Source of the DNA: Nitrospirota bacterium | GTDB taxonomy: Bacteria; Nitrospirota; UBA9217 | DNA length: 64,000 bases | Direction: 5' to 3' | Assembly: GCA_963705595.1 (NCBI GenBank) | Contig: CAVPKD010000004.1 | Span: 67,111 to 131,110, forward strand | Shown here: one piece after another, positions 1 to 64,000 of the stretch | Layout: the number at the start of each line of letters is the position of its first letter | Numbering within the stretch: position 1 is the first letter of the stretch | Notes under the pieces: generated by a model | Database searches by the model: none | What the model was told of the DNA's origin: nothing | What the model saw: only the letters and a program-made list of their open reading frames with translations | Program-made: the position numbers and the translations under genes

Positions 1-1209
1 AAATCCCTTTCGTAGCGCCTGCCGAAACCGCCTCCCAGGAAGGTGGTGTGCACGTTTATCTGCTCCGGCTTTAAGCCCGTAATCTGCATCGCAGCCTCGA
101 GCACGCCTGATTGGTTCTGGGTCGGCGCCCAGATATCGCACCCGTCTGTACGCACGTGGGCCGTGCAGTTCATCGGCTCCATGGTCGCATGGGAAAGAAA
201 GGGCAGCTGGTACACTGATTCGATCCTCGTTGCGGCTGCCTTCAATGCGCTCGTCACATCGCCGTCATTCCGTGCAATGATGCCCTTAATTTCCAAGTGG
301 CTGACGAAATCCTTCTCAAGCGACTTCGTGTTCAGGTCGGCATGCCGTGCATTCTTCCAAACCGGTTTTAAGGCGTCCCGGCCTTTCCATGCAGCATCGA
401 TCGTATCAGCGCAGACGGCCATACCGCTGTGGATCGGCACGACGGCTCGGACGCCGGCCACTCCATGCGCGGCTTCTTTATTAAAGGAAACAAGGTCAGC
501 CTCGTAGGCAGGTGGCCGGACAATGGCTGCGTAGAGCATGCCGGGCACGAAGGAATCGATGCCGAACTGGGCTGTGCCGTTCACCTTATCATGCACGTCG
601 AACCGCGGGATCTCCTTACCAATGTACCGGAGCTGTTTTTCCGTCTTGAGTGAGGGGTTTTGCGGCACTTCAAGCTTCGCCGCCTCCTTTGTGAGCTGAC
701 CGTAGGTCAGCGATGCGGTTACTCTTGAGGTGCCGTACTTTGCCGAGATCGACAGCGCACTCCTTGACCGCTACGTTCCATTCACGGGCCGCTGCGATCA
801 GGAGCATTTCGCGTGCCGCGGCACCGGCCTTCCTGAGGGGCTCATGCATATGACGGATACTTGAACTGCCACCCGTGGCCTGGGTACCCCATTCCGGGTC
901 CTTGTAAGCATCGGCCGCAGGCGCAATCTCCATACGGACGTTCTTCCAGTCCGCATCGAGTTCGTCGGCAACGATCATTGGCAGCGAGGTATACACCCCC
1001 TGGCCCATCTCCGACTTGTTAACCACGACGATCACCGTATTATCGGGCAATATTTTTAGCCACGCGCTCGGCCGAAAGCTAAAGGGTTCTTTCTCCATCT
1101 CCGCCGCGGACAGCAACCGATATCCCAGGGGCGTCGCGGCAACGGCTATGCTGAGGCCCGTACCCGCGGTGATTTTCAGGAACTGTCTTCTAGTGATTGT
1201 CTTCTTCAT
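1..1209 (-). pseudogene. Molybdopterin-binding (beta) subunit of an IorB-like aldehyde/isoquinoline oxidoreductase (xanthine dehydrogenase family). The 3' end lies beyond the window edge. One apparent +1 frameshift near 710-716.
   Basis: Twin-arginine signal [18 protein letters not shown] starts at 1209. After the shift the minus frame stays open to position 1 and reads ...YQLPFLSHATMEPMNCTAHV...TFLGGGFGRR. The start overlaps the stop of the upstream 2Fe-2S gene. Confidence 0.8.
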
Positions 1210-1661
1210 GATCTGCTCCCTCCCTTCGAAGCGAGCCGGATCGCGCTCTTGATCTTCGAATAGGTACCGCACCTGCAGAGGTTGCCGTCCATGGCCTGCA
1301 GGATCTTCTCTTCCGAAGGATGGGGGTCTTCGGCAAGCAATGCCGCGGCCTGCATAATCTGACCCGTCTGGCAGTAGCCGCACTGCGGGACCTGTTCCTG
1401 GATCCATGCTTTCTTTATGGGGTGGCTTTCCGGAAGCCCTTCGATGGTCGTGATCTTCTTGCCCTGCGCATCGACTGCCGCAATCTGACAGGAGCGCTGC
1501 GCCTTGCCGTCAATGTGCACCGTGCACGACCCGCACATGCCGATGCCGCAGCCGTACTTTGTTCCTGTGAGCTTGAGCCGTTCGCGTATCACCCAAAGCA
1601 GGGGAACATCGGGCGCAACATCGACCTTATATGACTTGCCGTTGATCTCAAGACTTATCAT
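1206..1661 (-). CDS. (2Fe-2S)-binding small subunit of an IorA-like oxidoreductase
   Basis: Motifs [20 protein letters not shown] and NLCRCGTY. Start chosen at MISLEINGK, preceded by a GGAGG RBS. Coupled to the IorB-like gene. Confidence 0.85.
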
Positions 1662-1959
1662 AGAGCACCTCCATGCCGGTCGTAAGACATTTCTGCCTAA
1701 AAGTCTGAAAATCATTCAAATGCAGTGGTGAGAGATACTGTTTGGCTGGTCATTGTCGCATGATAAAATCTTATCACCGGCAAGAAGAATGTCAAGAGGA
1801 GTGGCGGAAGGTCTTGTGCAGCCTAAGTATTAGGAGGCCAATTCAAGTCATTGTTATTACGAGCCAGCGGCGTAGCAATCCTGGCTGTTCATTTGCAGAA
1901 AGACAGGATTGCTTCAACACGGGAGCTCTTCGCAATACACGTCGCGGAGTTTATGTGAA

Positions 1960-2991
1960 TCAGTATTCATTAATTGCATCAATACAGCTCCGGAGCCGTC
2001 CGAAGTCCTTGCGGTTGAAATCCACTATGAGCCTCGAGAGATGGGCAATTTCCGGCTCATCGGCTTCTACAGGCAGCGGTCCTGAAAGCATGATGTCTCC
2101 CTGCGGCAGGAGGATGTCACGAAAACGCTCCTTGAGCCTCTGGATATTATGTGGTGCCAGGGCCGACGTGAGCCGGATCACGAGCAGCCCGTTGACATAC
2201 CGCATGCTATGGTAGCGGCTGTAAAAACGGTTGATATGCTTGACTGCAGCCTCCACGGAGTTGACCCTCTCGAAGAACGAGAAATCCGACGCGCCGATGT
2301 ATCCCCGCGCGAGCAGTTCTTCCTCGAGGAACCTGATCCATGCAGTCCAATAGGTGCCCCCCGGCTCGTCCACGAGCACGAGCGGCAGGGGATTGCGTTT
2401 GCCCGTCTGGACGAGCGTGAGCGTTTCCATGGCCTCGTCGAGCGTGCCGAAGCCGCCGGGGAAGAGCGCCACGGCGTCCGCTTCCTTGAGAAAAGCCACC
2501 TTGCGGTTAAAGAAGTATTTGTATGTGATGAGACGCGGGTTGCCCTCGAGCACGGGGTTCGGCTTCTGCTCGAAGGGAAGACGGATGTTCACGCCGAAGG
2601 AATGCTCAGGTCCGGCGCCTTCGTTCACGGCCTGCATGATGCCGCCCCCGCCACCGGTGATGACCATGTAGCCGGATTCGGCGAGTTTCGTGCCGAAGTC
2701 GCGCGCCATAGCGTACACCGGCTCATCGCGCTCCGTCCGCGCAGAGCCGAAGACCGTGACCTTGCGCACGTTCCGGTAGGGGCCGAAGATCTTCGACGTG
2801 AATCGCATCTCCTTGAGCGTGGTGTTCATGAGCTTGAGGTCCGCGCGCTCGTCGTCCTCCTGGCCGGCCTTGAGCGCGGCTATGATCATTTCGCGGACGT
2901 ATTCCGGACGATGGATGCCGTCGGCAGTCTGCATTAAACTGTCGATGCCCTCATCCACAGGGCCGTTGGTTCTGGTGAAGTGTAGTTTCAT
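1960..2991 (-). CDS. LOG/TIGR00730-family protein (PpnN-like nucleotide 5'-monophosphate nucleosidase) with a C-terminal extension
   Basis: 343-aa ORF with GGGGGIM and PGGFGTLDE motifs. AAGGAG RBS upstream of the ATG at 2991. Confidence 0.75.
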   Translation of the reverse strand: MKLHFTRTNGPVDEGIDSLMQTADGIHRPEYVREMIIAALKAGQEDDERADLKLMNTTLKEMRFTSKIFGPYRNVRKVTVFGSARTERDEPVYAMARDFGTKLAESGYMVITGGGGGIMQAVNEGAGPEHSFGVNIRLPFEQKPNPVLEGNPRLITYKYFFNRKVAFLKEADAVALFPGGFGTLDEAMETLTLVQTGKRNPLPLVLVDEPGGTYWTAWIRFLEEELLARGYIGASDFSFFERVNSVEAAVKHINRFYSRYHSMRYVNGLLVIRLTSALAPHNIQRLKERFRDILLPQGDIMLSGPLPVEADEPEIAHLSRLIVDFNRKDFGRLRSCIDAINEY

Positions 2992-3411
2992 GGTAGCTGT
3001 TACGCTCCTTAAAATGAGATGATGCCGGAATGCATATTAAGGCATTTTATGGTTTTTGTCGAGAAAAGAAGAGGATTGAACACCCCCTTTTAAAAAAGGG
3101 GGAGTGAAGGGGATTGCGGTAGTCTCGCGCAGAGGCACAGATGACGCGAGGGGGAGACGCTCATCCTCTGATTTACATGCGAATCAAGTGACCATGTCAA
3201 TTTTTTTGCCATTAGAGAAGACATCGATCTGGCATCCGGCATCTGTCCCTCTGGATTACAAAAAGAGTTAAAGCTATTCTCTTCATAAAGGTGTATAGTG
3301 CAGTTGCCTGAGAAGCGTAGATTCATATGCTTTCCGAATCCACCTCTCTTCTTGAGCACTTTCACAATAAAACGTGACGAATCAAATGCTGAGCAGGAAC
3401 AAGGGGGTACA

Positions 3412-3819
3412 ATGCTGGAAAAGTATACGGCAGGGCAAGACATTGCGTCCTATTGTACGAGGTGCAAGTTGAACCGCGACCATACCATTATGGCAATGGA
3501 TGGAGCGGACATAGCCAAGGTGAGATGTAAAAACTGCGGCAGTACCCACAAATTCAAGAATCCCTCCGACGCCCCAAAAGTCCGGTTGCCGAGAACGAAA
3601 AAGCTGGGCGGCGCTGACGCTACGGCAGAAATCATCTGGGAGGCCGGTATGGCAGCAGCAAAAGGGAAAGAACATGTTTACAGCATGGCTGCGAAATACC
3701 ACGTCGGCGACATTGTCCTTCACCATACGTTCGGCAAAGGTATCGTGCTAAAGCTCTACATGAATAAGTGCGACATGCTTTTCAAGGACAGGGAGCGACT
3801 GATGGCCTCTGCCAATTAA
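3412..3819 (+). CDS. Hypothetical zinc-ribbon protein
   Basis: Internal ATG of ORF 3298..3819 preceded by AAGGGGG. Two CxxC pairs (CTRC, CKNC). C-terminal GDIVLHHTFGKGIV Tudor/SH3-like motif. Confidence 0.55.
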   Translation: MLEKYTAGQDIASYCTRCKLNRDHTIMAMDGADIAKVRCKNCGSTHKFKNPSDAPKVRLPRTKKLGGADATAEIIWEAGMAAAKGKEHVYSMAAKYHVGDIVLHHTFGKGIVLKLYMNKCDMLFKDRERLMASAN

Positions 3820-4327
3820 TACGAATGCAGGTATTATTGTGTCATGGCGAGGAGCGGGTCCCTCGTTTGCCATCGCGATGCGCCGCCGAAACAATCTCAA
3901 GCCCCTGTACAGGTTCCGTAATTTTATGTGGTAACGACGGGATTATGGCCCCAGCAGCCACTTTCCACGCTCTTGATGGTCGCTCGCGATGACAGCGTAA
4001 CAGCAAAGAACACGCAGGCTGCAATATTCAGTACATGCATCCGGCATCTGTTCTCAGTTTCATGACCCTTACCCCGGGACCCCGACTTTTCCTCATACCC
4101 TCGACACACATCGTTCTTTTCTCCTTTATCTCGGTGTTAAATTCAATTATACTCATATCATAATCATCAACAATGTAAGGTTTTTTCCCTGCTGCTTATA
4201 GCCTAGCCGGGAGTTTGCCGGTAAGAGAATGGATCACTATGAGTAGCCATCAGCATACAACGCTATCAAAAATGCCGATACGTTGATGAAACGCTTCATA
4301 CCCATGAATTCCTGAGAGGATTGCGTC

Positions 4328-6877
4328 ATGACCGGTTCTCCTTCCGAGAAGGAATCTGCATTCTGGCAACAATCCGTTCCGGAGCTGTTAAGTCACTTGA
4401 GCACGACCGAAACCGGTCTCACCACTAACGAGGCAGCTGACCGGCTGAGGCGAATCGGCCCGAACATTCTGCGCCCGCCGAGGAAGCGGGCGCTGCTCCT
4501 CCAGTTCCTCTCCAGGTTCAAAAACCCCCTCGTCATTATCCTCCTCATCGCCAGCGCGGTGTCCGCTTTCACGGGCGATGTGACCAGCTTTCTGATCATC
4601 AGCGCCATCGTCATCATGAGCGTGACCCTGGATTTCATCCAGGAGCACCGTGCAGGAAAAGCAGCGGATGCTTTGCGCCAGTCAGTGGCCATCCGTGTGC
4701 AGGCGCTTCGTGACAACAAGAGCCGTGACATTCCCGTCGCGGAACTTGTGCCGGGGGATATCGTAGTGCTTGCAGCAGGCAATCTCGTTCCCGGAGACGG
4801 ACGGGTGCTAACGGCAAAGGATTTCTTCGTGAATCAGGCGCTTTTGACCGGAGAATCCTATCCTTTGGAAAAGGTCCCCCACAATCTGCCCGATGCCGGA
4901 CAGGCCATGGCCGATGCAATAAACTCCGTGTTCATGGGCACCTCGGTCGTGAGTGGCTCTGCCACGGTGCTCATCTGCCGCACCGGGACGGACACGGCTT
5001 TGGGAGAGATCGCCGATACCCTGTTGCTCAAGGCCCCGCCCACATCCTTTGAGCAGGGCACCCAGCGCTTCGGCATGCTTATCATGCGATTCACGATTCT
5101 CCTCGTTCTTTTTGTACTGCTCATCAATGCCTTCTTCCACCGCCCATGGCTCGAATCATTCCTCTTTGCCGTTGCGCTCGCAGTTGGCCTGACCCCCGAG
5201 CTCCTCCCCATGATCGTTTCCGTGACCCTGGCGCGGGGCGCAATGCGAATGGCAAAGAAGAAGGTGATCGTCAAAAGGCTCGAATCCATCCAGAACCTCG
5301 GGAGCATGGATGTGCTCTGCACGGACAAGACCGGCACGCTCACCGAGGCGCGTATCCGGCTGGAGCGCCACGTGGACGGCTTCGGACACGACAGCAGCCG
5401 GGTCCTTGAACTGGCCTATTTGAACAGCTTCTTCGAGACCGGATTGAAGAGCCCGATGGATGATGCCATTCTCGAGCACAAGGGCATAGACGCAACGGCC
5501 TGGCGCAAGATCGACGAGGTCCCTTTCGATTTTGAGCGACGCCGGGTTTCCGTGCTCGTCGATAATGGCAAGGAGAGGCTCCTCGTAGTCAAGGGCGCTC
5601 CTGAGGATATCCTGCGCCTCTGCGTCCACTGTGAGGAAAAGGCCGAAGAGAGTCCTAATCCAATGGACGAGGCAACGCTTTCCCGGATCCAGGCGCTCTA
5701 CGAAGAACTTGGGCGCGATGGTTTCCGGGTGCTGGGGATCGCCTGGAGGCGGGAGGGGCCCGATTATCCTCACGCAGTCGTTAGTGACGAAACTGAACTA
5801 GTCTTTGCCGGCCTCGCCGCGTTTCTCGATCCGCCGAAGGAGAGCGCAGCAGAGGCGTTGTCCGCACTAGCCGGCGTGGGCGTGACAGTCAAGGTCGTGA
5901 CCGGCGACAACGAGATCGTGACCAGGCATATCTGCGAGAAGCTGGGCCTGCCAATTACCGGGGTGCTGACCGGCACGGAAATTCAAGGAATGGATGATTA
6001 CGCATTGCAGGCGCGGGCAGAGGACGTGAACCTGTTCTGTAGGGTCAACCCCGCGCAGAAGAACCGCGTCATCCTCGCCCTGAAGCGCCGCGGCCGCGTG
6101 GTCGGGTATCTGGGAGACGGGATCAATGACGCGCCTCCCCTCCATTCCGCGGACATCGGCATTTCCGTGGACAGCGCCGTGGACGTGGCAAAGGGAGCGG
6201 CGGAGATGATCCTTCTGGAGCGGGACCTGAACGTTCTCTACGAAGGAGTGCTCGAAGGCCGGCGCACCTTCGGAAATATCATGAAATACATTATGATGGG
6301 AACGAGCTCGAACTTCGGCAACATGTTCAGCATGGCCGGGGCAACCCTCTTCATTCCCTTTCTTCCCATGCTCCCGGTTCAGATTCTGCTGAATAACCTC
6401 CTGTACGATGTTTCCGAGATTCCCATCCCGCTTGACAGCGTGGATGAAGAATATCTTGCCCATCCCCGACACTGGGACATGAAGTTCATCCGCAACTTCA
6501 TGCTAACGGTGGGGCCAGTCAGCTCGATTTTCGACTTCCTCACCTTTTTCGTCATGCTGCACGTGTTCCATGCTGGTGAGAAGCTATTCCACACCGGCTG
6601 GTTCGTCGAATCCATGGCTACCCAGATACTCGTCATCTTCATCATCCGCACGCGCCGAAACCCGTTTAAAAGTCGTCCGAGCTTCTGGCTTACCCTGTGT
6701 TCCCTTACGGTCGTAGTGATGGCCGTGTTTTTTCCCTACACACCTCTCGGCAGGTACTTCGGCTTTGTGCCGCCGCCATTAGCGTTCTATCTGATCCTTG
6801 CCGGTCTCGTGTTGTTCTACCTCTTTGCCGTGGAAGGGATCAAACAGTGGTTTTTCCGCCGCTTTGCTGCACAGTAA
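4328..6877 (+). CDS. mgtA: Magnesium-translocating P-type ATPase
   Basis: 849 aa with TGES, DKTGTLT and GDGINDAP motifs plus N- and C-terminal TM segments typical of MgtA/MgtB. Confidence 0.9.
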   Translation: MTGSPSEKESAFWQQSVPELLSHLSTTETGLTTNEAADRLRRIGPNILRPPRKRALLLQFLSRFKNPLVIILLIASAVSAFTGDVTSFLIISAIVIMSVTLDFIQEHRAGKAADALRQSVAIRVQALRDNKSRDIPVAELVPGDIVVLAAGNLVPGDGRVLTAKDFFVNQALLTGESYPLEKVPHNLPDAGQAMADAINSVFMGTSVVSGSATVLICRTGTDTALGEIADTLLLKAPPTSFEQGTQRFGMLIMRFTILLVLFVLLINAFFHRPWLESFLFAVALAVGLTPELLPMIVSVTLARGAMRMAKKKVIVKRLESIQNLGSMDVLCTDKTGTLTEARIRLERHVDGFGHDSSRVLELAYLNSFFETGLKSPMDDAILEHKGIDATAWRKIDEVPFDFERRRVSVLVDNGKERLLVVKGAPEDILRLCVHCEEKAEESPNPMDEATLSRIQALYEELGRDGFRVLGIAWRREGPDYPHAVVSDETELVFAGLAAFLDPPKESAAEALSALAGVGVTVKVVTGDNEIVTRHICEKLGLPITGVLTGTEIQGMDDYALQARAEDVNLFCRVNPAQKNRVILALKRRGRVVGYLGDGINDAPPLHSADIGISVDSAVDVAKGAAEMILLERDLNVLYEGVLEGRRTFGNIMKYIMMGTSSNFGNMFSMAGATLFIPFLPMLPVQILLNNLLYDVSEIPIPLDSVDEEYLAHPRHWDMKFIRNFMLTVGPVSSIFDFLTFFVMLHVFHAGEKLFHTGWFVESMATQILVIFIIRTRRNPFKSRPSFWLTLCSLTVVVMAVFFPYTPLGRYFGFVPPPLAFYLILAGLVLFYLFAVEGIKQWFFRRFAAQ

Positions 6878-6962
6878 TAAAAAGCAAAGAACAGGGAAAA
6901 AATATTGACCACGGAGGCACGGAGAAAATCTGCGGCACTGATAGACGAGGAATGATGCGACA

Positions 6963-7496
6963 ATGGCTGGAAAACCCTCCAATATCGTTCTGATCGGGAT
7001 GCCCGGCTCAGGCAAGAGCACCGTCGGCGTCATTCTGGCCAAGCTGACGGGGCGGGACTTCGTTGATACCGATGTCCTTATCCAGACGCAGCAAGGCCGG
7101 GCCTTGCAGGACATCGTCGACCGGGACGGTTACGTGGCCCTGCGCGCCATCGAGGGGAAAATCCTTCTCGCTCTCGACTGCCGCAATCACGTCATCGCTA
7201 CCGGCGGCAGCGCCGTGTACTGCCATGCTGCAATGACGCACTTGAAGTCTGGCGGCATCGTTGTCTTTCTCGATGTGGACCTGCAGACCCTGGAAGAGAG
7301 AGTTCATGACTATGAGACCAGAGGTCTTGCAAAGCGTCCGGACCAGAGCGTGACGGATCTGTTTGCGGAGCGGTCCGCCTTATACCGGCAATATGCGGAC
7401 GTCACCATCGACTGCGTTGGATTAAGCCATGAAGAGGTCTGCGCGAAAATCATCGAAGGTCTGAAGAAGATGGAACGAAAAGGCCGTGCGCAATGA
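6963..7496 (+). CDS. aroK: Shikimate kinase
   Basis: P-loop GMPGSGKST, DTD motif and GGS motif. 177 aa. Confidence 0.85.
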   Translation: MAGKPSNIVLIGMPGSGKSTVGVILAKLTGRDFVDTDVLIQTQQGRALQDIVDRDGYVALRAIEGKILLALDCRNHVIATGGSAVYCHAAMTHLKSGGIVVFLDVDLQTLEERVHDYETRGLAKRPDQSVTDLFAERSALYRQYADVTIDCVGLSHEEVCAKIIEGLKKMERKGRAQ

Positions 7497-7552
7497 CGAT
7501 TTCCCTAAGCGAATGCTCTTGATATTGTCTCCCGCATCCGGCATAATGCAAG

Positions 7553-9133
7553 ATGCTCCTTATTTCCCCACCAATTGGAAAGCCCTGTGAGCCGCCGGCA
7601 GGCATAGCCAAACTTGCTGGCGCGTTGCACGCGCACGGCATCTCTTGCTGCTTACTGGATGCGAACCTCGAGGGCCTTCTGTATCTTCTGGAGCAACCAC
7701 AGAGAGCGTCGGACATATGGACCCGCAGGGCAGTCCGAAATGTTTCAAAAAATATTGCCGCGATCCGGGACCCCCAGACCTACTGTTTTCTTGACCGCTA
7801 CAGCCGGGCAGTCAAGGATGTGAACCGTGTTCTCGCCGTATCCGCCAAAGACAGCGGCGTAATCGTGGGTCTCGCCGATTATCAGCATCGGCACCTGTTG
7901 CCCCTGCGGATAGCTGATCTTATCCATGCAGCGGACCATCCGGAGCAAAACCCGTTCTATCACTATTTCAGCAAGCGACTGCATGAGATACTTGAAAATA
8001 AAAGCTCAACGCGAAGGCGCGAAGAACGCGAAGGGAACCATGATGACCGGGATGAGGATAACCAGAGGAGCAAACACTTTATTGGATTTTCTTTGAACTA
8101 TCTAAGCCAAGCGCTCTGCACGTTCGCCATGATCGGATACATAAGAAAGGAATTACCCGGCCTGAAGATTGTCCTCGGCGGGGGGCTGGCGAGTACCTGG
8201 ATGAAAAGACCCGGCTGGAAGAATCCCTTTGGCGACCTCATTGATCACCTTATCGCAGGTCCGGGTGAGTATCCCTTGCTCGACCTGCTTGGCGTTAAAA
8301 GTGCGAAGCACTTTCACTATACGCCGGATTATGAATCCCTGCCGATTCATGACTGTCTTGCGCCGGGATTCATTCTCCCCTACAGCGGAGCGAGCGGCTG
8401 TTATTGGAGTAAGTGTTCATTCTGTCCTGAAACAGCCGAGGAAAATCCTTATGTCCCCGTTCCCGCAGAACAGGCGATGGCTGATATCAATGCCTTGATT
8501 GTAAAACACAAGCCCGTCCTGCTCCATCTGCTCGACAACTCTGTGAGCCCCGTGATCATGCGTGCGCTTGCCGAAAATCCAATTGGTGTCCCGTGGTACG
8601 GGTTTGCGAGGATAAGCCAGGAACTCGCGGACAGCGATTTTTGCATGCAGCTCAAACGATCGGGATGCGTGATGCTGAAACTCGGACTGGAATCGGGAGA
8701 CCAAGGGGTGCTCGACGCAATGCAGAAGGGGATCGATCTTGAGACGGCGTCGCAGGTTTTGAAGAGCCTGAAGAAAGCCGGGATCGCCACGTACCTCTAT
8801 CTTTTGTTCGGCACCCCTGTCGAAACTGTGACGGAAGCGCGGAAGACGCTAGAGTTTGTTCTGCAGCACGCGGACGCAATCACGTTCCTGAACCTCGCGA
8901 TCTTCAATATGCCCGTGTGCGGCAAGGAGGCAGGAGAGTACGAGACCGAGCAGTTCTATGAAGGGGACCTTTCCCTCTATACCGGCTTCCGGCATCCCCG
9001 CGGATGGGACCGCAAAGAGGTACGGCAGTTCCTGGACAATGAATTCAAAAGGGACCCTGCTGTTTCATTGATCCTGAAAAAGGATCCCCCCGTATTCACC
9101 TCCAACCACGCTGCCTTTTTTACGAAACCATGA
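7553..9133 (+). CDS. B12-binding-domain radical SAM protein
   Basis: N-terminal Rossmann-like MLLISPP...LDANLE, then cluster motif GCYWSKCSFCPE. 526 aa. Contains a charged low-complexity insert, SSTRRREEREGNHDDRDEDNQRSK. Confidence 0.8.
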   Translation: MLLISPPIGKPCEPPAGIAKLAGALHAHGISCCLLDANLEGLLYLLEQPQRASDIWTRRAVRNVSKNIAAIRDPQTYCFLDRYSRAVKDVNRVLAVSAKDSGVIVGLADYQHRHLLPLRIADLIHAADHPEQNPFYHYFSKRLHEILENKSSTRRREEREGNHDDRDEDNQRSKHFIGFSLNYLSQALCTFAMIGYIRKELPGLKIVLGGGLASTWMKRPGWKNPFGDLIDHLIAGPGEYPLLDLLGVKSAKHFHYTPDYESLPIHDCLAPGFILPYSGASGCYWSKCSFCPETAEENPYVPVPAEQAMADINALIVKHKPVLLHLLDNSVSPVIMRALAENPIGVPWYGFARISQELADSDFCMQLKRSGCVMLKLGLESGDQGVLDAMQKGIDLETASQVLKSLKKAGIATYLYLLFGTPVETVTEARKTLEFVLQHADAITFLNLAIFNMPVCGKEAGEYETEQFYEGDLSLYTGFRHPRGWDRKEVRQFLDNEFKRDPAVSLILKKDPPVFTSNHAAFFTKP

Positions 9134-9357
9134 CAGAACGAGATAGGTCTCGCTTCTCGCAAATCAAAATGTTTGCATAACAGTGAATGCATATGTGTTT
9201 GCATTCGCTTCTCCGGCATGGTAAAGTTTAAATCGCAATCGGGATGAAAGGATAAGCCCTCCAGTTCAATGGGTTCTCCTGGAGACGGCCGAGCGCAGAT
9301 CCCGTGCTGGATGAGCGTTTATCGGTGAGCATGCAACAACATCGCGGTAGTCCTGGG

Positions 9358-9939
9358 ATGAAGAAGATCATAAAACGATGCGCATGGGTGTCAGACGATC
9401 CTCTGATGATCGCGTACCATGATAGAGAGTGGGGCGTACCTCTTCATAATGACAGAAAACTGTTCGAATTATTGATCCTGGAGGGCGCACAAGCAGGGCT
9501 CGCGTGGGTGACGGTGCTTAGAAAGCGCGAAAACTTCCGTAAGGCCTTTCATGGATTTGATTCAGCCGTTATTGCGCGCTATAGCAACAACAACGTAAAG
9601 CGTCTCCTCGACGACCCGGGCATCATTCGCAATCGGCTGAAGATCGAGGCAGCGATCATAAATGCAAAAAAATTTCTTGAAGTCCAGAACGAGTTCGGAT
9701 CATTTCATAAATACATCTGGCAGTTTACCGGCGGCAAACCGATCAGACATAAATTTAAGTCTCCTGCAGAGATACCATCCACCACTGAAGAATCTGATGC
9801 CATGAGTAGAGACTTGCGTAGACGAGGCTTCAAGTTTGTGGGGTCTACCATTTGCTATGCCTTCATGCAAGCAGCAGGGATGGTAAATGACCATACGACT
9901 GATTGTTTCAGGTACAAGGCGGTGTATCTTGCCGAGTGA
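9358..9939 (+). CDS. tag: DNA-3-methyladenine glycosylase I
   Basis: MKKIIKRCAWVSDDPLMIAYHDREWGVP...EGAQAGLAW...GSTICYAFMQAAGMVNDH, the classic Tag signature. Start is an internal ATG of ORF 9304..9939. Confidence 0.9.
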   Translation: MKKIIKRCAWVSDDPLMIAYHDREWGVPLHNDRKLFELLILEGAQAGLAWVTVLRKRENFRKAFHGFDSAVIARYSNNNVKRLLDDPGIIRNRLKIEAAIINAKKFLEVQNEFGSFHKYIWQFTGGKPIRHKFKSPAEIPSTTEESDAMSRDLRRRGFKFVGSTICYAFMQAAGMVNDHTTDCFRYKAVYLAE

Positions 9940-9949
9940 TGTTGAACAA

Positions 9950-10090
9950 GCCGGTGAATGATCCAACCTTCAAGCTATTGGGGAAGTATTTCAACGATGA
10001 ATTCAAGGGGCATCCTGCTGTGTCATGGATTCCGAAAAATGATACCCCCACGTTCACTTCCAACCACGCTGCGTTTTTCTCGCCCCGTTT
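9950..10090 (+). pseudogene. Decayed copy of the 3' end of a radical SAM gene (paralogue of 7553..9133)
   Basis: Reads ...YFNDEFKGHPAVSWIPKNDTPTFTSNHAAFF, against ...FLDNEFKRDPAVSLILKKDPPVFTSNHAAFFTKP* at 9020-9133. About 75% nt identity over ~85 nt by hand alignment. No upstream coding partner. Confidence 0.6.
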
Positions 10091-10302
10091 GAAGTCATTG
10101 ATCAATTTTTGCATAGGTAATCTGTTGCGCCACATGAGAGCTTCTCTCTCTGACGAGGGGAACTGTGCACTCTGAATTTCCTCTCGTCCGAGAGATCTGG
10201 ATGACCCTGGCCCTGTCTTTCATACCCCACAAATTACCTCACCGACAGTCCGGCTCTTTTTCCTATTGAAAAAACCCGTATTTTGTAATACATTATAGAG
10301 CT

Positions 10303-11337
10303 ATGTCGAATCTTAACATTTCTAGTAAGGCAAGGGTATTGGCACTGACAGCCGTTATGATTTTTATCTGGCTCGTCCTGGGCATGGTCTACCTTGACCG
10401 GTTCTTCCCGCCCTTCGCGCGTCTTGAGCTGTGGCTGATGCCGTGGAAGGGACTGATCCCCCAGGAGGCAAGCCTCGACCAGCGCCTTTTCATCATGCAG
10501 GAGCAGCTCACTTCGTCCAACAGGATCGCCTATTATGCCTTTGTGACCATGATTGTATCTTTTACCGCCTTCAGCCTATACCTGTCCGTCATCTACCAAC
10601 AAAAACAGCGGAGGGCGCGCGAAAACATGTTACTCGTACTGAAAAACCAGGAGATAGCAAGGCGAAATGAATTTATTCGCTATATCTCGGCCACCATCGG
10701 GCATGAATTCAAAAACAATCTCGGAAGGATCAAACGAAGGATCGATCTGCTCCCCGGCCTCCCCCAGGAAGCTAAAGAGCGCATCAACGACAATTTGGAC
10801 AAATTGTTCGCCGATATCGATATCTTTAAAAAAATCTCCGATGAACGCGAGGCAAGCCTTGTCAAGTTCAAAAATTTCGACCTCAAGGCCATGCTGAATG
10901 ACCTGGCGGTCCAATACGGCGACCTGGCCGACATCGCGATCCGCGAGAGCGTGAGCATGCCCATGATCTATGCTGCGCCACCGCTGCTGAAGACCGTGTT
11001 TGAAAATGTGATCGACAACGCCGTCAAGTATAAAAAACGTGATCAGCCTCGTGCCCGCGTTGTGGTGTCCTGTACGATGGACCAGGACGGCAACAGACGA
11101 TACGTGACGGTCTCCGTCCGGGACGAGGGCATCGGGATGGATGAACAACAAGCGGACCAGTGCTTTTATAAGGGGAGGGGCACTGGCGAGAGCTGGGGAC
11201 AGGGGCTCTATTTTGCCAAATACGTTGTCGGACTCCATGCCGGGAAAATCCGGATCGGCAAGGAGTATACGGCTTCGGGAACGGGCACGGAAATAATGAT
11301 CAATCTTCCCTTCGTCGAGGAGGCGCTCGATGTTTAA
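10303..11337 (+). CDS. Membrane sensor histidine kinase (2 TM helices, HisKA, HATPase_c)
   Basis: H-box SATIGHEFKNNL, N-box ENVIDNAVKY, G-boxes DEGIGM and GQGLYFAK. 344 aa. Confidence 0.85.
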   Translation: MSNLNISSKARVLALTAVMIFIWLVLGMVYLDRFFPPFARLELWLMPWKGLIPQEASLDQRLFIMQEQLTSSNRIAYYAFVTMIVSFTAFSLYLSVIYQQKQRRARENMLLVLKNQEIARRNEFIRYISATIGHEFKNNLGRIKRRIDLLPGLPQEAKERINDNLDKLFADIDIFKKISDEREASLVKFKNFDLKAMLNDLAVQYGDLADIAIRESVSMPMIYAAPPLLKTVFENVIDNAVKYKKRDQPRARVVVSCTMDQDGNRRYVTVSVRDEGIGMDEQQADQCFYKGRGTGESWGQGLYFAKYVVGLHAGKIRIGKEYTASGTGTEIMINLPFVEEALDV

Positions 11338-12220
11338 GGTGCTGATTGCCGACGACGATTACGAGGACCGTGAGCTCCTGAAGCTAGAAATTCAGCGGGC
11401 GCTCGGAGAGGATGAGCCCGATCTCCGTTTTCACGAAGCGGTCAGTGTCAGGGAGGCCGTCCGGGTCCTGACGACGCAGTTATTCGACCTCATGACGCTC
11501 GATATCGAGTTCGATCGGATGAACGAAGGGATCGACGCCTTGCCGGAGCTCTTTGAAACCCATCCGACGCTGAACATTATCGTCATCAGCGGCAAGCTCG
11601 ACAAAAGCGAGGTTTCGGAACGCCTCTTTCGCTTCACGAAGGACAATGTGCTGAAGGGAAAACGCTGGGCCAGACATTTCGACGTTCTTGACAAGAAGGA
11701 CGACAAGTCGGAGGCCCTCCGGCGCGCCTATTCCTTTGCCAAGAAACAGCGGGAAGGCGCGGACAGTCTCCGGGAGCTGTTTCTCCTTGCCGAATCCTAT
11801 CTTGAGAAGAACATGATCGATAAATGTCTGGAGGTCTACCAAAAAATACAGAATCTGGCGCCCGGCGAAATCGAGTCAACGGAGAATATCCACATCGTCA
11901 AGGGGAACGTATCGGCCGAGCAGGCATTGGAATATTACCGGACCGGTGAAAAGGTCGTGGCCTCTCTCCTGCTGGGCTACTATCTTGAAAAACGGCTGAA
12001 GGCATTCACTGCCACCGCGATCGGGAAGACATACCCGACACTTTCCGAAGGCCTGAAAGATATGGAGCAAGGCCGCCGCATCAGCCACTTCAAGAGAGAT
12101 CTGTTCAGCGACTTACTGGGATTGCGTAACAAGGCCATCCATCAGCCGACCAACGTCTCCGAGGCGGACTTCAAGGCGGCGGTCAAAAAACTGGACCTTC
12201 TGGAGGAAACGGCGCCATGA
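11330..12220 (+). CDS. Response regulator: receiver domain, helical linker and a C-terminal HEPN-like (R-N-x3-H) domain
   Basis: REC features ADDD, TLDIEF and ISGK. C-terminus ...LLGLRNKAIHQPTNVSEADFKAAVKKLDLLEE. Start overlaps the HK stop (ATGTTTAA). The HEPN assignment is by motif only. Confidence 0.75.
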   Translation: MFKVLIADDDYEDRELLKLEIQRALGEDEPDLRFHEAVSVREAVRVLTTQLFDLMTLDIEFDRMNEGIDALPELFETHPTLNIIVISGKLDKSEVSERLFRFTKDNVLKGKRWARHFDVLDKKDDKSEALRRAYSFAKKQREGADSLRELFLLAESYLEKNMIDKCLEVYQKIQNLAPGEIESTENIHIVKGNVSAEQALEYYRTGEKVVASLLLGYYLEKRLKAFTATAIGKTYPTLSEGLKDMEQGRRISHFKRDLFSDLLGLRNKAIHQPTNVSEADFKAAVKKLDLLEETAP

Positions 12221-12864
12221 ACGTCAAATCCCTGTGGAAATACGTGCCGCCGGCCGGACCGATCTTCAGCATCACGCTGATCGGCCTGGTGCTGTTGAGC
12301 GCCCTCCTCTATTACCGGGCAGTCAAGATCCAGCGGTTTCTGGAACCCGCCCTTGCCCTTTCCCAGCCCCGAAACGAATTCACCAAGAGCATCAACTCGA
12401 TATTCGAGAATGAGTTCAAGGCAAAATCGATCAAGGGCCTCAAGATCAGGTCGAGTTCCATTCTCATGGAAACATCCCTGCTGTTCTCCGGGGACGGCGC
12501 CTTGAAAGCTTCGGCGCAGGACGATTTACAGAAGCTCGCCCGGGTTTTTCTGTCGCTTATGAAGGATGACCATACGAGGTCCGAGATCAGCCAAGTGCTG
12601 ATCATTGGCCGCTACCCTTCATACGGGTTTACGAGGGCGACTGTTGTGGAGAGGTTGAAGGTTCAGCGAATGGTCGGGTTCATTCAGGATGCTCTTTTCC
12701 AATTGGAGCCCGAGCTCGGGATAAGATACGCAACCTATTTTGAAGGCGCTGCCCAACAGACAAACCCGCAAGAGAAAAAAAGTGAGGTGGTGGAGTTCCG
12801 CATTGTTCCTTCGGAATTCCTGCACATAGAGGTGTTGGAGAAGTTGGAAAAGTACGCCTATTAA
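12217..12864 (+). CDS. Single-pass membrane protein with a degenerate MotB/OmpA-like C-terminal domain
   Basis: ATGA overlap with the upstream gene. TM helix IFSITLIGLVLLSALLYY. The pattern LLFSGDGALKASAQDDLQKLARVF...LIIGRYPSYGF...VERLKVQRMVGFIQDAL has OmpA-like spacing. Confidence 0.6.
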   Translation: MNVKSLWKYVPPAGPIFSITLIGLVLLSALLYYRAVKIQRFLEPALALSQPRNEFTKSINSIFENEFKAKSIKGLKIRSSSILMETSLLFSGDGALKASAQDDLQKLARVFLSLMKDDHTRSEISQVLIIGRYPSYGFTRATVVERLKVQRMVGFIQDALFQLEPELGIRYATYFEGAAQQTNPQEKKSEVVEFRIVPSEFLHIEVLEKLEKYAY

Positions 12865-13007
12865 GAATGCATGGTCCGATCATCGAGCAATAACAAACAG
12901 GATCAAAGCTTTTCTGATGATATTTCTACCAAACAACCATTGATATTGCAACATCGAACAGGCTGACTTGACTCGAAATATTCTTATCTCACCTCACAGA
13001 ATTAGCG

Positions 13008-13958
13008 ATGCATGAAATCATCCCCTTCCTCATAAAGCACGGGTACGCCGTGCTGTTTGTATGGGTCTTTGCAGAAACGATCGGACTTCCCCTCCCGAGC
13101 GCTCCACTGTTCATCACAGTCGGGGCACTAGCTGGCATGGGCCACATGTATTTACCTATCTGCATCGGTTTAGGTGTCTGTGCCGCCTTGCTGAGCGATA
13201 TTTTCTGGTATTACATGGGGCGCCGCGACGGAGGGCGGATATTATCCTGGCTTTGCCGGATCTCTCTCACCCCCGATTTCTGCGTCAGGAAGGCGGAGGT
13301 AATCTTTGCGCGGTATGGTGAGCGCGCTCTGCTTGTGACAAAATTCATCCCCGGTCTGAGCGCTGTGACGACGCCATTTGCAGGCATCATCCGCATGCGT
13401 CTGTCGCGTTTTCTGCTTTTTGACACTCTGGGGGCGATTATATGGGTAGGTTCGTTCACGGGATTCGGCTATGTGTTCAGCGAACAATTGGATTACGCTT
13501 TGATCTATGCACTGCGATTTGGCAACTCCCTGTTCATATTTTTGGCTGGTGCCCTGACAATACACCTCCTGCGGAAGTATGCTCTGCGACGACGTTTTCT
13601 GCGCCAATTGTTCAATGCTCGCATAACCCCGGTACAGCTGAAACAGAAAATTGATGCTGGAGAAGATATTTTAATTCTCGATGTCCGCCGTACTCTTGAT
13701 ATTGAGGCCGACCCCTACATTATTCCTGGTGCCTTACACCTTCCCCTGGAATCTTTAAAACAACACCCGGACGTGTCGCGGGACCGCGAGGTGGTCCTTT
13801 ACTGCACATGCCCCAGCGAGGCCTCCAGTGCCCGAGTAGCAATGCTGCTACTCCAGCATGGGGTTATCCTGGTCCGGCCGCTTGCCGGCGGCTTCAATGC
13901 TTGGCGCGACCACGGTTATCCTGTGGAAATGATCGACAGCCGGACGCCATCGAAGTAA
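13008..13958 (+). CDS. DedA (SNARE-associated) membrane protein fused to a C-terminal rhodanese domain
   Basis: DedA-like N-terminal 200 aa (GLPLPS..., FIPGLSAV). C-terminal ILILDVRR...VVLYCTCPSEASSARVA...GGFNAW rhodanese loop. Confidence 0.8.
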   Translation: MHEIIPFLIKHGYAVLFVWVFAETIGLPLPSAPLFITVGALAGMGHMYLPICIGLGVCAALLSDIFWYYMGRRDGGRILSWLCRISLTPDFCVRKAEVIFARYGERALLVTKFIPGLSAVTTPFAGIIRMRLSRFLLFDTLGAIIWVGSFTGFGYVFSEQLDYALIYALRFGNSLFIFLAGALTIHLLRKYALRRRFLRQLFNARITPVQLKQKIDAGEDILILDVRRTLDIEADPYIIPGALHLPLESLKQHPDVSRDREVVLYCTCPSEASSARVAMLLLQHGVILVRPLAGGFNAWRDHGYPVEMIDSRTPSK

Positions 13959-14155
13959 TCCATCCTATCACGGAACGCAAGCCATCTGAGTTCGATTGAC
14001 GTCACTGTGCATTCCGTGGCCTGCTCTTCTTGGCTGAAGGGCACTCCATACCTATCATGTTTGACTCCATGAGAGAAAGCTGCTGACTTTTGTCTGTGAA
14101 GTGAATCTCTCTCGGAGATGATAGTTTAAGGTCGCCTCGGCTCATTAGAACGCTT

Positions 14156-14330
14156 TATTCTCTAACAGGGCTTGACTGATCGCGAAGCTCATGCTGCCGT
14201 ACTCATTCCTCAGCCCCTTGGGACGCCTGGACTCCTCCCTCTCATCTATCATCCTACACTTCGGGATTGTCTTTACCTCATTAGTGATACAGAGGTTCAA
14301 TCTATTCCAGCAGGAAATTGTTTAATTACT
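14156..14330 (-). pseudogene. Decayed 3'-end remnant of a DinG-like helicase gene
   Basis: The minus frame reads ...VKTIPKCRMIDEREESRRPKGL..., against the true dinG C-terminus FLKSIPKCRITDEREEFKKFFEGLGEAK* (17658-17745). The nt stretch 14231-14275 aligns with 17697-17741. Confidence 0.5.
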
Positions 14331-14547
14331 CCTGGTCCGGACAAGCCACGCAGGGCGGAACCAAATTAAACACGAAATGCACGAATTATACGACAAGTAC
14401 AAGTGAACCCTGGGATATATTCGTGTAATTCGTCCCTTGGTTCAGGAACCTCGAGCGTGGACAACAGGAACAGGTGAAGGTTGAAGTTCTTCGTCATGAC
14501 GCACGAATTGCCCACAAATACGTCGCACATGCCTGCGTTCTCCCATA

Positions 14548-14576
14548 TTGTACTTTTTTGCTTTGTCCTATATAAT
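14548..14576 (+). promoter_or_regulatory. Sigma70-like promoter upstream of the RNB ribonuclease gene
   Basis: TTGTAC (14548-14553), 17-nt spacer, TATAAT (14571-14576). This implies a very short leader before the ATG at 14590. Confidence 0.4.
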
Positions 14577-14589
14577 ATGACCATTCCCT

Positions 14590-16074
14590 ATGATAGATAC
14601 CCATGACAGACAGCACCGCGTCCTCCTACAAAGAATTGCCCATCGGGCGATGATCGAACGGGGACTTCTTCCGGATTTCTCCCCCCAGGCATTAGCCGAG
14701 CTCGATGAAATTCACGGGCCTGTGACACGGGCCACAGAGCCGACGCGTGACCTGAGACACCTTATCTGGTGTTCCGTAGACAATGACGATTCGCGAGATC
14801 TGGACCAACTGACCGTTGCAGAGGCCTTGCCCGATGACAGCGTGAAGGTCCTGGTTGCCATTGCCGATGTAGACGCCCTTGTCAAAAAAGGATCAGCAAT
14901 CGATGATCATGCGTGCCAAAATACCACATCGGTATATACCCCTGCCAGGATATTTCCGATGCTGCCCGAGAAGCTATCGACAGATCTGACTTCTCTCAAT
15001 TACGCATCGGAGCGGAATGCAATGGTCATTGAAATGGTGATCACCGGGGATGGATCGGTTCAGCATTCCGATGTTTACGTTGCGCTGGTCCGTAATCGTG
15101 CGAAGCTGGCCTACAACAGCGTCGCTGACTGGCTGGAGGGAAAAGGACCTATGCCGACAGCGGTCAGCTCGGTTGATGAGCTCGCCGAGAACCTCCGGCT
15201 CCAGGACAGGGTGGCCCAACGGATGAAGACGTTTCGGCACGTACACGGTGCGCTTTCTCTCGAAACAATAGAGGCCCGCCTCATGTTTGATGATGGTGAG
15301 CTTAAAGACGTTGAAGCTGAAAGAAAAAACAGAGCTAAAGACATTATTGAGGACTTCATGATCGCGGCAAACGGAGTAACCGCACGCTACCTCGCTTCCA
15401 AGAGCCTGCCCTCACTGCGACGCGTAGTCCGAACACCCAAACGGTGGGACCGGATCGTCGAACTTGCTTCTGAGCATGGCTTCAGGCTGCCTGCAGAGCC
15501 CAGCTCAACGGCATTGGAGCAGGTCCTAATAAAGGCGAAGGCTGCTGACCCGCTCCGGTTTCCCGATCTTTCCCTTTCTGTCATCAAGCTGATGGGTGAG
15601 GGTGAATACATTGTCGAACTTCCGGGAGGCAATGCAGCCGGTCACTTCGGCCTTGCGGTCAAGGATTATTCCCACTCCACAGCTCCGAACCGCCGATACC
15701 CGGACTTGATTACTCAGCGACTGCTGAAGGCGGCGATAGACGGAAGCCCACTGCCTTACGTCAAGGTCGAGCTATCAGATCTGGCAAAACACTGCACGGA
15801 AAAGGAGGATGCGGCGAAGAAGGTCGAACGTCAGGTCAAGAAATCAGCGGCAGCAATGCTGCTGGAATCAAGGATTGGGGAACGGTTCGATGCTATCGTC
15901 ACCGGAGCCGGTCCCAAGGGTACCTGGGTCCGTCTTCTGCATCCGCCAATTGAAGGAAGGCTGGAGAGCGGTTTTGAAGGGATGGACGTCGGTCATAGGC
16001 TGCGCGTGCAGCTGATCCACACGGACGTGGAGCGTGGGTATATCGACTTCAAGAGGGCTGAGTATGACAAATAA
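14590..16074 (+). CDS. RNB-domain exoribonuclease (RNase II/R family) with a C-terminal S1 domain
   Basis: 494 aa. DNDDSRDLDQ and ...HFGLAVKDYSHSTAPNRRYPDLITQRLL RNB motifs. C-terminal S1-like FDAIVTGAGPKGTWVRL. Confidence 0.85.
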   Translation: MIDTHDRQHRVLLQRIAHRAMIERGLLPDFSPQALAELDEIHGPVTRATEPTRDLRHLIWCSVDNDDSRDLDQLTVAEALPDDSVKVLVAIADVDALVKKGSAIDDHACQNTTSVYTPARIFPMLPEKLSTDLTSLNYASERNAMVIEMVITGDGSVQHSDVYVALVRNRAKLAYNSVADWLEGKGPMPTAVSSVDELAENLRLQDRVAQRMKTFRHVHGALSLETIEARLMFDDGELKDVEAERKNRAKDIIEDFMIAANGVTARYLASKSLPSLRRVVRTPKRWDRIVELASEHGFRLPAEPSSTALEQVLIKAKAADPLRFPDLSLSVIKLMGEGEYIVELPGGNAAGHFGLAVKDYSHSTAPNRRYPDLITQRLLKAAIDGSPLPYVKVELSDLAKHCTEKEDAAKKVERQVKKSAAAMLLESRIGERFDAIVTGAGPKGTWVRLLHPPIEGRLESGFEGMDVGHRLRVQLIHTDVERGYIDFKRAEYDK

Positions 16075-16140
16075 ATAAATGAGTGCGAGGTATGTGCGAA
16101 ATTCGCCAGGAGAAATTTTTTACGAAACCATGCCAGTATG

Positions 16141-16299
16141 CCCCGTGTCTTGACACGGGGTCGAATGGCATCCTTGCCAGGGGGTTATAGGGGGGCGGGA
16201 AGCCACCCTATACCTTGGAGGCCATCGGCGTAGCCGTGGCCTGCACAGCATCATCATGCTGTGCTAACATGCCCCGCGGCTTGCCGCGGGGTTCTTGAC
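16141..16299 (+). repeat. GC-rich multi-hairpin repeat, copy A
   Basis: Five consecutive hairpins. Examples: CCCCGTGTC-tt-GACACGGGG at 16141-16160, GGCCATCGGC-gta-GCCGTGGCC at 16220-16241, GCACAGCAT-catc-ATGCTGTGC at 16243-16264, CCCCGCGG-cttg-CCGCGGGG at 16272-16291. About 110 nt is homologous to 39536-39647. Confidence 0.7.
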
Positions 16300-16662
16300 T
16301 TTCGCACATTAGAGGTCTTCTAAAGAGTTAATGATTACTTTGAACATAATTGAGAACGATGTCTGTCTTATGGGATATCCTTTCCTTAGATTTAACCTGA
16401 TTATCGAGACATATTAGGAAATCAATCCTTCTGACGGGGCAGGATCCAGACGGAAAATCATGAAAGATGGAACTTATGACGGTGAATTTCATCGCTAACA
16501 TCACGCAAATGCACCAGAACGTATCTTGAATCCATACATGGTATGTTCTCATTTCTTCTCTCTCACGAATTTGGAGGGAAATATATAATCGAGTCATGTG
16601 TAATACCTCTTATTACCCTATAAGCAGTCAAAGGAAACAGTGAAAATTGGAGGCAGCATATA

Positions 16663-17355
16663 GTGCAGGACAAGAGACGGCATAAGAGATTCAGATTGGA
16701 CATAATGGAAATAAACGGCAAGATGATCTTGGCCGACAGAGTGGAGATCATTGACATTAGCCTTGGCGGAGTCGCCCTGAAAACAGACAGGAGACTGAAT
16801 GTCGGCAAAGAATATTTGATCAAGCTGGGAGACAAGGGGAAAAGCATCGATGTGAAGGGCATTATCGTCCGTTGCGAATTAAGCAAAATTGAGGAAAGGA
16901 GCAACGGGGAAAGGGTCTCGATATACACGGCCGGTATGATGTTTAAAGATATCTCGCCGGATACGATCGCCGATTTTCTTAATTCAATTGAGCAGGACAA
17001 AAAAGATGCGATGCCGGTGATGGTTGACCGGAGGCTCACGGTCAGGTTTTATATCACCACTCCCTGGGAGAAGACCCTGTGCTTTCCTGCGCAGTTCAAG
17101 GTGAAAGAGATCAGCCTCAGCGGCATGCTCATCCAAACCGATCAGGCCCTGGAAATAGAAAGCATGATCCCCATGGGGCTGTCCTTAAAGGCTGACAGCC
17201 CTGTCAATTTTATCGGAAGAGTTGCTTCCTGCCGAAGGACAGAAGCTGAGGGGCAGGCACACTATGAAATAGGGGTGGAGTTCAAAGATTTGACGGATAC
17301 GGATAGAACCTCGCTTAAGACATTCATAGACTACCTGGCAGCGACGGAAGTTTAA
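16663..17355 (+). CDS. Tandem PilZ-domain protein (putative c-di-GMP receptor)
   Basis: RRHKRFRLD...DISLGG, and a second copy VDRRLTVRF...EISLSG. A GTG start is needed to include the first RxxxR motif. Confidence 0.8.
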   Translation: MQDKRRHKRFRLDIMEINGKMILADRVEIIDISLGGVALKTDRRLNVGKEYLIKLGDKGKSIDVKGIIVRCELSKIEERSNGERVSIYTAGMMFKDISPDTIADFLNSIEQDKKDAMPVMVDRRLTVRFYITTPWEKTLCFPAQFKVKEISLSGMLIQTDQALEIESMIPMGLSLKADSPVNFIGRVASCRRTEAEGQAHYEIGVEFKDLTDTDRTSLKTFIDYLAATEV

Positions 17356-17657
17356 TGCGAAAGGAGAACAAGCAGGCGATCAGGCTGTCGGCAAGAAGGG
17401 CCGCACAGGGCAGCCATTTCGCTTCGATTTCTGTGAAGCTCATGAGCTCTTACGTTGCGCCTACTTCTTCTGAAAATCATCAGTGGTTTAGGATATCAAT
17501 CCCTAAAAACTCCTCGAGATATCACGCAAAAAGGACTAAGAAGTAGAGAAAGAGTCGGCCACTTTTGGGTCAAAGGTAGTGCAGGGAAATTAGAACATTT
17601 CGGAGTCAGTTCGGTCCCGGCTGGTTGAATTCAAGCAGAAGGCAGACGAACCGGCAA

Positions 17658-19613
17658 TTATTTTGCTTCCCCTAGCCCCTCAAAAAACTTTTTGAACTCC
17701 TCCCTCTCATCGGTGATCCTGCACTTCGGGATCGACTTCAAAAACCATTTGCCGTAGTTCTTGGTCATGATGCGCGAGTCGAGTACGGCCACAGCACCCT
17801 TGTCCGTCTTGGTGCGGATGAGCCTGCCGAAGCCCTGGCGGAACAGCAGCGTTGCCTGCGGAACTTGATATTCAAAGAATGGATTCTTCAGGCGCTCCAT
17901 GCGCGCCTCAACAATCGGATCGTCAGGCACGGCAAAAGGGAGCTTCGCGATCACCACGCACTGGAGCGCGTCGCCGGGGATGTCGATGCCCTGCCAGAAT
18001 GACGCAGTGCCCATGAGCACGGCGTTCGGAACACCCTTAAACTGCTCGATCAGCCGGTACGCGGGCATCTCTCCCTGGCAGAGGAAACCGAGGTCCGGGC
18101 ATCTCTCGCCGCAGTGTTTCGGCACTCTTCCTGAGCTGACCGTAGCTCGTGAACAGCACGAGTGTTCTTCCCTGCGTGATCGAAAGCACGGATTGTAGTT
18201 CTTCATCGAACTTTTCCTGATACCCGGCGGCCTGCTGATCATCAAGGCCGGATGCGATGTAGAGCATGGCCTGGTTCTCGAAATCAAAGGGAGAGTCGAG
18301 CAGAAGTTCCACCGGCGCGTCCAGGCCCAGACGGCTTCTTGATGTAGGTGAAGGTCCCTGCGGCAGAGAGCGTGGCCGAGGTAAGCACAACAGTCTCGGT
18401 CTTTCCGAATAGATTTTCCCTCAGCGTTTCGGCTACATCGATCGGCGAGGCAACGAGCCGGTACCGCATGTTCTCACGCTCGGCCCAGTACACGAAGCCC
18501 TCGGCAGATTGTTCAAGGTTGATGCGCACCGCAGCAGCGAGGGACTGCGCCCGGGCAGCGAAGGCCTTGACCTCCAGTTCCTCCTCGTGGGTCTCGACCT
18601 TGAGCTCGAGGAGCGCGTCCTTCAGATTCAGGAGCGGCTCGCTCAGGATGTCAGGCACGATGTTCCGCTGTCTGATCCTGAGTGCCGGCACCTCGTGCAG
18701 AACGGGATGGAGGTTCAGGAAAAAATTGTCCGCAATGACCCGAAGCCCGTCCACCATGCCGCGCACAATCTGCACTTCGGCGCCTTGCGCTGTCAGGCGC
18801 GTGAGCAGACCCTTGCGCGTGCGCTGGCTCAGGAGCGTGTCGAGCAGGTAGCGGACCGAAAAGTTTGTGATCTCGACGCCGAGGTAGTCCGTTGCCACCT
18901 CCTCGACCTGGTGCGCTTCGTCGAAGACCACGGCTTTATAATGCGGCAGCACGTTGCCGCCCGTTGCCATGTCGGCAAAGAACAGGTGGTGGTTCGCCAC
19001 GAGGATATGGGCCTGCTGTTCATAGGCTCTGGCCTTCAGGTAGAAGCAGTCCTTATAAAATCCGCAGTCCTTGCCGAAGCAGAGGTCCGCCTGGCGGCAG
19101 GCCTTGCCCCAGAGAGCAGGGGACGGCTCGATGTCGAGGTCGCTCCGGAGGCCGGTGCGGGTCATGGTGGACCATTCGAACAGCCGGTTCAGTGCCCCGA
19201 CCTCGTTCTGCTCATAGAGGTCACCCATGCGAAGATGGTCGAACCTCCGGAGGCAGAGATAGTTCTCGCCGCCCACGCACAGGGCAAAGCGAAAGTCGCC
19301 GATCACCTTTTTGAGAAAGGGGAGGTCCTTGTCCACGAGCTGCTGCTGGAGGGCCTTGGTATAGGTGGCAACGACGGTCGCGGCAATTTTCCTCTCTCGC
19401 CCAGAGGATCACGGGTACGAGATACGCGAGACTCTTACCCACGCCCGTGCCTGCCTCGACGACCAAATGTGTCTTTGTGCTGAGCGCCTTCTCCACGGCC
19501 TCGGCCATCTCAATCTGCTGGGGACGATGTTCGTAAGCCGCGCGCATGGCCTTACTGATCATGCCGGATTCTCCGAATATCTTCAAAGCATTCATCGCCC
19601 GGTAGATTAACAT
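17658..19613 (-). pseudogene. dinG: DinG/XPD-family ATP-dependent DNA helicase with an Fe-S cluster, interrupted by about 3 +1 frameshifts (near 19390, 18335, 18100)
   Basis: Pieces 19221..19613 (AGTGVGKSLAYL), 18284..19336 (four Cys; VVFDEAHQ), 18037..18390 and 17658..18287 (FWQGIDIPG...RLIRTKTDKG) join into one ~650-aa helicase. Confidence 0.85.
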
Positions 19614-19718
19614 GGGAAAGGAGGGAATGCAAATTCTACTTGTACTTACTGGTTTTTAAAGGTTTTTTCTGGCTTTTTCTTGCACAAATCTTTTTGTTGT
19701 GTTACTATATCAACTTGT

Positions 19719-20744
19719 ATGCAGAGGCTATTTAAGCTTATTTTGGTATCGCTCCTGATGGTGCCTGCCGGAACGTTTTCAGCAGAAAAGGGCCTAACGG
19801 TGAAGGGCGTCCGCTATTTTTCCTATGCCGCCTTTACCCGCATCGTATTCGAGATCGAGGCTGCTGCACCCTATGTTCTGACGAGGACTGCTGACGGCCG
19901 TACGCTCCTCTTTTCCGCCTATGAAGGACCATTTGCGCTCAAGGCGCAGCTGCCGGTCATCCGTGACGGCGTGGTGAACGGGATAGAAACGAAAGAAGAT
20001 GCAGGTAGGAACGTTGTCTTTATTCATCTGAACGTTGCGGGCGGCGAGGTGAAGGATTTTGTGCTCCGGGGACCCGACCGGATCGTTCTTGACATCGCAC
20101 GGGGCGCGACATCCTCCGCTATTCCCGTCCCCGCTGTAGCTGAGGTGGCCGTGGTGGTCGTTCTCGATGCCGGGCACGGTGGCAGGGACACAGGGATTAT
20201 GACGACACAGGGAGAGGAAAAGTCGCTGACCCTCGAACTTGCGCACGCGGTCAGAAAAATTCTGCAGAAGAGCAGCCATTTCAAAGTGCTCCTGACGAGA
20301 GAGAAGGACCAGGTGCTCTCGCTCGATGAACGGGCCGCGTTTGCGAACGCTGCCGGAGCCGCGATCTTTGTCAGCATCCATGCCGCAACCGGAGCGGTTG
20401 AGCGGGTCTTTATTCTGGACCCGGATGATGACCTGGCCGGACAGCAAGCAGCCCGGACCGCGAGCAGGGATTTTCTCAGTTTCGAGGCGGGGAGCGAAGA
20501 GCAGGAAAAACTCTGGGGCAGACAGCAGGCCGCGCACGCGAAGGAGAGCGGTGTTTTCGGCAGGAGGCTCGCGCGGCAATTCGAAGGCAGGGATGACGCC
20601 GAGCCCGTGCAGGCGCCGATCGCCGGACTTAAGGCAATCGACTCAGCCGCGGTCATGGTAGAAATCGGCATGGAGCAGGACCGAGCTAAGGCGGCCGAGG
20701 CTATTGCGAAGGGGATCGAACAGTATGTCAGAGAGAATCGATAG
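19719..20744 (+). CDS. N-acetylmuramoyl-L-alanine amidase (AMIN domain plus Amidase_3)
   Basis: Signal peptide MQRLFKLILVSLLMVPAGTFSA. AMIN-like VKGVRYFSYAAFTRIVFEI. Catalytic VVLDAGHGGRDTG...FVSIHA. Confidence 0.85.
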   Translation: MQRLFKLILVSLLMVPAGTFSAEKGLTVKGVRYFSYAAFTRIVFEIEAAAPYVLTRTADGRTLLFSAYEGPFALKAQLPVIRDGVVNGIETKEDAGRNVVFIHLNVAGGEVKDFVLRGPDRIVLDIARGATSSAIPVPAVAEVAVVVVLDAGHGGRDTGIMTTQGEEKSLTLELAHAVRKILQKSSHFKVLLTREKDQVLSLDERAAFANAAGAAIFVSIHAATGAVERVFILDPDDDLAGQQAARTASRDFLSFEAGSEEQEKLWGRQQAAHAKESGVFGRRLARQFEGRDDAEPVQAPIAGLKAIDSAAVMVEIGMEQDRAKAAEAIAKGIEQYVRENR

Positions 20745-21324
20745 GAGGATAGGTCACAACCGGCTGCTGTTCGGCGTGGTTGTAATCATCTTTGCTATTG
20801 CCGCAGCCGCTGGGATCTATATCTGGTCTCTGATGCGCAGTTCGAGTGTGCCACCGAACACAGTAGTCCCGGACCAGTCTGCGCTTGGCCAGCCGCCCCG
20901 TCTGGACGAGCCGCTCACGATCGTGCTCTACTTACCCTTGGATGGCATGTTGGCGTCAGGGTCCGTCGCTGTCAAGAGACAGCCCGATGGGCAGTCGCAG
21001 GCACGGGAAATTCTTGCCGCCATGCTCGGAGATAAACGCGCTGCACAGACTGCGCTTCTGAAGGATGTGAAGCTTAGAGAGCTCTATCTCGATGCTTCAG
21101 GAACGGCGTATGTCGATCTCTCCGCGGTCCAGCAAAAGGAGATCAGGGCATCGGCGCGGGATGAACTCGCGGCCCTCTACGCAGTGGTGAACACGCTTCT
21201 ACAGAATATCGAAGAGATCAAGCGAGTCCGGGTGCTGCTCGACGGCCGAGAGGCGCAGACGCTCGCCGGGCATATCGATCTTTCCAGAGCATTCAGCAAG
21301 AGGATGGACCTCGTGAAGCAGTAA
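20725..21324 (+). CDS. GerMN-domain membrane-anchored protein
   Basis: N-terminal TM helix. ...LRELYLDASGTAYVDLS...ALYAVVNTLLQNIEEIKRVRVLLDGRE is typical GerMN. Overlaps the amidase stop. Confidence 0.7.
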   Translation: MSERIDRRIGHNRLLFGVVVIIFAIAAAAGIYIWSLMRSSSVPPNTVVPDQSALGQPPRLDEPLTIVLYLPLDGMLASGSVAVKRQPDGQSQAREILAAMLGDKRAAQTALLKDVKLRELYLDASGTAYVDLSAVQQKEIRASARDELAALYAVVNTLLQNIEEIKRVRVLLDGREAQTLAGHIDLSRAFSKRMDLVKQ

Positions 21325-21459
21325 GACCAGCCTGTCTCTCGCAGAGACGCAAATCTGGCAAGGGAATGATGACGCCATAGGCTTTGAAATGATGAGAACC
21401 GTTTTAGGTTATTAAACTTCGCGTCCTTTATGGATGTGCGAGCAATTTTCCCAATAACC

Positions 21460-22263
21460 ATGCAAAAAGCAATCGGCATATTCGATTCAGGTATCGGCGG
21501 GCTCACGGTGCTCAAGGAGATCGTTGCAAAGCTCCCGGAGGAAAACATCATCTACCTCGGCGACACGGCGCGCGTTCCATACGGGATCCGCTCGCCTGAG
21601 ACAGTCACCCGCTACTGCTTCGAGAACACAGACTTCCTGCTCTCTCAGGAGATCAAGATGCTCGTGGTCGCCTGTAACACGGCATCGGCCATCAGCCTTG
21701 AGGCGGTGAAGAAGGAATTTCCCCTTCCCGTCATCGGCGTGCTCGAGCCGGGAGCGCGGGCTGCGGCTGCGTCAACGAAGACCCGGAAGGTGGGCGTGAT
21801 CGGGACCGAGGCCACTATCGGGAGCGGCGCTTACGAGAAAGCAATCACGCAGATCGCTCCTGACATCAAGGTCCATAGCCTGTCGTGCCCGCTCTTTGTT
21901 CCGCTCGCCGAAGAGGGGTGGACGGACAACGATGTGGTGCAGCTCGTGGCAGAAAAGTATCTGGCACCACTGCGCGGTGAGGGCATCGATACGCTAGTGC
22001 TCGGCTGTACACACTATCCCCTGCTCAAGACGGTGATCAGCAAGGCCGTGGGACCCGAGATCATCCTCATCGATTCAGCGATGGAAACGGCGAAGGAGGT
22101 TGTAGACGTGCTCGAAAAGCTCAGGTGGAGAGGGAATGGGAGGGGGGAAGGGATACGGAAATTTTACGTCACCGACTCGCCGTCGCGATTCGAAAAGATC
22201 GGAAAATGGTTTCTCGGCGATGCCTCCCTCCGCGCTGAACAGGTGAAGGTCGGAGGTATGTAG
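21460..22263 (+). CDS. murI: Glutamate racemase
   Basis: IGIFDSGIGGLTVL, VVACNTAS and LGCTHYPLL motifs. Confidence 0.9.
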   Translation: MQKAIGIFDSGIGGLTVLKEIVAKLPEENIIYLGDTARVPYGIRSPETVTRYCFENTDFLLSQEIKMLVVACNTASAISLEAVKKEFPLPVIGVLEPGARAAAASTKTRKVGVIGTEATIGSGAYEKAITQIAPDIKVHSLSCPLFVPLAEEGWTDNDVVQLVAEKYLAPLRGEGIDTLVLGCTHYPLLKTVISKAVGPEIILIDSAMETAKEVVDVLEKLRWRGNGRGEGIRKFYVTDSPSRFEKIGKWFLGDASLRAEQVKVGGM

Positions 22264-22404
22264 AGAGAGACGCTAATTCCAAATTTTAAATTTGAAATAT
22301 CAAATTGTCGTGGGCATGTAAGAATGGGTGCCCTAATAGTTTCGCATGGTTGTCTCAGGAATATTTTAAAGCCAAAACGGTAAAGACTGCATGAGGTGGT
22401 CTTC

Positions 22405-23268
22405 ATGAAAAAGGATTGTGCATATACCAGAAAATCGCTCCGGAAATACCTTCACGGCCATTTGTTCAAGCCGGAGCAGATCAGGGTCGAACGCCATCTT
22501 CGATCCTGTGTCATGTGCTATACCGAATACCAAGCCCTTAAGCAGGCTGCCGAGACCAAACAATACCTGAAGGATATTACCCCGCCCGAGGGGATAGTGC
22601 AGCGGGTTCAGGCGGGTGTTTCTGGTCTCGCGAAGCTCAAGAAGATCCTGTATCGGCCGCTCTGGCTGGCCGGCATCATCACTGTCATCGTGCTCGTTTT
22701 CCTCTATGTGCTCGCCCCGCCGCGTCACGATCTAGAGATTGAGAACCTCGAAAAGTCCGGAGCCGTGGGCTCGGCGCCTTCGTCTACGGCTCCTGCTTCG
22801 CCTGCTCAGGGTGCGCTTCCTTCTCCCGTGACGGCGCGGCCTACAATCCTACGGCCTCCTGCGTCCCAGCCCGATGAAGCGGTTCGTATGTTGAAGCCGC
22901 TGCCGGTCACGATAACCGTGGATAATGAAAAGGCGGCCATCCGACGGATAAACGAGGTCATGAGAGGACACGGGGAACTCCGAAAAATGAGGTTCAGCGA
23001 CACAGTCAGAGAGATATCCGGAAGCATGACCTCCAAGGATCTGCTCACTTTTTTCAGCCTGATCGAGTCTGAAGGAAAGATCAGCTACAGCCGCAAGCGT
23101 CTCGTTGCGTTTCCGAGCGCTCAACCCGTGCCCTTCGTCATGAACCTCAAGGTCGCGCCTCAGGCTGCCGAAAAGCCATCGCCGACTGAACAACCGGTTG
23201 TGACTCCTGCCGAGGCAACGGCATCGTCGCAGCCGGCTACTGCGCCTACGCAGTCAGCGGTCCCGTAG
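22405..23268 (+). CDS. zf-HC2 (anti-sigma-like) membrane protein with a Pro/Ala-rich C-terminal region
   Basis: HLRSCVMC (H-x3-C-x2-C), a central TM helix, and a GAGGTG RBS 7 nt upstream of the ATG at 22405. Confidence 0.6.
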   Translation: MKKDCAYTRKSLRKYLHGHLFKPEQIRVERHLRSCVMCYTEYQALKQAAETKQYLKDITPPEGIVQRVQAGVSGLAKLKKILYRPLWLAGIITVIVLVFLYVLAPPRHDLEIENLEKSGAVGSAPSSTAPASPAQGALPSPVTARPTILRPPASQPDEAVRMLKPLPVTITVDNEKAAIRRINEVMRGHGELRKMRFSDTVREISGSMTSKDLLTFFSLIESEGKISYSRKRLVAFPSAQPVPFVMNLKVAPQAAEKPSPTEQPVVTPAEATASSQPATAPTQSAVP

Positions 23269-23356
23269 CGGCAAACGGTGGAGAGCAGCATGCTCTCTAA
23301 GAAGCAGATCGTTCAGCTAATGCCGGTAGAGCCGGTCAAGCCGGTCACGGATAAGG

Positions 23357-24706
23357 ATGACTCCAGACAGTTCATATCAGAAAACCATTGATTATCTCTA
23401 TGGGCTGCAGAAACACGGGATAAAGCTTGCCCTGTCAAACAGCCGCACGCTCATGGAGGTCATGGGCAATCCCCACAAAAAATTCCGTTCAGTGCATATT
23501 GCCGGCACGAATGGCAAAGGATCGACCGCCGCGTTCCTCGCGAGCATGCTCACAGCCGCGGGGTACCGCGTTGGGCTCTACACCTCTCCGCACCTGGTCA
23601 GTTTTACTGAGCGGGTCAAGTTCGACAACGTTCAGATATCCGAACAGAAGGTCGTGGAGCTTGCACAGAGGGTGCGGGAGGGATCCCGCGGTATTCCTGC
23701 CGCCGGCGGCCTGGAAGCACTCAACCCTACTTTTTTCGAAGTTACGACCGCCATGGCATTCTCCTGGTTTGCGGAGAAGTCCGTTGATATCGCGGTGGTC
23801 GAGGTTGGGATGGGAGGGCGGCTCGACTCCACGAACGTGATTACCCCGCTCGTGTCCGTGATCACGAACATCGACTTGGAGCACACCGAGTTCCTGGGGG
23901 GCACGCTGGAGTTGATCGCGCGAGAGAAAGCCGGAATCGTCAAGCCGGGTGTTCCTGTGGTCACGGGAGCGATCCAGCCGTCGGTCGTCGATGTCATCGA
24001 GCGGGAGGCCGCAGCGAAACATGCCCGGATCTACCGACTGACGAAAGATTTTATGGCGCAGAATATTTTCCATGATCGCACGCAAGTTTTTGATTATCGG
24101 GGTATGCAGGCCTCGTACAGCAAGATGTGCATAACAATGCACGGCCGATACCAAGTAGACAATGCCTGCCTCGCGATTGCCGCGGCAGAGTGCATGAGGA
24201 GCGAAGGGATTACCATCGAAGAGTCTGCCATGCGCCGGGGCCTGGAGCAGACCCGCTGGGAAGGGCGACTGGAACGCGTCGCGCAAAAGCCTGATATATT
24301 TCTCGACGGCGCCCACAACCCGGCATCTGCGAAAATGCTCGCCGGGGCTGTTCGTGAAATGAAATCCGCGTACCGGCGGCTGATCCTGGTTGTCGGAATC
24401 CTCAGCGACAAGGATTACAGAGGTATCATCGCCGAGCTCGTTCCTTTGGCTGAACATGTGATTGTGACGAAGCCGCAGTACTCGCGGGCCATGGATGTTC
24501 AGGCGCTCGCGTCGGAAATCCGCGAGTTGCACAGCGCGGTCATTACCGCCGAGACCGTGGGTCACGCGATTGCCAAAGCACGGGAGATTTCCACGGATGA
24601 TGACCTGATCCTGGTGACCGGTTCACTCTATGTGGTGGGAGACGCGCGGGCAGTGATCGTTCAGGACGCCGGACGGTCGCAAGCGCTCTCGGGCTTGAAG
24701 GGATGA
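23357..24706 (+). CDS. folC: Bifunctional folylpolyglutamate synthase / dihydrofolate synthase
   Basis: HIAGTNGKGST P-loop, VVEVGMGGRLDSTN, DGAHNP. 449 aa. Confidence 0.85.
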   Translation: MTPDSSYQKTIDYLYGLQKHGIKLALSNSRTLMEVMGNPHKKFRSVHIAGTNGKGSTAAFLASMLTAAGYRVGLYTSPHLVSFTERVKFDNVQISEQKVVELAQRVREGSRGIPAAGGLEALNPTFFEVTTAMAFSWFAEKSVDIAVVEVGMGGRLDSTNVITPLVSVITNIDLEHTEFLGGTLELIAREKAGIVKPGVPVVTGAIQPSVVDVIEREAAAKHARIYRLTKDFMAQNIFHDRTQVFDYRGMQASYSKMCITMHGRYQVDNACLAIAAAECMRSEGITIEESAMRRGLEQTRWEGRLERVAQKPDIFLDGAHNPASAKMLAGAVREMKSAYRRLILVVGILSDKDYRGIIAELVPLAEHVIVTKPQYSRAMDVQALASEIRELHSAVITAETVGHAIAKAREISTDDDLILVTGSLYVVGDARAVIVQDAGRSQALSGLKG

Positions 24707-24758
24707 GATAAAGCAATTGCGGAATGCGGAAGAAAAAGCCGAAGGGCATAATGGAATT

Positions 24759-26822
24759 ATGAAACGCGGTATTATAATCATGCTTACCGTGTTTTTTCTT
24801 GCTGGAATGCCGGCCGGCTCGCCGCACCTGGTCTTCGCCGCCGAGCTGCCGAAGAAGATCCCTGTTACGGTCAAGGCAGACAAGCTCGATTACGACCGGA
24901 TCAATGACATCTATGTCGCAGAAGGCCATGTCCGGGTCGAACAGGAGGGACTGCGGGTCGAGGCTGACAAAGTCGTGCTAAACAACAGGACCGGCGAGGC
25001 AGTGGCTGAGGGCAAGGTGTACATCCAGGACAAGGGCGATATTATCCGAGCAGACAAGATCCAGTTTAACGTCAACACCAAAGCCGGGTTTATCTATAAC
25101 GGCGACCTGTTCATGAGCAAGGACAACTTCCACCTGAAGGGTGAGAAGATCGAGCGGAAATCGGAAAGCGTCTACCATGTGGAAAATGGGACATTCACGA
25201 CCTGCGACCAGAGTGAGTGGTACCTGAAGGCAAGAAAAATCGATGTCGATCTAGAACGCTATGCTACGGCCAACGGCGTTTTGTTCAATATGGCCGGTCT
25301 GCCAGTACTCTATACCCCGTATTTGCTTTTTCCGGTTCGGAGACAGAGCGGCCTCCTGATGCCGGAGGTGGGGTACAGCAGCAGTGAAGGATTCTTGATG
25401 AAGAACACATTTTTCTGGGCCATATCGGATTTTCAAGATATGACGTTCTATTCCGATTACCGGGCCCGGCACGGGCTCGGCACGGGAGCCGAATACCGCT
25501 ATGTGAATTCCCGAGACTCCGAAGGCAAGGTCTATTATAACTATTTTGACACTTTCGGGCAGTACCGAGTACCCGGCATCCCGGAGGGCCGCTGGGAATT
25601 CAAATTCCAGCACCACGAGGAGATCGCCGAGGACCTCTCTATCCGTGCCGACATCACCGTTGTGAGCGACTTTGGCTACTATCGCGATCTTGAGAAGACA
25701 CTCGAACTCAGTTCACGGCCCTACGTGGACTCGAATATATTCTATGTTGAGCGGTGGGAGGCTGCGTCACTCTATCTCCTGGGCCAATATTCCACGGACC
25801 TTACGCAGACGAACGAGAAGACCATTCAAAAACTTCCCGAACTCCGCTACACGATCTTCGAGGAAAAAATCGCCGGCCCCGTCCACCTCAACTTTGACGG
25901 ATCTGCGGTGAACTTTACCAGGCAGGAAGGGGATGGGATGCGGCGAGCGGATTTCAATCCCCAGCTGAGCGCCGCCTTCGGCGGAAACGGTCTGAGCTTT
26001 ACCCCCCGCGTGGGAGCACGGGCGACCTTTTACGACCGGAGCGGTACGAATGCTGAGATTGCTGAGCCTACAGAGCGGGAGTTCTATTATGCAGGCGCTG
26101 ATATGAACGCCCGGATCTCACGTGTTTACGGCACGGACGGCGAAACCGGCATCGGGCGGATTCGACACTCGATCGAGCCAACCATATCATATCTCTACCT
26201 CCCCCACGTTGACGAGACAGGTATTCCTCAGTTTGACGTTGTGGATACCGTGACAGCTCAGAACCTGATTGCCGTCTCCCTGATCAATCGCCTCACGGCG
26301 CACTATAAGGATTCCGCAGGGTCCAGGACCTTTGACATGGTCGTCTTTAAGCTCTCGGAGTCGTATGACTTCGATAAAGCGAGGAGTGCTGATACGACCG
26401 TGGCAGCGCAGCCGCGCTCCTCGCTTCACGGTGATTTATTTGTGAAAACGCCCAAGCTGCTGACCTTCTCAGCCTCCACGGAATATGATACGTATGGCCA
26501 TACCTTCATCTCTTCATCAGAAAGCACCAGTGTGAATATCAACACCGTGAAGTTCAACATAACACACCAGTACCTGCATGCATCAGCGACGAATCCTACG
26601 ACTGAATTTTTAATCGGCGGAATAGACTTCAAGGCTTGGAAATGGAATATCAATGCACAGATCTGGCGTGATATTGTGCTTAAGCAGACCACACAGCAGG
26701 AGTACAGGCTCCATTACGCTTCCCAGTGCTGGGGTCTCAGCATCGTGTATATTAACAAACCGGGTGAGACGCAATATATGGCACTGCTTGACCTCAAGGG
26801 GCTGGGGGTGATGAAGTTTTAG
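24759..26822 (+). CDS. lptD: LPS-assembly outer-membrane protein LptD (OstA family)
   Basis: Signal peptide, then an OstA_N-like VTVKADKLDYDRINDIYVAEGHVRV, then a long beta-barrel-type C-terminus ending ...LKGLGVMKF. Confidence 0.85.
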   Translation: MKRGIIIMLTVFFLAGMPAGSPHLVFAAELPKKIPVTVKADKLDYDRINDIYVAEGHVRVEQEGLRVEADKVVLNNRTGEAVAEGKVYIQDKGDIIRADKIQFNVNTKAGFIYNGDLFMSKDNFHLKGEKIERKSESVYHVENGTFTTCDQSEWYLKARKIDVDLERYATANGVLFNMAGLPVLYTPYLLFPVRRQSGLLMPEVGYSSSEGFLMKNTFFWAISDFQDMTFYSDYRARHGLGTGAEYRYVNSRDSEGKVYYNYFDTFGQYRVPGIPEGRWEFKFQHHEEIAEDLSIRADITVVSDFGYYRDLEKTLELSSRPYVDSNIFYVERWEAASLYLLGQYSTDLTQTNEKTIQKLPELRYTIFEEKIAGPVHLNFDGSAVNFTRQEGDGMRRADFNPQLSAAFGGNGLSFTPRVGARATFYDRSGTNAEIAEPTEREFYYAGADMNARISRVYGTDGETGIGRIRHSIEPTISYLYLPHVDETGIPQFDVVDTVTAQNLIAVSLINRLTAHYKDSAGSRTFDMVVFKLSESYDFDKARSADTTVAAQPRSSLHGDLFVKTPKLLTFSASTEYDTYGHTFISSSESTSVNINTVKFNITHQYLHASATNPTTEFLIGGIDFKAWKWNINAQIWRDIVLKQTTQQEYRLHYASQCWGLSIVYINKPGETQYMALLDLKGLGVMKF

Positions 26823-26832
26823 GAGGGAAGCA

Positions 26833-27156
26833 ATGACGACGGATGAGGTTATCGTACTGATCACGGCGAGCTCAGGCGATGAGGCGGAGAAGATCGCTAC
26901 CGCTCTCCTAAACGAGCATCTTGCTGCGTGCGTGAATATCGTGCCCGAAGTGCGCTCCCTGTTCTTCTGGGAGGGGAGGACACAGGATGCGCGCGAGGTT
27001 CTTTTAATCTGCAAGGGCAGGCTGCAATTCATCGAGAAGCTCATCATTCGGGTGAAGGAGCTTCACTCGTATACCGTGCCGGAAATCATCGCTGTCCCGA
27101 TCATAGCGGGTTCACGGGAGTACCTTGATTGGATTCGGGAAACATTGAAAACGTAG
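26833..27156 (+). CDS. cutA: Divalent-cation tolerance protein CutA
   Basis: 107 aa. LAACVNIVPEVRSLFFWEG...HSYTVPEIIAV. AGGAGG RBS. Confidence 0.85.
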   Translation: MTTDEVIVLITASSGDEAEKIATALLNEHLAACVNIVPEVRSLFFWEGRTQDAREVLLICKGRLQFIEKLIIRVKELHSYTVPEIIAVPIIAGSREYLDWIRETLKT

Positions 27157-27182
27157 GGCAGACGTCAGACACAAGAAGTCAG

Positions 27183-27845
27183 ATGCCAGACAAAAGAGTT
27201 TGTAAAGAGCTGAAATCTATATACAAAGTGCTCTATAAAGCCTACGGTCCCCAACACTGGTGGCCCGGCGACACGCCATTTGAGGTGATAGTGGGTGCGG
27301 TTCTCACCCAGAACACCGCGTGGGGCAATGTGGAAAAGGCCATCGTAAACCTCAAGTGTGAGCATGTATTGAACCCTTCTCGGCTGAACAGTATGCCGTC
27401 AAAAAGACTTGCTTCACTTATACGGCCGAGCGGTTATTTCAACATCAAAACACGGCGGCTCAAGAATCTTCTCGTCCTGATCCGGGATCATTACTGCGGA
27501 AGCCTGAAAAGGATGTTTGCCGATGACCCTATGGAGCTGCGCGCGAACCTGCTCGGTGTTAACGGCATCGGCCCCGAGACGGCCGACTCGATTCTGCTCT
27601 ATGCGGGGGGAAAGCCGTTTTTTGTGGTGGATGCCTATACCAAAAGGATCCTAGTCAGACATGGCTTGATTTCGAACAATGCCGACTACCACGAAGTGCA
27701 GAACCTGTTCATGGCAAACCTGCCGAAAGATGCAAGTCTCTATAATGAATTCCATGCCCTGATCGTCAAGGTTGGCAAAGAACATTGCAGAAAAAGGAAG
27801 CCTCTATGCAGTAGATGCCCACTTCACCCCCCCTCACCTTCCTAA
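27183..27845 (+). CDS. Endonuclease III-related HhH-GPD DNA glycosylase
   Basis: VLTQNTAWGNVEKA, LLGVNGIGPETADSILLY, VDAYTKRIL, and a C-terminal Cys cluster HCRKRKPLCSRCPL. Confidence 0.8.
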   Translation: MPDKRVCKELKSIYKVLYKAYGPQHWWPGDTPFEVIVGAVLTQNTAWGNVEKAIVNLKCEHVLNPSRLNSMPSKRLASLIRPSGYFNIKTRRLKNLLVLIRDHYCGSLKRMFADDPMELRANLLGVNGIGPETADSILLYAGGKPFFVVDAYTKRILVRHGLISNNADYHEVQNLFMANLPKDASLYNEFHALIVKVGKEHCRKRKPLCSRCPLHPPSPS

Positions 27846-28020
27846 AGAGAACTAATGCCTGCCCTTTTCAATCGTCTATATATAGGTTGATTCTTGGATG
27901 AAAACACAACATGTTGTACAACAAATTGAATTTTCATTAAAAAAATCAATAAGCTCTTGACATTACAGCGTGCTTTGTGTTAATTTTTAAGCGGTTGTTT
28001 GCGCCTTTTTTTTCGGAGGA

Positions 28021-28959
28021 ATGATGAAGGCAAGGAAGTCACGAAATATCAAGAAAAAAGAATACTTTACCTTCATGTTTCTGCCCGGGCCTAGTGCCAA
28101 GGTAAGGACGTTAAGCATATCAAAATCCGTCATAAAGTCAGCGCTCCTCTCTGTGGCAGCGGTCATCCTTCTTTCTCTTTATCTAATTTACGAATACAAT
28201 GATGTGAAAGACAAGGTATGGGAACTCCAGTCGATGCGCGAGGAGTTGATGCAGCAAAAAGCACAGGTCCAGAATTTCGCACTCAACATCCTCGATTACA
28301 AGCGCCAGATGTTTCTCCTCCGCGATCTTGATACCAAGCTCCGTCGCGTTGTGAGCTTGGCACCCCGGGACAAGGCCCAGCAGGTGCTGGGCATAGGTGG
28401 ACCCGATGAGCTTGGTCTACAGAACTTGACCAGCATGGGAGAGAAAAGGCAGGATGAAGCGCTTAAAGAGATGCATCAGGAGCTGACGCAACTCAAAGGC
28501 GCGGCATCAAAGCAGGAAGCCAGCCTCCAGATGTTGATAGAATATTTCGAAGACAAACGTTCTCTCTATGCTTCGACCCCTTCCGTATGGCCTGTCAGGG
28601 GATGGGTAACTTCACCGTTCGGCAATAGAACCTCGCCGTTCAGCGGTATTCTGAAATTTCATGAAGGTATGGATATAGCCGCCCAGACTGGAACACCCGT
28701 GGTGACACCAGCTGATGGTGTTGTCATCAAGGCAGGTTTCAGCACGGGGTACGGCAATATGGTAGAGATCAGCCACGGCTACGGACTCAAGACGGTTTTC
28801 GGACATAATTCACGGCTCAATGTCAAGGCCGGCCAGCGGGTAAAGCGCGGTGATGTCATCTCCTACGTGGGAGATACAGGATCAAGCACGGGACCCCATC
28901 TCCACTATGAAGTCCGGGTAAATGGTCTGCCGGTGAACCCGGTAAAATACATGAACTAA
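28021..28959 (+). CDS. M23 (LytM) metallopeptidase with an N-terminal TM helix and coiled coil
   Basis: HEGMDIAAQTGTPV and GPHLHYEV motifs. GGAGGA RBS. Confidence 0.85.
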   Translation: MMKARKSRNIKKKEYFTFMFLPGPSAKVRTLSISKSVIKSALLSVAAVILLSLYLIYEYNDVKDKVWELQSMREELMQQKAQVQNFALNILDYKRQMFLLRDLDTKLRRVVSLAPRDKAQQVLGIGGPDELGLQNLTSMGEKRQDEALKEMHQELTQLKGAASKQEASLQMLIEYFEDKRSLYASTPSVWPVRGWVTSPFGNRTSPFSGILKFHEGMDIAAQTGTPVVTPADGVVIKAGFSTGYGNMVEISHGYGLKTVFGHNSRLNVKAGQRVKRGDVISYVGDTGSSTGPHLHYEVRVNGLPVNPVKYMN

Positions 28960-29193
28960 GAGGTTTTGACTGCGCAGGTTCTGCCCTGATCAAATCTTGC
29001 ATATGGCTTCTCATCCGTTATTACATACTATACGTCCTATACATCCAAACATAATTGGTCGGGAAAAAGAGCGTGGGGGATATGAAGGAGGCTCTTTCCC
29101 TTTGAACTAAAACCGTGTTCCGCCATGAGGTGCCCGGACCAGAAAAAAAGGCACCCGCCGACAGCGGAAACAAGCAAGGAGGGAGTAAGCATT

Positions 29194-29400
29194 ATGAATA
29201 CCGGGAAAGTGAAGTGGTTCAACGAATCGAAGGGGTACGGATTTATCGAGCCGGATGGAGGCGGAAGGGATGTATTCGTACACTATTCGGCGATCCAGGG
29301 AGAGGGATACAAGACGCTCGCCGAGGGTCAGCTTGTCGAGTTTGATATTACGCAGGGAGAAAAAGGTCCCCAGGCGTCAAATGTAATGAAGTCTTCCTAG
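29194..29400 (+). CDS. Cold-shock protein (CspA family)
   Basis: [34 protein letters not shown] (RNP1/RNP2 motifs). AAGGAGGG RBS. Confidence 0.9.
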
Positions 29401-29461
29401 CAAGATTACACCTGCGCGGGCTTCGCGCACGGTTAAAAGGCGTTTTACCAATAATAAAAGA

Positions 29462-29496
29462 CCCCCGAGGTGCCCCCATCTTCGGGGTTTTTGTTT
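29462..29496 (+). terminator. Rho-independent terminator after csp
   Basis: CCCCGAGG...CTTCGGGG stem followed by TTTTTGTTT. Confidence 0.6.
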
Positions 29497-29666
29497 GGTA
29501 TCCGACCGGATGTCAGCGATTTGCATCTCAGCAGCGCATGATATTTATATCGTAGCCGTTGTTTTTGAACGACTGCTGCAGATCCTTTTTCTTATAATTT
29601 AGCTGTTAATTACTATTGAAACCATATTGACAAAAAAAGAGGGGCACAAATTTATTACGCTAAATT

Positions 29667-29999
29667 TCATGTCCCTGTTAGGGTTTTTTTTCTGACAGCA
29701 TGTTGCTCGAACAGAACTTCCTTCATTAAGGCACATGCCTCTATGACCTTCGGATTCGAGACCCTGTAGTAGATATTTACTCCGACCCGCCTCGTCGTCA
29801 GAATGCCTTTGTGTCTCATCACCGCAAGATGCTGAGACACATTCGCCTTGGAAGCTCCGAGGGCTTCCACCAGTTCGGTTACCGTCTTTTCTTCATTTTT
29901 CAGGGTGTTCAGGATCTCGATTCTCTTTGGGTTTGTGAGGGTCTTGCAGATCTCGGCTTGCATTTCGAATAGTGATTTGTCGGTGAGAGTAGATTTCAT
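29667..29999 (-). CDS. ArsR/SmtB-family transcriptional regulator
   Basis: 110 aa. LTNPKRIEILNTL...TVTELVEALGASKANVSQHLAVMRHKGIL winged HTH. Confidence 0.85.
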   Translation of the reverse strand: MKSTLTDKSLFEMQAEICKTLTNPKRIEILNTLKNEEKTVTELVEALGASKANVSQHLAVMRHKGILTTRRVGVNIYYRVSNPKVIEACALMKEVLFEQHAVRKKTLTGT

Positions 30000-30220
30000 A
30001 GTAACTTTTTTATCATGTTCTACGTTTTTTTGTCAAGTAATAAATAACATCTTAAACAATATTTTATTATAAAACAATGGTTATATTTTCTTGTCGTCTT
30101 TAGTTTAGGAGCCCGATTAACTACTTTCGGAAAGTAAGCCGCAATCAAGGACGAGAGGAATGAAGCGTAAATTAAGCGACTACGTGCTTCGGTAATAACG
30201 GTGAAGGTTCTAGAGAAATG

Positions 30221-30229
30221 CTATAATAT
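30221..30229 (+). promoter_or_regulatory. Extended -10 element (TGCTATAAT) about 230 nt upstream of secA
   Basis: Exact TGnTATAAT match. No good -35 element. Confidence 0.3.
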
Positions 30230-30457
30230 CGAACTGCTCCTTTCGCCGCTCCGTGGCCTCCGCGGCAGCATTTCTAAAAATAAAGGAGTTTCACTGCCCC
30301 GGAGTTGCATCACCCTCGCTCCGAGGCTGTTCGTTGACTGATGACCTGCAATCGGACATCGAGCAGGTTTCCTGTTTGCCGATATCTTTCCCCTTGAATT
30401 TCCAGCTGAGAATGATTAAGATGAACGTTATTCCAAGAACGACCGGAGAAAAGACAG

Positions 30458-33100
<2,643 letters not shown>

Positions 33101-33106
33101 TGCATG

Positions 33107-33190
33107 TTGTCGGTTCGCATAGAGCGTGAAAATTGTTGTACAATGCGTGAAATTTTTTCGCGTAGGGTGTGAAAACAACTTTTTTGGGCA
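33107..33190 (+). repeat. Junction repeat J1 (starts 7 nt after the secA stop)
   Basis: TTGTCGGTTCGCATAGA followed by three ~21-bp units: GCGTGAAAATTGTTGTACAAT, GCGTGAAATTTTTTCGCGTAG and GGTGTGAAAACAACTTTTTTG. Homologous to 40116-40200. Confidence 0.55.
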
Positions 33191-33574
33191 TATTTGTGCT
33201 GTCTGTAAAGCCTGTTGTGCAAAAGCCAATAATGCTTTTCGCAATTTTTGTTATCCTGCTTTTAATCTCATTTACTACGTAAACCCAGTTGGGACCAGGG
33301 CTTTCCTTGAGAGGATTTATCCAGCTCTTACCAGTTTGCTTCTCTGTGGGGCAATTGGATTGATGGTCGGATACGGCCGTCCAATAAACCTGATTGATCT
33401 GGTTATGCTTTGTGCGATTAATAAAAAAAGATTTATTATAGGAAAGCAGCATTTATAATCTCCTGACCATAAGTCAAGAGGTAATCTTAACTAGCCCGCA
33501 ATCAGCAGTCCTTTAATTCGAAATGACAGGTTATGATTTTTTAGAAATCGTACAAATGAGTAGGGATAACATTT

Positions 33575-34723
33575 ATGAAAGATCTGACCATTTTGATGCC
33601 CTGCTTAAATGAAGCTGAGACCCTAGGAATCTGCATCGAACGGGCAAAAAAGCTGTTGGTCGATAATAATCTGAATGGAGAAATACTCGTTTCTGATAAT
33701 GGATCAACCGATGGAAGCCAAACCATTGCTCGTGCATTAGGAGCACGAGTAGTCGACTGTCCCAAACGTGGCTATGGGGCCGCACTTCAATGTGGAATCG
33801 AAAATGCTGAGGGCGAGTTTATTTTAATGGGAGATAGTGACGATAGCTATCACTTCGACGAAGCATTGCCGTTGGTCAATATGTTACGAGCGGGGTATGA
33901 TGTCTGCATGGGTACCAGATTAAGAGGCACAATAATGAAGAATGCCATGCCAAAGCTAAACAGATATCTCGGCAATCCTGTTTTAAGTACTACTGGGAAG
34001 GTCCTCTTCAAAACCGATCTTAGCGATTTTCACTGTGGAATGCGCGCTTTTAGAAAAGATAAACTACTTATGCTGAACCTCGTAACAACGGGCATGGAGT
34101 GGGCTTCTGAGATGGTAGTGAAAGCAACGCTGGCTGGGCTCAAAATGACGGAAGTTCCGATCACACTGTACAAGGACGGCCGCAGCAGGCCTCCACACCT
34201 AAGACGTTGGCGCGATGGATGGCGCCACCTGCGATTCATGCTGCTCCACGCACCAACCTGGCTGTTCACGATACCTGGCCTCGCCATGGTCACCATCGGC
34301 ATCCTGGGACAGGTGCTCCTGTATCATGGGATGGTGCAAGTCGGCACGGCGAAGCTCGACGTGCACACCATGCTGGTCATGTCGTTCCTTTCGATCCTCG
34401 GTGCTCAGGTGGTTTTTACCGGGCTCTTCGCACGGCTCTATAGCGGCCTGCACGGCATTTTGCCTTATGATGATAAATTTGAAAAAGCCATCAGGCGACT
34501 CACCCTCGAAAAACTTTTAATAATCGCTATGATCCTTGGATTGCTCGGTCTTGCCGGATTTATCTACACGATCTGGGAGTGGTACAAGGTAAATTTTTCC
34601 GAGCTCAATTATCAGGTCACTATGCGCCAGTTGATCCCCTCGCTCTCTCTCATGACAATCGCGGTCCAAGGGATCTTTAATGGATTCATGCTTTCGATCC
34701 TCTTCCTGAAAACGAGCAAATAG
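33575..34723 (+). CDS. GT2-family glycosyltransferase with C-terminal TM helices (polyprenyl-phosphate sugar synthase-like)
   Basis: ILMPCLNEAETL, VSDNGSTDGS and LMGDSDDSY (DxD) motifs. Four C-terminal hydrophobic helices. 382 aa. Confidence 0.85.
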   Translation: MKDLTILMPCLNEAETLGICIERAKKLLVDNNLNGEILVSDNGSTDGSQTIARALGARVVDCPKRGYGAALQCGIENAEGEFILMGDSDDSYHFDEALPLVNMLRAGYDVCMGTRLRGTIMKNAMPKLNRYLGNPVLSTTGKVLFKTDLSDFHCGMRAFRKDKLLMLNLVTTGMEWASEMVVKATLAGLKMTEVPITLYKDGRSRPPHLRRWRDGWRHLRFMLLHAPTWLFTIPGLAMVTIGILGQVLLYHGMVQVGTAKLDVHTMLVMSFLSILGAQVVFTGLFARLYSGLHGILPYDDKFEKAIRRLTLEKLLIIAMILGLLGLAGFIYTIWEWYKVNFSELNYQVTMRQLIPSLSLMTIAVQGIFNGFMLSILFLKTSK

Positions 34724-34790
34724 TTCATCTCGATCCCAGGATAGAACTATCTCTCACATGATGACAGCCAGGTAATCATATGGCAGGATA

Positions 34791-35336
34791 ATGCGAAGAC
34801 TAGATTATTTTTTACAAAAATGGCGATATTCTGTTGTGGACCCGTTTATCCCCTCGGGATGTGACCTGCTGGACATTGGGGGCTTTGACGGTTCTTTCTT
34901 AATGCGAGTTTATGAGAAAATCCGCAGTGGTGTCTGTATTGACCCACATCTCGAAGAAAAAAGCGACAACAAGATAAAGTTTGTTAAGGCTCGCATCGAT
35001 GGGATTCTTCCTTTCCCGGATGATGCATTCGATGTTATTACCATGTTTGCTGTATATGAGCATTTAGGAGAACAGAGAAACCTCATTACGTCTGAATCAT
35101 TTAGGGTTTGCAGGAAGAATGGACTTGTCCTGTTAACGGTGCCGTCAAACGCGGTTGATGCTATTCTTAAGATTTTAGTGAAAATAAGGCTGATCGATGG
35201 CATGTCGATCGAAGAGCATCACCACTTCAAAGCATCGGAGACCGTCAGGATATTCGAGGGCGCTGGTTTTACGTTAAAACGCTGGTCTCGATTCCAGATG
35301 GGATTAAATAATCTGTTTATATTTCAAAAAAAGTGA
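34791..35336 (+). CDS. Class I SAM-dependent methyltransferase
   Basis: LLDIGGFDGSF (motif I), FDVITMFAVYEHL, GLVLLTVP. 181 aa. Confidence 0.8.
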   Translation: MRRLDYFLQKWRYSVVDPFIPSGCDLLDIGGFDGSFLMRVYEKIRSGVCIDPHLEEKSDNKIKFVKARIDGILPFPDDAFDVITMFAVYEHLGEQRNLITSESFRVCRKNGLVLLTVPSNAVDAILKILVKIRLIDGMSIEEHHHFKASETVRIFEGAGFTLKRWSRFQMGLNNLFIFQKK

Positions 35337-35350
35337 TGGCATAATCGTCA

Positions 35351-36952
35351 ATGAAACCTACTTCACAGATAAGAATTGACATGGTCATGGTGATATTGCT
35401 CCTAGGCTCCGTTGTTGCCGGCGTTTTAGTTCTGACAGCACATTTGCACGTTTTGGCAGAACCATTTGACGCGGAACCGCACGCCTGGGGTAGTGCGCAC
35501 TTCGCCACGATAGCACGCACCTATGCTGAGCAGGGCTTTATGGCATTGAAGGGACTTCCCATTGGTAACAATCCACCGCTTGGTCGTGAGCCAGATGCTT
35601 ATATTCATTGGCCCCCGCTATTTTCTATGGTGCTTAGTATGGTATTTAGAGTGTTCGGCATTTCAGAGGCAGTTGCACGCGGGTTCATGCTTTTTATAGG
35701 GGCAGGTGTGGTAATCGCTACAGGATGGCTTGCAAAGCTCTGTTATGGTCCACGTGCAGGTGTTGCTGCAATTTTTAGTATATTGACCGTCCCGGTATTC
35801 TGCGCCAATGTTTGTCTGGTACAGCTCACAACATTGGGCATTTTTTTCATGCTCCTTGCATTCATTAGCTTTTTGAAGGCCACAGCGGATGATACTCTCA
35901 AAAAACACTGGATGTGGTACGGTCTCATAGCGATGTTTCTATCAGTCTCGTCGTCGTGGGAACCTGCACTACTCGCGTTCGGTTTGTTGCTGAATTCACT
36001 GATCCAGCGCAACGCCACCCGGATCCGTCTTTCTTTAGCCTACTGTGGCACGGCATTACTGAGCATTGCATTAATCACGAGTTTTTACTTTATTTCCATG
36101 CCGAGCCTCGCAGACGATATTTTACAGACTGTACTCTTTAGAGCAGGTTTTGGCGTTTACAACAAACCGATGCATCTACCGATCCACTCGTTGGTAAACA
36201 GCAATTACTACCAGTTTCAGCCGACGATGCTTGAATTTTTGCATCGATATTATTGGCAGTTTACTGTATTCGTAGGGTGGCCATACATATTTGCCACCCT
36301 CCTGGGCCTGGCGCTCTCGCTTCTTTACAGGCAAAGAATTTCTCAGGACTCACTAAATATACCCGCAGTTCTTCTGACACCTGTTGTCCTGTGGTACGTC
36401 TTGATGTCCCATCAAACCATTGACAATGAATTCGAGATTCTTTTATCAATGCCTTTGGTTGCAATCTGTTTCGGACTTCTTCTGTCAAACGGGTGGGATG
36501 TTTTGCGCGAAAAAGTTTCGGAAAAAATACGACCATTCCTTATCGTGCCAATTCTGGTTATAATAATAGTATTAGTTCTACCGGTTTGGAGATTTAATCG
36601 TAGTATTTATAATCTTTATAATCAACGACTTCAGCCGACAGGTATGCTAGCATACGCGCAAGATATCCAGAACAATACCGAACCGAATGCAGTGGTTATA
36701 TCGCCGATCCCTTCTATGGTACCGGTTTTCTACTCTCATCGTCACATTATTCGCGGCATCTCTGATAACAAATCCTTTCAGTACGTCATGGAACGGGTTG
36801 GTTCCGACTTTCCAGGCTCTCCGGTATACCTCGCGCTTCCTGGTGATATTGCTAATGTCTCTGCGCGAGCCTTTAGAGAAATGCACGTCGTGATCCGGAG
36901 TGAACATTTGCTATTGATTTTGGTGAGTCAGGGAACCTTCACCTCACTATAG
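35351..36952 (+). CDS. Polytopic GT-C-fold glycosyltransferase (ArnT/PMT_2-like)
   Basis: 533 aa with more than 10 predicted TM helices. The first loop has EPDAYIHWPPLFSM (acidic residue plus hPPL motif). Confidence 0.7.
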   Translation: MKPTSQIRIDMVMVILLLGSVVAGVLVLTAHLHVLAEPFDAEPHAWGSAHFATIARTYAEQGFMALKGLPIGNNPPLGREPDAYIHWPPLFSMVLSMVFRVFGISEAVARGFMLFIGAGVVIATGWLAKLCYGPRAGVAAIFSILTVPVFCANVCLVQLTTLGIFFMLLAFISFLKATADDTLKKHWMWYGLIAMFLSVSSSWEPALLAFGLLLNSLIQRNATRIRLSLAYCGTALLSIALITSFYFISMPSLADDILQTVLFRAGFGVYNKPMHLPIHSLVNSNYYQFQPTMLEFLHRYYWQFTVFVGWPYIFATLLGLALSLLYRQRISQDSLNIPAVLLTPVVLWYVLMSHQTIDNEFEILLSMPLVAICFGLLLSNGWDVLREKVSEKIRPFLIVPILVIIIVLVLPVWRFNRSIYNLYNQRLQPTGMLAYAQDIQNNTEPNAVVISPIPSMVPVFYSHRHIIRGISDNKSFQYVMERVGSDFPGSPVYLALPGDIANVSARAFREMHVVIRSEHLLLILVSQGTFTSL

Positions 36953-37058
36953 CTTGCAAATGATATATTTCAATATCGCCGCAGTATCGTTTCGAGTATC
37001 GTCTGAATGATTAGGTTTTTTGCCTTGATAATTCCCCACAACGGTGCTATTTATTCAC

Positions 37059-39482
37059 ATGCCAAGAAAACAACTTCCAACTTTTGTGCTGCAAATACTT
37101 TTTTTATCGTCGGTATTTGTTCTTGCGCTTATAAAAATCGAAGATCCCGATGTCTGGATACACCTCTCGTTCGGGAGGCTGATCTGGAACCTCAAGGGTT
37201 TGCCGGCGACTGAACCTTTTCTCTACACTATGCAGGGTGAGCCATTTTCCTACAGTTCATGGCTCTTTGGAGTCATCTATTATGCAGCATACCATGCGCT
37301 CAATGTATACGGCGTAATCCTGCTAAAGGCGATCACAGTCACCGCAGCCTTTTATATTTTACTTAGAGATGCCCTGAGACCCTATAAGCATCCTATTGTT
37401 GCAATCATCGTGATGCCACTTATCGTCATCATGGTCAGACACCGCTTTGTGGAAAGGCCTGATACGTTCATAATGGTCTTTCTCTCCTTTTCCATCTTCA
37501 GCCTGAATGCTTTTATTTATGATGAGAAAAAATATTTATTCGCTCTCCCTTTTGTCCATATACTCTGGGCGAATAGCCATTCCAGCATCCCCCTGATGTT
37601 TGTGCCCTTTATGGCCTTTATCATCGGTGGCTCCTTACAACGGTATGCTGCCACGATTAATCCACGGTTCGTGAACGGGCCGTCATTCTCTCAGCTTAAG
37701 ACCATTACATTGGTTTTTATTGCATCTTTCGCAGCTTCCCTTATTAGCCCTTATTTTATCAGTCAATTTTTTTTTAGTACTCAATTTCTCTCGACTGATA
37801 TTTTAAAACAAGAAATCGTGGAACTCATGCCTCCGACATGGCAGACCATGAAATGGCCGTTTATTATAGCCCCGGCAGTGATTCTTTCATTCATCCTGAG
37901 CATGAAACGCATCCAGCTGGTTCATCTGCTTCTTGTGATACCATTTATAATCCTTTCTTTTATATCGAGCCGTTTTGCTTTTTTACCCTGTATCGTTGCT
38001 GGTCCTATCATATCGAGACATATCACCGCAGCTCTCTTGGAAACGAAATGGTGGAATAGGTTCTCTTCCAAGACACTTGTCTCCACGAGTGTTGCAGTTT
38101 GGATCTTTCTCTATACTACTCTTGTCTTCGCCAGGGTAGAACCATTTGTTGATACCCATGTTGTCGACACAAAAAATTTCGGTTTCGGCATAAATTATGA
38201 TTGCTATCCCGAAGGAGCTTTACATTATATGGATAAACGAAAAATAACGGGGAGGATATTTAACGACTTCGCGTGGGGACAATATATAACCTGGAGAGAC
38301 TATCCGACAAGAGCGGTATTTATAGACGGTAGGGGCTATCTACGGGGCGATCTCCTGGAAGCGATGGTCATGGTGCCAGACCAGCCTGACCTTTTGGAAG
38401 AGCTATATAAAACATACGGTTTTGAATCTATTCTTGTTAAATATCCTGATCCTGAGCCAAAGTTAGCATTTTACGATTGGGGCAGCAATTCAGCAATGTC
38501 CTATCCAGGATGGGCTCTAGTATATTGGGATGATCTCTCTCTTATTTATTTGAAGAAAGGAGGAAAATACGATTCGGTGATAAAGGAAGATGAATATCAG
38601 TATGTGAACCCGGCAAAAGAAAGCGCTACGTCGATGCTACACACTGAAGACAATCAAAATCATATCTTCAGAGAATTACAGCGCAATATCGAGGAGACAG
38701 GCTCATCAAAAGCGTATGTCTTCTTAGGTTCGTGGTATATAGGGAGGGGGTTGTACCAGCAGGCCATAGAGACGTTTTCCCATGTGCGGGCCTTTCCAGC
38801 GGTAAAGGACCCTCTCCTGGATCGTTACGGCGGAATTGGATATGCGTATAGTCAACTCGGCAATCTTGATGAAGCCCTACGCACTTACAAGCAATCCCTT
38901 GACCTCCCATTAGTTTCGGGTATCTACTGTTCTAATATCGGCAATATATATCTCAGAAAAAACGACAAAAAAAATGCGATAAAATATTTCGAAAAGGCCC
39001 TCAAAATTGACAGAAATATTGTCTCTGTATATCCCTTACTTATATCCCTCTATCACGAATTGAACAGGACATCTGATGCAAAGCGCACAGAGGAGCGTTA
39101 CAAGAGCGCCCTAATCGTAAAAGATGGCGAAGAGCATAATAACCTCGGGAGAAAAGCCTATGCGGATGGACGTATTGATATCGCCATAGATGAGTTTAAA
39201 AGGGCCATAGAAATTAACCCTTCAAATCCAGCTTTTTATAGCAATCTGGGGCGTGTCTACTTCAACAGCGGTGTGATGAAACCAGCTTACGAATACCAGC
39301 AAAGGGCTCTTGAGATAGACCCAAACTATGCCATGGCCTACTACTGGCTCGGTCAAATTTATAGAAATTCGGGAAATGCGGCAATGGCAAGAAAGTGTTT
39401 CGAAGAATATCGCCGAATCGAGCCAAACGGATACTTGTCGAGAAAAGCAAAGCAATACATAAAAGACCTATCGGAATCGTAA
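37059..39482 (+). CDS. Polytopic membrane protein (GT-C-like) with a C-terminal TPR array
   Basis: The first loop has IEDPDVWIHLSFGRLIW. About 11 TM helices, then TPR repeats (AYVFLGSWYIGRGLYQQAIETF...AYYWLGQIYRNSGNAAMARKCFEEY). ATG at 37059 chosen over GTG at 37044. Confidence 0.75.
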   Translation: MPRKQLPTFVLQILFLSSVFVLALIKIEDPDVWIHLSFGRLIWNLKGLPATEPFLYTMQGEPFSYSSWLFGVIYYAAYHALNVYGVILLKAITVTAAFYILLRDALRPYKHPIVAIIVMPLIVIMVRHRFVERPDTFIMVFLSFSIFSLNAFIYDEKKYLFALPFVHILWANSHSSIPLMFVPFMAFIIGGSLQRYAATINPRFVNGPSFSQLKTITLVFIASFAASLISPYFISQFFFSTQFLSTDILKQEIVELMPPTWQTMKWPFIIAPAVILSFILSMKRIQLVHLLLVIPFIILSFISSRFAFLPCIVAGPIISRHITAALLETKWWNRFSSKTLVSTSVAVWIFLYTTLVFARVEPFVDTHVVDTKNFGFGINYDCYPEGALHYMDKRKITGRIFNDFAWGQYITWRDYPTRAVFIDGRGYLRGDLLEAMVMVPDQPDLLEELYKTYGFESILVKYPDPEPKLAFYDWGSNSAMSYPGWALVYWDDLSLIYLKKGGKYDSVIKEDEYQYVNPAKESATSMLHTEDNQNHIFRELQRNIEETGSSKAYVFLGSWYIGRGLYQQAIETFSHVRAFPAVKDPLLDRYGGIGYAYSQLGNLDEALRTYKQSLDLPLVSGIYCSNIGNIYLRKNDKKNAIKYFEKALKIDRNIVSVYPLLISLYHELNRTSDAKRTEERYKSALIVKDGEEHNNLGRKAYADGRIDIAIDEFKRAIEINPSNPAFYSNLGRVYFNSGVMKPAYEYQQRALEIDPNYAMAYYWLGQIYRNSGNAAMARKCFEEYRRIEPNGYLSRKAKQYIKDLSES

Positions 39483-39535
39483 GGGATAGCTATAAGAAGA
39501 TGCTATTATAACGTAGTGTGCAGAGCCGTCATGTG

Positions 39536-39647
39536 AGGGGGACCGGAAGAATCCCTTATCCACACCGAAGCCATCGGCGTAGCCGTGGCTGCACAGCGTG
39601 TTCATGCTGTGATAACAAGTCCGGCGGCTTGCCGCGGGGTTCTTGAA
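39536..39647 (+). repeat. GC-rich multi-hairpin repeat, copy B
   Basis: GCCATCGGCGTAGCCGTGGC (39570-39589), CACAGC..GCTGTG, TCCGGCGG-cttg-CCGCGGGG, then TTCTTGA. About 80% identical to copy A by hand alignment. Confidence 0.7.
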
Positions 39648-39920
39648 AATGCAAGATGTTAAAATGAGGATGATTTATTAGACAGAAAAGTAAGAACTTC
39701 ATTGTCAACCTTCGTGCTTGTAGGTGAATCTCACAGCTTGTAATCCTTTTATTCAGTGCTTTTATTTAGGGCAAACTGCACACTATAGGTTTCTGTGATA
39801 ATGGACGGGAAAACGATAGATCTTTTTTAAAAACTTGGTGAGATTGAGTCGGATGATTCGTCGTCGGGTTCATCAGTCAGAAGCGATCTTTATATAAAAG
39901 CACTTTCCCTCTCTTCAGAA

Positions 39921-40200
39921 TAAAATGATTTACATATCTATATGAAATCGTTATAATATTCGTCGAGCACATTATTATTTTAAACTATCTGCGAATTTTA
40001 TGGGTTTATTTCACTCTTTGTGCGAAATTATTTCAAACGTCATTGCGAAATTTATCCGTATCATACTGATTATCAATAAAGCAAAATTTCACGATATACG
40101 CGAACGGACACCATTTTGTCGGTTCGCACAGAATATGAAATTTCGTCCACAGCATGTAAGATATTTTGCACAAAAGATGAAATTGTTTTTTTTAGGCAGC
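39921..40200 (+). repeat. Junction repeat J2 (homologous to J3 over its 5' part and to J1 over its 3' part)
   Basis: Shares TTTACATATCTAT..GAAATCGTTATAATATT, GGTTTATTTCAC and TCATTGCGAAAT with 43084-43215. Shares TTGTCGGTTCGCACAGA plus phased TGAAA units with 33107-33190. Confidence 0.6.
39929..39957 (+). promoter_or_regulatory. Near-consensus sigma70 promoter inside J2
   Basis: TTTACA, 17 nt, TATAAT. The identical arrangement is conserved in J3. Confidence 0.4.
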
Positions 40201-40573
40201 TTCAGCGATGCGGAGCTGCCTAACTCCTATGAAGTTACCCCTAAAATCAATCCATTTCTTTTCTTGCCCTTTATCCCACTTGTAGTAAAGTTCTCAATAA
40301 GTTGTGTAAATAGTTATAGTTGGGGAGCGGTATGATTATTTTGAAATCCATCAAGAAAAAAAAGATTATCCAGTCCGGAACGAGCGTGATTAGGCTAAGT
40401 TCCGCGATTCGACGGAATATCCGACGCTAGCCCACGGTAGAATGTGTTTTTCCGGTAGAAACTGAACCTGATTAAGAATGTGAAATTCACCAGCCAGGAA
40501 ATCTTATCGTCATTTGAAGCCTAATCAGTCGTTTGCCATTAATTGGCTCTTGTAGTCGCAAGACAAAAGGCCA

Positions 40574-40832
40574 CATGGAGACCATTATGCCCCACACCGT
40601 TCTGTAACGCGGGGGCAAGGAAAAGCTGAACCGCGAGATCTTTATTAATGACGACGTGATCGAGGCGATCATTAGTCTGCCACCTGGCCTGTTTTACGGC
40701 ATCGGCATTCCCGCCTGCGCGCTCGTGTGCAACAAGAATAAACCCAATAGTATAATGGACAAGGTGTACTGTTCATCAATAGATTTAGGAAGAGTGATCA
40801 GTGGCGCTAATTATGCGAGGCCACCATCTTGA
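40574..40832 (+). pseudogene. Remnant of the C-terminal part of an N6-adenine DNA methyltransferase (HsdM/PF02384-type)
   Basis: Reads MPHTVL*RGGKEKLNREIFINDDVIEAIISLPPGLFYGIGIPACALVCNKNKP...VYCSSID. This resembles the HsdM pattern GVLFRGG...IR..L......L.AVI.LP..LFY.TGIP.CI.VL.K.K....V.FIDAS. Internal TAA at 40604-40606 and no N-terminal catalytic part. Confidence 0.6.
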
Positions 40833-40855
40833 CATCCTAGCGATGGAGAGAGGAC

Positions 40856-42796
40856 ATGAAATACTTTAAAAAAGGCATGCTGCCCCGCTTATCTTTATTT
40901 TTCATCTTCGTCGTTGCGTGCTTCTTAACCATGACGAAAAGCTTTGATACGCCGGTTATTTTATCGGAAAAAGGCGCTACTTGGATATATATTAATAGGC
41001 CCTTTAATGTATCAGCACAATTCACGGGCGAGCGCATATCATACAGGACGCATTTCTTTGTGGATCATGTGCCTTCACCGGCAATAATGAGCATTCGTGC
41101 ATTACGGATCTCGGAAGTATATATCGATGGTCAGCCAATCCCACCAATCAAATCGGATCTTTTGCGATGGAAGGGGACTCAGGTAGTAAATCTGAGCGGA
41201 TTTCTCTCCCCAGGTATGCATGAAGTTATGATCAGAGTTTTTAATGAGAATGGGCCGGCAGCTCTTCTCGCCTCATGCGAGGCTCTCAATCTCTTAAGCG
41301 GTCCGTCATGGGAAGTAAGCCAGAATGAGCTCTCGTGGACTCAAGCCGTGCCTGCTGATAAGAAAAAAGATGCTTCACTTGCAGAACATTTTTCAAGTAC
41401 GGACGAGGCTCTTGTTGCCCTTTTCCCGATTTACCTTCCTCTCTTTCTTATTGTCTTTTCTTTAACATTATTAACCATAACGCCATGGTACATGAAACAC
41501 ACTCTGATTAGGAGATTCGTACCTAACGCATCCGGTTGGCGATGGATGGTTCTCGTAGCGTGGGCGATCCTTGCGATTAACAATATCCTAAAAGTCCCTC
41601 CTTATGTTGGCATGGACGTTGTTTATCATATTGAATACATTGACTATATTTTCACTAAACATCAGCTTCCTTTCTCAAATGAAGGTTTGCAAATGTTTCA
41701 GTCTCCATTGTATTACATAATCTCTGCATTCTTGTATGTTCCTTTATCACATCTTTTCGACTCATCAACATCCAGCCTACTGTTACGGATAATTCCTTTG
41801 CTTTGCGGAATCCTGCAGGTTGAAATTGGCTACCGTGCTGCACGATATGTTTTTCCGCAAAGACAAGACTTGCAAGTATGGGGGACAATCATCGCAGGGC
41901 TACTCCCAATGAACCTATACATGTCACAGGTGGTCGGGAATGAGCCATTAGCCGGTCTTTTTTCCGCATGTGCGGTCGTAATAGGATTTCACATACTTAC
42001 TGCCGAAACCGGAGTCATACCGGAAAAATCTTTTATTTTGTTGGGTACAGCATTGGGTCTTTCTCTCTTAACGAAAGTAACAGCCATATTGCTAATCCCT
42101 CTATCTACCATACTGATGATATATGCCATGCATGAAAGGCAATATTCACGTAAATATATAATTACCATGATGATATTCGTCAGTGGGATTATTGTTGCTA
42201 TTGCTGGTTGGTATTACATACGGAATTGGATAGAACTTGGCAGACCTTTTGTCGGGAGTTGGGAGTATACTACTTGGTGGCAGGATCCGGGATTCAGGAC
42301 GATCTCCGATTTTTTCTCCTTTGGTCGCTCGTTGTCTGCCCCTATATACTCGGCAGTGCATGGTTTTTGGGACTCTCTATATTCCACACTCTGGTTGGAT
42401 GGAAGCCTTAGCGGCATTGTTGTATATGGACGGCAGCCCCCATGGAATTATGATTTCATGATCTCCGGAGCGCTGCTCTCTCTTGTGCCGACAGCCGGGT
42501 TTCTCATTGGCATTCTGGTAACGATTGTCAGTCTTGTCAATCAGCCGAAGCGACCGCAGATCTTTGCTGTCTGCTGTATAGGAGTTTATATTGCCGCTCT
42601 TCTTTATATGTACATCACTTTACCAATATATAGTACAGCAAAAGCGACTTACACCCTTGGTCTTATACCCTGCTTTATGATATTGTCAGTGACTGGCCTA
42701 GGCTTTCTATCAAAAAACAATCTGAGCCGCGCGATTATTAATGCATGTCTTGCTTGCTGGGCCGTGGCAGCCTACTGTTCATATTTCGTTCTATAA
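40856..42796 (+). CDS. GT-C-fold glycosyltransferase (PMT_2/ArnT-like, GT39/83-like) with an extra beta-rich domain after TM1
   Basis: 646 aa. GMDVVYHIEYIDYIFTKHQLPFSNEGLQMFQSPLYYIISAFLY. More than 10 TM helices. Residues ~30-170 are hydrophilic and beta-rich. Confidence 0.8.
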   Translation: MKYFKKGMLPRLSLFFIFVVACFLTMTKSFDTPVILSEKGATWIYINRPFNVSAQFTGERISYRTHFFVDHVPSPAIMSIRALRISEVYIDGQPIPPIKSDLLRWKGTQVVNLSGFLSPGMHEVMIRVFNENGPAALLASCEALNLLSGPSWEVSQNELSWTQAVPADKKKDASLAEHFSSTDEALVALFPIYLPLFLIVFSLTLLTITPWYMKHTLIRRFVPNASGWRWMVLVAWAILAINNILKVPPYVGMDVVYHIEYIDYIFTKHQLPFSNEGLQMFQSPLYYIISAFLYVPLSHLFDSSTSSLLLRIIPLLCGILQVEIGYRAARYVFPQRQDLQVWGTIIAGLLPMNLYMSQVVGNEPLAGLFSACAVVIGFHILTAETGVIPEKSFILLGTALGLSLLTKVTAILLIPLSTILMIYAMHERQYSRKYIITMMIFVSGIIVAIAGWYYIRNWIELGRPFVGSWEYTTWWQDPGFRTISDFFSFGRSLSAPIYSAVHGFWDSLYSTLWLDGSLSGIVVYGRQPPWNYDFMISGALLSLVPTAGFLIGILVTIVSLVNQPKRPQIFAVCCIGVYIAALLYMYITLPIYSTAKATYTLGLIPCFMILSVTGLGFLSKNNLSRAIINACLACWAVAAYCSYFVL

Positions 42797-43083
42797 TGAT
42801 TTCCTGCTATCGAAAATCAGAGGAGAAGAAGTCAGTCATGAACACCATGTTTAGGATTAGCCGGGACTTCGAAGAAATAAAAAAAAGCTAACCTCAGCAG
42901 AATAACTTATTAACTTCATTCAGTGCATATTTCAACCCGGTAATCTGCAGAATATTCGTTGGATCGCCGATGCATAGTTGTAAGTCGCATTTTCTCAACT
43001 TTTAAAATCGTCCAGATTCCCCTGAGGTTAGTTAAATTCTGAACCATCCTCATGTCTGTTATAATATCTTTTCTTTCTTTCAT

Positions 43084-43310
43084 AAAAAACATTTTACATA
43101 TCTATCGGAAATCGTTATAATATTTCATCGGTTTAAATAAATTTCAATTTATCTGGGAATTTTTCAGGTTTATTTCACTTGATGTACAAATAAATTCAAC
43201 TATCATTGCGAAATAGATACACAACTCATTGATGATTAAAGAATAAAAATTTCATTTTCTGTGCTAACAGACAGCGTCTGTTGCGCGAATTTTATGGTTG
43301 AAATTTTCAT
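43084..43310 (+). repeat. Junction repeat J3
   Basis: Hand-aligned to 39921-40150. The 5' ~130 nt is well conserved and the remainder more diverged (GCTAACAGACAGCGTCTGTTGCGCGAATTTTATGGTTGAAATTTTC). Confidence 0.55.
43093..43121 (+). promoter_or_regulatory. Near-consensus sigma70 promoter inside J3
   Basis: TTTACA (43093-43098), 17 nt, TATAAT (43116-43121). Confidence 0.4.
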
Positions 43311-43718
43311 TGTGGGCCCTTGTAACTCATTAATAATTAAGCCGCTTCCGGGTTGAGTATGGAATGCCACCATAGGTAGAGTAAGCATATTACGACATAA
43401 GGTTATGTAACCAACTGATGTTTCTGGCATTTTCCTCTCAAAAGCCCGGGCTTATGCTCTGTTTCTAGTGCTATATTTTGGGGCTACCCACACTTATTCC
43501 GGAAGGACCATAATTAAGAACCTTGAGTTTCATGAGATATGCGAACGGACAGCATCATTGGGTGTAAAGTAAAGAGGGTGGAATATTTATAATCTTTTTG
43601 ATTTTTATTGTCGCTGATTAATTATGATTAAAGCGGATTTAATTCTATGTTGATCCGTGTTCCATGATGGTTTTCTAGCTGTCATAGTGTCTAAATGGTT
43701 AAAAGTCAGGTGAACTGA

Positions 43719-44525
43719 ATGAGAATCGCCGGCATACAGATAAGCGCTGGTCCGGATATAGAACGGAACATCCAGCGCGCCGTAGAGAAGGCTGCGGTGG
43801 CTGCTGAAAAGGACGCCAGGATCATCTGCTATCCAGAGCTATTCCTCACACCTTGGTTTCTGAAGGAAGAACAGAAATCCAATCTCTCCATGGCGATTGA
43901 CGCAACCACTGAAGCACTACGTCGCTTCAAGCAGCTCTCGGAAGACACAGAGACCGTTCTCATCATCCCGTTCTTCGAATCCGCAAACGGAAAGTACTAT
44001 AACAGCGCCGCCGTAATGGACAGCGGGAAACTGCTCGGCGTTTACCGCAAGATACATCTTCCCGATCTGCACCTCTACCGGGAGCGGTTCTATTTTTCGC
44101 CCGGCGATGCCGGCATCCCCGTGTTCGAAACATCGCAGGGGAAGATTGGTGTTCAGATCTGCTGGGACAATCTGTTTCCCGAGGGCACGCGCGTTTTGGC
44201 GCTTAAAGGCGCCGAGATCGTGTTCGCGCCCACAGCTGCCGCGCTCAACACCCACAGCTTGTGGGAACGTGCCATCTCAGCCAATGCTTTTGCCAATAAC
44301 ATCTTCATCTTCCGAGTGAATCGTGTAGGCCAGGAGGAGGGGATCTCCTTCTACGGCCGAAGCTTTTGCGTCGGTCCCTGGGGAGACATGGTCTCTGAGC
44401 TTGCCGGTGGAAAAGAGGCCATTGTTCTCGCGGACATCGATCCCAAAGAGCGCAACACGGCATCCGAGACCTGGGGATTTCTCAAGCATAGAAAACCAGA
44501 GGAGTATGGAGATTTGGTTAAATAG
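43719..44525 (+). CDS. Carbon-nitrogen hydrolase (nitrilase superfamily)
   Basis: Catalytic triad context CYPELF (E), YRKIHLP (K), QICWDNLFPE (C). 268 aa. Confidence 0.85.
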   Translation: MRIAGIQISAGPDIERNIQRAVEKAAVAAEKDARIICYPELFLTPWFLKEEQKSNLSMAIDATTEALRRFKQLSEDTETVLIIPFFESANGKYYNSAAVMDSGKLLGVYRKIHLPDLHLYRERFYFSPGDAGIPVFETSQGKIGVQICWDNLFPEGTRVLALKGAEIVFAPTAAALNTHSLWERAISANAFANNIFIFRVNRVGQEEGISFYGRSFCVGPWGDMVSELAGGKEAIVLADIDPKERNTASETWGFLKHRKPEEYGDLVK

Positions 44526-44779
44526 GCCCTCGCGAAAGTGCCGGACCGTTCCTTTGGATACGTAATAAAAGGGCCGGCAAGTTTTGCGCTGAGAGGAGAT
44601 GATGTGAAATGCGAGTTTTTGACCTATGATGACCTGCGCAGAAGTGCTCATGTTATCAAATACTTGTTCTTGACACATTACCAAGATTACATTCAATTGA
44701 CTTCCTTTTCCAGCTGTTCTCCCTGACAACCCCGCCTGCTATAATAAAACCATAGGCGTTTTTGTTCGAGGTGATCTGA

Positions 44780-45808
44780 ATGAAGGCCATGGTGCTGAAA
44801 AGTATTACCAACCTTCCTGAAACGAGATTACCCTTAGAACTGGCCGATCTGCCAATGCCAATTCCTCAAGAGCATGATATCCTGGTGAAGGTATCGGCCT
44901 GCGGCGTGTGCCATACGGAGTTGGACGAGATCGAAGGGAGGACGCCCCCGTTGAAGTTCCCGATCGTTCTCGGGCACCAGGTCATCGGTTACGTTGAAAA
45001 AGCCGGGAGCAGAGCAGGCAGGTTCAAGATCGGAGAGAGGGTAGGTATTGCCTGGATTTATTCAGCCTGCGGGAAGTGCACATTCTGTCGAAACGGAATG
45101 GAGAATCTCTGCGACGATTTTAAGGCCACGGGAAGGGACGTCGACGGGGGATACGCGGAATATACCGCTGTCTCTGAAAATTTTGCCTATCCGATCCCGG
45201 AGATCTTTTCTGACTCTGAAGCAGCGCCGCTCCTATGTGCCGGCGCCGTCGGCTACCGATCTCTGAGGCTCGCCGGTATCGTGGACGGGGACAGGATCGG
45301 ACTCACTGGTTTCGGCGCATCAGGCCACCTGGTGCTCAAAATGGCGCGGTATCAATACCCGAGAGCGAAGATCTTCGTTTTTTCCCGGACGGAGGTAGAG
45401 CGGCGCTTCTCGAAAGAGCTCGGTGCTGTCTGGGCAGGCGGGATAGAAGAGAGGGCACCGGAGAAGCTGCACGCCGTAATCGACACCACTCCTGCATGGA
45501 AACCGCTTGTCGAGGCCCTGAGAAACCTTGAGAAGGGAGGGCGGCTCGTGATCAATGCGATTAGGAAGGAGGATAGCGACAAGGATTCTCTGCTCAGGCT
45601 CGATTATCCACGGGACCTCTGGAAGGAGAAAGAAATCAAGAGTGTTGCGAACGTAACGCGACGTGATGTCGAAGAGTTTTTGCGGCTGGCGGCGGCGATC
45701 CCGATCAGACCTGAAATTGAGGAGTACCAGCTCGAAGAGGCAAATCTAGCGCTCCTTGAGCTGAAAGAACGGAAAATCCGCGGGGCAAAGGTGTTGAGAA
45801 CGGGATGA
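44780..45808 (+). CDS. Zinc-dependent alcohol dehydrogenase family protein
   Basis: GVCHTELDEIEG, structural-zinc CGKCTFCRNGMENLC, and GFGASGHL Rossmann motif. 342 aa. Confidence 0.85.
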   Translation: MKAMVLKSITNLPETRLPLELADLPMPIPQEHDILVKVSACGVCHTELDEIEGRTPPLKFPIVLGHQVIGYVEKAGSRAGRFKIGERVGIAWIYSACGKCTFCRNGMENLCDDFKATGRDVDGGYAEYTAVSENFAYPIPEIFSDSEAAPLLCAGAVGYRSLRLAGIVDGDRIGLTGFGASGHLVLKMARYQYPRAKIFVFSRTEVERRFSKELGAVWAGGIEERAPEKLHAVIDTTPAWKPLVEALRNLEKGGRLVINAIRKEDSDKDSLLRLDYPRDLWKEKEIKSVANVTRRDVEEFLRLAAAIPIRPEIEEYQLEEANLALLELKERKIRGAKVLRTG

Positions 45809-45817
45809 ATTCCCGAG

Positions 45818-47108
45818 CTATTCTGTTCTCACCATCTCCGCCACACATTCGATGTGATACGTATACGGGAACATATCCACCGGCTGGAGCCTTGTGAGAC
45901 GCAAGCCGAAGAGGTTGAAAAATTTCAGATCCCGTGCGAGAGTGGTGGGGTTGCACGAAACGTAGATGATCTTCCGGGGGACAAAGGCGAGCACACGCTC
46001 CAGGATCTTGAGCGTGGCCCCGGCCCGCGGCGGGTCGAGCACAATGATGTCAGCGAGTGCTTTCCTCTGGAGCAGCGTCTTTAACCCCTTCTGCATGTCG
46101 TCGGCGATGAATTCCGCATTCCTTATGCTGTTCAGTTCCGCATTTTTTTTTGCATCTTCGATCGCTGAATACCCCGACTCGATACCGATCACGGTCTTTG
46201 TCTTTTTGGCGAGGGGCAGCGAGAAGTTACCGATCCCGCAATAAAGGTCAAGGACGGTCTCGTTTCCCTTCAACCCGGAGAAATCGATGACCGTACGGAC
46301 CATGTTCCTATTCTGTTCCCAGTTCACCTGATAAAAATTCCCCTCCGTGGCGCGAAGCGTCAGGCCGTCAATATCCAGCGTTAGATAGTTTTTACCGAGC
46401 ACCACCGTTCTTTTCCTGCGTGCGAAACCGGAGATCCCGATCACTTCGGGCGCCTTATTCCGGAGGTCGTTCCAGAGCGAATCCAGAGGAGAATAGGATT
46501 CCATCTCGGTAAAAAAAAGGACATGGGCCTCTCCTGCCGGTGTTACGTTGATGTGTATCTCTTTAAGCAGCGGCAGGCGGTCCGCCATGCTCCGAATGGC
46601 CTTCAGTACCTTGTCGATGAGCGGGTGGATGAGGAAGGCACTCTCTACCTCGATGAGTTCGTGGGATCCCTGCCGGAAGAAGCCGATCTTTTGTTTCCCC
46701 TGCACGTTCCGCACGGTAAACTGTGTGCGCAAGCGGTAGTGGTCCGAGCGAGACGATGGTTTGATCGGAAGGAGTTGCTTTGGTTCCATCCCCCCGATTC
46801 TTTTAAGGCTGTCGAGGAGAATTTCCTGCTTGTAGGTAAGCTGGGCCGGATAGGCTATGAAGCGGCCAGGTGGCGCCGGTGCACTGATTCTCGCCTTCAC
46901 AGGGAGGTGCAATCCGGTGCTGAGAGGGAGTTATGATGTCGACAAGATCGGCTTCGAGAAAGCCTTTTCTTCTTTTTTTTACATCAATGATGACGCGCTC
47001 ACCGGGAAGCACGCCCGGAACGAAGACGGCCTGGCCTGAGTCGAGCCTCGCGAGGCCCTCCCCGCCGTAGACGAGCTTCTCGATCACGACATCCGCACGC
47101 TCGCTCAT
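45818..47108 (-). pseudogene. TRAM-domain class I SAM-dependent RNA (uracil-5)-methyltransferase (RlmD/RumA-like) with one +1 frameshift near 46890
   Basis: N-terminal TRAM (VVIEKLVYGGEGLARL...GERVII) in ORF 46803..47180. MTase (LDLYCGIGNFSLPLA, DPPRAG, YVSCNPTTLARD) in ORF 45818..46912. ATGA overlap with the upstream RR gene. Confidence 0.8.
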
Positions 47109-47455
47109 CCGAGGATCTTCTTTACGGTCTCGCGGAGCAGGGAGGTGTCGGCGGATTTCACCACGTACGCGTCGGAACACCAGCTTCCGAAGTCGTGCTT
47201 GTATTCCTCATAGGCCGTGCAGATGATGACCGGCAGCGTGCTGTTCTTTTCCTTCATCTTGCGGAGGGTCTCAATGCCGTCTATGTCCGGCATGCGCATG
47301 TCCAGTGTGACGAGATCGAACTTCTTCGTGTCCAGCGCCGCAAGCGCCTGGATACCGTCGGCAACCGTCGTCACCTCGTAGCCCATTTCCTCGAACTCTT
47401 CCTTGTAGAGCTGTCGGATATTTTCTTCATCGTCGACAACCAGGATCTTCTTCAT
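47105..47455 (-). CDS. Stand-alone CheY-like response regulator (receiver only)
   Basis: MKKILVVDDEENIRQLY...DLVTLDMRMPDIDG...ICTAY. AGGAGG RBS. Intact. Confidence 0.85.
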   Translation of the reverse strand: MKKILVVDDEENIRQLYKEEFEEMGYEVTTVADGIQALAALDTKKFDLVTLDMRMPDIDGIETLRKMKEKNSTLPVIICTAYEEYKHDFGSWCSDAYVVKSADTSLLRETVKKILG

Positions 47456-47517
47456 TGCCAGCCTCCTTGAGATGCGAGTGCCATTCTAAACGCATGGCCT
47501 GTTGTCAGCCTTTTTTG

Positions 47518-49912
47518 TTATGTGCGTTCCCGCAAGGGAAGTTTGATCGTAAAAACCGCACCGCCAGTCTCCTTGTTCCGTATCTCTATCATGCCGTTGT
47601 GGGCCTTGACGATCCTGTTCGTGATCGGCAGTCCCAGCCCGGTGCCACGCGGCTTGGTGGTGTAGTAGGGGTTGAAGATATTGTGCATGGTCTTGGCAGA
47701 GATGCCGGGACCGGTGTCGCCGATCTCGATCGCAGCCTCCTGCGTATCGGGGAGGGGATAGGTCCTGATGGAGAGCGACCCCGCCGTTTTCCATGGCTTC
47801 CATGGCATTTTTGATGATGTTGATCATTGCCTGCTTGATTTGCTGCGCATCGATCATAAGGCGCGGAAATGAAGGTGAAAGGCTGCTCTCGAGACGGATG
47901 TTCCTCTGTTCAATCTCATCCTCATAGAGTGTAAGGATCTCCTGTACCACACTGTTGAGGTCCGCCTCGGAGAACTGCGGGGCGACCTCCTTGATGTAGA
48001 AGAGGTTGTCGTGGATGATCCCTTCGAGGCGGGTGACTTCGCTCAGGATGATGTCGATGTACTTTTTCTCTTCGCTGTTTTGAAGCTTCTTCGCGAGCCG
48101 TCTGGTGAAACCACCGATGGAGACGAGCGGGTTCCGGATCTCGTGGGTGATTTCGGCCATCATGGCACCGAGGGCGGCCATCTTTTCGGACTGGACGAGT
48201 TGCTCGTGCATGAGCGCGCATGTCCTTGTTCATGGTTTCGAGGTTGGTGTGGATGATGGCGTTCTCGATCGCGAGCGCGGCCTGATGGGCGAACATGGTG
48301 AGGAATCGGATGTCGCGGTCGGTGATCGGCCGCTGGTTGAACATGTTGTCCACGAGGATGACGCCGATGACCCGGTCCTTTGCAACGAGCGGGACCGTTG
48401 CGAAGCTGTTCGACCTTGAGCGCTTCCCGGAGTTCCCGGGGCACAATGGGGTCTGGAAGCGGCATCGGTGATATTGTACGGTCTTTTGTTCAGCGACCGT
48501 GAGGGCCAGCACGTTCCCATTCGGTTCAAGGGGCACCCGGATGCTTCGTGCCAGCGTATTGAGCGACGAGTCCCGGTGCTCGAAGAGCTCGCCGGTCTGG
48601 ATCCATTCCATGAGGCTCTTGTGCTTACTCGAGACTTCGCTCCAGGCCCGGCCCGCCTCTTCCCAGCTCGTCGGGCCGACGCCCATCATGCCCTGGAGCA
48701 TGTTCGTACGCTCGTTCGTCAGGAGCAGGATGGCCCGGTTGAAGCCGAGACCGCTCGCCGCCCATGGTGGCCGCCGTCAGGATGATCCTGAGCAGGCGGT
48801 CGAGGTTCAGGGTCGTGCTCATGGCCGTGCCGATGTCGTAGAGGATGGAGAGCTCCTGCGCCCTCGTCCCGCGCTTCGATTCGCCAGGTCCTCCATGCGC
48901 TCGTACATGGCGGCATTCTCGACCGCCACCGCGGCGCCGCTGGCGACGGTGGTCAGGAACTGGAGGTCGTCCTCGGTGAAGGGCTGTCCCTCCTGCTTGT
49001 TGTAGAGCGTGATGACGCCGATCACCTTGTCGCGGAAGATGAGCGGGACGCTGATGATGGATCCCGCGGCGACCCTGGAGCTATCCCGGAGAGATCAGGG
49101 TCTCTCGTAATGTCCTGGATGAGGAGAGCGCGTTTTTCCTGCACGACCTCGTTCCACAACGAGATCCGCCAAGCCGGGCATCCATGTCCGCAATGATGTC
49201 GCCAACGAGGCTGTAGGATGAGAAGGTTTTATCTGTTCCGATCTCGGGCAGGTTCATGAGCCGGATGGTGCAGCCCTGGGCGCGGAGGGACTGTGTGCTG
49301 TTCCTGGCGATGAGCGAGAGGAGCTGCTCGAGGTCGAGCGTGGAGGTGAGCGCCATGCCGATCTCGTAGATGGTGGCAGAGCTCGGCCAGGCGGTCCTGA
49401 ATGTCTCTGGAACAGTCTGGGCGCTTCTTGATGACCCCGCTGATCTGGTTGGCTGTGGTGGTGAGCAGCGTGATGTCGGACGATGTGGCGCTCCAGACCG
49501 ACGATGAGAGCACGAAGATCACGCCAAGACAATGGTCCTGGTCCATGATCGGCGCGGCCACGAGCGATTTGAAGTGCTCGATGCCTGATTCCGGAACGTA
49601 CTGGAACCGCGGGTCTGAATAGGGGTCTTCGAGCGCGAGCGGCACCTTCTGCTCGGCCACCCATCCGGCGATGCCCATGCCGAGGGGAAAACTCAGCTTG
49701 CCGATGGACTCCTGGTTCAGACCGATCGCCGCGCTGAGCGTCACGTTCTTTCCGGAGCGGTCGATGAGAAATACCGATGCGCCGTCCTTGCCCATGCCCC
49801 GCGCAACGACCTCGACGATGCGGCGGAGCTTCTCCGAAAGGTCGGTGTAGGAGTTCGATATCCGGCTGATCTCGCTCAGGATGCTCAGTTCTGTTTTTTC
49901 CGTCGTTTCCAT
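47518..49912 (-). pseudogene. Multi-GAF sensor histidine kinase (about 3 GAF domains, HisKA, HATPase_c) interrupted by at least 7 frameshifts
   Basis: Fragments 49229..49912, 49081..49356, 48819..49025, 48625..48822, 47922..48701, 47486..48211 (H-box EITHEIRNPL) and 47518..47808 (GTGLGLPI) concatenate into one protein. Confidence 0.8.
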
Positions 49913-50008
49913 AGTTGGATTCGGGTAGACGGTAGACGAGCATAGTCGGCAAACAGATAAGGGTCCGTCTTTTCCTGTGCCACTGTGCCTTCTGTTTGCC
50001 CCTGACCT

Positions 50009-51464
50009 CTATTTTTTCCTCATCGCCTTCCGGTACACCTTCACATATTCCTTGGCCGAGCTGTTCCCACGAAAAGTCCTGTTTCATGCCGGCCTGCATC
50101 AGGCGTTTCCATTTGTCGGGTATGGCGTAGACCTCAAGCGCCCGGCGCAGACAGTCGACGAGCGCTCCTGGCGAATAGTCATCGAACACGAAGCCCGGTG
50201 CCGCGTCCCGTTTTCGGATTATAGTTCACGACCGTGTCCGCGAGCCCGCCGGTCTTCCGGACGACCGGGACGGTGCCGTAGCGGAGCGCGATCATCTGGC
50301 CCAGACCGCAGGGCTCGTAGCGAGACGGCATCAGGAACATATCGCAGCCGGCGTAGATGCTCTTCGCGAGCGCATCGTCGTACCGGAGCAGTACGCGCAT
50401 CTGATCGGGATAGCGCGTCGCCGCATCGGTCAGAATGCGGTGATATTTCTCTTCGCCCGTGCCGAGGATGATCAGCTGCATGCCCATGGCCATGATCTCC
50501 GGAAGGGCCTCGGTCAGGATGTCCAGCCCCTTCTGGTCAGCAAGGCGCGTGACCATGCCGATCAAGCGGGACATCGGACCCGGGGAAAGGCCCGTGCGTT
50601 TCAGGAGCGCCTTTTTGCAGACGGCTTTACCTGCGAGCCTCGCGGCGCTGTAGGTCTTCGCAATGGAGGCGTCCTGTGCCGGGTCCCAGTCGGTATAGTC
50701 GATGCCGTTCACGATGCCGTAGAGGTCCGCAGACCGTTTTGCGAGCACGCCATCCAGACCGTGACCGTATTCAGGGGTCTGGATCTCACGGCTGTAGGTT
50801 TTGCTTACGGTCGTGATGATATCGGAATACACGAGGCCGGCCTTGAGAAAATTTATCTTGCCCCAGAACTCAATGCCCTCCGGCGTGAACACATCCCATC
50901 CGAGGCCGGTAAGACGCATGTCCCAGTGCCAGAAAGCACCCTGGTACCCGAGGTTATGCACGGTGAAGACCGTCTTGGTGCGTCCAAGCGGCGAGCTCCT
51001 CACGGTGCAGCAGTTTTCAGATAGAGCGGGACGAGGCCCGTTTGCCAGTCATTGCAGTGGATGATCTCGGGGCTGAAAGTCCAGGGCGCGGCAGAGCTCC
51101 AGGACGGCTCGCGAAAAAAAAATGAACCGCTCCGCGTTGTCGGGATAATCGGCCTGGGCGGTCCGGTAGAGCTCCGGCCGGTCGAAGTAGATGTCCTTGT
51201 TGATGAAATAGACCGTGACCTTCTTTCCCATCCTCCCTTCGAGGATGTCGCACCGCTCCTTCCATGACGCGAGCGGCACGGAGAAGGTCGCGACGTGCTT
51301 GAGACTTGAACTGTTTCCGCGTCCACCTGCCGGTATCGCGGCATGACTACGCGCACATCATGGCCGAGCGCGGCTAGGGCCGGGGGAAGGCTGCCGGCGA
51401 CGTCTGCGAGTCCTCCGGTCTTCGCAAAGGGAGCCGCCTCAGATGCCGCGAACAGGATCCTCAT
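50009..51464 (-). pseudogene. glgA: Glycogen synthase interrupted by about 5-6 frameshifts
   Basis: [22 protein letters not shown] (KTGGL), [12 protein letters not shown]-type motif, TVHNLGYQG, SRYEPCGL. C-terminus ...FSWEQ/SAKEYVKVYRKAMRKK* with TAG at 50009-50011. Confidence 0.85.
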
Positions 51465-52461
51465 ACATTTGATTTCCCGCAGGAACTTCGCCGCTTCCTC
51501 CGGCGGCGTGGGATTGATGTAGAACCCGGACCCCCATTCGAAACCCGCCACGTTCGTCAGCTTGGGCATGAGCTCGATGTGCCAGTGATAGTAATCGTTG
51601 CTGTTCATCCTTGAACGGAGAGGTGTGGATCACGTAATTGTAGGGAGGGTTCGAGAGCGCCTTGTCGATCCTCCGCAGGATGTTCTGCAGGAGGCCGGCC
51701 AGGTCCTTGATAGTCCTCTTTCGAGGAGCAGGCGTAGCAGGAGAGGTGTTTCTTGGGCAGTGATCCATGTCTCGAACGGGAAGCGGGGGGCGTAGGGCGC
51801 GAGGGCGATGAAGAGCGGTGTCTCGAGCACCACGCGCGTCCCGGTCTGCATCTCCTGCCGGATGATGTCGCAGAAGATGCAGCGCTCCTTGAGGTCGTAG
51901 TGACGTCTTGCACCCGTCGATCTCCTCCTGCACCTGGATCGGCACGATCGGCAGGGCGATGAGCTGAGAATGCGTGTGCTCGAGCGTTGCGCCGGCCGAG
52001 AGGCCTTCGTTCTTGAAGATGAGGGTATACTGGAAGCGGGTGTCCTTTTTCAGGTCCTCCATACGGTCCCGGTAGGCCCAGAGCACCTCCTCCATCGCCT
52101 TCTGCGGGAGGGTCGCGAGCGTGGCATTGTGGTCCGGGCTTTCGATGATCACCTCGTGGGCGCCGATGCCGTTCATCTTGTCGAAGATGCCCTCGCCCTG
52201 CTTGTTCAGGTCGCCCTCGATCTGGAGCGCCGGGAACTTGTTCGGCACGGCCCGGAGCCGCCAGCCCGGCCCGTTGGGCTGACCGTTGTCGCGATAGGCA
52301 AGGATCTCGTTCGGTGTGGTCCGCTCGTTGCCTGCGCAGAAGGGGCAGAAGCCGCCCCGCTTCTTGGTACGCTGGTCCTGGAAGTCCGTGGGCCGCTTTC
52401 CCCGCTCCGACGAGATGATGACCCAGCGGCCGGTGATCGGGTCTTTTCGCAATTCTGGCAT
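51465..52461 (-). pseudogene. galT: Galactose-1-phosphate uridylyltransferase interrupted by about 4 frameshifts. No stop codon before the glgA ATG in the final frame.
   Basis: MPELRKDPITGRWVIIS, CPFCAGNE, LEHTHSQLIALP (HxH active site), ...[35 protein letters not shown] at the start. Confidence 0.8.
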
Positions 52462-52570
52462 ATATACTCCTCTGCTCTTGTCCTCAAACGGTTTAAAAAA
52501 GAATTTAATTATTATAACCATGTTGCTGCCTGTTGTCAAAAGAACTCTTGATGTGTTATGATGATTCACC

Positions 52571-53044
52571 ATGGCTGGGAAAATAAACAGGCTCTCCGTT
52601 ACGCTCGTGAAAATGCTGAAGGCCCAGGGACTTGAGGGACGTCTCCAGGAATACCGCGTATTCGGTCAGTGGGAGAAGGCAGTGGGCAAGGTCATTGCAC
52701 GGCACGCGCAACCATGTTCCCTGCGCGGGAAAAAGATGACACTGGTTGTGGACAGTCCGGCATGGATGCAGCAGCTCTCTCTCCTAAAACCGGAGATCAT
52801 TGAAAAAGTGAACAGGCGTCTGGGGCACAATGCGATCCAGGACATAATGCTTAAGCTCGGCGAAGTAGCGCCACGCACGGGGGAGGCGTCAGAGGACCTC
52901 CCCGTTCGTGAAGACCTCGACCGTGATGAGCGCGAGAAGATAGAATACGCCCTGCAAGACCTGCACGATCCTGAGATCAGGGAAGCCGTAAGGCGGGTCA
53001 TGGAGAAGGATTTTTTAAGGAGGAATAGGCAAGGGAATAAATGA
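52571..53044 (+). CDS. DUF721 (DciA-like) protein
   Basis: 157 aa. WEKAVGKVIARHAQPCSLRGKKMTLVVDSPAWMQQLSLLKPEIIEKVN is the typical DUF721 core. Confidence 0.7.
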   Translation: MAGKINRLSVTLVKMLKAQGLEGRLQEYRVFGQWEKAVGKVIARHAQPCSLRGKKMTLVVDSPAWMQQLSLLKPEIIEKVNRRLGHNAIQDIMLKLGEVAPRTGEASEDLPVREDLDRDEREKIEYALQDLHDPEIREAVRRVMEKDFLRRNRQGNK

Positions 53045-53064
53045 GGTAGGTGTGGGAATTTTTT

Positions 53065-53622
53065 CTAATTCTTCGGGTAAGTAATGATCGTGCCCATGAC
53101 CTTTGCCCAGGGCGTCAGCGTATGAGCTTTGAAGGAACGCGCGCTCATGATGTCGATGACGGTGATCCCTCGGACCAGCAGCGCGTCGCCGATCAGAGAC
53201 CGATGACACCGCCAGGGGACAGCCTCGGCGCACATGATCGCCGTCTTTTTCTTCTGCGCAACAGCAATAAGATCCTCCAGACCCTCCTCAAACTCCGCAG
53301 TTTGTATGTAGTCGGCAAAACCCCGAAAGGAAGCGTTCTCCCATCCCATGTTCGGCGAATCTCTCCGGGGATGGCGCAGTCCCCCGAGCTTTCGTATATG
53401 TTCATAGGCGATACCATTTGCTGGGAAGCTCATTGCCATAGCTTCACTGTTGAATTGAGGGTTATGCCGGGATTTGGGAATGGCTCGCACATCAGCAACA
53501 AGCTCTATGGCATGCGCTTTCAGAATTGCGAGAAATTCCTCTTCGGGACGGGTCGAGTGGCCGATGGTATAAATGACCGGCTTGGTATGGCGGATCGGAT
53601 CATTCTCTCGGGCAATCATCAC
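53065..53622 (-). CDS. DUF488-family protein
   Basis: IYTIGHSTR...LVADVR..P.SR.NPQF...MCAEAVPWRCHRSLIGDAL. 185 aa. Confidence 0.8.
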   Translation of the reverse strand: MMIARENDPIRHTKPVIYTIGHSTRPEEEFLAILKAHAIELVADVRAIPKSRHNPQFNSEAMAMSFPANGIAYEHIRKLGGLRHPRRDSPNMGWENASFRGFADYIQTAEFEEGLEDLIAVAQKKKTAIMCAEAVPWRCHRSLIGDALLVRGITVIDIMSARSFKAHTLTPWAKVMGTIITYPKN

Positions 53623-53841
53623 ACATTATGATCTCCTGTCATTTGTTGCGGCTCTACCACCCTGGAACCGTTTCTGCAAGACTTCTCATCACGGCCCCTG
53701 ATCCTCGCCAGGCGCCAATGGGGTGACGAGCCCGCCGGGAGGCAGAAGCCGCGTTAAAGCCTGCACAACCCGTAGCGCCTGTGATGGATAGCTTTCTGAG
53801 AGTTATCCTTAAGTCCCGCTTTTGTATCATGCGGACTACCG

Positions 53842-54420
53842 TTACAAACCCGGCCGCGGCTGCGTGATGAGTGACATGAATTCCTGCCGGGTCGCCGGGT
53901 TTTCCCGGAACACACCGAGCACCGACGATGTCACGAACATGGAATTCTGCTTCTCAACTCCCCGCATCATCATGCAGAGGTGCCGCGCCTCGATCATGAC
54001 GCCGACGCCGTCGGCATTGATCGAGTCCTTAACCGCATAGGCAATCTGTTCAGTCAATCGTTCCTGTATCTGGAGCCTCCGCGCGTACATGTCCACGAGC
54101 CTTGCCAGCTTGCTGATGCCGAAGACCTTGCCCCTCGGGATGTAGCCGATATGGCAGCGGCCGAAGAAGGGGAGCATGTGGTGCTCGCAGAGGCTGTAGA
54201 CCTCAATGTCCCGCACGATGACCATGCTTGTGGTTTCTTGGGCGAAGCAGGCCTCATTGATCAATTTCTGAATATCGGCTCGATATCCCGATGTGAGGAA
54301 GGTGAGCGCCGAGGCGATCCGTTTTGGTGTGTCGACGAGGCCCTCGCGGTGCGGATCCTCCCCGATTTCTATCAGCAGTTCCCGAACGAGCTTCTGGATG
54401 TTTTCAGTGTTCAGAGCCAT
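53842..54420 (-). CDS. folE: GTP cyclohydrolase I
   Basis: [10 protein letters not shown]..., [25 protein letters not shown]. 192 aa. Confidence 0.9.
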
Positions 54421-54931
54421 GACGTATCTCCCCCCTCAGTATATCGGTATAAGACTCAAGCGGATTCATCGTTTTTCGCAGCATTGCGGCAGTGATATCC
54501 GCAATGGGTGTCACCGAACCCGGCAGGACCAGATCCGGTGCGAGCTCGTATAGCGCGATGGCGAGAAAGGGCCGCTGGAGAATGTCCGGATCGGGAAGCG
54601 TCAGTTCTTTCCCAGCTATCGTGATGTCGTCGTAAAGGATGAGGTCCAGATCGATCGTGCGCAGCGCAAATTTATCGGAGCCACGCAACCGGCCCAGTGA
54701 GTCTTCGATGCGTCGCAGTACGTTCAACTTCAGGTCAAGAGGAGGAGTCCCGGTCTCGATCTCAAGAACGCAATTATAGTATGGTGGCTGACCGGAATGG
54801 CCAATGGGTTCGGTGAGATAGACGGTGGATGTCGCCAGAATACGCGTCTGTGCCCCGAGCAAGCGCACCGCTTTCTTTACATTGTCCGTGGGGTCGATGT
54901 TCGATCCCACGCTTACGAACGCCCGCGCCAT
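54404..54931 (-). CDS. folK: 2-amino-4-hydroxy-6-hydroxymethyldihydropteridine diphosphokinase
   Basis: [14 protein letters not shown]...TSTVYLTEP...[10 protein letters not shown]...[13 protein letters not shown]. Internal ATG of ORF 54404..55255. Overlaps the folE start by 17 nt. Confidence 0.85.
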
Positions 54932-54933
54932 GA

Positions 54934-55290
54934 TCAGACCTGCCGTCTTCGTGTGATCTCGACCCCTACGCTTCTCGCAAAACGCAGCGCCGAAGGCTTC
55001 TCGACCCGCACCAGCGCCTCCGTTACGGCCGGATGTTCGAGGCATATGCCGGCTACAGCTTCGGCCAGCGCTTCCACCAGATAAAACCGGGAGTTCTCGA
55101 CTGCTGCCATGATCCGCTTCTTGATATCGCGATAGTCCACGGCGTCCTCGAACCGATCGCTCTTTCCTGCCTTGCTGAGGTCCGTCGAAATCTCCACGTT
55201 GATCACTACGTCCTGCCTGTCGCGCCTCTCTTCGTCGTTCACGCCGATGATGCAACGCACGAGAAGATCACTGATCAGGATGCGGTCCAT
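54934..55290 (-). CDS. folB: Dihydroneopterin aldolase (FolB/FolX family)
   Basis: MDRILISDLLVRCIIGVNDEERRDRQDVVINVEI...DYRDI...LVEALAE. 118 aa. Confidence 0.8.
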   Translation of the reverse strand: MDRILISDLLVRCIIGVNDEERRDRQDVVINVEISTDLSKAGKSDRFEDAVDYRDIKKRIMAAVENSRFYLVEALAEAVAGICLEHPAVTEALVRVEKPSALRFARSVGVEITRRRQV

Positions 55291-56059
55291 TGCCGTCCTC
55301 CAGAAGGTGCCGGCCTCCATCCACAAAGATGACCTGGCCGGTCACAAAATCGCTCTTGAGCAGATAGAGGACCGTGTTTGCGATATCCCCTGGCCCGCCG
55401 TGACGATTGAGCGGCACCGCATTCGATAACTGTTCCAGATAACTCTCGTCTTTTCCCGGCGGCGGGAGGATCAGGCCCGGCGCCACGGCGTTCACCGTGA
55501 TGCCGGGAGCGAATTCGAGCGCGCACATTCTTGTGAGGACCGAGAGCATATGCTTGCTCAGGATATATGCCACGTGCGTCTGATCGTACCCGTGTATTTT
55601 GGTATCAAGAAGATTGATGATTTTGCCACGACCGACAAGCCGGGCAAACTCGCGGCTGATAACGAACGGCGTCCATGCGTTCACCTGCATGTGCCGCGTC
55701 AAGTCTCCGAAACCTAAATCCATGAGCGTGCTTGGGGAAAAAATAGACGCGTTATTAATTACGATGTCGATTGATCCTGCGGTCTTCAGCGCTCGGGCGA
55801 TCAGTGTTTCGTATTCTTCCGGCTTCTCCAGATCAGCGATGACCCTCCATGCCTTCGCTCCGCAGTCGATCACCTCATCGCAGACCTTGATTGTCTCCGG
55901 TTCCAACGCCCGACGGTCGTGAGCCACGATGTGAACGCCCTCTTCGGCCAGTGCAATGGCAATTGCACGGCCTATGCGCCTGCTTGCGCCGGTGACCAGG
56001 GCGATTTTGCCCTGCAAATTATTTTGTACCTCGCGGTGTTCACTGGTAAGCTTCGTCAT
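55268..56059 (-). CDS. Short-chain dehydrogenase/reductase. Pteridine/dihydromonapterin reductase-like by context.
   Basis: ALVTGASRRIGRAIA, NNAS, YILSKHML (YxxxK). 263 aa. Sits inside the pterin operon. Confidence 0.75.
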   Translation of the reverse strand: MTKLTSEHREVQNNLQGKIALVTGASRRIGRAIAIALAEEGVHIVAHDRRALEPETIKVCDEVIDCGAKAWRVIADLEKPEEYETLIARALKTAGSIDIVINNASIFSPSTLMDLGFGDLTRHMQVNAWTPFVISREFARLVGRGKIINLLDTKIHGYDQTHVAYILSKHMLSVLTRMCALEFAPGITVNAVAPGLILPPPGKDESYLEQLSNAVPLNRHGGPGDIANTVLYLLKSDFVTGQVIFVDGGRHLLEDGNGPHPDQ

Positions 56060-56069
56060 GGGCGCATTC

Positions 56070-56405
56070 TCATGGTGTTCGTTGACCCGTCAGCAGGTCT
56101 ATCTTCGCCGCCATAATGAAATCATTCAGCGACAACCCCCCAATCTTGTGCGTTGTCAGGATGAGTCGAACTTTATTGTAGGAGATGAATATATCCGGAT
56201 GGTGGTCCTGATCGTTCGCTACCGATGCCACGTTGTTCACAAAGTCCATGGCCTGCCGGAAATCCTTGAAACGGGATTCCCGCTGAAGGGATTTTTCCGA
56301 CAGCGACCACTGCGGGATCTCTCGTAAAAGTTCCTCTGTCTCTTTATGCGACAAAGGTACGGTACCGGCCTGTACGGGTTTACAGTCCTGCTCTGCAAGT
56401 GTCAT
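56070..56405 (-). CDS. Pterin-4a-carbinolamine dehydratase (PCD/PhhB)
   Basis: F.DF..AMDFVNNVA..A..DHHPDI...YNKV.L.L.TH. 111 aa. Confidence 0.85.
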   Translation of the reverse strand: MTLAEQDCKPVQAGTVPLSHKETEELLREIPQWSLSEKSLQRESRFKDFRQAMDFVNNVASVANDQDHHPDIFISYNKVRLILTTHKIGGLSLNDFIMAAKIDLLTGQRTP

Positions 56406-56604
56406 GTGATTTCACTATTCGCTTTGATGTACGCAACTGTTTTGGACCATGGTGTCACAAAGGATACGGAGAGCTTCACTCGGGGCTTTGAGCTTCTCCG
56501 GGTCCCCGCGATAGATTTGATTTTGTTGAACTCATGCCCGCGCATTCCCCCTGCTAGGCGCGAAGCGTCAGGAGGGGGTTAAGCGGGCAACGTTATTTTA
56601 ATGC

Positions 56605-56633
56605 TTGCTAAACATCAATGTTTGCGATATATT
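56605..56633 (+). promoter_or_regulatory. Possible sigma70 promoter facing into a structured intergenic region
   Basis: TTGCTA (56605-56610), 17 nt, TATATT (56628-56633). Confidence 0.3.
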
Positions 56634-56849
56634 AATAGCAATGATCGCAGCATAAGCCTGCCGGCATTGCCGGGCTGGAATCGTTATCTCGCCGCACGGC
56701 ACGTTGCAGGAGTGCTCGAAGTGTTCGCGCACTCAACGGGATACGCTAAGCGATATCCGAAAACCTAATACTGCATAAATTTTTGTGCCATCCGGTGGCA
56801 GATTTATCTGTAACTAGGCCGGGAACCGGCCGAAGTAACGCACGGGGAG

Positions 56850-56897
56850 ATGGAAATAAGACGCGCTAAAGGAAATACCTTTGCCGCGCATCCGTCT
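56850..56897 (-). terminator. Possible intrinsic terminator for the oxidoreductase gene
   Basis: On the minus strand, AGACGgatGCGCggCAAAGGtatttCCTTTaGCGCGTCT followed by TATTTCC. About 70 nt past the stop at 56967. Confidence 0.4.
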
Positions 56898-56966
56898 TTG
56901 AACCGTGAAACCCCCACTACAATTGTTCCTATGATTTAGTGGCGGGTAGTTCATTCTTCTTGAGTA

Positions 56967-58172
56967 CTAGCGAATTGCCCCGCGCAGCTTCTCCGGCGTC
57001 ATTGTCTCGCCCTTCCGGATAAGCGTACGCGCAGCCTCGACCTTTTCCCAGACGTTGCACATCATTGCGCCTTTGACCTTGCCGTCCTTGAGATAATAGA
57101 TCACCCCGGTGTCGTTTTCTTTCTGCCAGTCGGCGAAGGTCTCGAGCCGCGCATCGACCTCGCCTACGGCCTCGTACCCGAACTCGAAGAGGTCGGAGAA
57201 GAAGTACGGCATATAGGTGAACGGCTCCCGCGCATCGGCCATGTTCCTGCCTGCCCACTTACCCTGGTTCAAAGCATTGTCCCAGTGTTCGATGCGCGTC
57301 TGTTTTCCAAGCGCCTGGTAGGGGAAGAATGCATTGTCACCGGCCGCGTAAATGTCAGGTAGAGAGGTCTGGAGGTACTCGTCTACAATGATCCCGTTGG
57401 CAGTCTGCAGTCCTGCATTTCGGACGAGATCAAGATATGGTGCTATGCCGATACCCACGATAACCATGTCTGATTCGATCTGCTTGCCGCTCAGTGTGTA
57501 CGTAGTAAACTTGTTTGCATTTTTTGAGAAAACCGATGGTTGCTCATTGGCAAGAATTTTTATGCCGCGTGAACGGTACTGGTCCTGAATCGCCCGCCCC
57601 AGGTATTCAGGGAATACCCGGTTCACGAGGTAGGGATCGGGAAATATCATGGTTACGTCAATTTTGTTTATGTTGAGCGCTGCAGCGATCTCGGACCCGA
57701 TGAATCCGCCACCGATGACCACGGCAGACTTTCCCGCTGATGCCTCTTGCCGTATCCGCAAGTAATCATCGAGGTAGCGATAATAGCAGATCCCTTCGAG
57801 ATTTCCTCCGGGGATGGGCAGAGTTCGCGGGAATCCTCCCGTAGCCAGAAGCAGCTTTTTGAAGCCATACATATTGTCTTTATGGTCAACCACAATCTTT
57901 TTTAGGGCATCAAGCGAGGTCACCATCGTCCCGGTCTTCACGGTGATCCCGTTCTGGTCGTAGAACTTCTCATCGTGAAGGAATATCTCTTCAACTTTTT
58001 TCTTCCCAAACCACAGTTTTTTGGAAAGAGGTGGACGGTCGTAGGGCGGGTGCTTTTCGCCGGCGATCAGAAGAATCGAACCCTTTTTGTCGAGCTCTCT
58101 AATCCCCTCTATGGCCGATGTCCCTGCCAGTCCTCCCCCGACGATGACATACATGAATGGCTGTTCCGCCAT
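56967..58172 (-). CDS. FAD/NAD(P)-dependent pyridine nucleotide-disulfide oxidoreductase family protein (AIF/ferredoxin-reductase-like)
   Basis: VIVGGGLAGTSA and VVIGGGFIGSEIAA dinucleotide folds. AAGD motif. AGGAGG RBS. 401 aa. Confidence 0.8.
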   Translation of the reverse strand: MAEQPFMYVIVGGGLAGTSAIEGIRELDKKGSILLIAGEKHPPYDRPPLSKKLWFGKKKVEEIFLHDEKFYDQNGITVKTGTMVTSLDALKKIVVDHKDNMYGFKKLLLATGGFPRTLPIPGGNLEGICYYRYLDDYLRIRQEASAGKSAVVIGGGFIGSEIAAALNINKIDVTMIFPDPYLVNRVFPEYLGRAIQDQYRSRGIKILANEQPSVFSKNANKFTTYTLSGKQIESDMVIVGIGIAPYLDLVRNAGLQTANGIIVDEYLQTSLPDIYAAGDNAFFPYQALGKQTRIEHWDNALNQGKWAGRNMADAREPFTYMPYFFSDLFEFGYEAVGEVDARLETFADWQKENDTGVIYYLKDGKVKGAMMCNVWEKVEAARTLIRKGETMTPEKLRGAIR

Positions 58173-58301
58173 GGGAAATCCTCCTTTTATATTGCGCTGG
58201 TAAACAACGCTGAGCAGTATCAGTTAGTGACATGCACGGGAGAAGTTTCAACCAGATATCAGGAACTCATGCTTAGCATTATATCATAGTTGCATGGAGG
58301 T

Positions 58302-59033
58302 TTACTGAAGACCGTAGATATGGCGCATCTCTTCGGTATATCCGCTGCCTGCATCATGTACAATGAGCGGTGGCAAGACCTCGAGGCCAATGCCCGCGGA
58401 CCTCACAGCTTCGATCAAAACCAATGAAGCAGGTTTTCCGTAGTAAGGATGTACGAGCCGTACGCGTTTCGGTTCCAGCCGGTGCATGCGGAGCGAAGAG
58501 ATAAGCTCGGAGAGCCTATCGGCAGGAAAGATGAGGAAGTATCTTCCCCTATTCTTGAGAAATATCCGAAGATCAAGCCAGGTAGCGATATCCGTCCCCC
58601 TGTCATGGCGTGACAACAATCGTTCTGAACGGGGGCTCTGTCTACCGGCACCGCTCCTGGTATATGGTGCATTGGCAACGATGACATCGAATGTTGAAGT
58701 CTTCAACTCTCCCTTCAAGGCCCTGATATCCCGGTCGAGCAGGATTATATGGTCATCGAGCCCATTATCAATAATGTTCTGGCGGCAAAGATCAGCTAAG
58801 GCAGTCTGTATTTCAACGGCCGTGATTCTTACGTGAGGGTATTTTTTGGCGAGGAGCAGGGAAATGATTCCGGTTCCCGTTCCTGGTTCGAGTATCCTAT
58901 CACGGGTTTTTATGCGGCAGAAGTCCGCAAGGAGAATGCTATCGAGGGTGAACCGGTGTCCTTTCTTCTGCTGGACGATGGTTACGACACCGGCGCCTTG
59001 CAGGGAAATGCTGTCACGGGTTACGGTTCTCAC
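58302..59033 (-). CDS. Class I SAM-dependent methyltransferase, tRNA1(Val) m6A37 (TrmN6/YfiC)-like
   Basis: ILEPGTGTGIISLLLA. VIVANAPY is a variant of the NPPY motif. GTG start at 59033 chosen because it overlaps the thioesterase stop (GTGA). The ORF track extends to 59111. Confidence 0.7.
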   Translation of the reverse strand: MRTVTRDSISLQGAGVVTIVQQKKGHRFTLDSILLADFCRIKTRDRILEPGTGTGIISLLLAKKYPHVRITAVEIQTALADLCRQNIIDNGLDDHIILLDRDIRALKGELKTSTFDVIVANAPYTRSGAGRQSPRSERLLSRHDRGTDIATWLDLRIFLKNRGRYFLIFPADRLSELISSLRMHRLEPKRVRLVHPYYGKPASLVLIEAVRSAGIGLEVLPPLIVHDAGSGYTEEMRHIYGLQ

Positions 59034-59422
59034 TTCACCTTTCCCACATACTCCTCGGGCAGGCGTTTGGGCTTCCCGTCCTTGTCGACGTAGACGACCT
59101 TTGCCCTGCATTCAACTATGAGTCTGCCCGATGTCTTTTCCTTCATGGTGTGGTTAAAGACCATGGTGACTCGGGAGATGTCCGAAACCCAGGTCTCGAT
59201 CTCGAGCGTGTCCGCGTACCGCGCCGGAGCCCGGTAGTCAATCTCGGCCCGAAGCACCATGAATACGGTCCCCTCGTCCATGAGCTTCTTGACCGAATAG
59301 CCGCGGCTTGCCAGATATTCGGTCCTCGCCCGCTCCATGTACCGCAGGTAGTTTGCGTAATACACCACACCACCACAGTCTGTGTCTTCGTAATAAATCC
59401 TTATGTCCATGAAGTGATTCAT
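59030..59422 (-). CDS. YbgC/4HBT-family acyl-CoA thioesterase
   Basis: IRIYYEDTDCGGVVYYANYLRYMERARTEYL. 130 aa. Confidence 0.85.
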   Translation of the reverse strand: MNHFMDIRIYYEDTDCGGVVYYANYLRYMERARTEYLASRGYSVKKLMDEGTVFMVLRAEIDYRAPARYADTLEIETWVSDISRVTMVFNHTMKEKTSGRLIVECRAKVVYVDKDGKPKRLPEEYVGKVK

Positions 59423-59649
59423 AATAAAAACAGTTTAGAATATTTATGTAATTTTGTCGAGGGGAAAGCGATGGACAAGGTCGAAGGCAGATCGAGGCGG
59501 GAATCAAAACTATCTGAAGCAATGGAATGACTTCGACAGCTAGAGTTTCAAGTGGAGAAACCATGGGTCTTGGTTAATGACAGCCTATTCATTTAAGTTA
59601 TTCAATATTTTAGAAAGATAATATAATAATAAAGTATTACGTTATACTA

Positions 59650-59682
59650 AAAAATACCCTAAAAATACCCTAAAATAATCCT
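59650..59682 (+). repeat. Three tandem 11-nt units (AAAAATACCCT x2, then AAAATAATCCT)
   Basis: Read directly from the sequence in an AT-rich intergenic region. Confidence 0.5.
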
Positions 59683-59800
59683 TTACTTGGCGCTTATAAT
59701 GAGCTATTTATATATTACTAAAGTATTTGATTGCTGCTCCCACTTATCCCTTAATAATTATCTATCCCGGTTTTTCGAATTTATAACCCTGGCCAGAAAA

Positions 59801-59899
59801 CCCCAGTTTTTTAAAACTGGGGATGAAGGCCGCCCGGAGCGAAGCGGAGGCTAAATCGTCTCTGCTTCTTCACGCGGATACCACGGGCTTTAGCCCGTG
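59801..59899 (+). repeat. Possible third, diverged member (copy C) of the GC-rich hairpin repeat family
   Basis: CCCCAGTTTT-tt-AAAACTGGGG has the same CCCC...tt...GGGG design as 16141-16160. It is followed by ..GAAGGCC.. and GGAGGC, then CACGGGC-ttta-GCCCGTG. The similarity is architectural and the sequence match is weak. Confidence 0.35.
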
Positions 59900-60315
59900 C
59901 GTAGTTCATTAATTGCAATCAGTGTTTCTGCGTTTACAAGAGCCTAACTCACTGTTTTTTTTAATTTATTAAACAGATGCAGGGTGTTTGTTTTTGTCAT
60001 GAAGTGATATTCCTTGATTCTATTAAGGGGAAAAAGCGCTGAGATAGATTGAGCATAGAAACACATAGGATATTGCGTCTACTACTAAAAGCCACTGTGA
60101 TTGATAATCATATAAAGGGCATGGTATGGGCATGAGGAGGGAACGGTAATTAATAACTCGGAGATGGAATAACAAAAAATTGAATAATCCCGGTCCGGGA
60201 AATCGGACTGTAAACACCATGAGCATTTAGAAAAAGTTAAGGCCACGAAACGATTGATGAAATAAAAATTATGTGGTCAGGTTGAAAAAATCTCATCGCC
60301 TGAAGGAGCTGAGCC

Positions 60316-60732
60316 ATGTTAAAGGCAAAGTGGTATCTCATAGCGGTTCTGATCGTGCTGACTACAATCATCGGATCACATATGGTTCACAGCCAAGTGG
60401 TTGCAATTCTGGAACACGAGAAAATGCATGTCAAATACGAAATTAATAAGGAGATTGAAAAGCAGAAAATTCTTAAAGCAATAATTGATTGCGAGTCGAG
60501 CAACCGGCACGTTGTCGGGACGTTGGCTAAAGTAGGAATAGACATCGGAAAATGCCAGATTAACACATACTGGCATGGAGAGAGGGCAGAGTCAATGGGT
60601 CTGAACCTGTACGATCCTGCGGATAACATGGAATACTGCCTGTATCTTTTTAAGACCGAAGGTGTGAAGCCATGGAGAAGCTCTCAAGCGTGCTGGCAGC
60701 AGGAACTGGAACAGGAGAATATAAATTTCTGA
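60316..60732 (+). CDS. Small membrane-anchored transglycosylase-like (Rpf/SLT-like) protein
   Basis: N-terminal TM helix. IIDCESSNRH...GIDIGKCQINTYWHG resembles the CES...GxxQ...W transglycosylase-like motif. GAAGGAG RBS. Confidence 0.6.
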   Translation: MLKAKWYLIAVLIVLTTIIGSHMVHSQVVAILEHEKMHVKYEINKEIEKQKILKAIIDCESSNRHVVGTLAKVGIDIGKCQINTYWHGERAESMGLNLYDPADNMEYCLYLFKTEGVKPWRSSQACWQQELEQENINF

Positions 60733-60791
60733 GAGGGGAGAGCTTTACTGCCACCAAATGTTGTAACGCTCGATGAAAATAAGGGGAAAAT

Positions 60792-60826
60792 GGGGTTTGG
60801 CTATGCAAACCCCCTGATTGTTTTTC
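60792..60826 (+). terminator. Possible rho-independent terminator
   Basis: GGGGTTTG-gctatg-CAAACCCC, then CTGATTGTTTTT. Confidence 0.45.
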
Positions 60827-61007
60827 TTGCCGCTTTGCAAAAAAATATCAGGACAGTATTAAATAACGAAAACAAACCGAAGCCCTGAAGGATGAATTGA
60901 TCGATCTTCTCTGTTTTGCTTTGCCCTGTATTCGAGAGGACCACGGCTCATAATCCGAAGATCGCCGAAGACTTTTGCCTAAATCCATAGGAAGATCAGG
61001 CAGTATG

Positions 61008-62423
61008 CTATTCTTTCAATATCTTTTCCGCTGCGATCTGCGCTTCGTGCACGCAGTCGCCGATGCCGATGCCTTTGTATGAGCAGCCGATAAGGTGCAG
61101 GCCAGGATGCGTGGCGAGAGACCGGTCGATCATGGATACCCGGTCGAGGTGTCCTACGGTATACTTCGGCATGCCCTTGATCCATCGATAGACCTTTGAG
61201 AACCGGGCAGATGCCTTGATGCCGACGATCGTATCCAGTTCTTCCAGAACCGTCTTCACCAGTCCGGCATCATCGAGCTCGTTCACCAGTTCTTCGTGAT
61301 GCCCGCCCCCGACGAAACCGCGAATGAGTATTTGATCATCAGGCGCGCGGAAGGACCACTTGGTGGAACTGTAGGTCGCCGCATTGATCCTCCTGCCTTC
61401 AATGCGCGGAACAATGAATCCGAATCCTTTAAGAGGGACCTTCACATCTTCCCTGCGGAAGGCGATTGAGACCGTAGCGGAGGTTGACCACGCGATTTTG
61501 CTCAGCTGCGCAGCGAGAGTCGGATCAAAACCCTTGATTATTTCAGCAGAATCGAATGACGCCGTTCCGAGCATGACATGATCGGCTTCAATCGTGTCGC
61601 CGTTTTCAAGAATCACGGCGTATCTTTTGCCGCGCGGTTCGACGGCCTTGACACCTGTGCCGAGCCTGATCGATTCTTTCCCGATATACTCGACACATTT
61701 ATCCGAGAGTGTCTGCATGCCATTCTTGAAGCTCATAAAGAAGGTCATCTTGGGCATGCCGGGCTTGGGTGGTGGTCCGCTCTGAGGCCGGGTCTTCATT
61801 GCTGAGAGCATGCCGCGGATGAGGCTGCCGCTTTTCTGTTCCATCTGGACAAAGCGCGGGAAAGTTGCAAGAACGCTCATGTTGTCGGGGTTCGAAGTGT
61901 GGATGCCGGCAACGAGTGGTTCCGCTATTTTCTCGAGGCATTCACGCCCCAGCCTGCGGGTCACAAACTCGGCGAGGCTCTCGTCTCCCCGAGTCCTTCG
62001 CTTTGGAATAAATATTTCCATTCCCATCCGGAGCTTGCCCGGCCAGGAGAGAAGCCTGGACTTCGCCATCGGCCAGAACATAGTCGGCACCATGAGCATC
62101 ACGCCATCGGGCAGCATGTGCAGCTGGTTCCTTGAATAGAGGTAAGTGCCCTTGAACTGGTCGTTCGTGGACATCATCTCGGATTCGAGTCCAAGATGAC
62201 GGGCGAGGTTCACGGTCCAGATCTTTTCTGGCAGGAAGCTGTCCGGACCGCCTTCGACGGTATAGGTGTCGATTTTATCGGTGATGATTTTGCCGCCGGC
62301 GCGTCTGTCCTTTTCGAGGAGCAGAACATCAACAGTCTTCCCGTGAGCCTTTGCCCCGGCTTTCAGATGTACGGCCGCAGCCAGGCCGGCAATTCCACCG
62401 CCTACAATAATGATTTTTGGCAT
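61008..62423 (-). CDS. hemY: Protoporphyrinogen/coproporphyrinogen III oxidase (HemY/CgoX type, FAD-dependent)
   Basis: MPKIIIVGGGIAGLAAA dinucleotide fold. 471 aa. Sits in an operon with hemH and hemE. Confidence 0.85.
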   Translation of the reverse strand: MPKIIIVGGGIAGLAAAVHLKAGAKAHGKTVDVLLLEKDRRAGGKIITDKIDTYTVEGGPDSFLPEKIWTVNLARHLGLESEMMSTNDQFKGTYLYSRNQLHMLPDGVMLMVPTMFWPMAKSRLLSWPGKLRMGMEIFIPKRRTRGDESLAEFVTRRLGRECLEKIAEPLVAGIHTSNPDNMSVLATFPRFVQMEQKSGSLIRGMLSAMKTRPQSGPPPKPGMPKMTFFMSFKNGMQTLSDKCVEYIGKESIRLGTGVKAVEPRGKRYAVILENGDTIEADHVMLGTASFDSAEIIKGFDPTLAAQLSKIAWSTSATVSIAFRREDVKVPLKGFGFIVPRIEGRRINAATYSSTKWSFRAPDDQILIRGFVGGGHHEELVNELDDAGLVKTVLEELDTIVGIKASARFSKVYRWIKGMPKYTVGHLDRVSMIDRSLATHPGLHLIGCSYKGIGIGDCVHEAQIAAEKILKE

Positions 62424-62577
62424 AGTTTAATTCCTTTTGGAAGCAGAATTGTGCAGAGTGATGCAGATAAAATAATAAATATATAAATTATAACTCGTTA
62501 TTCAGAGAATGGTTACATTTTTGTTTTCGTGAATTGTCAAAGACTTTCTTTTTATTTTGTCCACGTCCCATGACATA

Positions 62578-63474
62578 TCAAACCGCCTGCTTAACAATGT
62601 CAGCCAATGCCTTAATAAAGAGCGGCGAGGTGTTCAGGGACTCGGCACGATAGAACTCAATCCCTAGCTTTGCCGCGTGCGCCCGGTGCACGATGTCGAT
62701 ATCGTAAAGCGTCTCCATGTGGTCGCAGGTGAAACCTATCGGGACCTCGAGAACATACTTATACCCATCCTGAGCGATCTTATCCAGCGTAGGTTCCACT
62801 TCGGGCTCGATCCAGGGCTCGGTCGCCCGCGCCCCTTTGCTCTGCCAGGCTATGCGCCACAGGGTGATGTCAAGTCCGGCAACGACGAGCTTTACTGTCT
62901 CTTCGACCTGCCGCTTGTACGGATCACCCGCGGCAATGTACCGCACGGGGATGCTGTGGCTGGTAAAAACGACAACGACGTGCTTTTGCTGTTCCGGCCG
63001 AAAACGCTTAAGGCCGTCAGACAATCTCTCCTGCCAGGCTCTGATGAAAAGAGGGTTGTCGTGCCAGCTCGGAATGAAGAACGGACAGGTCTCTCCGCTT
63101 CCCAGTCCTTCACATGCGCTTCTATATGCCCCGGTCGTGACTTCAGTGGAAAAAGGCGACATTGAAAGGGCGATCACGCGCTGCGCGCCTTCCTTGATGG
63201 CCCGTTCAAACGATTCAGCAACCGTTGGCATCGAATACCGAAACCCCTCATAGGCCCGGCAACCGTTGCCGAGCTCCTGTGTCAGGGCGTCGGCCTGTGC
63301 CTTAACGAGCTCCGGCAGCGGTGACTTGCCGCCGATGAGCTTGTAGCGCTCGACCACGGCCTGGACAACGGGAGGAGGCGCCGGCCTCCCCATGAAGGCA
63401 GTCATGAAAGGACCGACTTCGTCAAGAGACCGCGGCCCGCCTAGGGCGATGAGTATGATTGCGGTATGAGACAT
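62578..63474 (-). CDS. hemH: Ferrochelatase (HemH/CpfC)
   Basis: TAIILIALGGP...; VVFTSHSIP; FTCDHMETLYDID. Internal ATG of ORF 62578..63570. Confidence 0.85.
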   Translation of the reverse strand: MSHTAIILIALGGPRSLDEVGPFMTAFMGRPAPPPVVQAVVERYKLIGGKSPLPELVKAQADALTQELGNGCRAYEGFRYSMPTVAESFERAIKEGAQRVIALSMSPFSTEVTTGAYRSACEGLGSGETCPFFIPSWHDNPLFIRAWQERLSDGLKRFRPEQQKHVVVVFTSHSIPVRYIAAGDPYKRQVEETVKLVVAGLDITLWRIAWQSKGARATEPWIEPEVEPTLDKIAQDGYKYVLEVPIGFTCDHMETLYDIDIVHRAHAAKLGIEFYRAESLNTSPLFIKALADIVKQAV

Positions 63475-63591
63475 GTAAATTAGCCGGACGCAGATGGACG
63501 CAGAAAAACCGGACAGGGATGTTATAAGTAATAAAGATAAGATGTAAACGTTAATCCGGAGTTTCAGCAAAAAGCTGCGTCCAAATGACGA

Positions 63592-64000
63592 TTACTTTTT
63601 GCTCAATTCATGCGTCGCATTGATGAACTCCGCAGCGTTCTCGAGCGGCGTTTGCTGCAGGATGCCGTGGCCCAGGTTCATGATGTGGCCGTTCCTGTCT
63701 CCTGCCCGGTCTAGGATCTCCTTGGTCCGTTTCCGGATGAACTCCTTGGAGCCGAAGAGCGAAACGGGGTCGAGATTGCCCTGCACGGCCTTGTCATATC
63801 CCACTCGCTTCCAGGCCTCGTCGAGATTGCAGCGCCAGTCAAGGCCGATCACATCGCCGCCGGCCTCGGCCACCATCTCAAGGAGGTGCGTTGCCCCATG
63901 GGCGAAGTGGATGAGCGGTACGGTCTTCTTGATACCGGCGATCACGTTCTTCTGGTGCGGCAGCACGAACTCGCGGTAGTCGCTCGGTCCGAGGGCGCCG
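63592..64000 (-). CDS. hemE: Uroporphyrinogen decarboxylase, C-terminal part (5' end beyond the window)
   Basis: ...GDVIGLDWR...VQGNLDP..LF...I......IL......GHIMNLGHGI. The frame stays open to the window edge. Confidence 0.85.
   Translation of the reverse strand, partial: GALGPSDYREFVLPHQKNVIAGIKKTVPLIHFAHGATHLLEMVAEAGGDVIGLDWRCNLDEAWKRVGYDKAVQGNLDPVSLFGSKEFIRKRTKEILDRAGDRNGHIMNLGHGILQQTPLENAAEFINATHELSKK

Follow-up and report, generated by a model that had tools for sequence, protein, structure and literature searches.

The window analyzed here is a stretch of DNA of 64,000 nucleotides from a Nitrospirota bacterium. It contains a compact operon of three plus strand genes, which encode a sensor histidine kinase (HK), a response regulator (RR) and a MotB/ZorB-like membrane protein, here named P3. 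The features of the operon are:

10266-10294, + strand: candidate sigma-70-like promoter TTGAAA-17-TACATT, 9/12 match, just 5' of the HK start
10303-11337, + strand: HK gene, ORF of 344 aa
HK aa ~12-31 and ~75-98: TM1 and TM2, two hydrophobic segments with an external loop of 44 aa between them
11330-11337, + strand: overlap of HK stop and RR start, ATGTTTAA, 8 nt, translational coupling
11330-12220, + strand: RR gene, ORF of 296 aa
12217-12220, + strand: overlap of RR stop and P3 start, ATGA
12217-12864, + strand: P3 gene, ORF of 215 aa

An earlier reading of the window, made from the letters alone and here called the sequence-only reading, had described three translationally coupled plus strand genes, and the ORFs and both overlaps were found exactly as it gave them. 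The 8-nt overlap of HK and RR was kept in 71 of 78 related loci, and an RR/P3 overlap of 4 or 1 nt in 67 of the 78. Shine-Dalgarno-like sequences lie within the HK gene (GAGGAGG, 11317-11323) and within the RR gene (GGAGGA, 12202-12207). The promoter match is weak evidence only, since four promoter-like sites were observed where 2.3 are expected.

The trio, proposed before as one unit, is syntenic in ~78 loci of ~70 Nitrospirota species and in practically all loci of sufficient sequence length. All members of the family derive from uncultured MAGs. The three genes form a self-contained module which was found only in Thermodesulfovibrionia-type Nitrospirota. The flanks of the trio vary: no flanking gene was common to more than 10 of 76 loci, and the recurrent neighbours are housekeeping genes. 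Several genomes carry two to three divergent paralogous trios, as is typical of signalling modules.

The HK has the constitution of an orthodox two-component kinase with two TM helices, as had been read before, combining a phospho-accepting His on a DHp helix with a HATPase_c domain (aa 227-337, 55.8 bits, Pfam). NCBIfam HK models cover aa 128-340; the HisKA model of Pfam gave no match at E<=1, and neither a HAMP nor a PAS domain was present. H134 (codon 10702-10704) is located in SATIGHEFKNNL, within an invariant H-E-F-K-N motif. H134, E135 and N138 were invariant in 70/70 homologues, and column identity in the DHp segment was ~99%. With 4.1 K+R per 15 aa, the flank C-terminal to TM2 bears a strong positive charge, by which the catalytic core is assigned to the cytoplasmic side.

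The RR is composed of a receiver, a TPR-like region, a linker and a C-terminal helical bundle:

11330-11704, + strand: receiver (REC), aa 1-125, with the acidic pocket D8/D9/D10 and the phospho-acceptor D58 (codon 11501-11503)
11705-11869, + strand: long helix and one TPR-like unit, aa 126-180
11870-11914, + strand: linker, aa 181-195, modelled as disordered
11915-12217, + strand: HEPN-like helical bundle, aa 196-296, with helices 196-204, 208-231, an insert 238-247, 253-271 and 278-292 in the AF2 model
11987-11989, + strand: codon of E220, which starts E220-x3-K224 in helix 208-231
12122-12142, + strand: LRNKAIH, aa 265-271
12125-12142, + strand: R266-N267-K-A-I-H271, at the end of helix 253-271 and followed by a loop

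The description of the receiver as a normal one was borne out. Response_reg (PF00072) matched aa 4-98 with 37.9 bits against a cut-off of 30.2, and CheY structures were among the matches to this domain. Conservation was analyzed in a set of 79 RR homologues of 59-100% identity. Here, D8, D58, S87, K109 and K122 were invariant and D9 was conserved, so that the RR combines an acidic pocket, Asp, Ser/Thr and Lys with a gene position adjoining its kinase, as in orthodox receivers. In total, 36 columns of REC were invariant. A basic alpha4-beta5 segment, FRFTKDNVLKGKRWARHFDVLDKKDDK (aa 100-126), was unusually conserved.

Within the TPR-like region the model shows helices 127-159 and 163-176. TPR_2 of Pfam matched aa 149-179 (E 0.0036) and consensus TPR proteins matched aa 146-205. 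In an exhaustive phmmer search the only relatives of the RR outside the family were generic TPR proteins, over aa 145-210. The pLDDT fell below 50 over aa 177-192. Despite this modelled disorder, the invariant residues P178, E182, E185 and N186 lie within or beside the linker.

The C-terminal ~100 residues were modelled as a helical bundle with a pLDDT of 72-92. HEPN domains are defined by Rx4-6H with a polar residue (N, D or H) directly after the R, and a second, acidic residue is typically found as Ex3[KR] in an upstream helix (PMC3710099). Both motifs are present. R266 and H271 were invariant in 79/79 sequences and N267 was kept in 78, the sole exception being H; E220 was found in 79/79, and position 224 was K or R in 75/79. 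Only 9 columns of the C-terminal 101 residues were invariant, R266, H271 and E220 among them, and mean column identity of the domain was only 66%. By average residue frequencies we estimate a chance of ~1% for R-N-x3-H in a protein of 296 aa; the invariance of R266 and H271 across 79 sequences argues that the match is not fortuitous. In one point the sequence-only reading has to be corrected. It had placed the motif at the start of the last helix; in the model it lies at the end of the penultimate helix (253-271), which corresponds to helix 3, the canonical position in HEPN domains (PMC3710099). When the bundle is compared with the features of the HEPN fold (PMC3710099), an inserted helix separates its helix 2 from helix 3. 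The boundary of the domain is uncertain, because the first helix (aa 196-204) is short and was also matched as TPR-like.

The 79 isolated C-terminal domains were compared with Pfam. At E<=1, DUF4145 was matched by 57, HepT-like by 42, HEPN_Swt1 by 32 and RiboL-PSP-HEPN by 9 of them. At E<=0.01, 47 of 49 matches were to families of the HEPN clan (DUF4145 30, HepT-like 10, Swt1-HEPN 5, RiboL-PSP 2) and two were to non-HEPN families. The best E-value was 9.9e-6 (DUF4145), or ~8e-4 when corrected for 79 queries. Statistical similarity to HEPN families (clan CL0291) holds at the level of the family. The domain of the window's own RR stayed below every curated HEPN threshold of Pfam (E 0.07-0.12 alone), scoring 12.9-13.0 bits against DUF4145 (PF13643) with its gathering cut-off of 23.1. 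Judged by these profiles, DUF4145 is the closest Pfam family, and the RR of the window is not a curated member of it.

When a profile of the family was compared with PDB sequences, the top three were HepT toxins, whose LRNIAVH was aligned to lRNkaiH, at E-values of 0.2-0.4 that are not significant on their own. Foldseek with the full-length RR model returned HepT (7bxo_F, probability 0.99; 6m6u_G, 0.92) and the HEPN protein 1wwp_A (0.98), so that the high-probability short matches to the PDB were all HEPN proteins; these alignments had a TM-score of ~0.5 normalised to the target and E-values of 0.2-0.5. Csm6 was second overall, with a probability of 0.41 and a poor full-length alignment. All Foldseek E-values for the RR exceeded 0.02, which we attribute to the mediocre full-length model used as query (pLDDT 66, pTM 0.41). 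In hhalign against the DUF86 alignment the motifs were in register (P 0.003), at a probability of only ~10%. Profile, fold and conservation agree with the HEPN-like R-N-x3-H output claimed before. Three conditions for its refutation had been set by the sequence-only reading (a non-HEPN fold, variable R and H, lack of synteny in other genomes); each was examined, and none was borne out. From sequence and model we assign the C-terminal bundle to the HEPN superfamily, with the RNase active-site signature complete.

P3 was divided into three parts:

12256-12315, + strand: single-pass TM helix, ~aa 14-33
12316-12417, + strand: highly conserved juxtamembrane helix, aa 34-67
12430-12861, + strand: fast-evolving OmpA-like beta-alpha domain, aa 72-215

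The P3 model (pLDDT 76, pTM 0.63) matched ZorB over its full length in Foldseek (8vvi_A, E 3e-9; 8qyd_F, 1.9e-7), and also MotB (2zvz_A, 8e-5), PA0833 and many MotB, OmpA and YfiB domains, the latter with a probability of 1.0. In the model an N-terminal TM helix precedes an OmpA-like domain, as in proteins of the MotB/ZorB type, in line with the MotB/OmpA likeness noted before. Column identity was 0.81-0.92 over aa 21-52 and 0.33-0.6 in the globular part; the best conserved part of P3 is the TM helix together with the juxtamembrane helix. The positive-inside rule favours neither orientation of P3, since a net charge of ~+2 flanks the TM helix at either end; a periplasmic-type location of the OmpA-like domain is presumed here.

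In ZorB, D26 is the proton-relay Asp of the TM helix, and the stator complex is 5:2 with a partner of MotA/ZorA type (PMC11946911). An acidic residue within aa 12-34 was absent from 73 of 75 members of the P3 family, that of the window included. The usual peptidoglycan-binding residues had been thought to be replaced, and their signature was indeed found in none of the 75 sequences, neither as [YFW]N..L...R nor as [TS]D..G; loose N..L...R matches occurred at unrelated positions. The OmpA model of Pfam matched no member of the family. A MotA/ZorA partner is absent from the operon, and no MotA-like gene was among the recurrent flanking genes of 76 loci. By model and motif content, P3 is a degenerate protein of MotB/ZorB type without TM aspartate, peptidoglycan-binding signature and motor partner.

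With moderate confidence we propose that the operon encodes a HEPN RNase which a membrane kinase gates by phosphorylation, P3 acting as a co-sensor. The HK, which has two TM helices around an external loop of 44 aa and lacks a cytoplasmic sensor domain, would autophosphorylate on H134 and pass the phosphate to D58 of the RR. The latter would not be a transcription factor; its output would consist of the TPR-like unit and the HEPN-superfamily domain. Phosphorylation of receivers commonly drives dimerisation or frees an inhibitory contact. Since HEPN RNases form dimers in which the active site is composite (PMC13017515, PMC13092281), phosphorylation would most likely assemble or unmask a HEPN dimer, which would then cleave RNA in the cytoplasm independently of metal. 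An additional phosphatase activity of the HK, by which the RR would be kept off, is suggested by the invariant H-E-x-x-N motif. P3 would act as an accessory sensor or modulator of the otherwise sensor-less kinase, probably by contacting it in the membrane.

It is unlikely, though conceivable, that the C-terminal domain is HEPN-derived and not a nuclease. It would then be a phospho-controlled binding module for RNA, nucleotide or protein which, together with the TPR unit, signals by binding a partner, as adaptor and single-domain RRs do. Directly upstream of the HEPN domain there is indeed a TPR-like unit, and such units typically mediate protein interactions. The usual safety features of toxic RNases, such as an antitoxin, are lacking (no nucleotidyltransferase (NTase) antitoxin gene was found in or adjoining the operon, in the window or at related loci), and a chromosomal, stably kept and paralogous module would be easier tolerated with a non-toxic output. 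However, REC, the TPR unit and a kinase whose phosphatase motif is intact could themselves serve as the safety mechanism. Several HEPN families are non-catalytic, but these are the families without Rx4-6H (PMC3710099), whereas invariant R266, H271 and E220 and near-invariant N267 amid 66% identity are the pattern expected of catalytic residues.

Rather improbable, in our view, is an anti-phage abortive-infection system of Zorya-like logic, in which phage perturbation of the envelope would be detected by the ZorB-like P3 and passed on through the kinase to the HEPN regulator, which would degrade RNA and so halt the infection. An abortive-infection role had been raised by the sequence-only reading, and the genomic context gives it no support: the recurrent neighbours are neither defence nor mobile genes, no defence-island, plasmid or phage context was seen at the trio loci, and neither 72,556 plasmids nor 50,697 phages contained the RR output domain. 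It is true that ZorB proteins are the best full-length structural matches of P3, which also gave a weak PADLOC match to ZorB (E 5e-4), and that RNases of the HEPN type are characteristic effectors of defence, among them the DUF4145-type RAZR and the CBS-HEPN protein DS-11. In P3 a fast-evolving periplasmic-type domain stands next to conserved signalling parts, and the module occurs at differing genomic sites and as divergent paralogues. However, PADLOC gave no match to the HK and only marginal, REC-only matches to the RR. A Zorya motor mechanism is inapplicable, because the ZorA/MotA partner, the TM aspartate and the peptidoglycan-binding signature are all missing. Furthermore, restriction to one lineage with high conservation (RR 59-96%) is unlike the patchy, horizontally spread defence systems.

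A lineage-specific helical domain, possibly of extended TPR-like repeats, with a fortuitous R-N-x3-H and a non-HEPN output is very unlikely: in this region the window's RR stays below the threshold of every curated model, the outside relatives in phmmer are TPR proteins, the hhalign probability is low and helical bundles are prone to spurious structural matches, but independent methods converge on HEPN (clan families of Pfam, HepT by profile, HepT and 1wwp by fold) and both signature motifs are present, invariant and correctly placed.

Catalogued RR outputs comprise DNA binding, c-di-GMP enzymes, CheB, phosphatases, RNA binding by ANTAR and protein binding. If the proposed RNase reading is true, an RNA-cleaving output would be a new class, by which two-component systems act directly on RNA stability and gain a direct post-transcriptional output. 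Most of the known HEPN RNases are toxins or immune effectors under the control of antitoxins, nucleotide ligands or phage proteins. HEPN domains linked to sensors were predicted in 2013 to bring about 'stimulus-dependent RNA degradation', and CBS-HEPN was foreseen as well (PMC3710099); control by Asp phosphorylation in a stably inherited chromosomal module, if true, would be a concrete case. A fusion of REC and HEPN was found neither in that paper nor in PMC13092281, and no REC-HEPN regulator was found in the searchable literature. P3, a stator-like MotB/ZorB fold stripped of motor and cell-wall-binding features and attached to a kinase, bears on the reuse of such folds as sensors. The scope is narrow, as the family occurs solely in uncultured Nitrospirota of the Thermodesulfovibrionia type.

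Among known RRs, the ANTAR regulators (AmiR, EutV, NasR-type) act on RNA and not on DNA. ANTAR binds terminator or antiterminator hairpins without cleaving them, and its fold is unrelated to HEPN. The RR of the window would share the RNA-directed output, predicted here, and differ in fold and cleavage.

HepT (DUF86) of MntA-HepT (PDB 5yep, 6m6w, 7bxo) was the best PDB match by profile and fold, with RNxxxH in register. HepT is, however, a stand-alone protein with an adjacent nucleotidyltransferase antitoxin, whereas the domain in the RR is fused to REC and TPR and the antitoxin is absent. In both respects the operon differs from an MNT-HEPN toxin-antitoxin pair. The His of DUF86 proteins stands in an H-D-Y context, the Tyr being the residue that MntA AMPylates; the RR has H-Q-P instead, with P273 invariant.

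RAZR, a DUF4145-type zinc-finger-HEPN anti-phage RNase, likewise joins a sensory or regulatory N-terminus through a conserved linker to a HEPN domain at the C-terminus, and its activity depends on the arrangement of HEPN dimers (PMC13017515). Its zinc finger binds phage proteins, whereas the receiver described here is fed by a cognate kinase, stands in a housekeeping context and precedes a domain that scores below the gathering cut-off of DUF4145. In Csm6/Csx1 (CARF-HEPN) and the CBS-HEPN protein DS-11 (PMC13092281) a small regulatory domain also controls a dimeric HEPN RNase. Control is by nucleotide ligands there, and would be by covalent Asp phosphorylation through a membrane kinase here.

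With ZorB, P3 shares over its full length the architecture of an N-terminal TM helix and an OmpA-like periplasmic domain; MotB, PA0833, YfiB and C-terminal domains of OmpA were matched as well. Unlike the stator subunits ZorB and MotB, it has a histidine kinase as its companion and lacks a ZorA/MotA partner, the TM aspartate (D26 of ZorB, PMC11946911), Y-N-x2-L-x3-R and T-D-x2-G. Membership in Zorya or another catalogued defence system was not supported, given weak PADLOC matches, housekeeping flanks and the absence of the RR output domain from the plasmid and phage collections.

In Ire1 and RNase L a stress or ligand signal leads through phosphorylation and dimerisation to RNase activity of a HEPN fold, an activity which is predicted for the RR. 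Their KEN domain belongs to the HEPN superfamily and likewise carries Rx4-6H as its catalytic motif (PMC3710099); it is circularly permuted, and its sequence relationship to the RR holds only at the superfamily level. Ire1 unites sensor, Ser/Thr kinase and RNase in one polypeptide, whereas here the parts are spread over three proteins and would be linked by His-Asp phosphotransfer to a receiver. We tentatively suggest that the trio may represent the first RR class with an RNase output and a bacterial His-Asp counterpart of the Ire1 principle, in which a membrane or envelope signal, perceived with a repurposed co-sensor of MotB/ZorB fold, would lead through the phosphorylated receiver and a HEPN dimer to the cleavage of particular RNAs in the cytoplasm.

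The operon is composed of three overlapping genes that encode a sensor histidine kinase (HK), a regulator with a receiver (REC), a TPR-like unit and a HEPN-like C-terminal domain (RR), and a MotB/ZorB-like membrane protein (P3). Its features are:

10303-11337, + strand: HK, ORF of 344 aa
11330-12220, + strand: RR, ORF of 296 aa
12217-12864, + strand: P3, ORF of 215 aa
11330-11337, + strand: HK/RR overlap, ATGTTTAA
12217-12220, + strand: RR/P3 overlap, ATGA
11317-11323, + strand: Shine-Dalgarno-like GAGGAGG for RR, inside the HK gene
12202-12207, + strand: Shine-Dalgarno-like GGAGGA for P3, inside the RR gene

The three + strand ORFs and both overlaps (ATGTTTAA and ATGA) had been proposed in the sequence-only reading and were borne out exactly, coordinates included. 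A promoter and terminator scan revealed nothing above background, and an Rfam scan of the whole window gave no match.

Between a DNA-3-methyladenine-glycosylase-like gene (9304-9939) and HK lies a 37-aa remnant (9972-10082, in the ORF 9903-10175, + strand) that shares 57% identity (E 5e-12) with the C-terminal end of the radical-SAM protein from 7553-9133. Since a radical-SAM gene was also found approximately 440 nt upstream of HK in about 10 related loci, the glycosylase gene may have entered at this site, accompanied by a partial duplication. An RNase II/R-family gene with RNB and S1 domains (14590-16074) follows the trio at a distance of 1.7 kb; a connection between them is probably coincidental, because a homologue was present downstream in only 4 loci.

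The source is an uncultured Nitrospirota bacterium, and identical or near-identical proteins were present in Nitrospirota MAGs. A scan of one genome per species yielded 93 relatives, the best 80 of which were analyzed as loci. All of these 80 were labelled Nitrospirota, Thermodesulfovibrionia or Ca. Sulfobium, except for a handful of MAGs that are unclassified ('bacterium') and two contigs from one 'Betaproteobacteria' MAG (MAG281). On these contigs (loci L006 and L075) RR shared 87% and 65% identity, respectively, with its Nitrospirota counterpart, and the trios most likely reflect binning contamination rather than horizontal transfer.

Synteny of the trio in other genomes had been suggested as a check, and the order HK-RR-P3 was kept in essentially every locus of sufficient sequence among the best 80 of 93, with identities of 53-97% for HK, 59-96% for RR and 31-98% for P3. 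The HK/RR and RR/P3 overlaps were kept as well. Two loci depart from this tight coupling: in L043 no P3 match was found downstream of RR, and in L067 the P3 homologue begins about 300 nt past the RR stop. In some genomes the complete trio was present two or three times, in divergent copies, as in Nitrospiraceae bacterium Ngb-4 (L026, L046 and L053); further paralogous pairs were L013/L028, L021/L030, L032/L035 and L054/L072. Compared to the query, paralogous copies were 68-76% identical in RR and 41-59% in P3.

At most 10 of 76 loci had any given flanking gene in common. Flanks that recurred had housekeeping or signalling functions (radical SAM, NtrC-type regulator, aminotransferase, Memo/AMMECR1, glycosyltransferase, ribonucleotide reductase, RNase II), and the RR output domain had no match in plasmid or phage collections. 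On these grounds the trio is an autonomous, chromosomal and lineage-restricted module; its behaviour is that of a signalling system and not of a mobile defence island.

The receiver of RR matched Response_reg in Pfam (aa 4-98, 37.9 bits; cut-off 30.2), and its best PDB sequence matches were CheY structures. Among 79 homologues (59-100% identity) D8, D58, S87, K109 and K122 were invariant and D9 was present in 78. Because of this conservation the receiver is predicted to be a genuine phospho-acceptor, as expected from the normal receiver with an acidic pocket described earlier. Over the full length of RR, conservation was highest in FRFTKDNVLKGKRWARHFDVLDKKDDK (aa 100-126, window 11627-11707), with 17 invariant residues in the 79 sequences. 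This insertion-like segment, which is unusual and very basic, belongs to the alpha4-beta5 region, a receiver face that often serves dimerisation and output control; it could be a surface for dimerisation, for docking of HEPN or for binding of RNA. Next, at aa 126-180, come a long helix and a single TPR-like unit (TPR_2, E 0.0036; consensus TPR proteins in the PDB sequence search). The linker at aa 177-192 (window 11858-11905) was modelled as disordered (pLDDT <50), yet it carries the invariant residues P178, E182, E185 and N186. In this it is reminiscent of RAZR, whose linker is conserved and essential to function.

The output domain (aa 196-296) was modelled as a helical bundle with a pLDDT of 72-92 despite a shallow alignment. 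HEPN domains are defined by an Rx4-6H motif with a polar N, D or H after the R (Anantharaman et al. 2013, PMC3710099). According to the same survey this motif sits at the end of helix 3, an upstream helix contributes another acidic residue, usually as part of Ex3[KR], and helices 2 and 3 are frequently separated by inserts (PMC3710099). All four features were found in the RR model: R266-N267-K-A-I-H271 ends the helix 253-271, E220-K-R-L-K224 lies inside the helix 208-231, and a short insert helix (238-247) separates the two. The motif had been assigned to the beginning of the last helix; in the model it ends the penultimate one, which is the canonical position. R266, H271 and E220 were invariant in all 79 sequences, N267 was replaced once (by H), and position 224 was K or R in 75 of 79. 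Mean column identity of the domain was only 66%, with 9 of 101 columns invariant, and RNxxxH was also kept in fragments from the most divergent clusters. This conservation also bears on the main alternative, an unlikely one, that the output is a non-catalytic HEPN adaptor: non-catalytic HEPN families are those that lost the motif (PMC3710099), whereas RR keeps it.

Whole-protein scans of RR with Pfam, NCBIfam and PADLOC gave no HEPN match, and the signal became visible only when isolated domains of many family members were scanned. With 79 such domains, Pfam matches at E<=1 comprised DUF4145 (57), HepT-like (42), HEPN_Swt1 (32) and RiboL-PSP-HEPN (9), with a best E of 9.9e-6; at E<=0.01, 47 of 49 matches belonged to these HEPN-clan families. 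A phmmer search with aa 120-296 against 1.84 billion representatives returned no relatives beyond the family, which amounted to about a dozen clusters of true relatives; their identity was 50% or higher, and most were fragments. The remaining matches were generic TPR proteins over aa 145-210. At the level of single-sequence searches the output domain is lineage-specific, and the HEPN link lies beyond their reach.

A family profile (A2) matched nothing among PDB sequences. The three best of the weak matches of a larger profile (A4) were HepT toxins (E 0.23-0.44), with lRNkaiH aligned on LRNIAVH. The same HepT entries were retrieved by Foldseek with the full-length RR model (7bxo_F, probability 0.99; 6m6u_G, 0.92), together with 1wwp_A (0.98), and 1wwp is listed among HEPN structures (PMC3710099). 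Csm6 ranked second (probability 0.41) with a poor full-length alignment, and a Foldseek search against viral structures gave noise only. An hhalign comparison with a small DUF86 alignment brought the motifs into register (P 0.003, only about 10% probability), which is weak support. No single HEPN result was strong, and the window's own RR sequence stayed below every curated cut-off. Nevertheless, independent methods converge on one superfamily and both signature motifs are present, so the output domain very probably belongs to the HEPN superfamily. The R-N-x3-H signature recognized from sequence and the two checks proposed with it, fold and R/H conservation, are thereby upheld.

A MNT-HEPN toxin-antitoxin pair was rejected, as no NTase gene was found. 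A 218-aa database protein (P0245) runs from the RR HEPN region into P3 sequence, with the RNxxxH region replaced by out-of-frame sequence; it is apparently a frameshift, an assembly error or a pseudogenised copy.

For HK, Pfam recognized HATPase_c alone (aa 227-337, 55.8 bits), and NCBIfam histidine-kinase models aligned from about aa 128 to 340. The DHp segment was almost invariant in 70 homologues, and H134, E135 and N138 of H-E-F-K-N were each present in all 70. In HisKA kinases the H-E-x-x-N motif is required for phosphatase activity; its invariance suggests that HK may both charge and discharge RR. Two hydrophobic helices (about aa 12-31 and 75-98) are separated by a 44-aa loop, and as the flank after the second is strongly positive, the catalytic core is cytoplasmic. 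The description of an orthodox kinase with two TM helices therefore holds. No HAMP, PAS or sizeable periplasmic domain was found, so HK looks like an intramembrane-sensing type, which would need help in sensing anything outside the membrane.

P3 had no sequence-detectable family in Pfam, NCBIfam or PDB sequence searches with single sequence and profile. Whole-protein Pfam, NCBIfam and PADLOC scans gave no OmpA match, a Pfam scan of 21 homologues gave noise only, and PADLOC reported a weak ZorB match (E 5e-4). Its AF2 model (pLDDT 76, pTM 0.63) matched ZorB over the full length in Foldseek (8vvi_A, E 3e-9; 8qyd_F, 1.9e-7) and the periplasmic domains of PA0833, YfiB, MotB, OmpA, RmpM and TssL with a probability of 1.0, which confirms the earlier MotB/OmpA-like assignment.

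The features of a working stator subunit were taken from PMC11946911. ZorB and MotB stators carry a TM acidic residue (PMC11946911), whereas 73 of 75 P3 homologues lack any. The MotB/OmpA peptidoglycan-binding signatures Y-N-x2-L-x3-R and T-D-x2-G, already suspected to be replaced, were absent from all 75. ZorB and MotB have a ZorA or MotA partner, but no MotA/ZorA-like gene was found near the trio. With neither ZorA nor a TM Asp, a Zorya-like motor was rejected, as was a functional peptidoglycan anchor, whose signature is absent. Column identity was 0.81-0.92 at aa 21-52, the end of the TM helix and the juxtamembrane helix, and 0.33-0.6 in the globular domain. This is the inverse of the pattern expected of a cell-wall anchor and suggests a conserved contact at the membrane or within it, HK being the simplest partner, and a globular domain that diversifies. 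By the positive-inside rule the charge gave no orientation; we infer a putative N-in, C-out topology from homology to MotB and ZorB alone.

The resemblance of P3 to ZorB and the type of effector would fit a Zorya-like anti-phage system, and an abortive-infection-like role had been offered earlier. Genomic context, PADLOC and distribution all stand against both, and we regard either as improbable. That R-N-x3-H is a chance motif in some non-HEPN bundle is hardly credible, since the converging lines of evidence contradict it.

Receiver phosphorylation commonly drives dimerisation. HEPN RNases are dimers with a composite active site (PMC13017515; PMC13092281). For both reasons we propose a phospho-gated HEPN dimer, in which every dynamic step is inferred from the domain identities and residues observed. 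A signal would be sensed at the membrane, with P3 probably as co-sensor, HK would autophosphorylate on H134 and the phosphate would pass to D58 of RR. Assembly or unmasking of the HEPN dimer would follow, in which the TPR unit and the conserved linker would act as coupling or inhibitory element, and the predicted HEPN RNase would cleave RNA without metal ions. Without signal, the HK phosphatase motif would hold the enzyme off. Stand-alone HEPN toxins need an antitoxin, which phosphatase control by HK could replace.

An earlier HEPN survey described TM-HEPN and CBS-HEPN fusions and predicted stimulus-dependent RNA degradation (PMC3710099); no REC-HEPN fusion was among its fusions. Full-text literature searches on HEPN with two-component proteins likewise returned no REC-HEPN regulator, in agreement with the statement that none is characterised. 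As response-regulator censuses and domain-architecture databases lie outside these searches, other REC-HEPN fusions may be annotated elsewhere. If true, the arrangement would be a new output class for response regulators and would surprise specialists, tempered by its narrow distribution in uncultured bacteria and by an RNase output that is predicted. Compared to known systems, the trio would combine two familiar kinds, namely two-component systems and HEPN RNases gated by a sensor.
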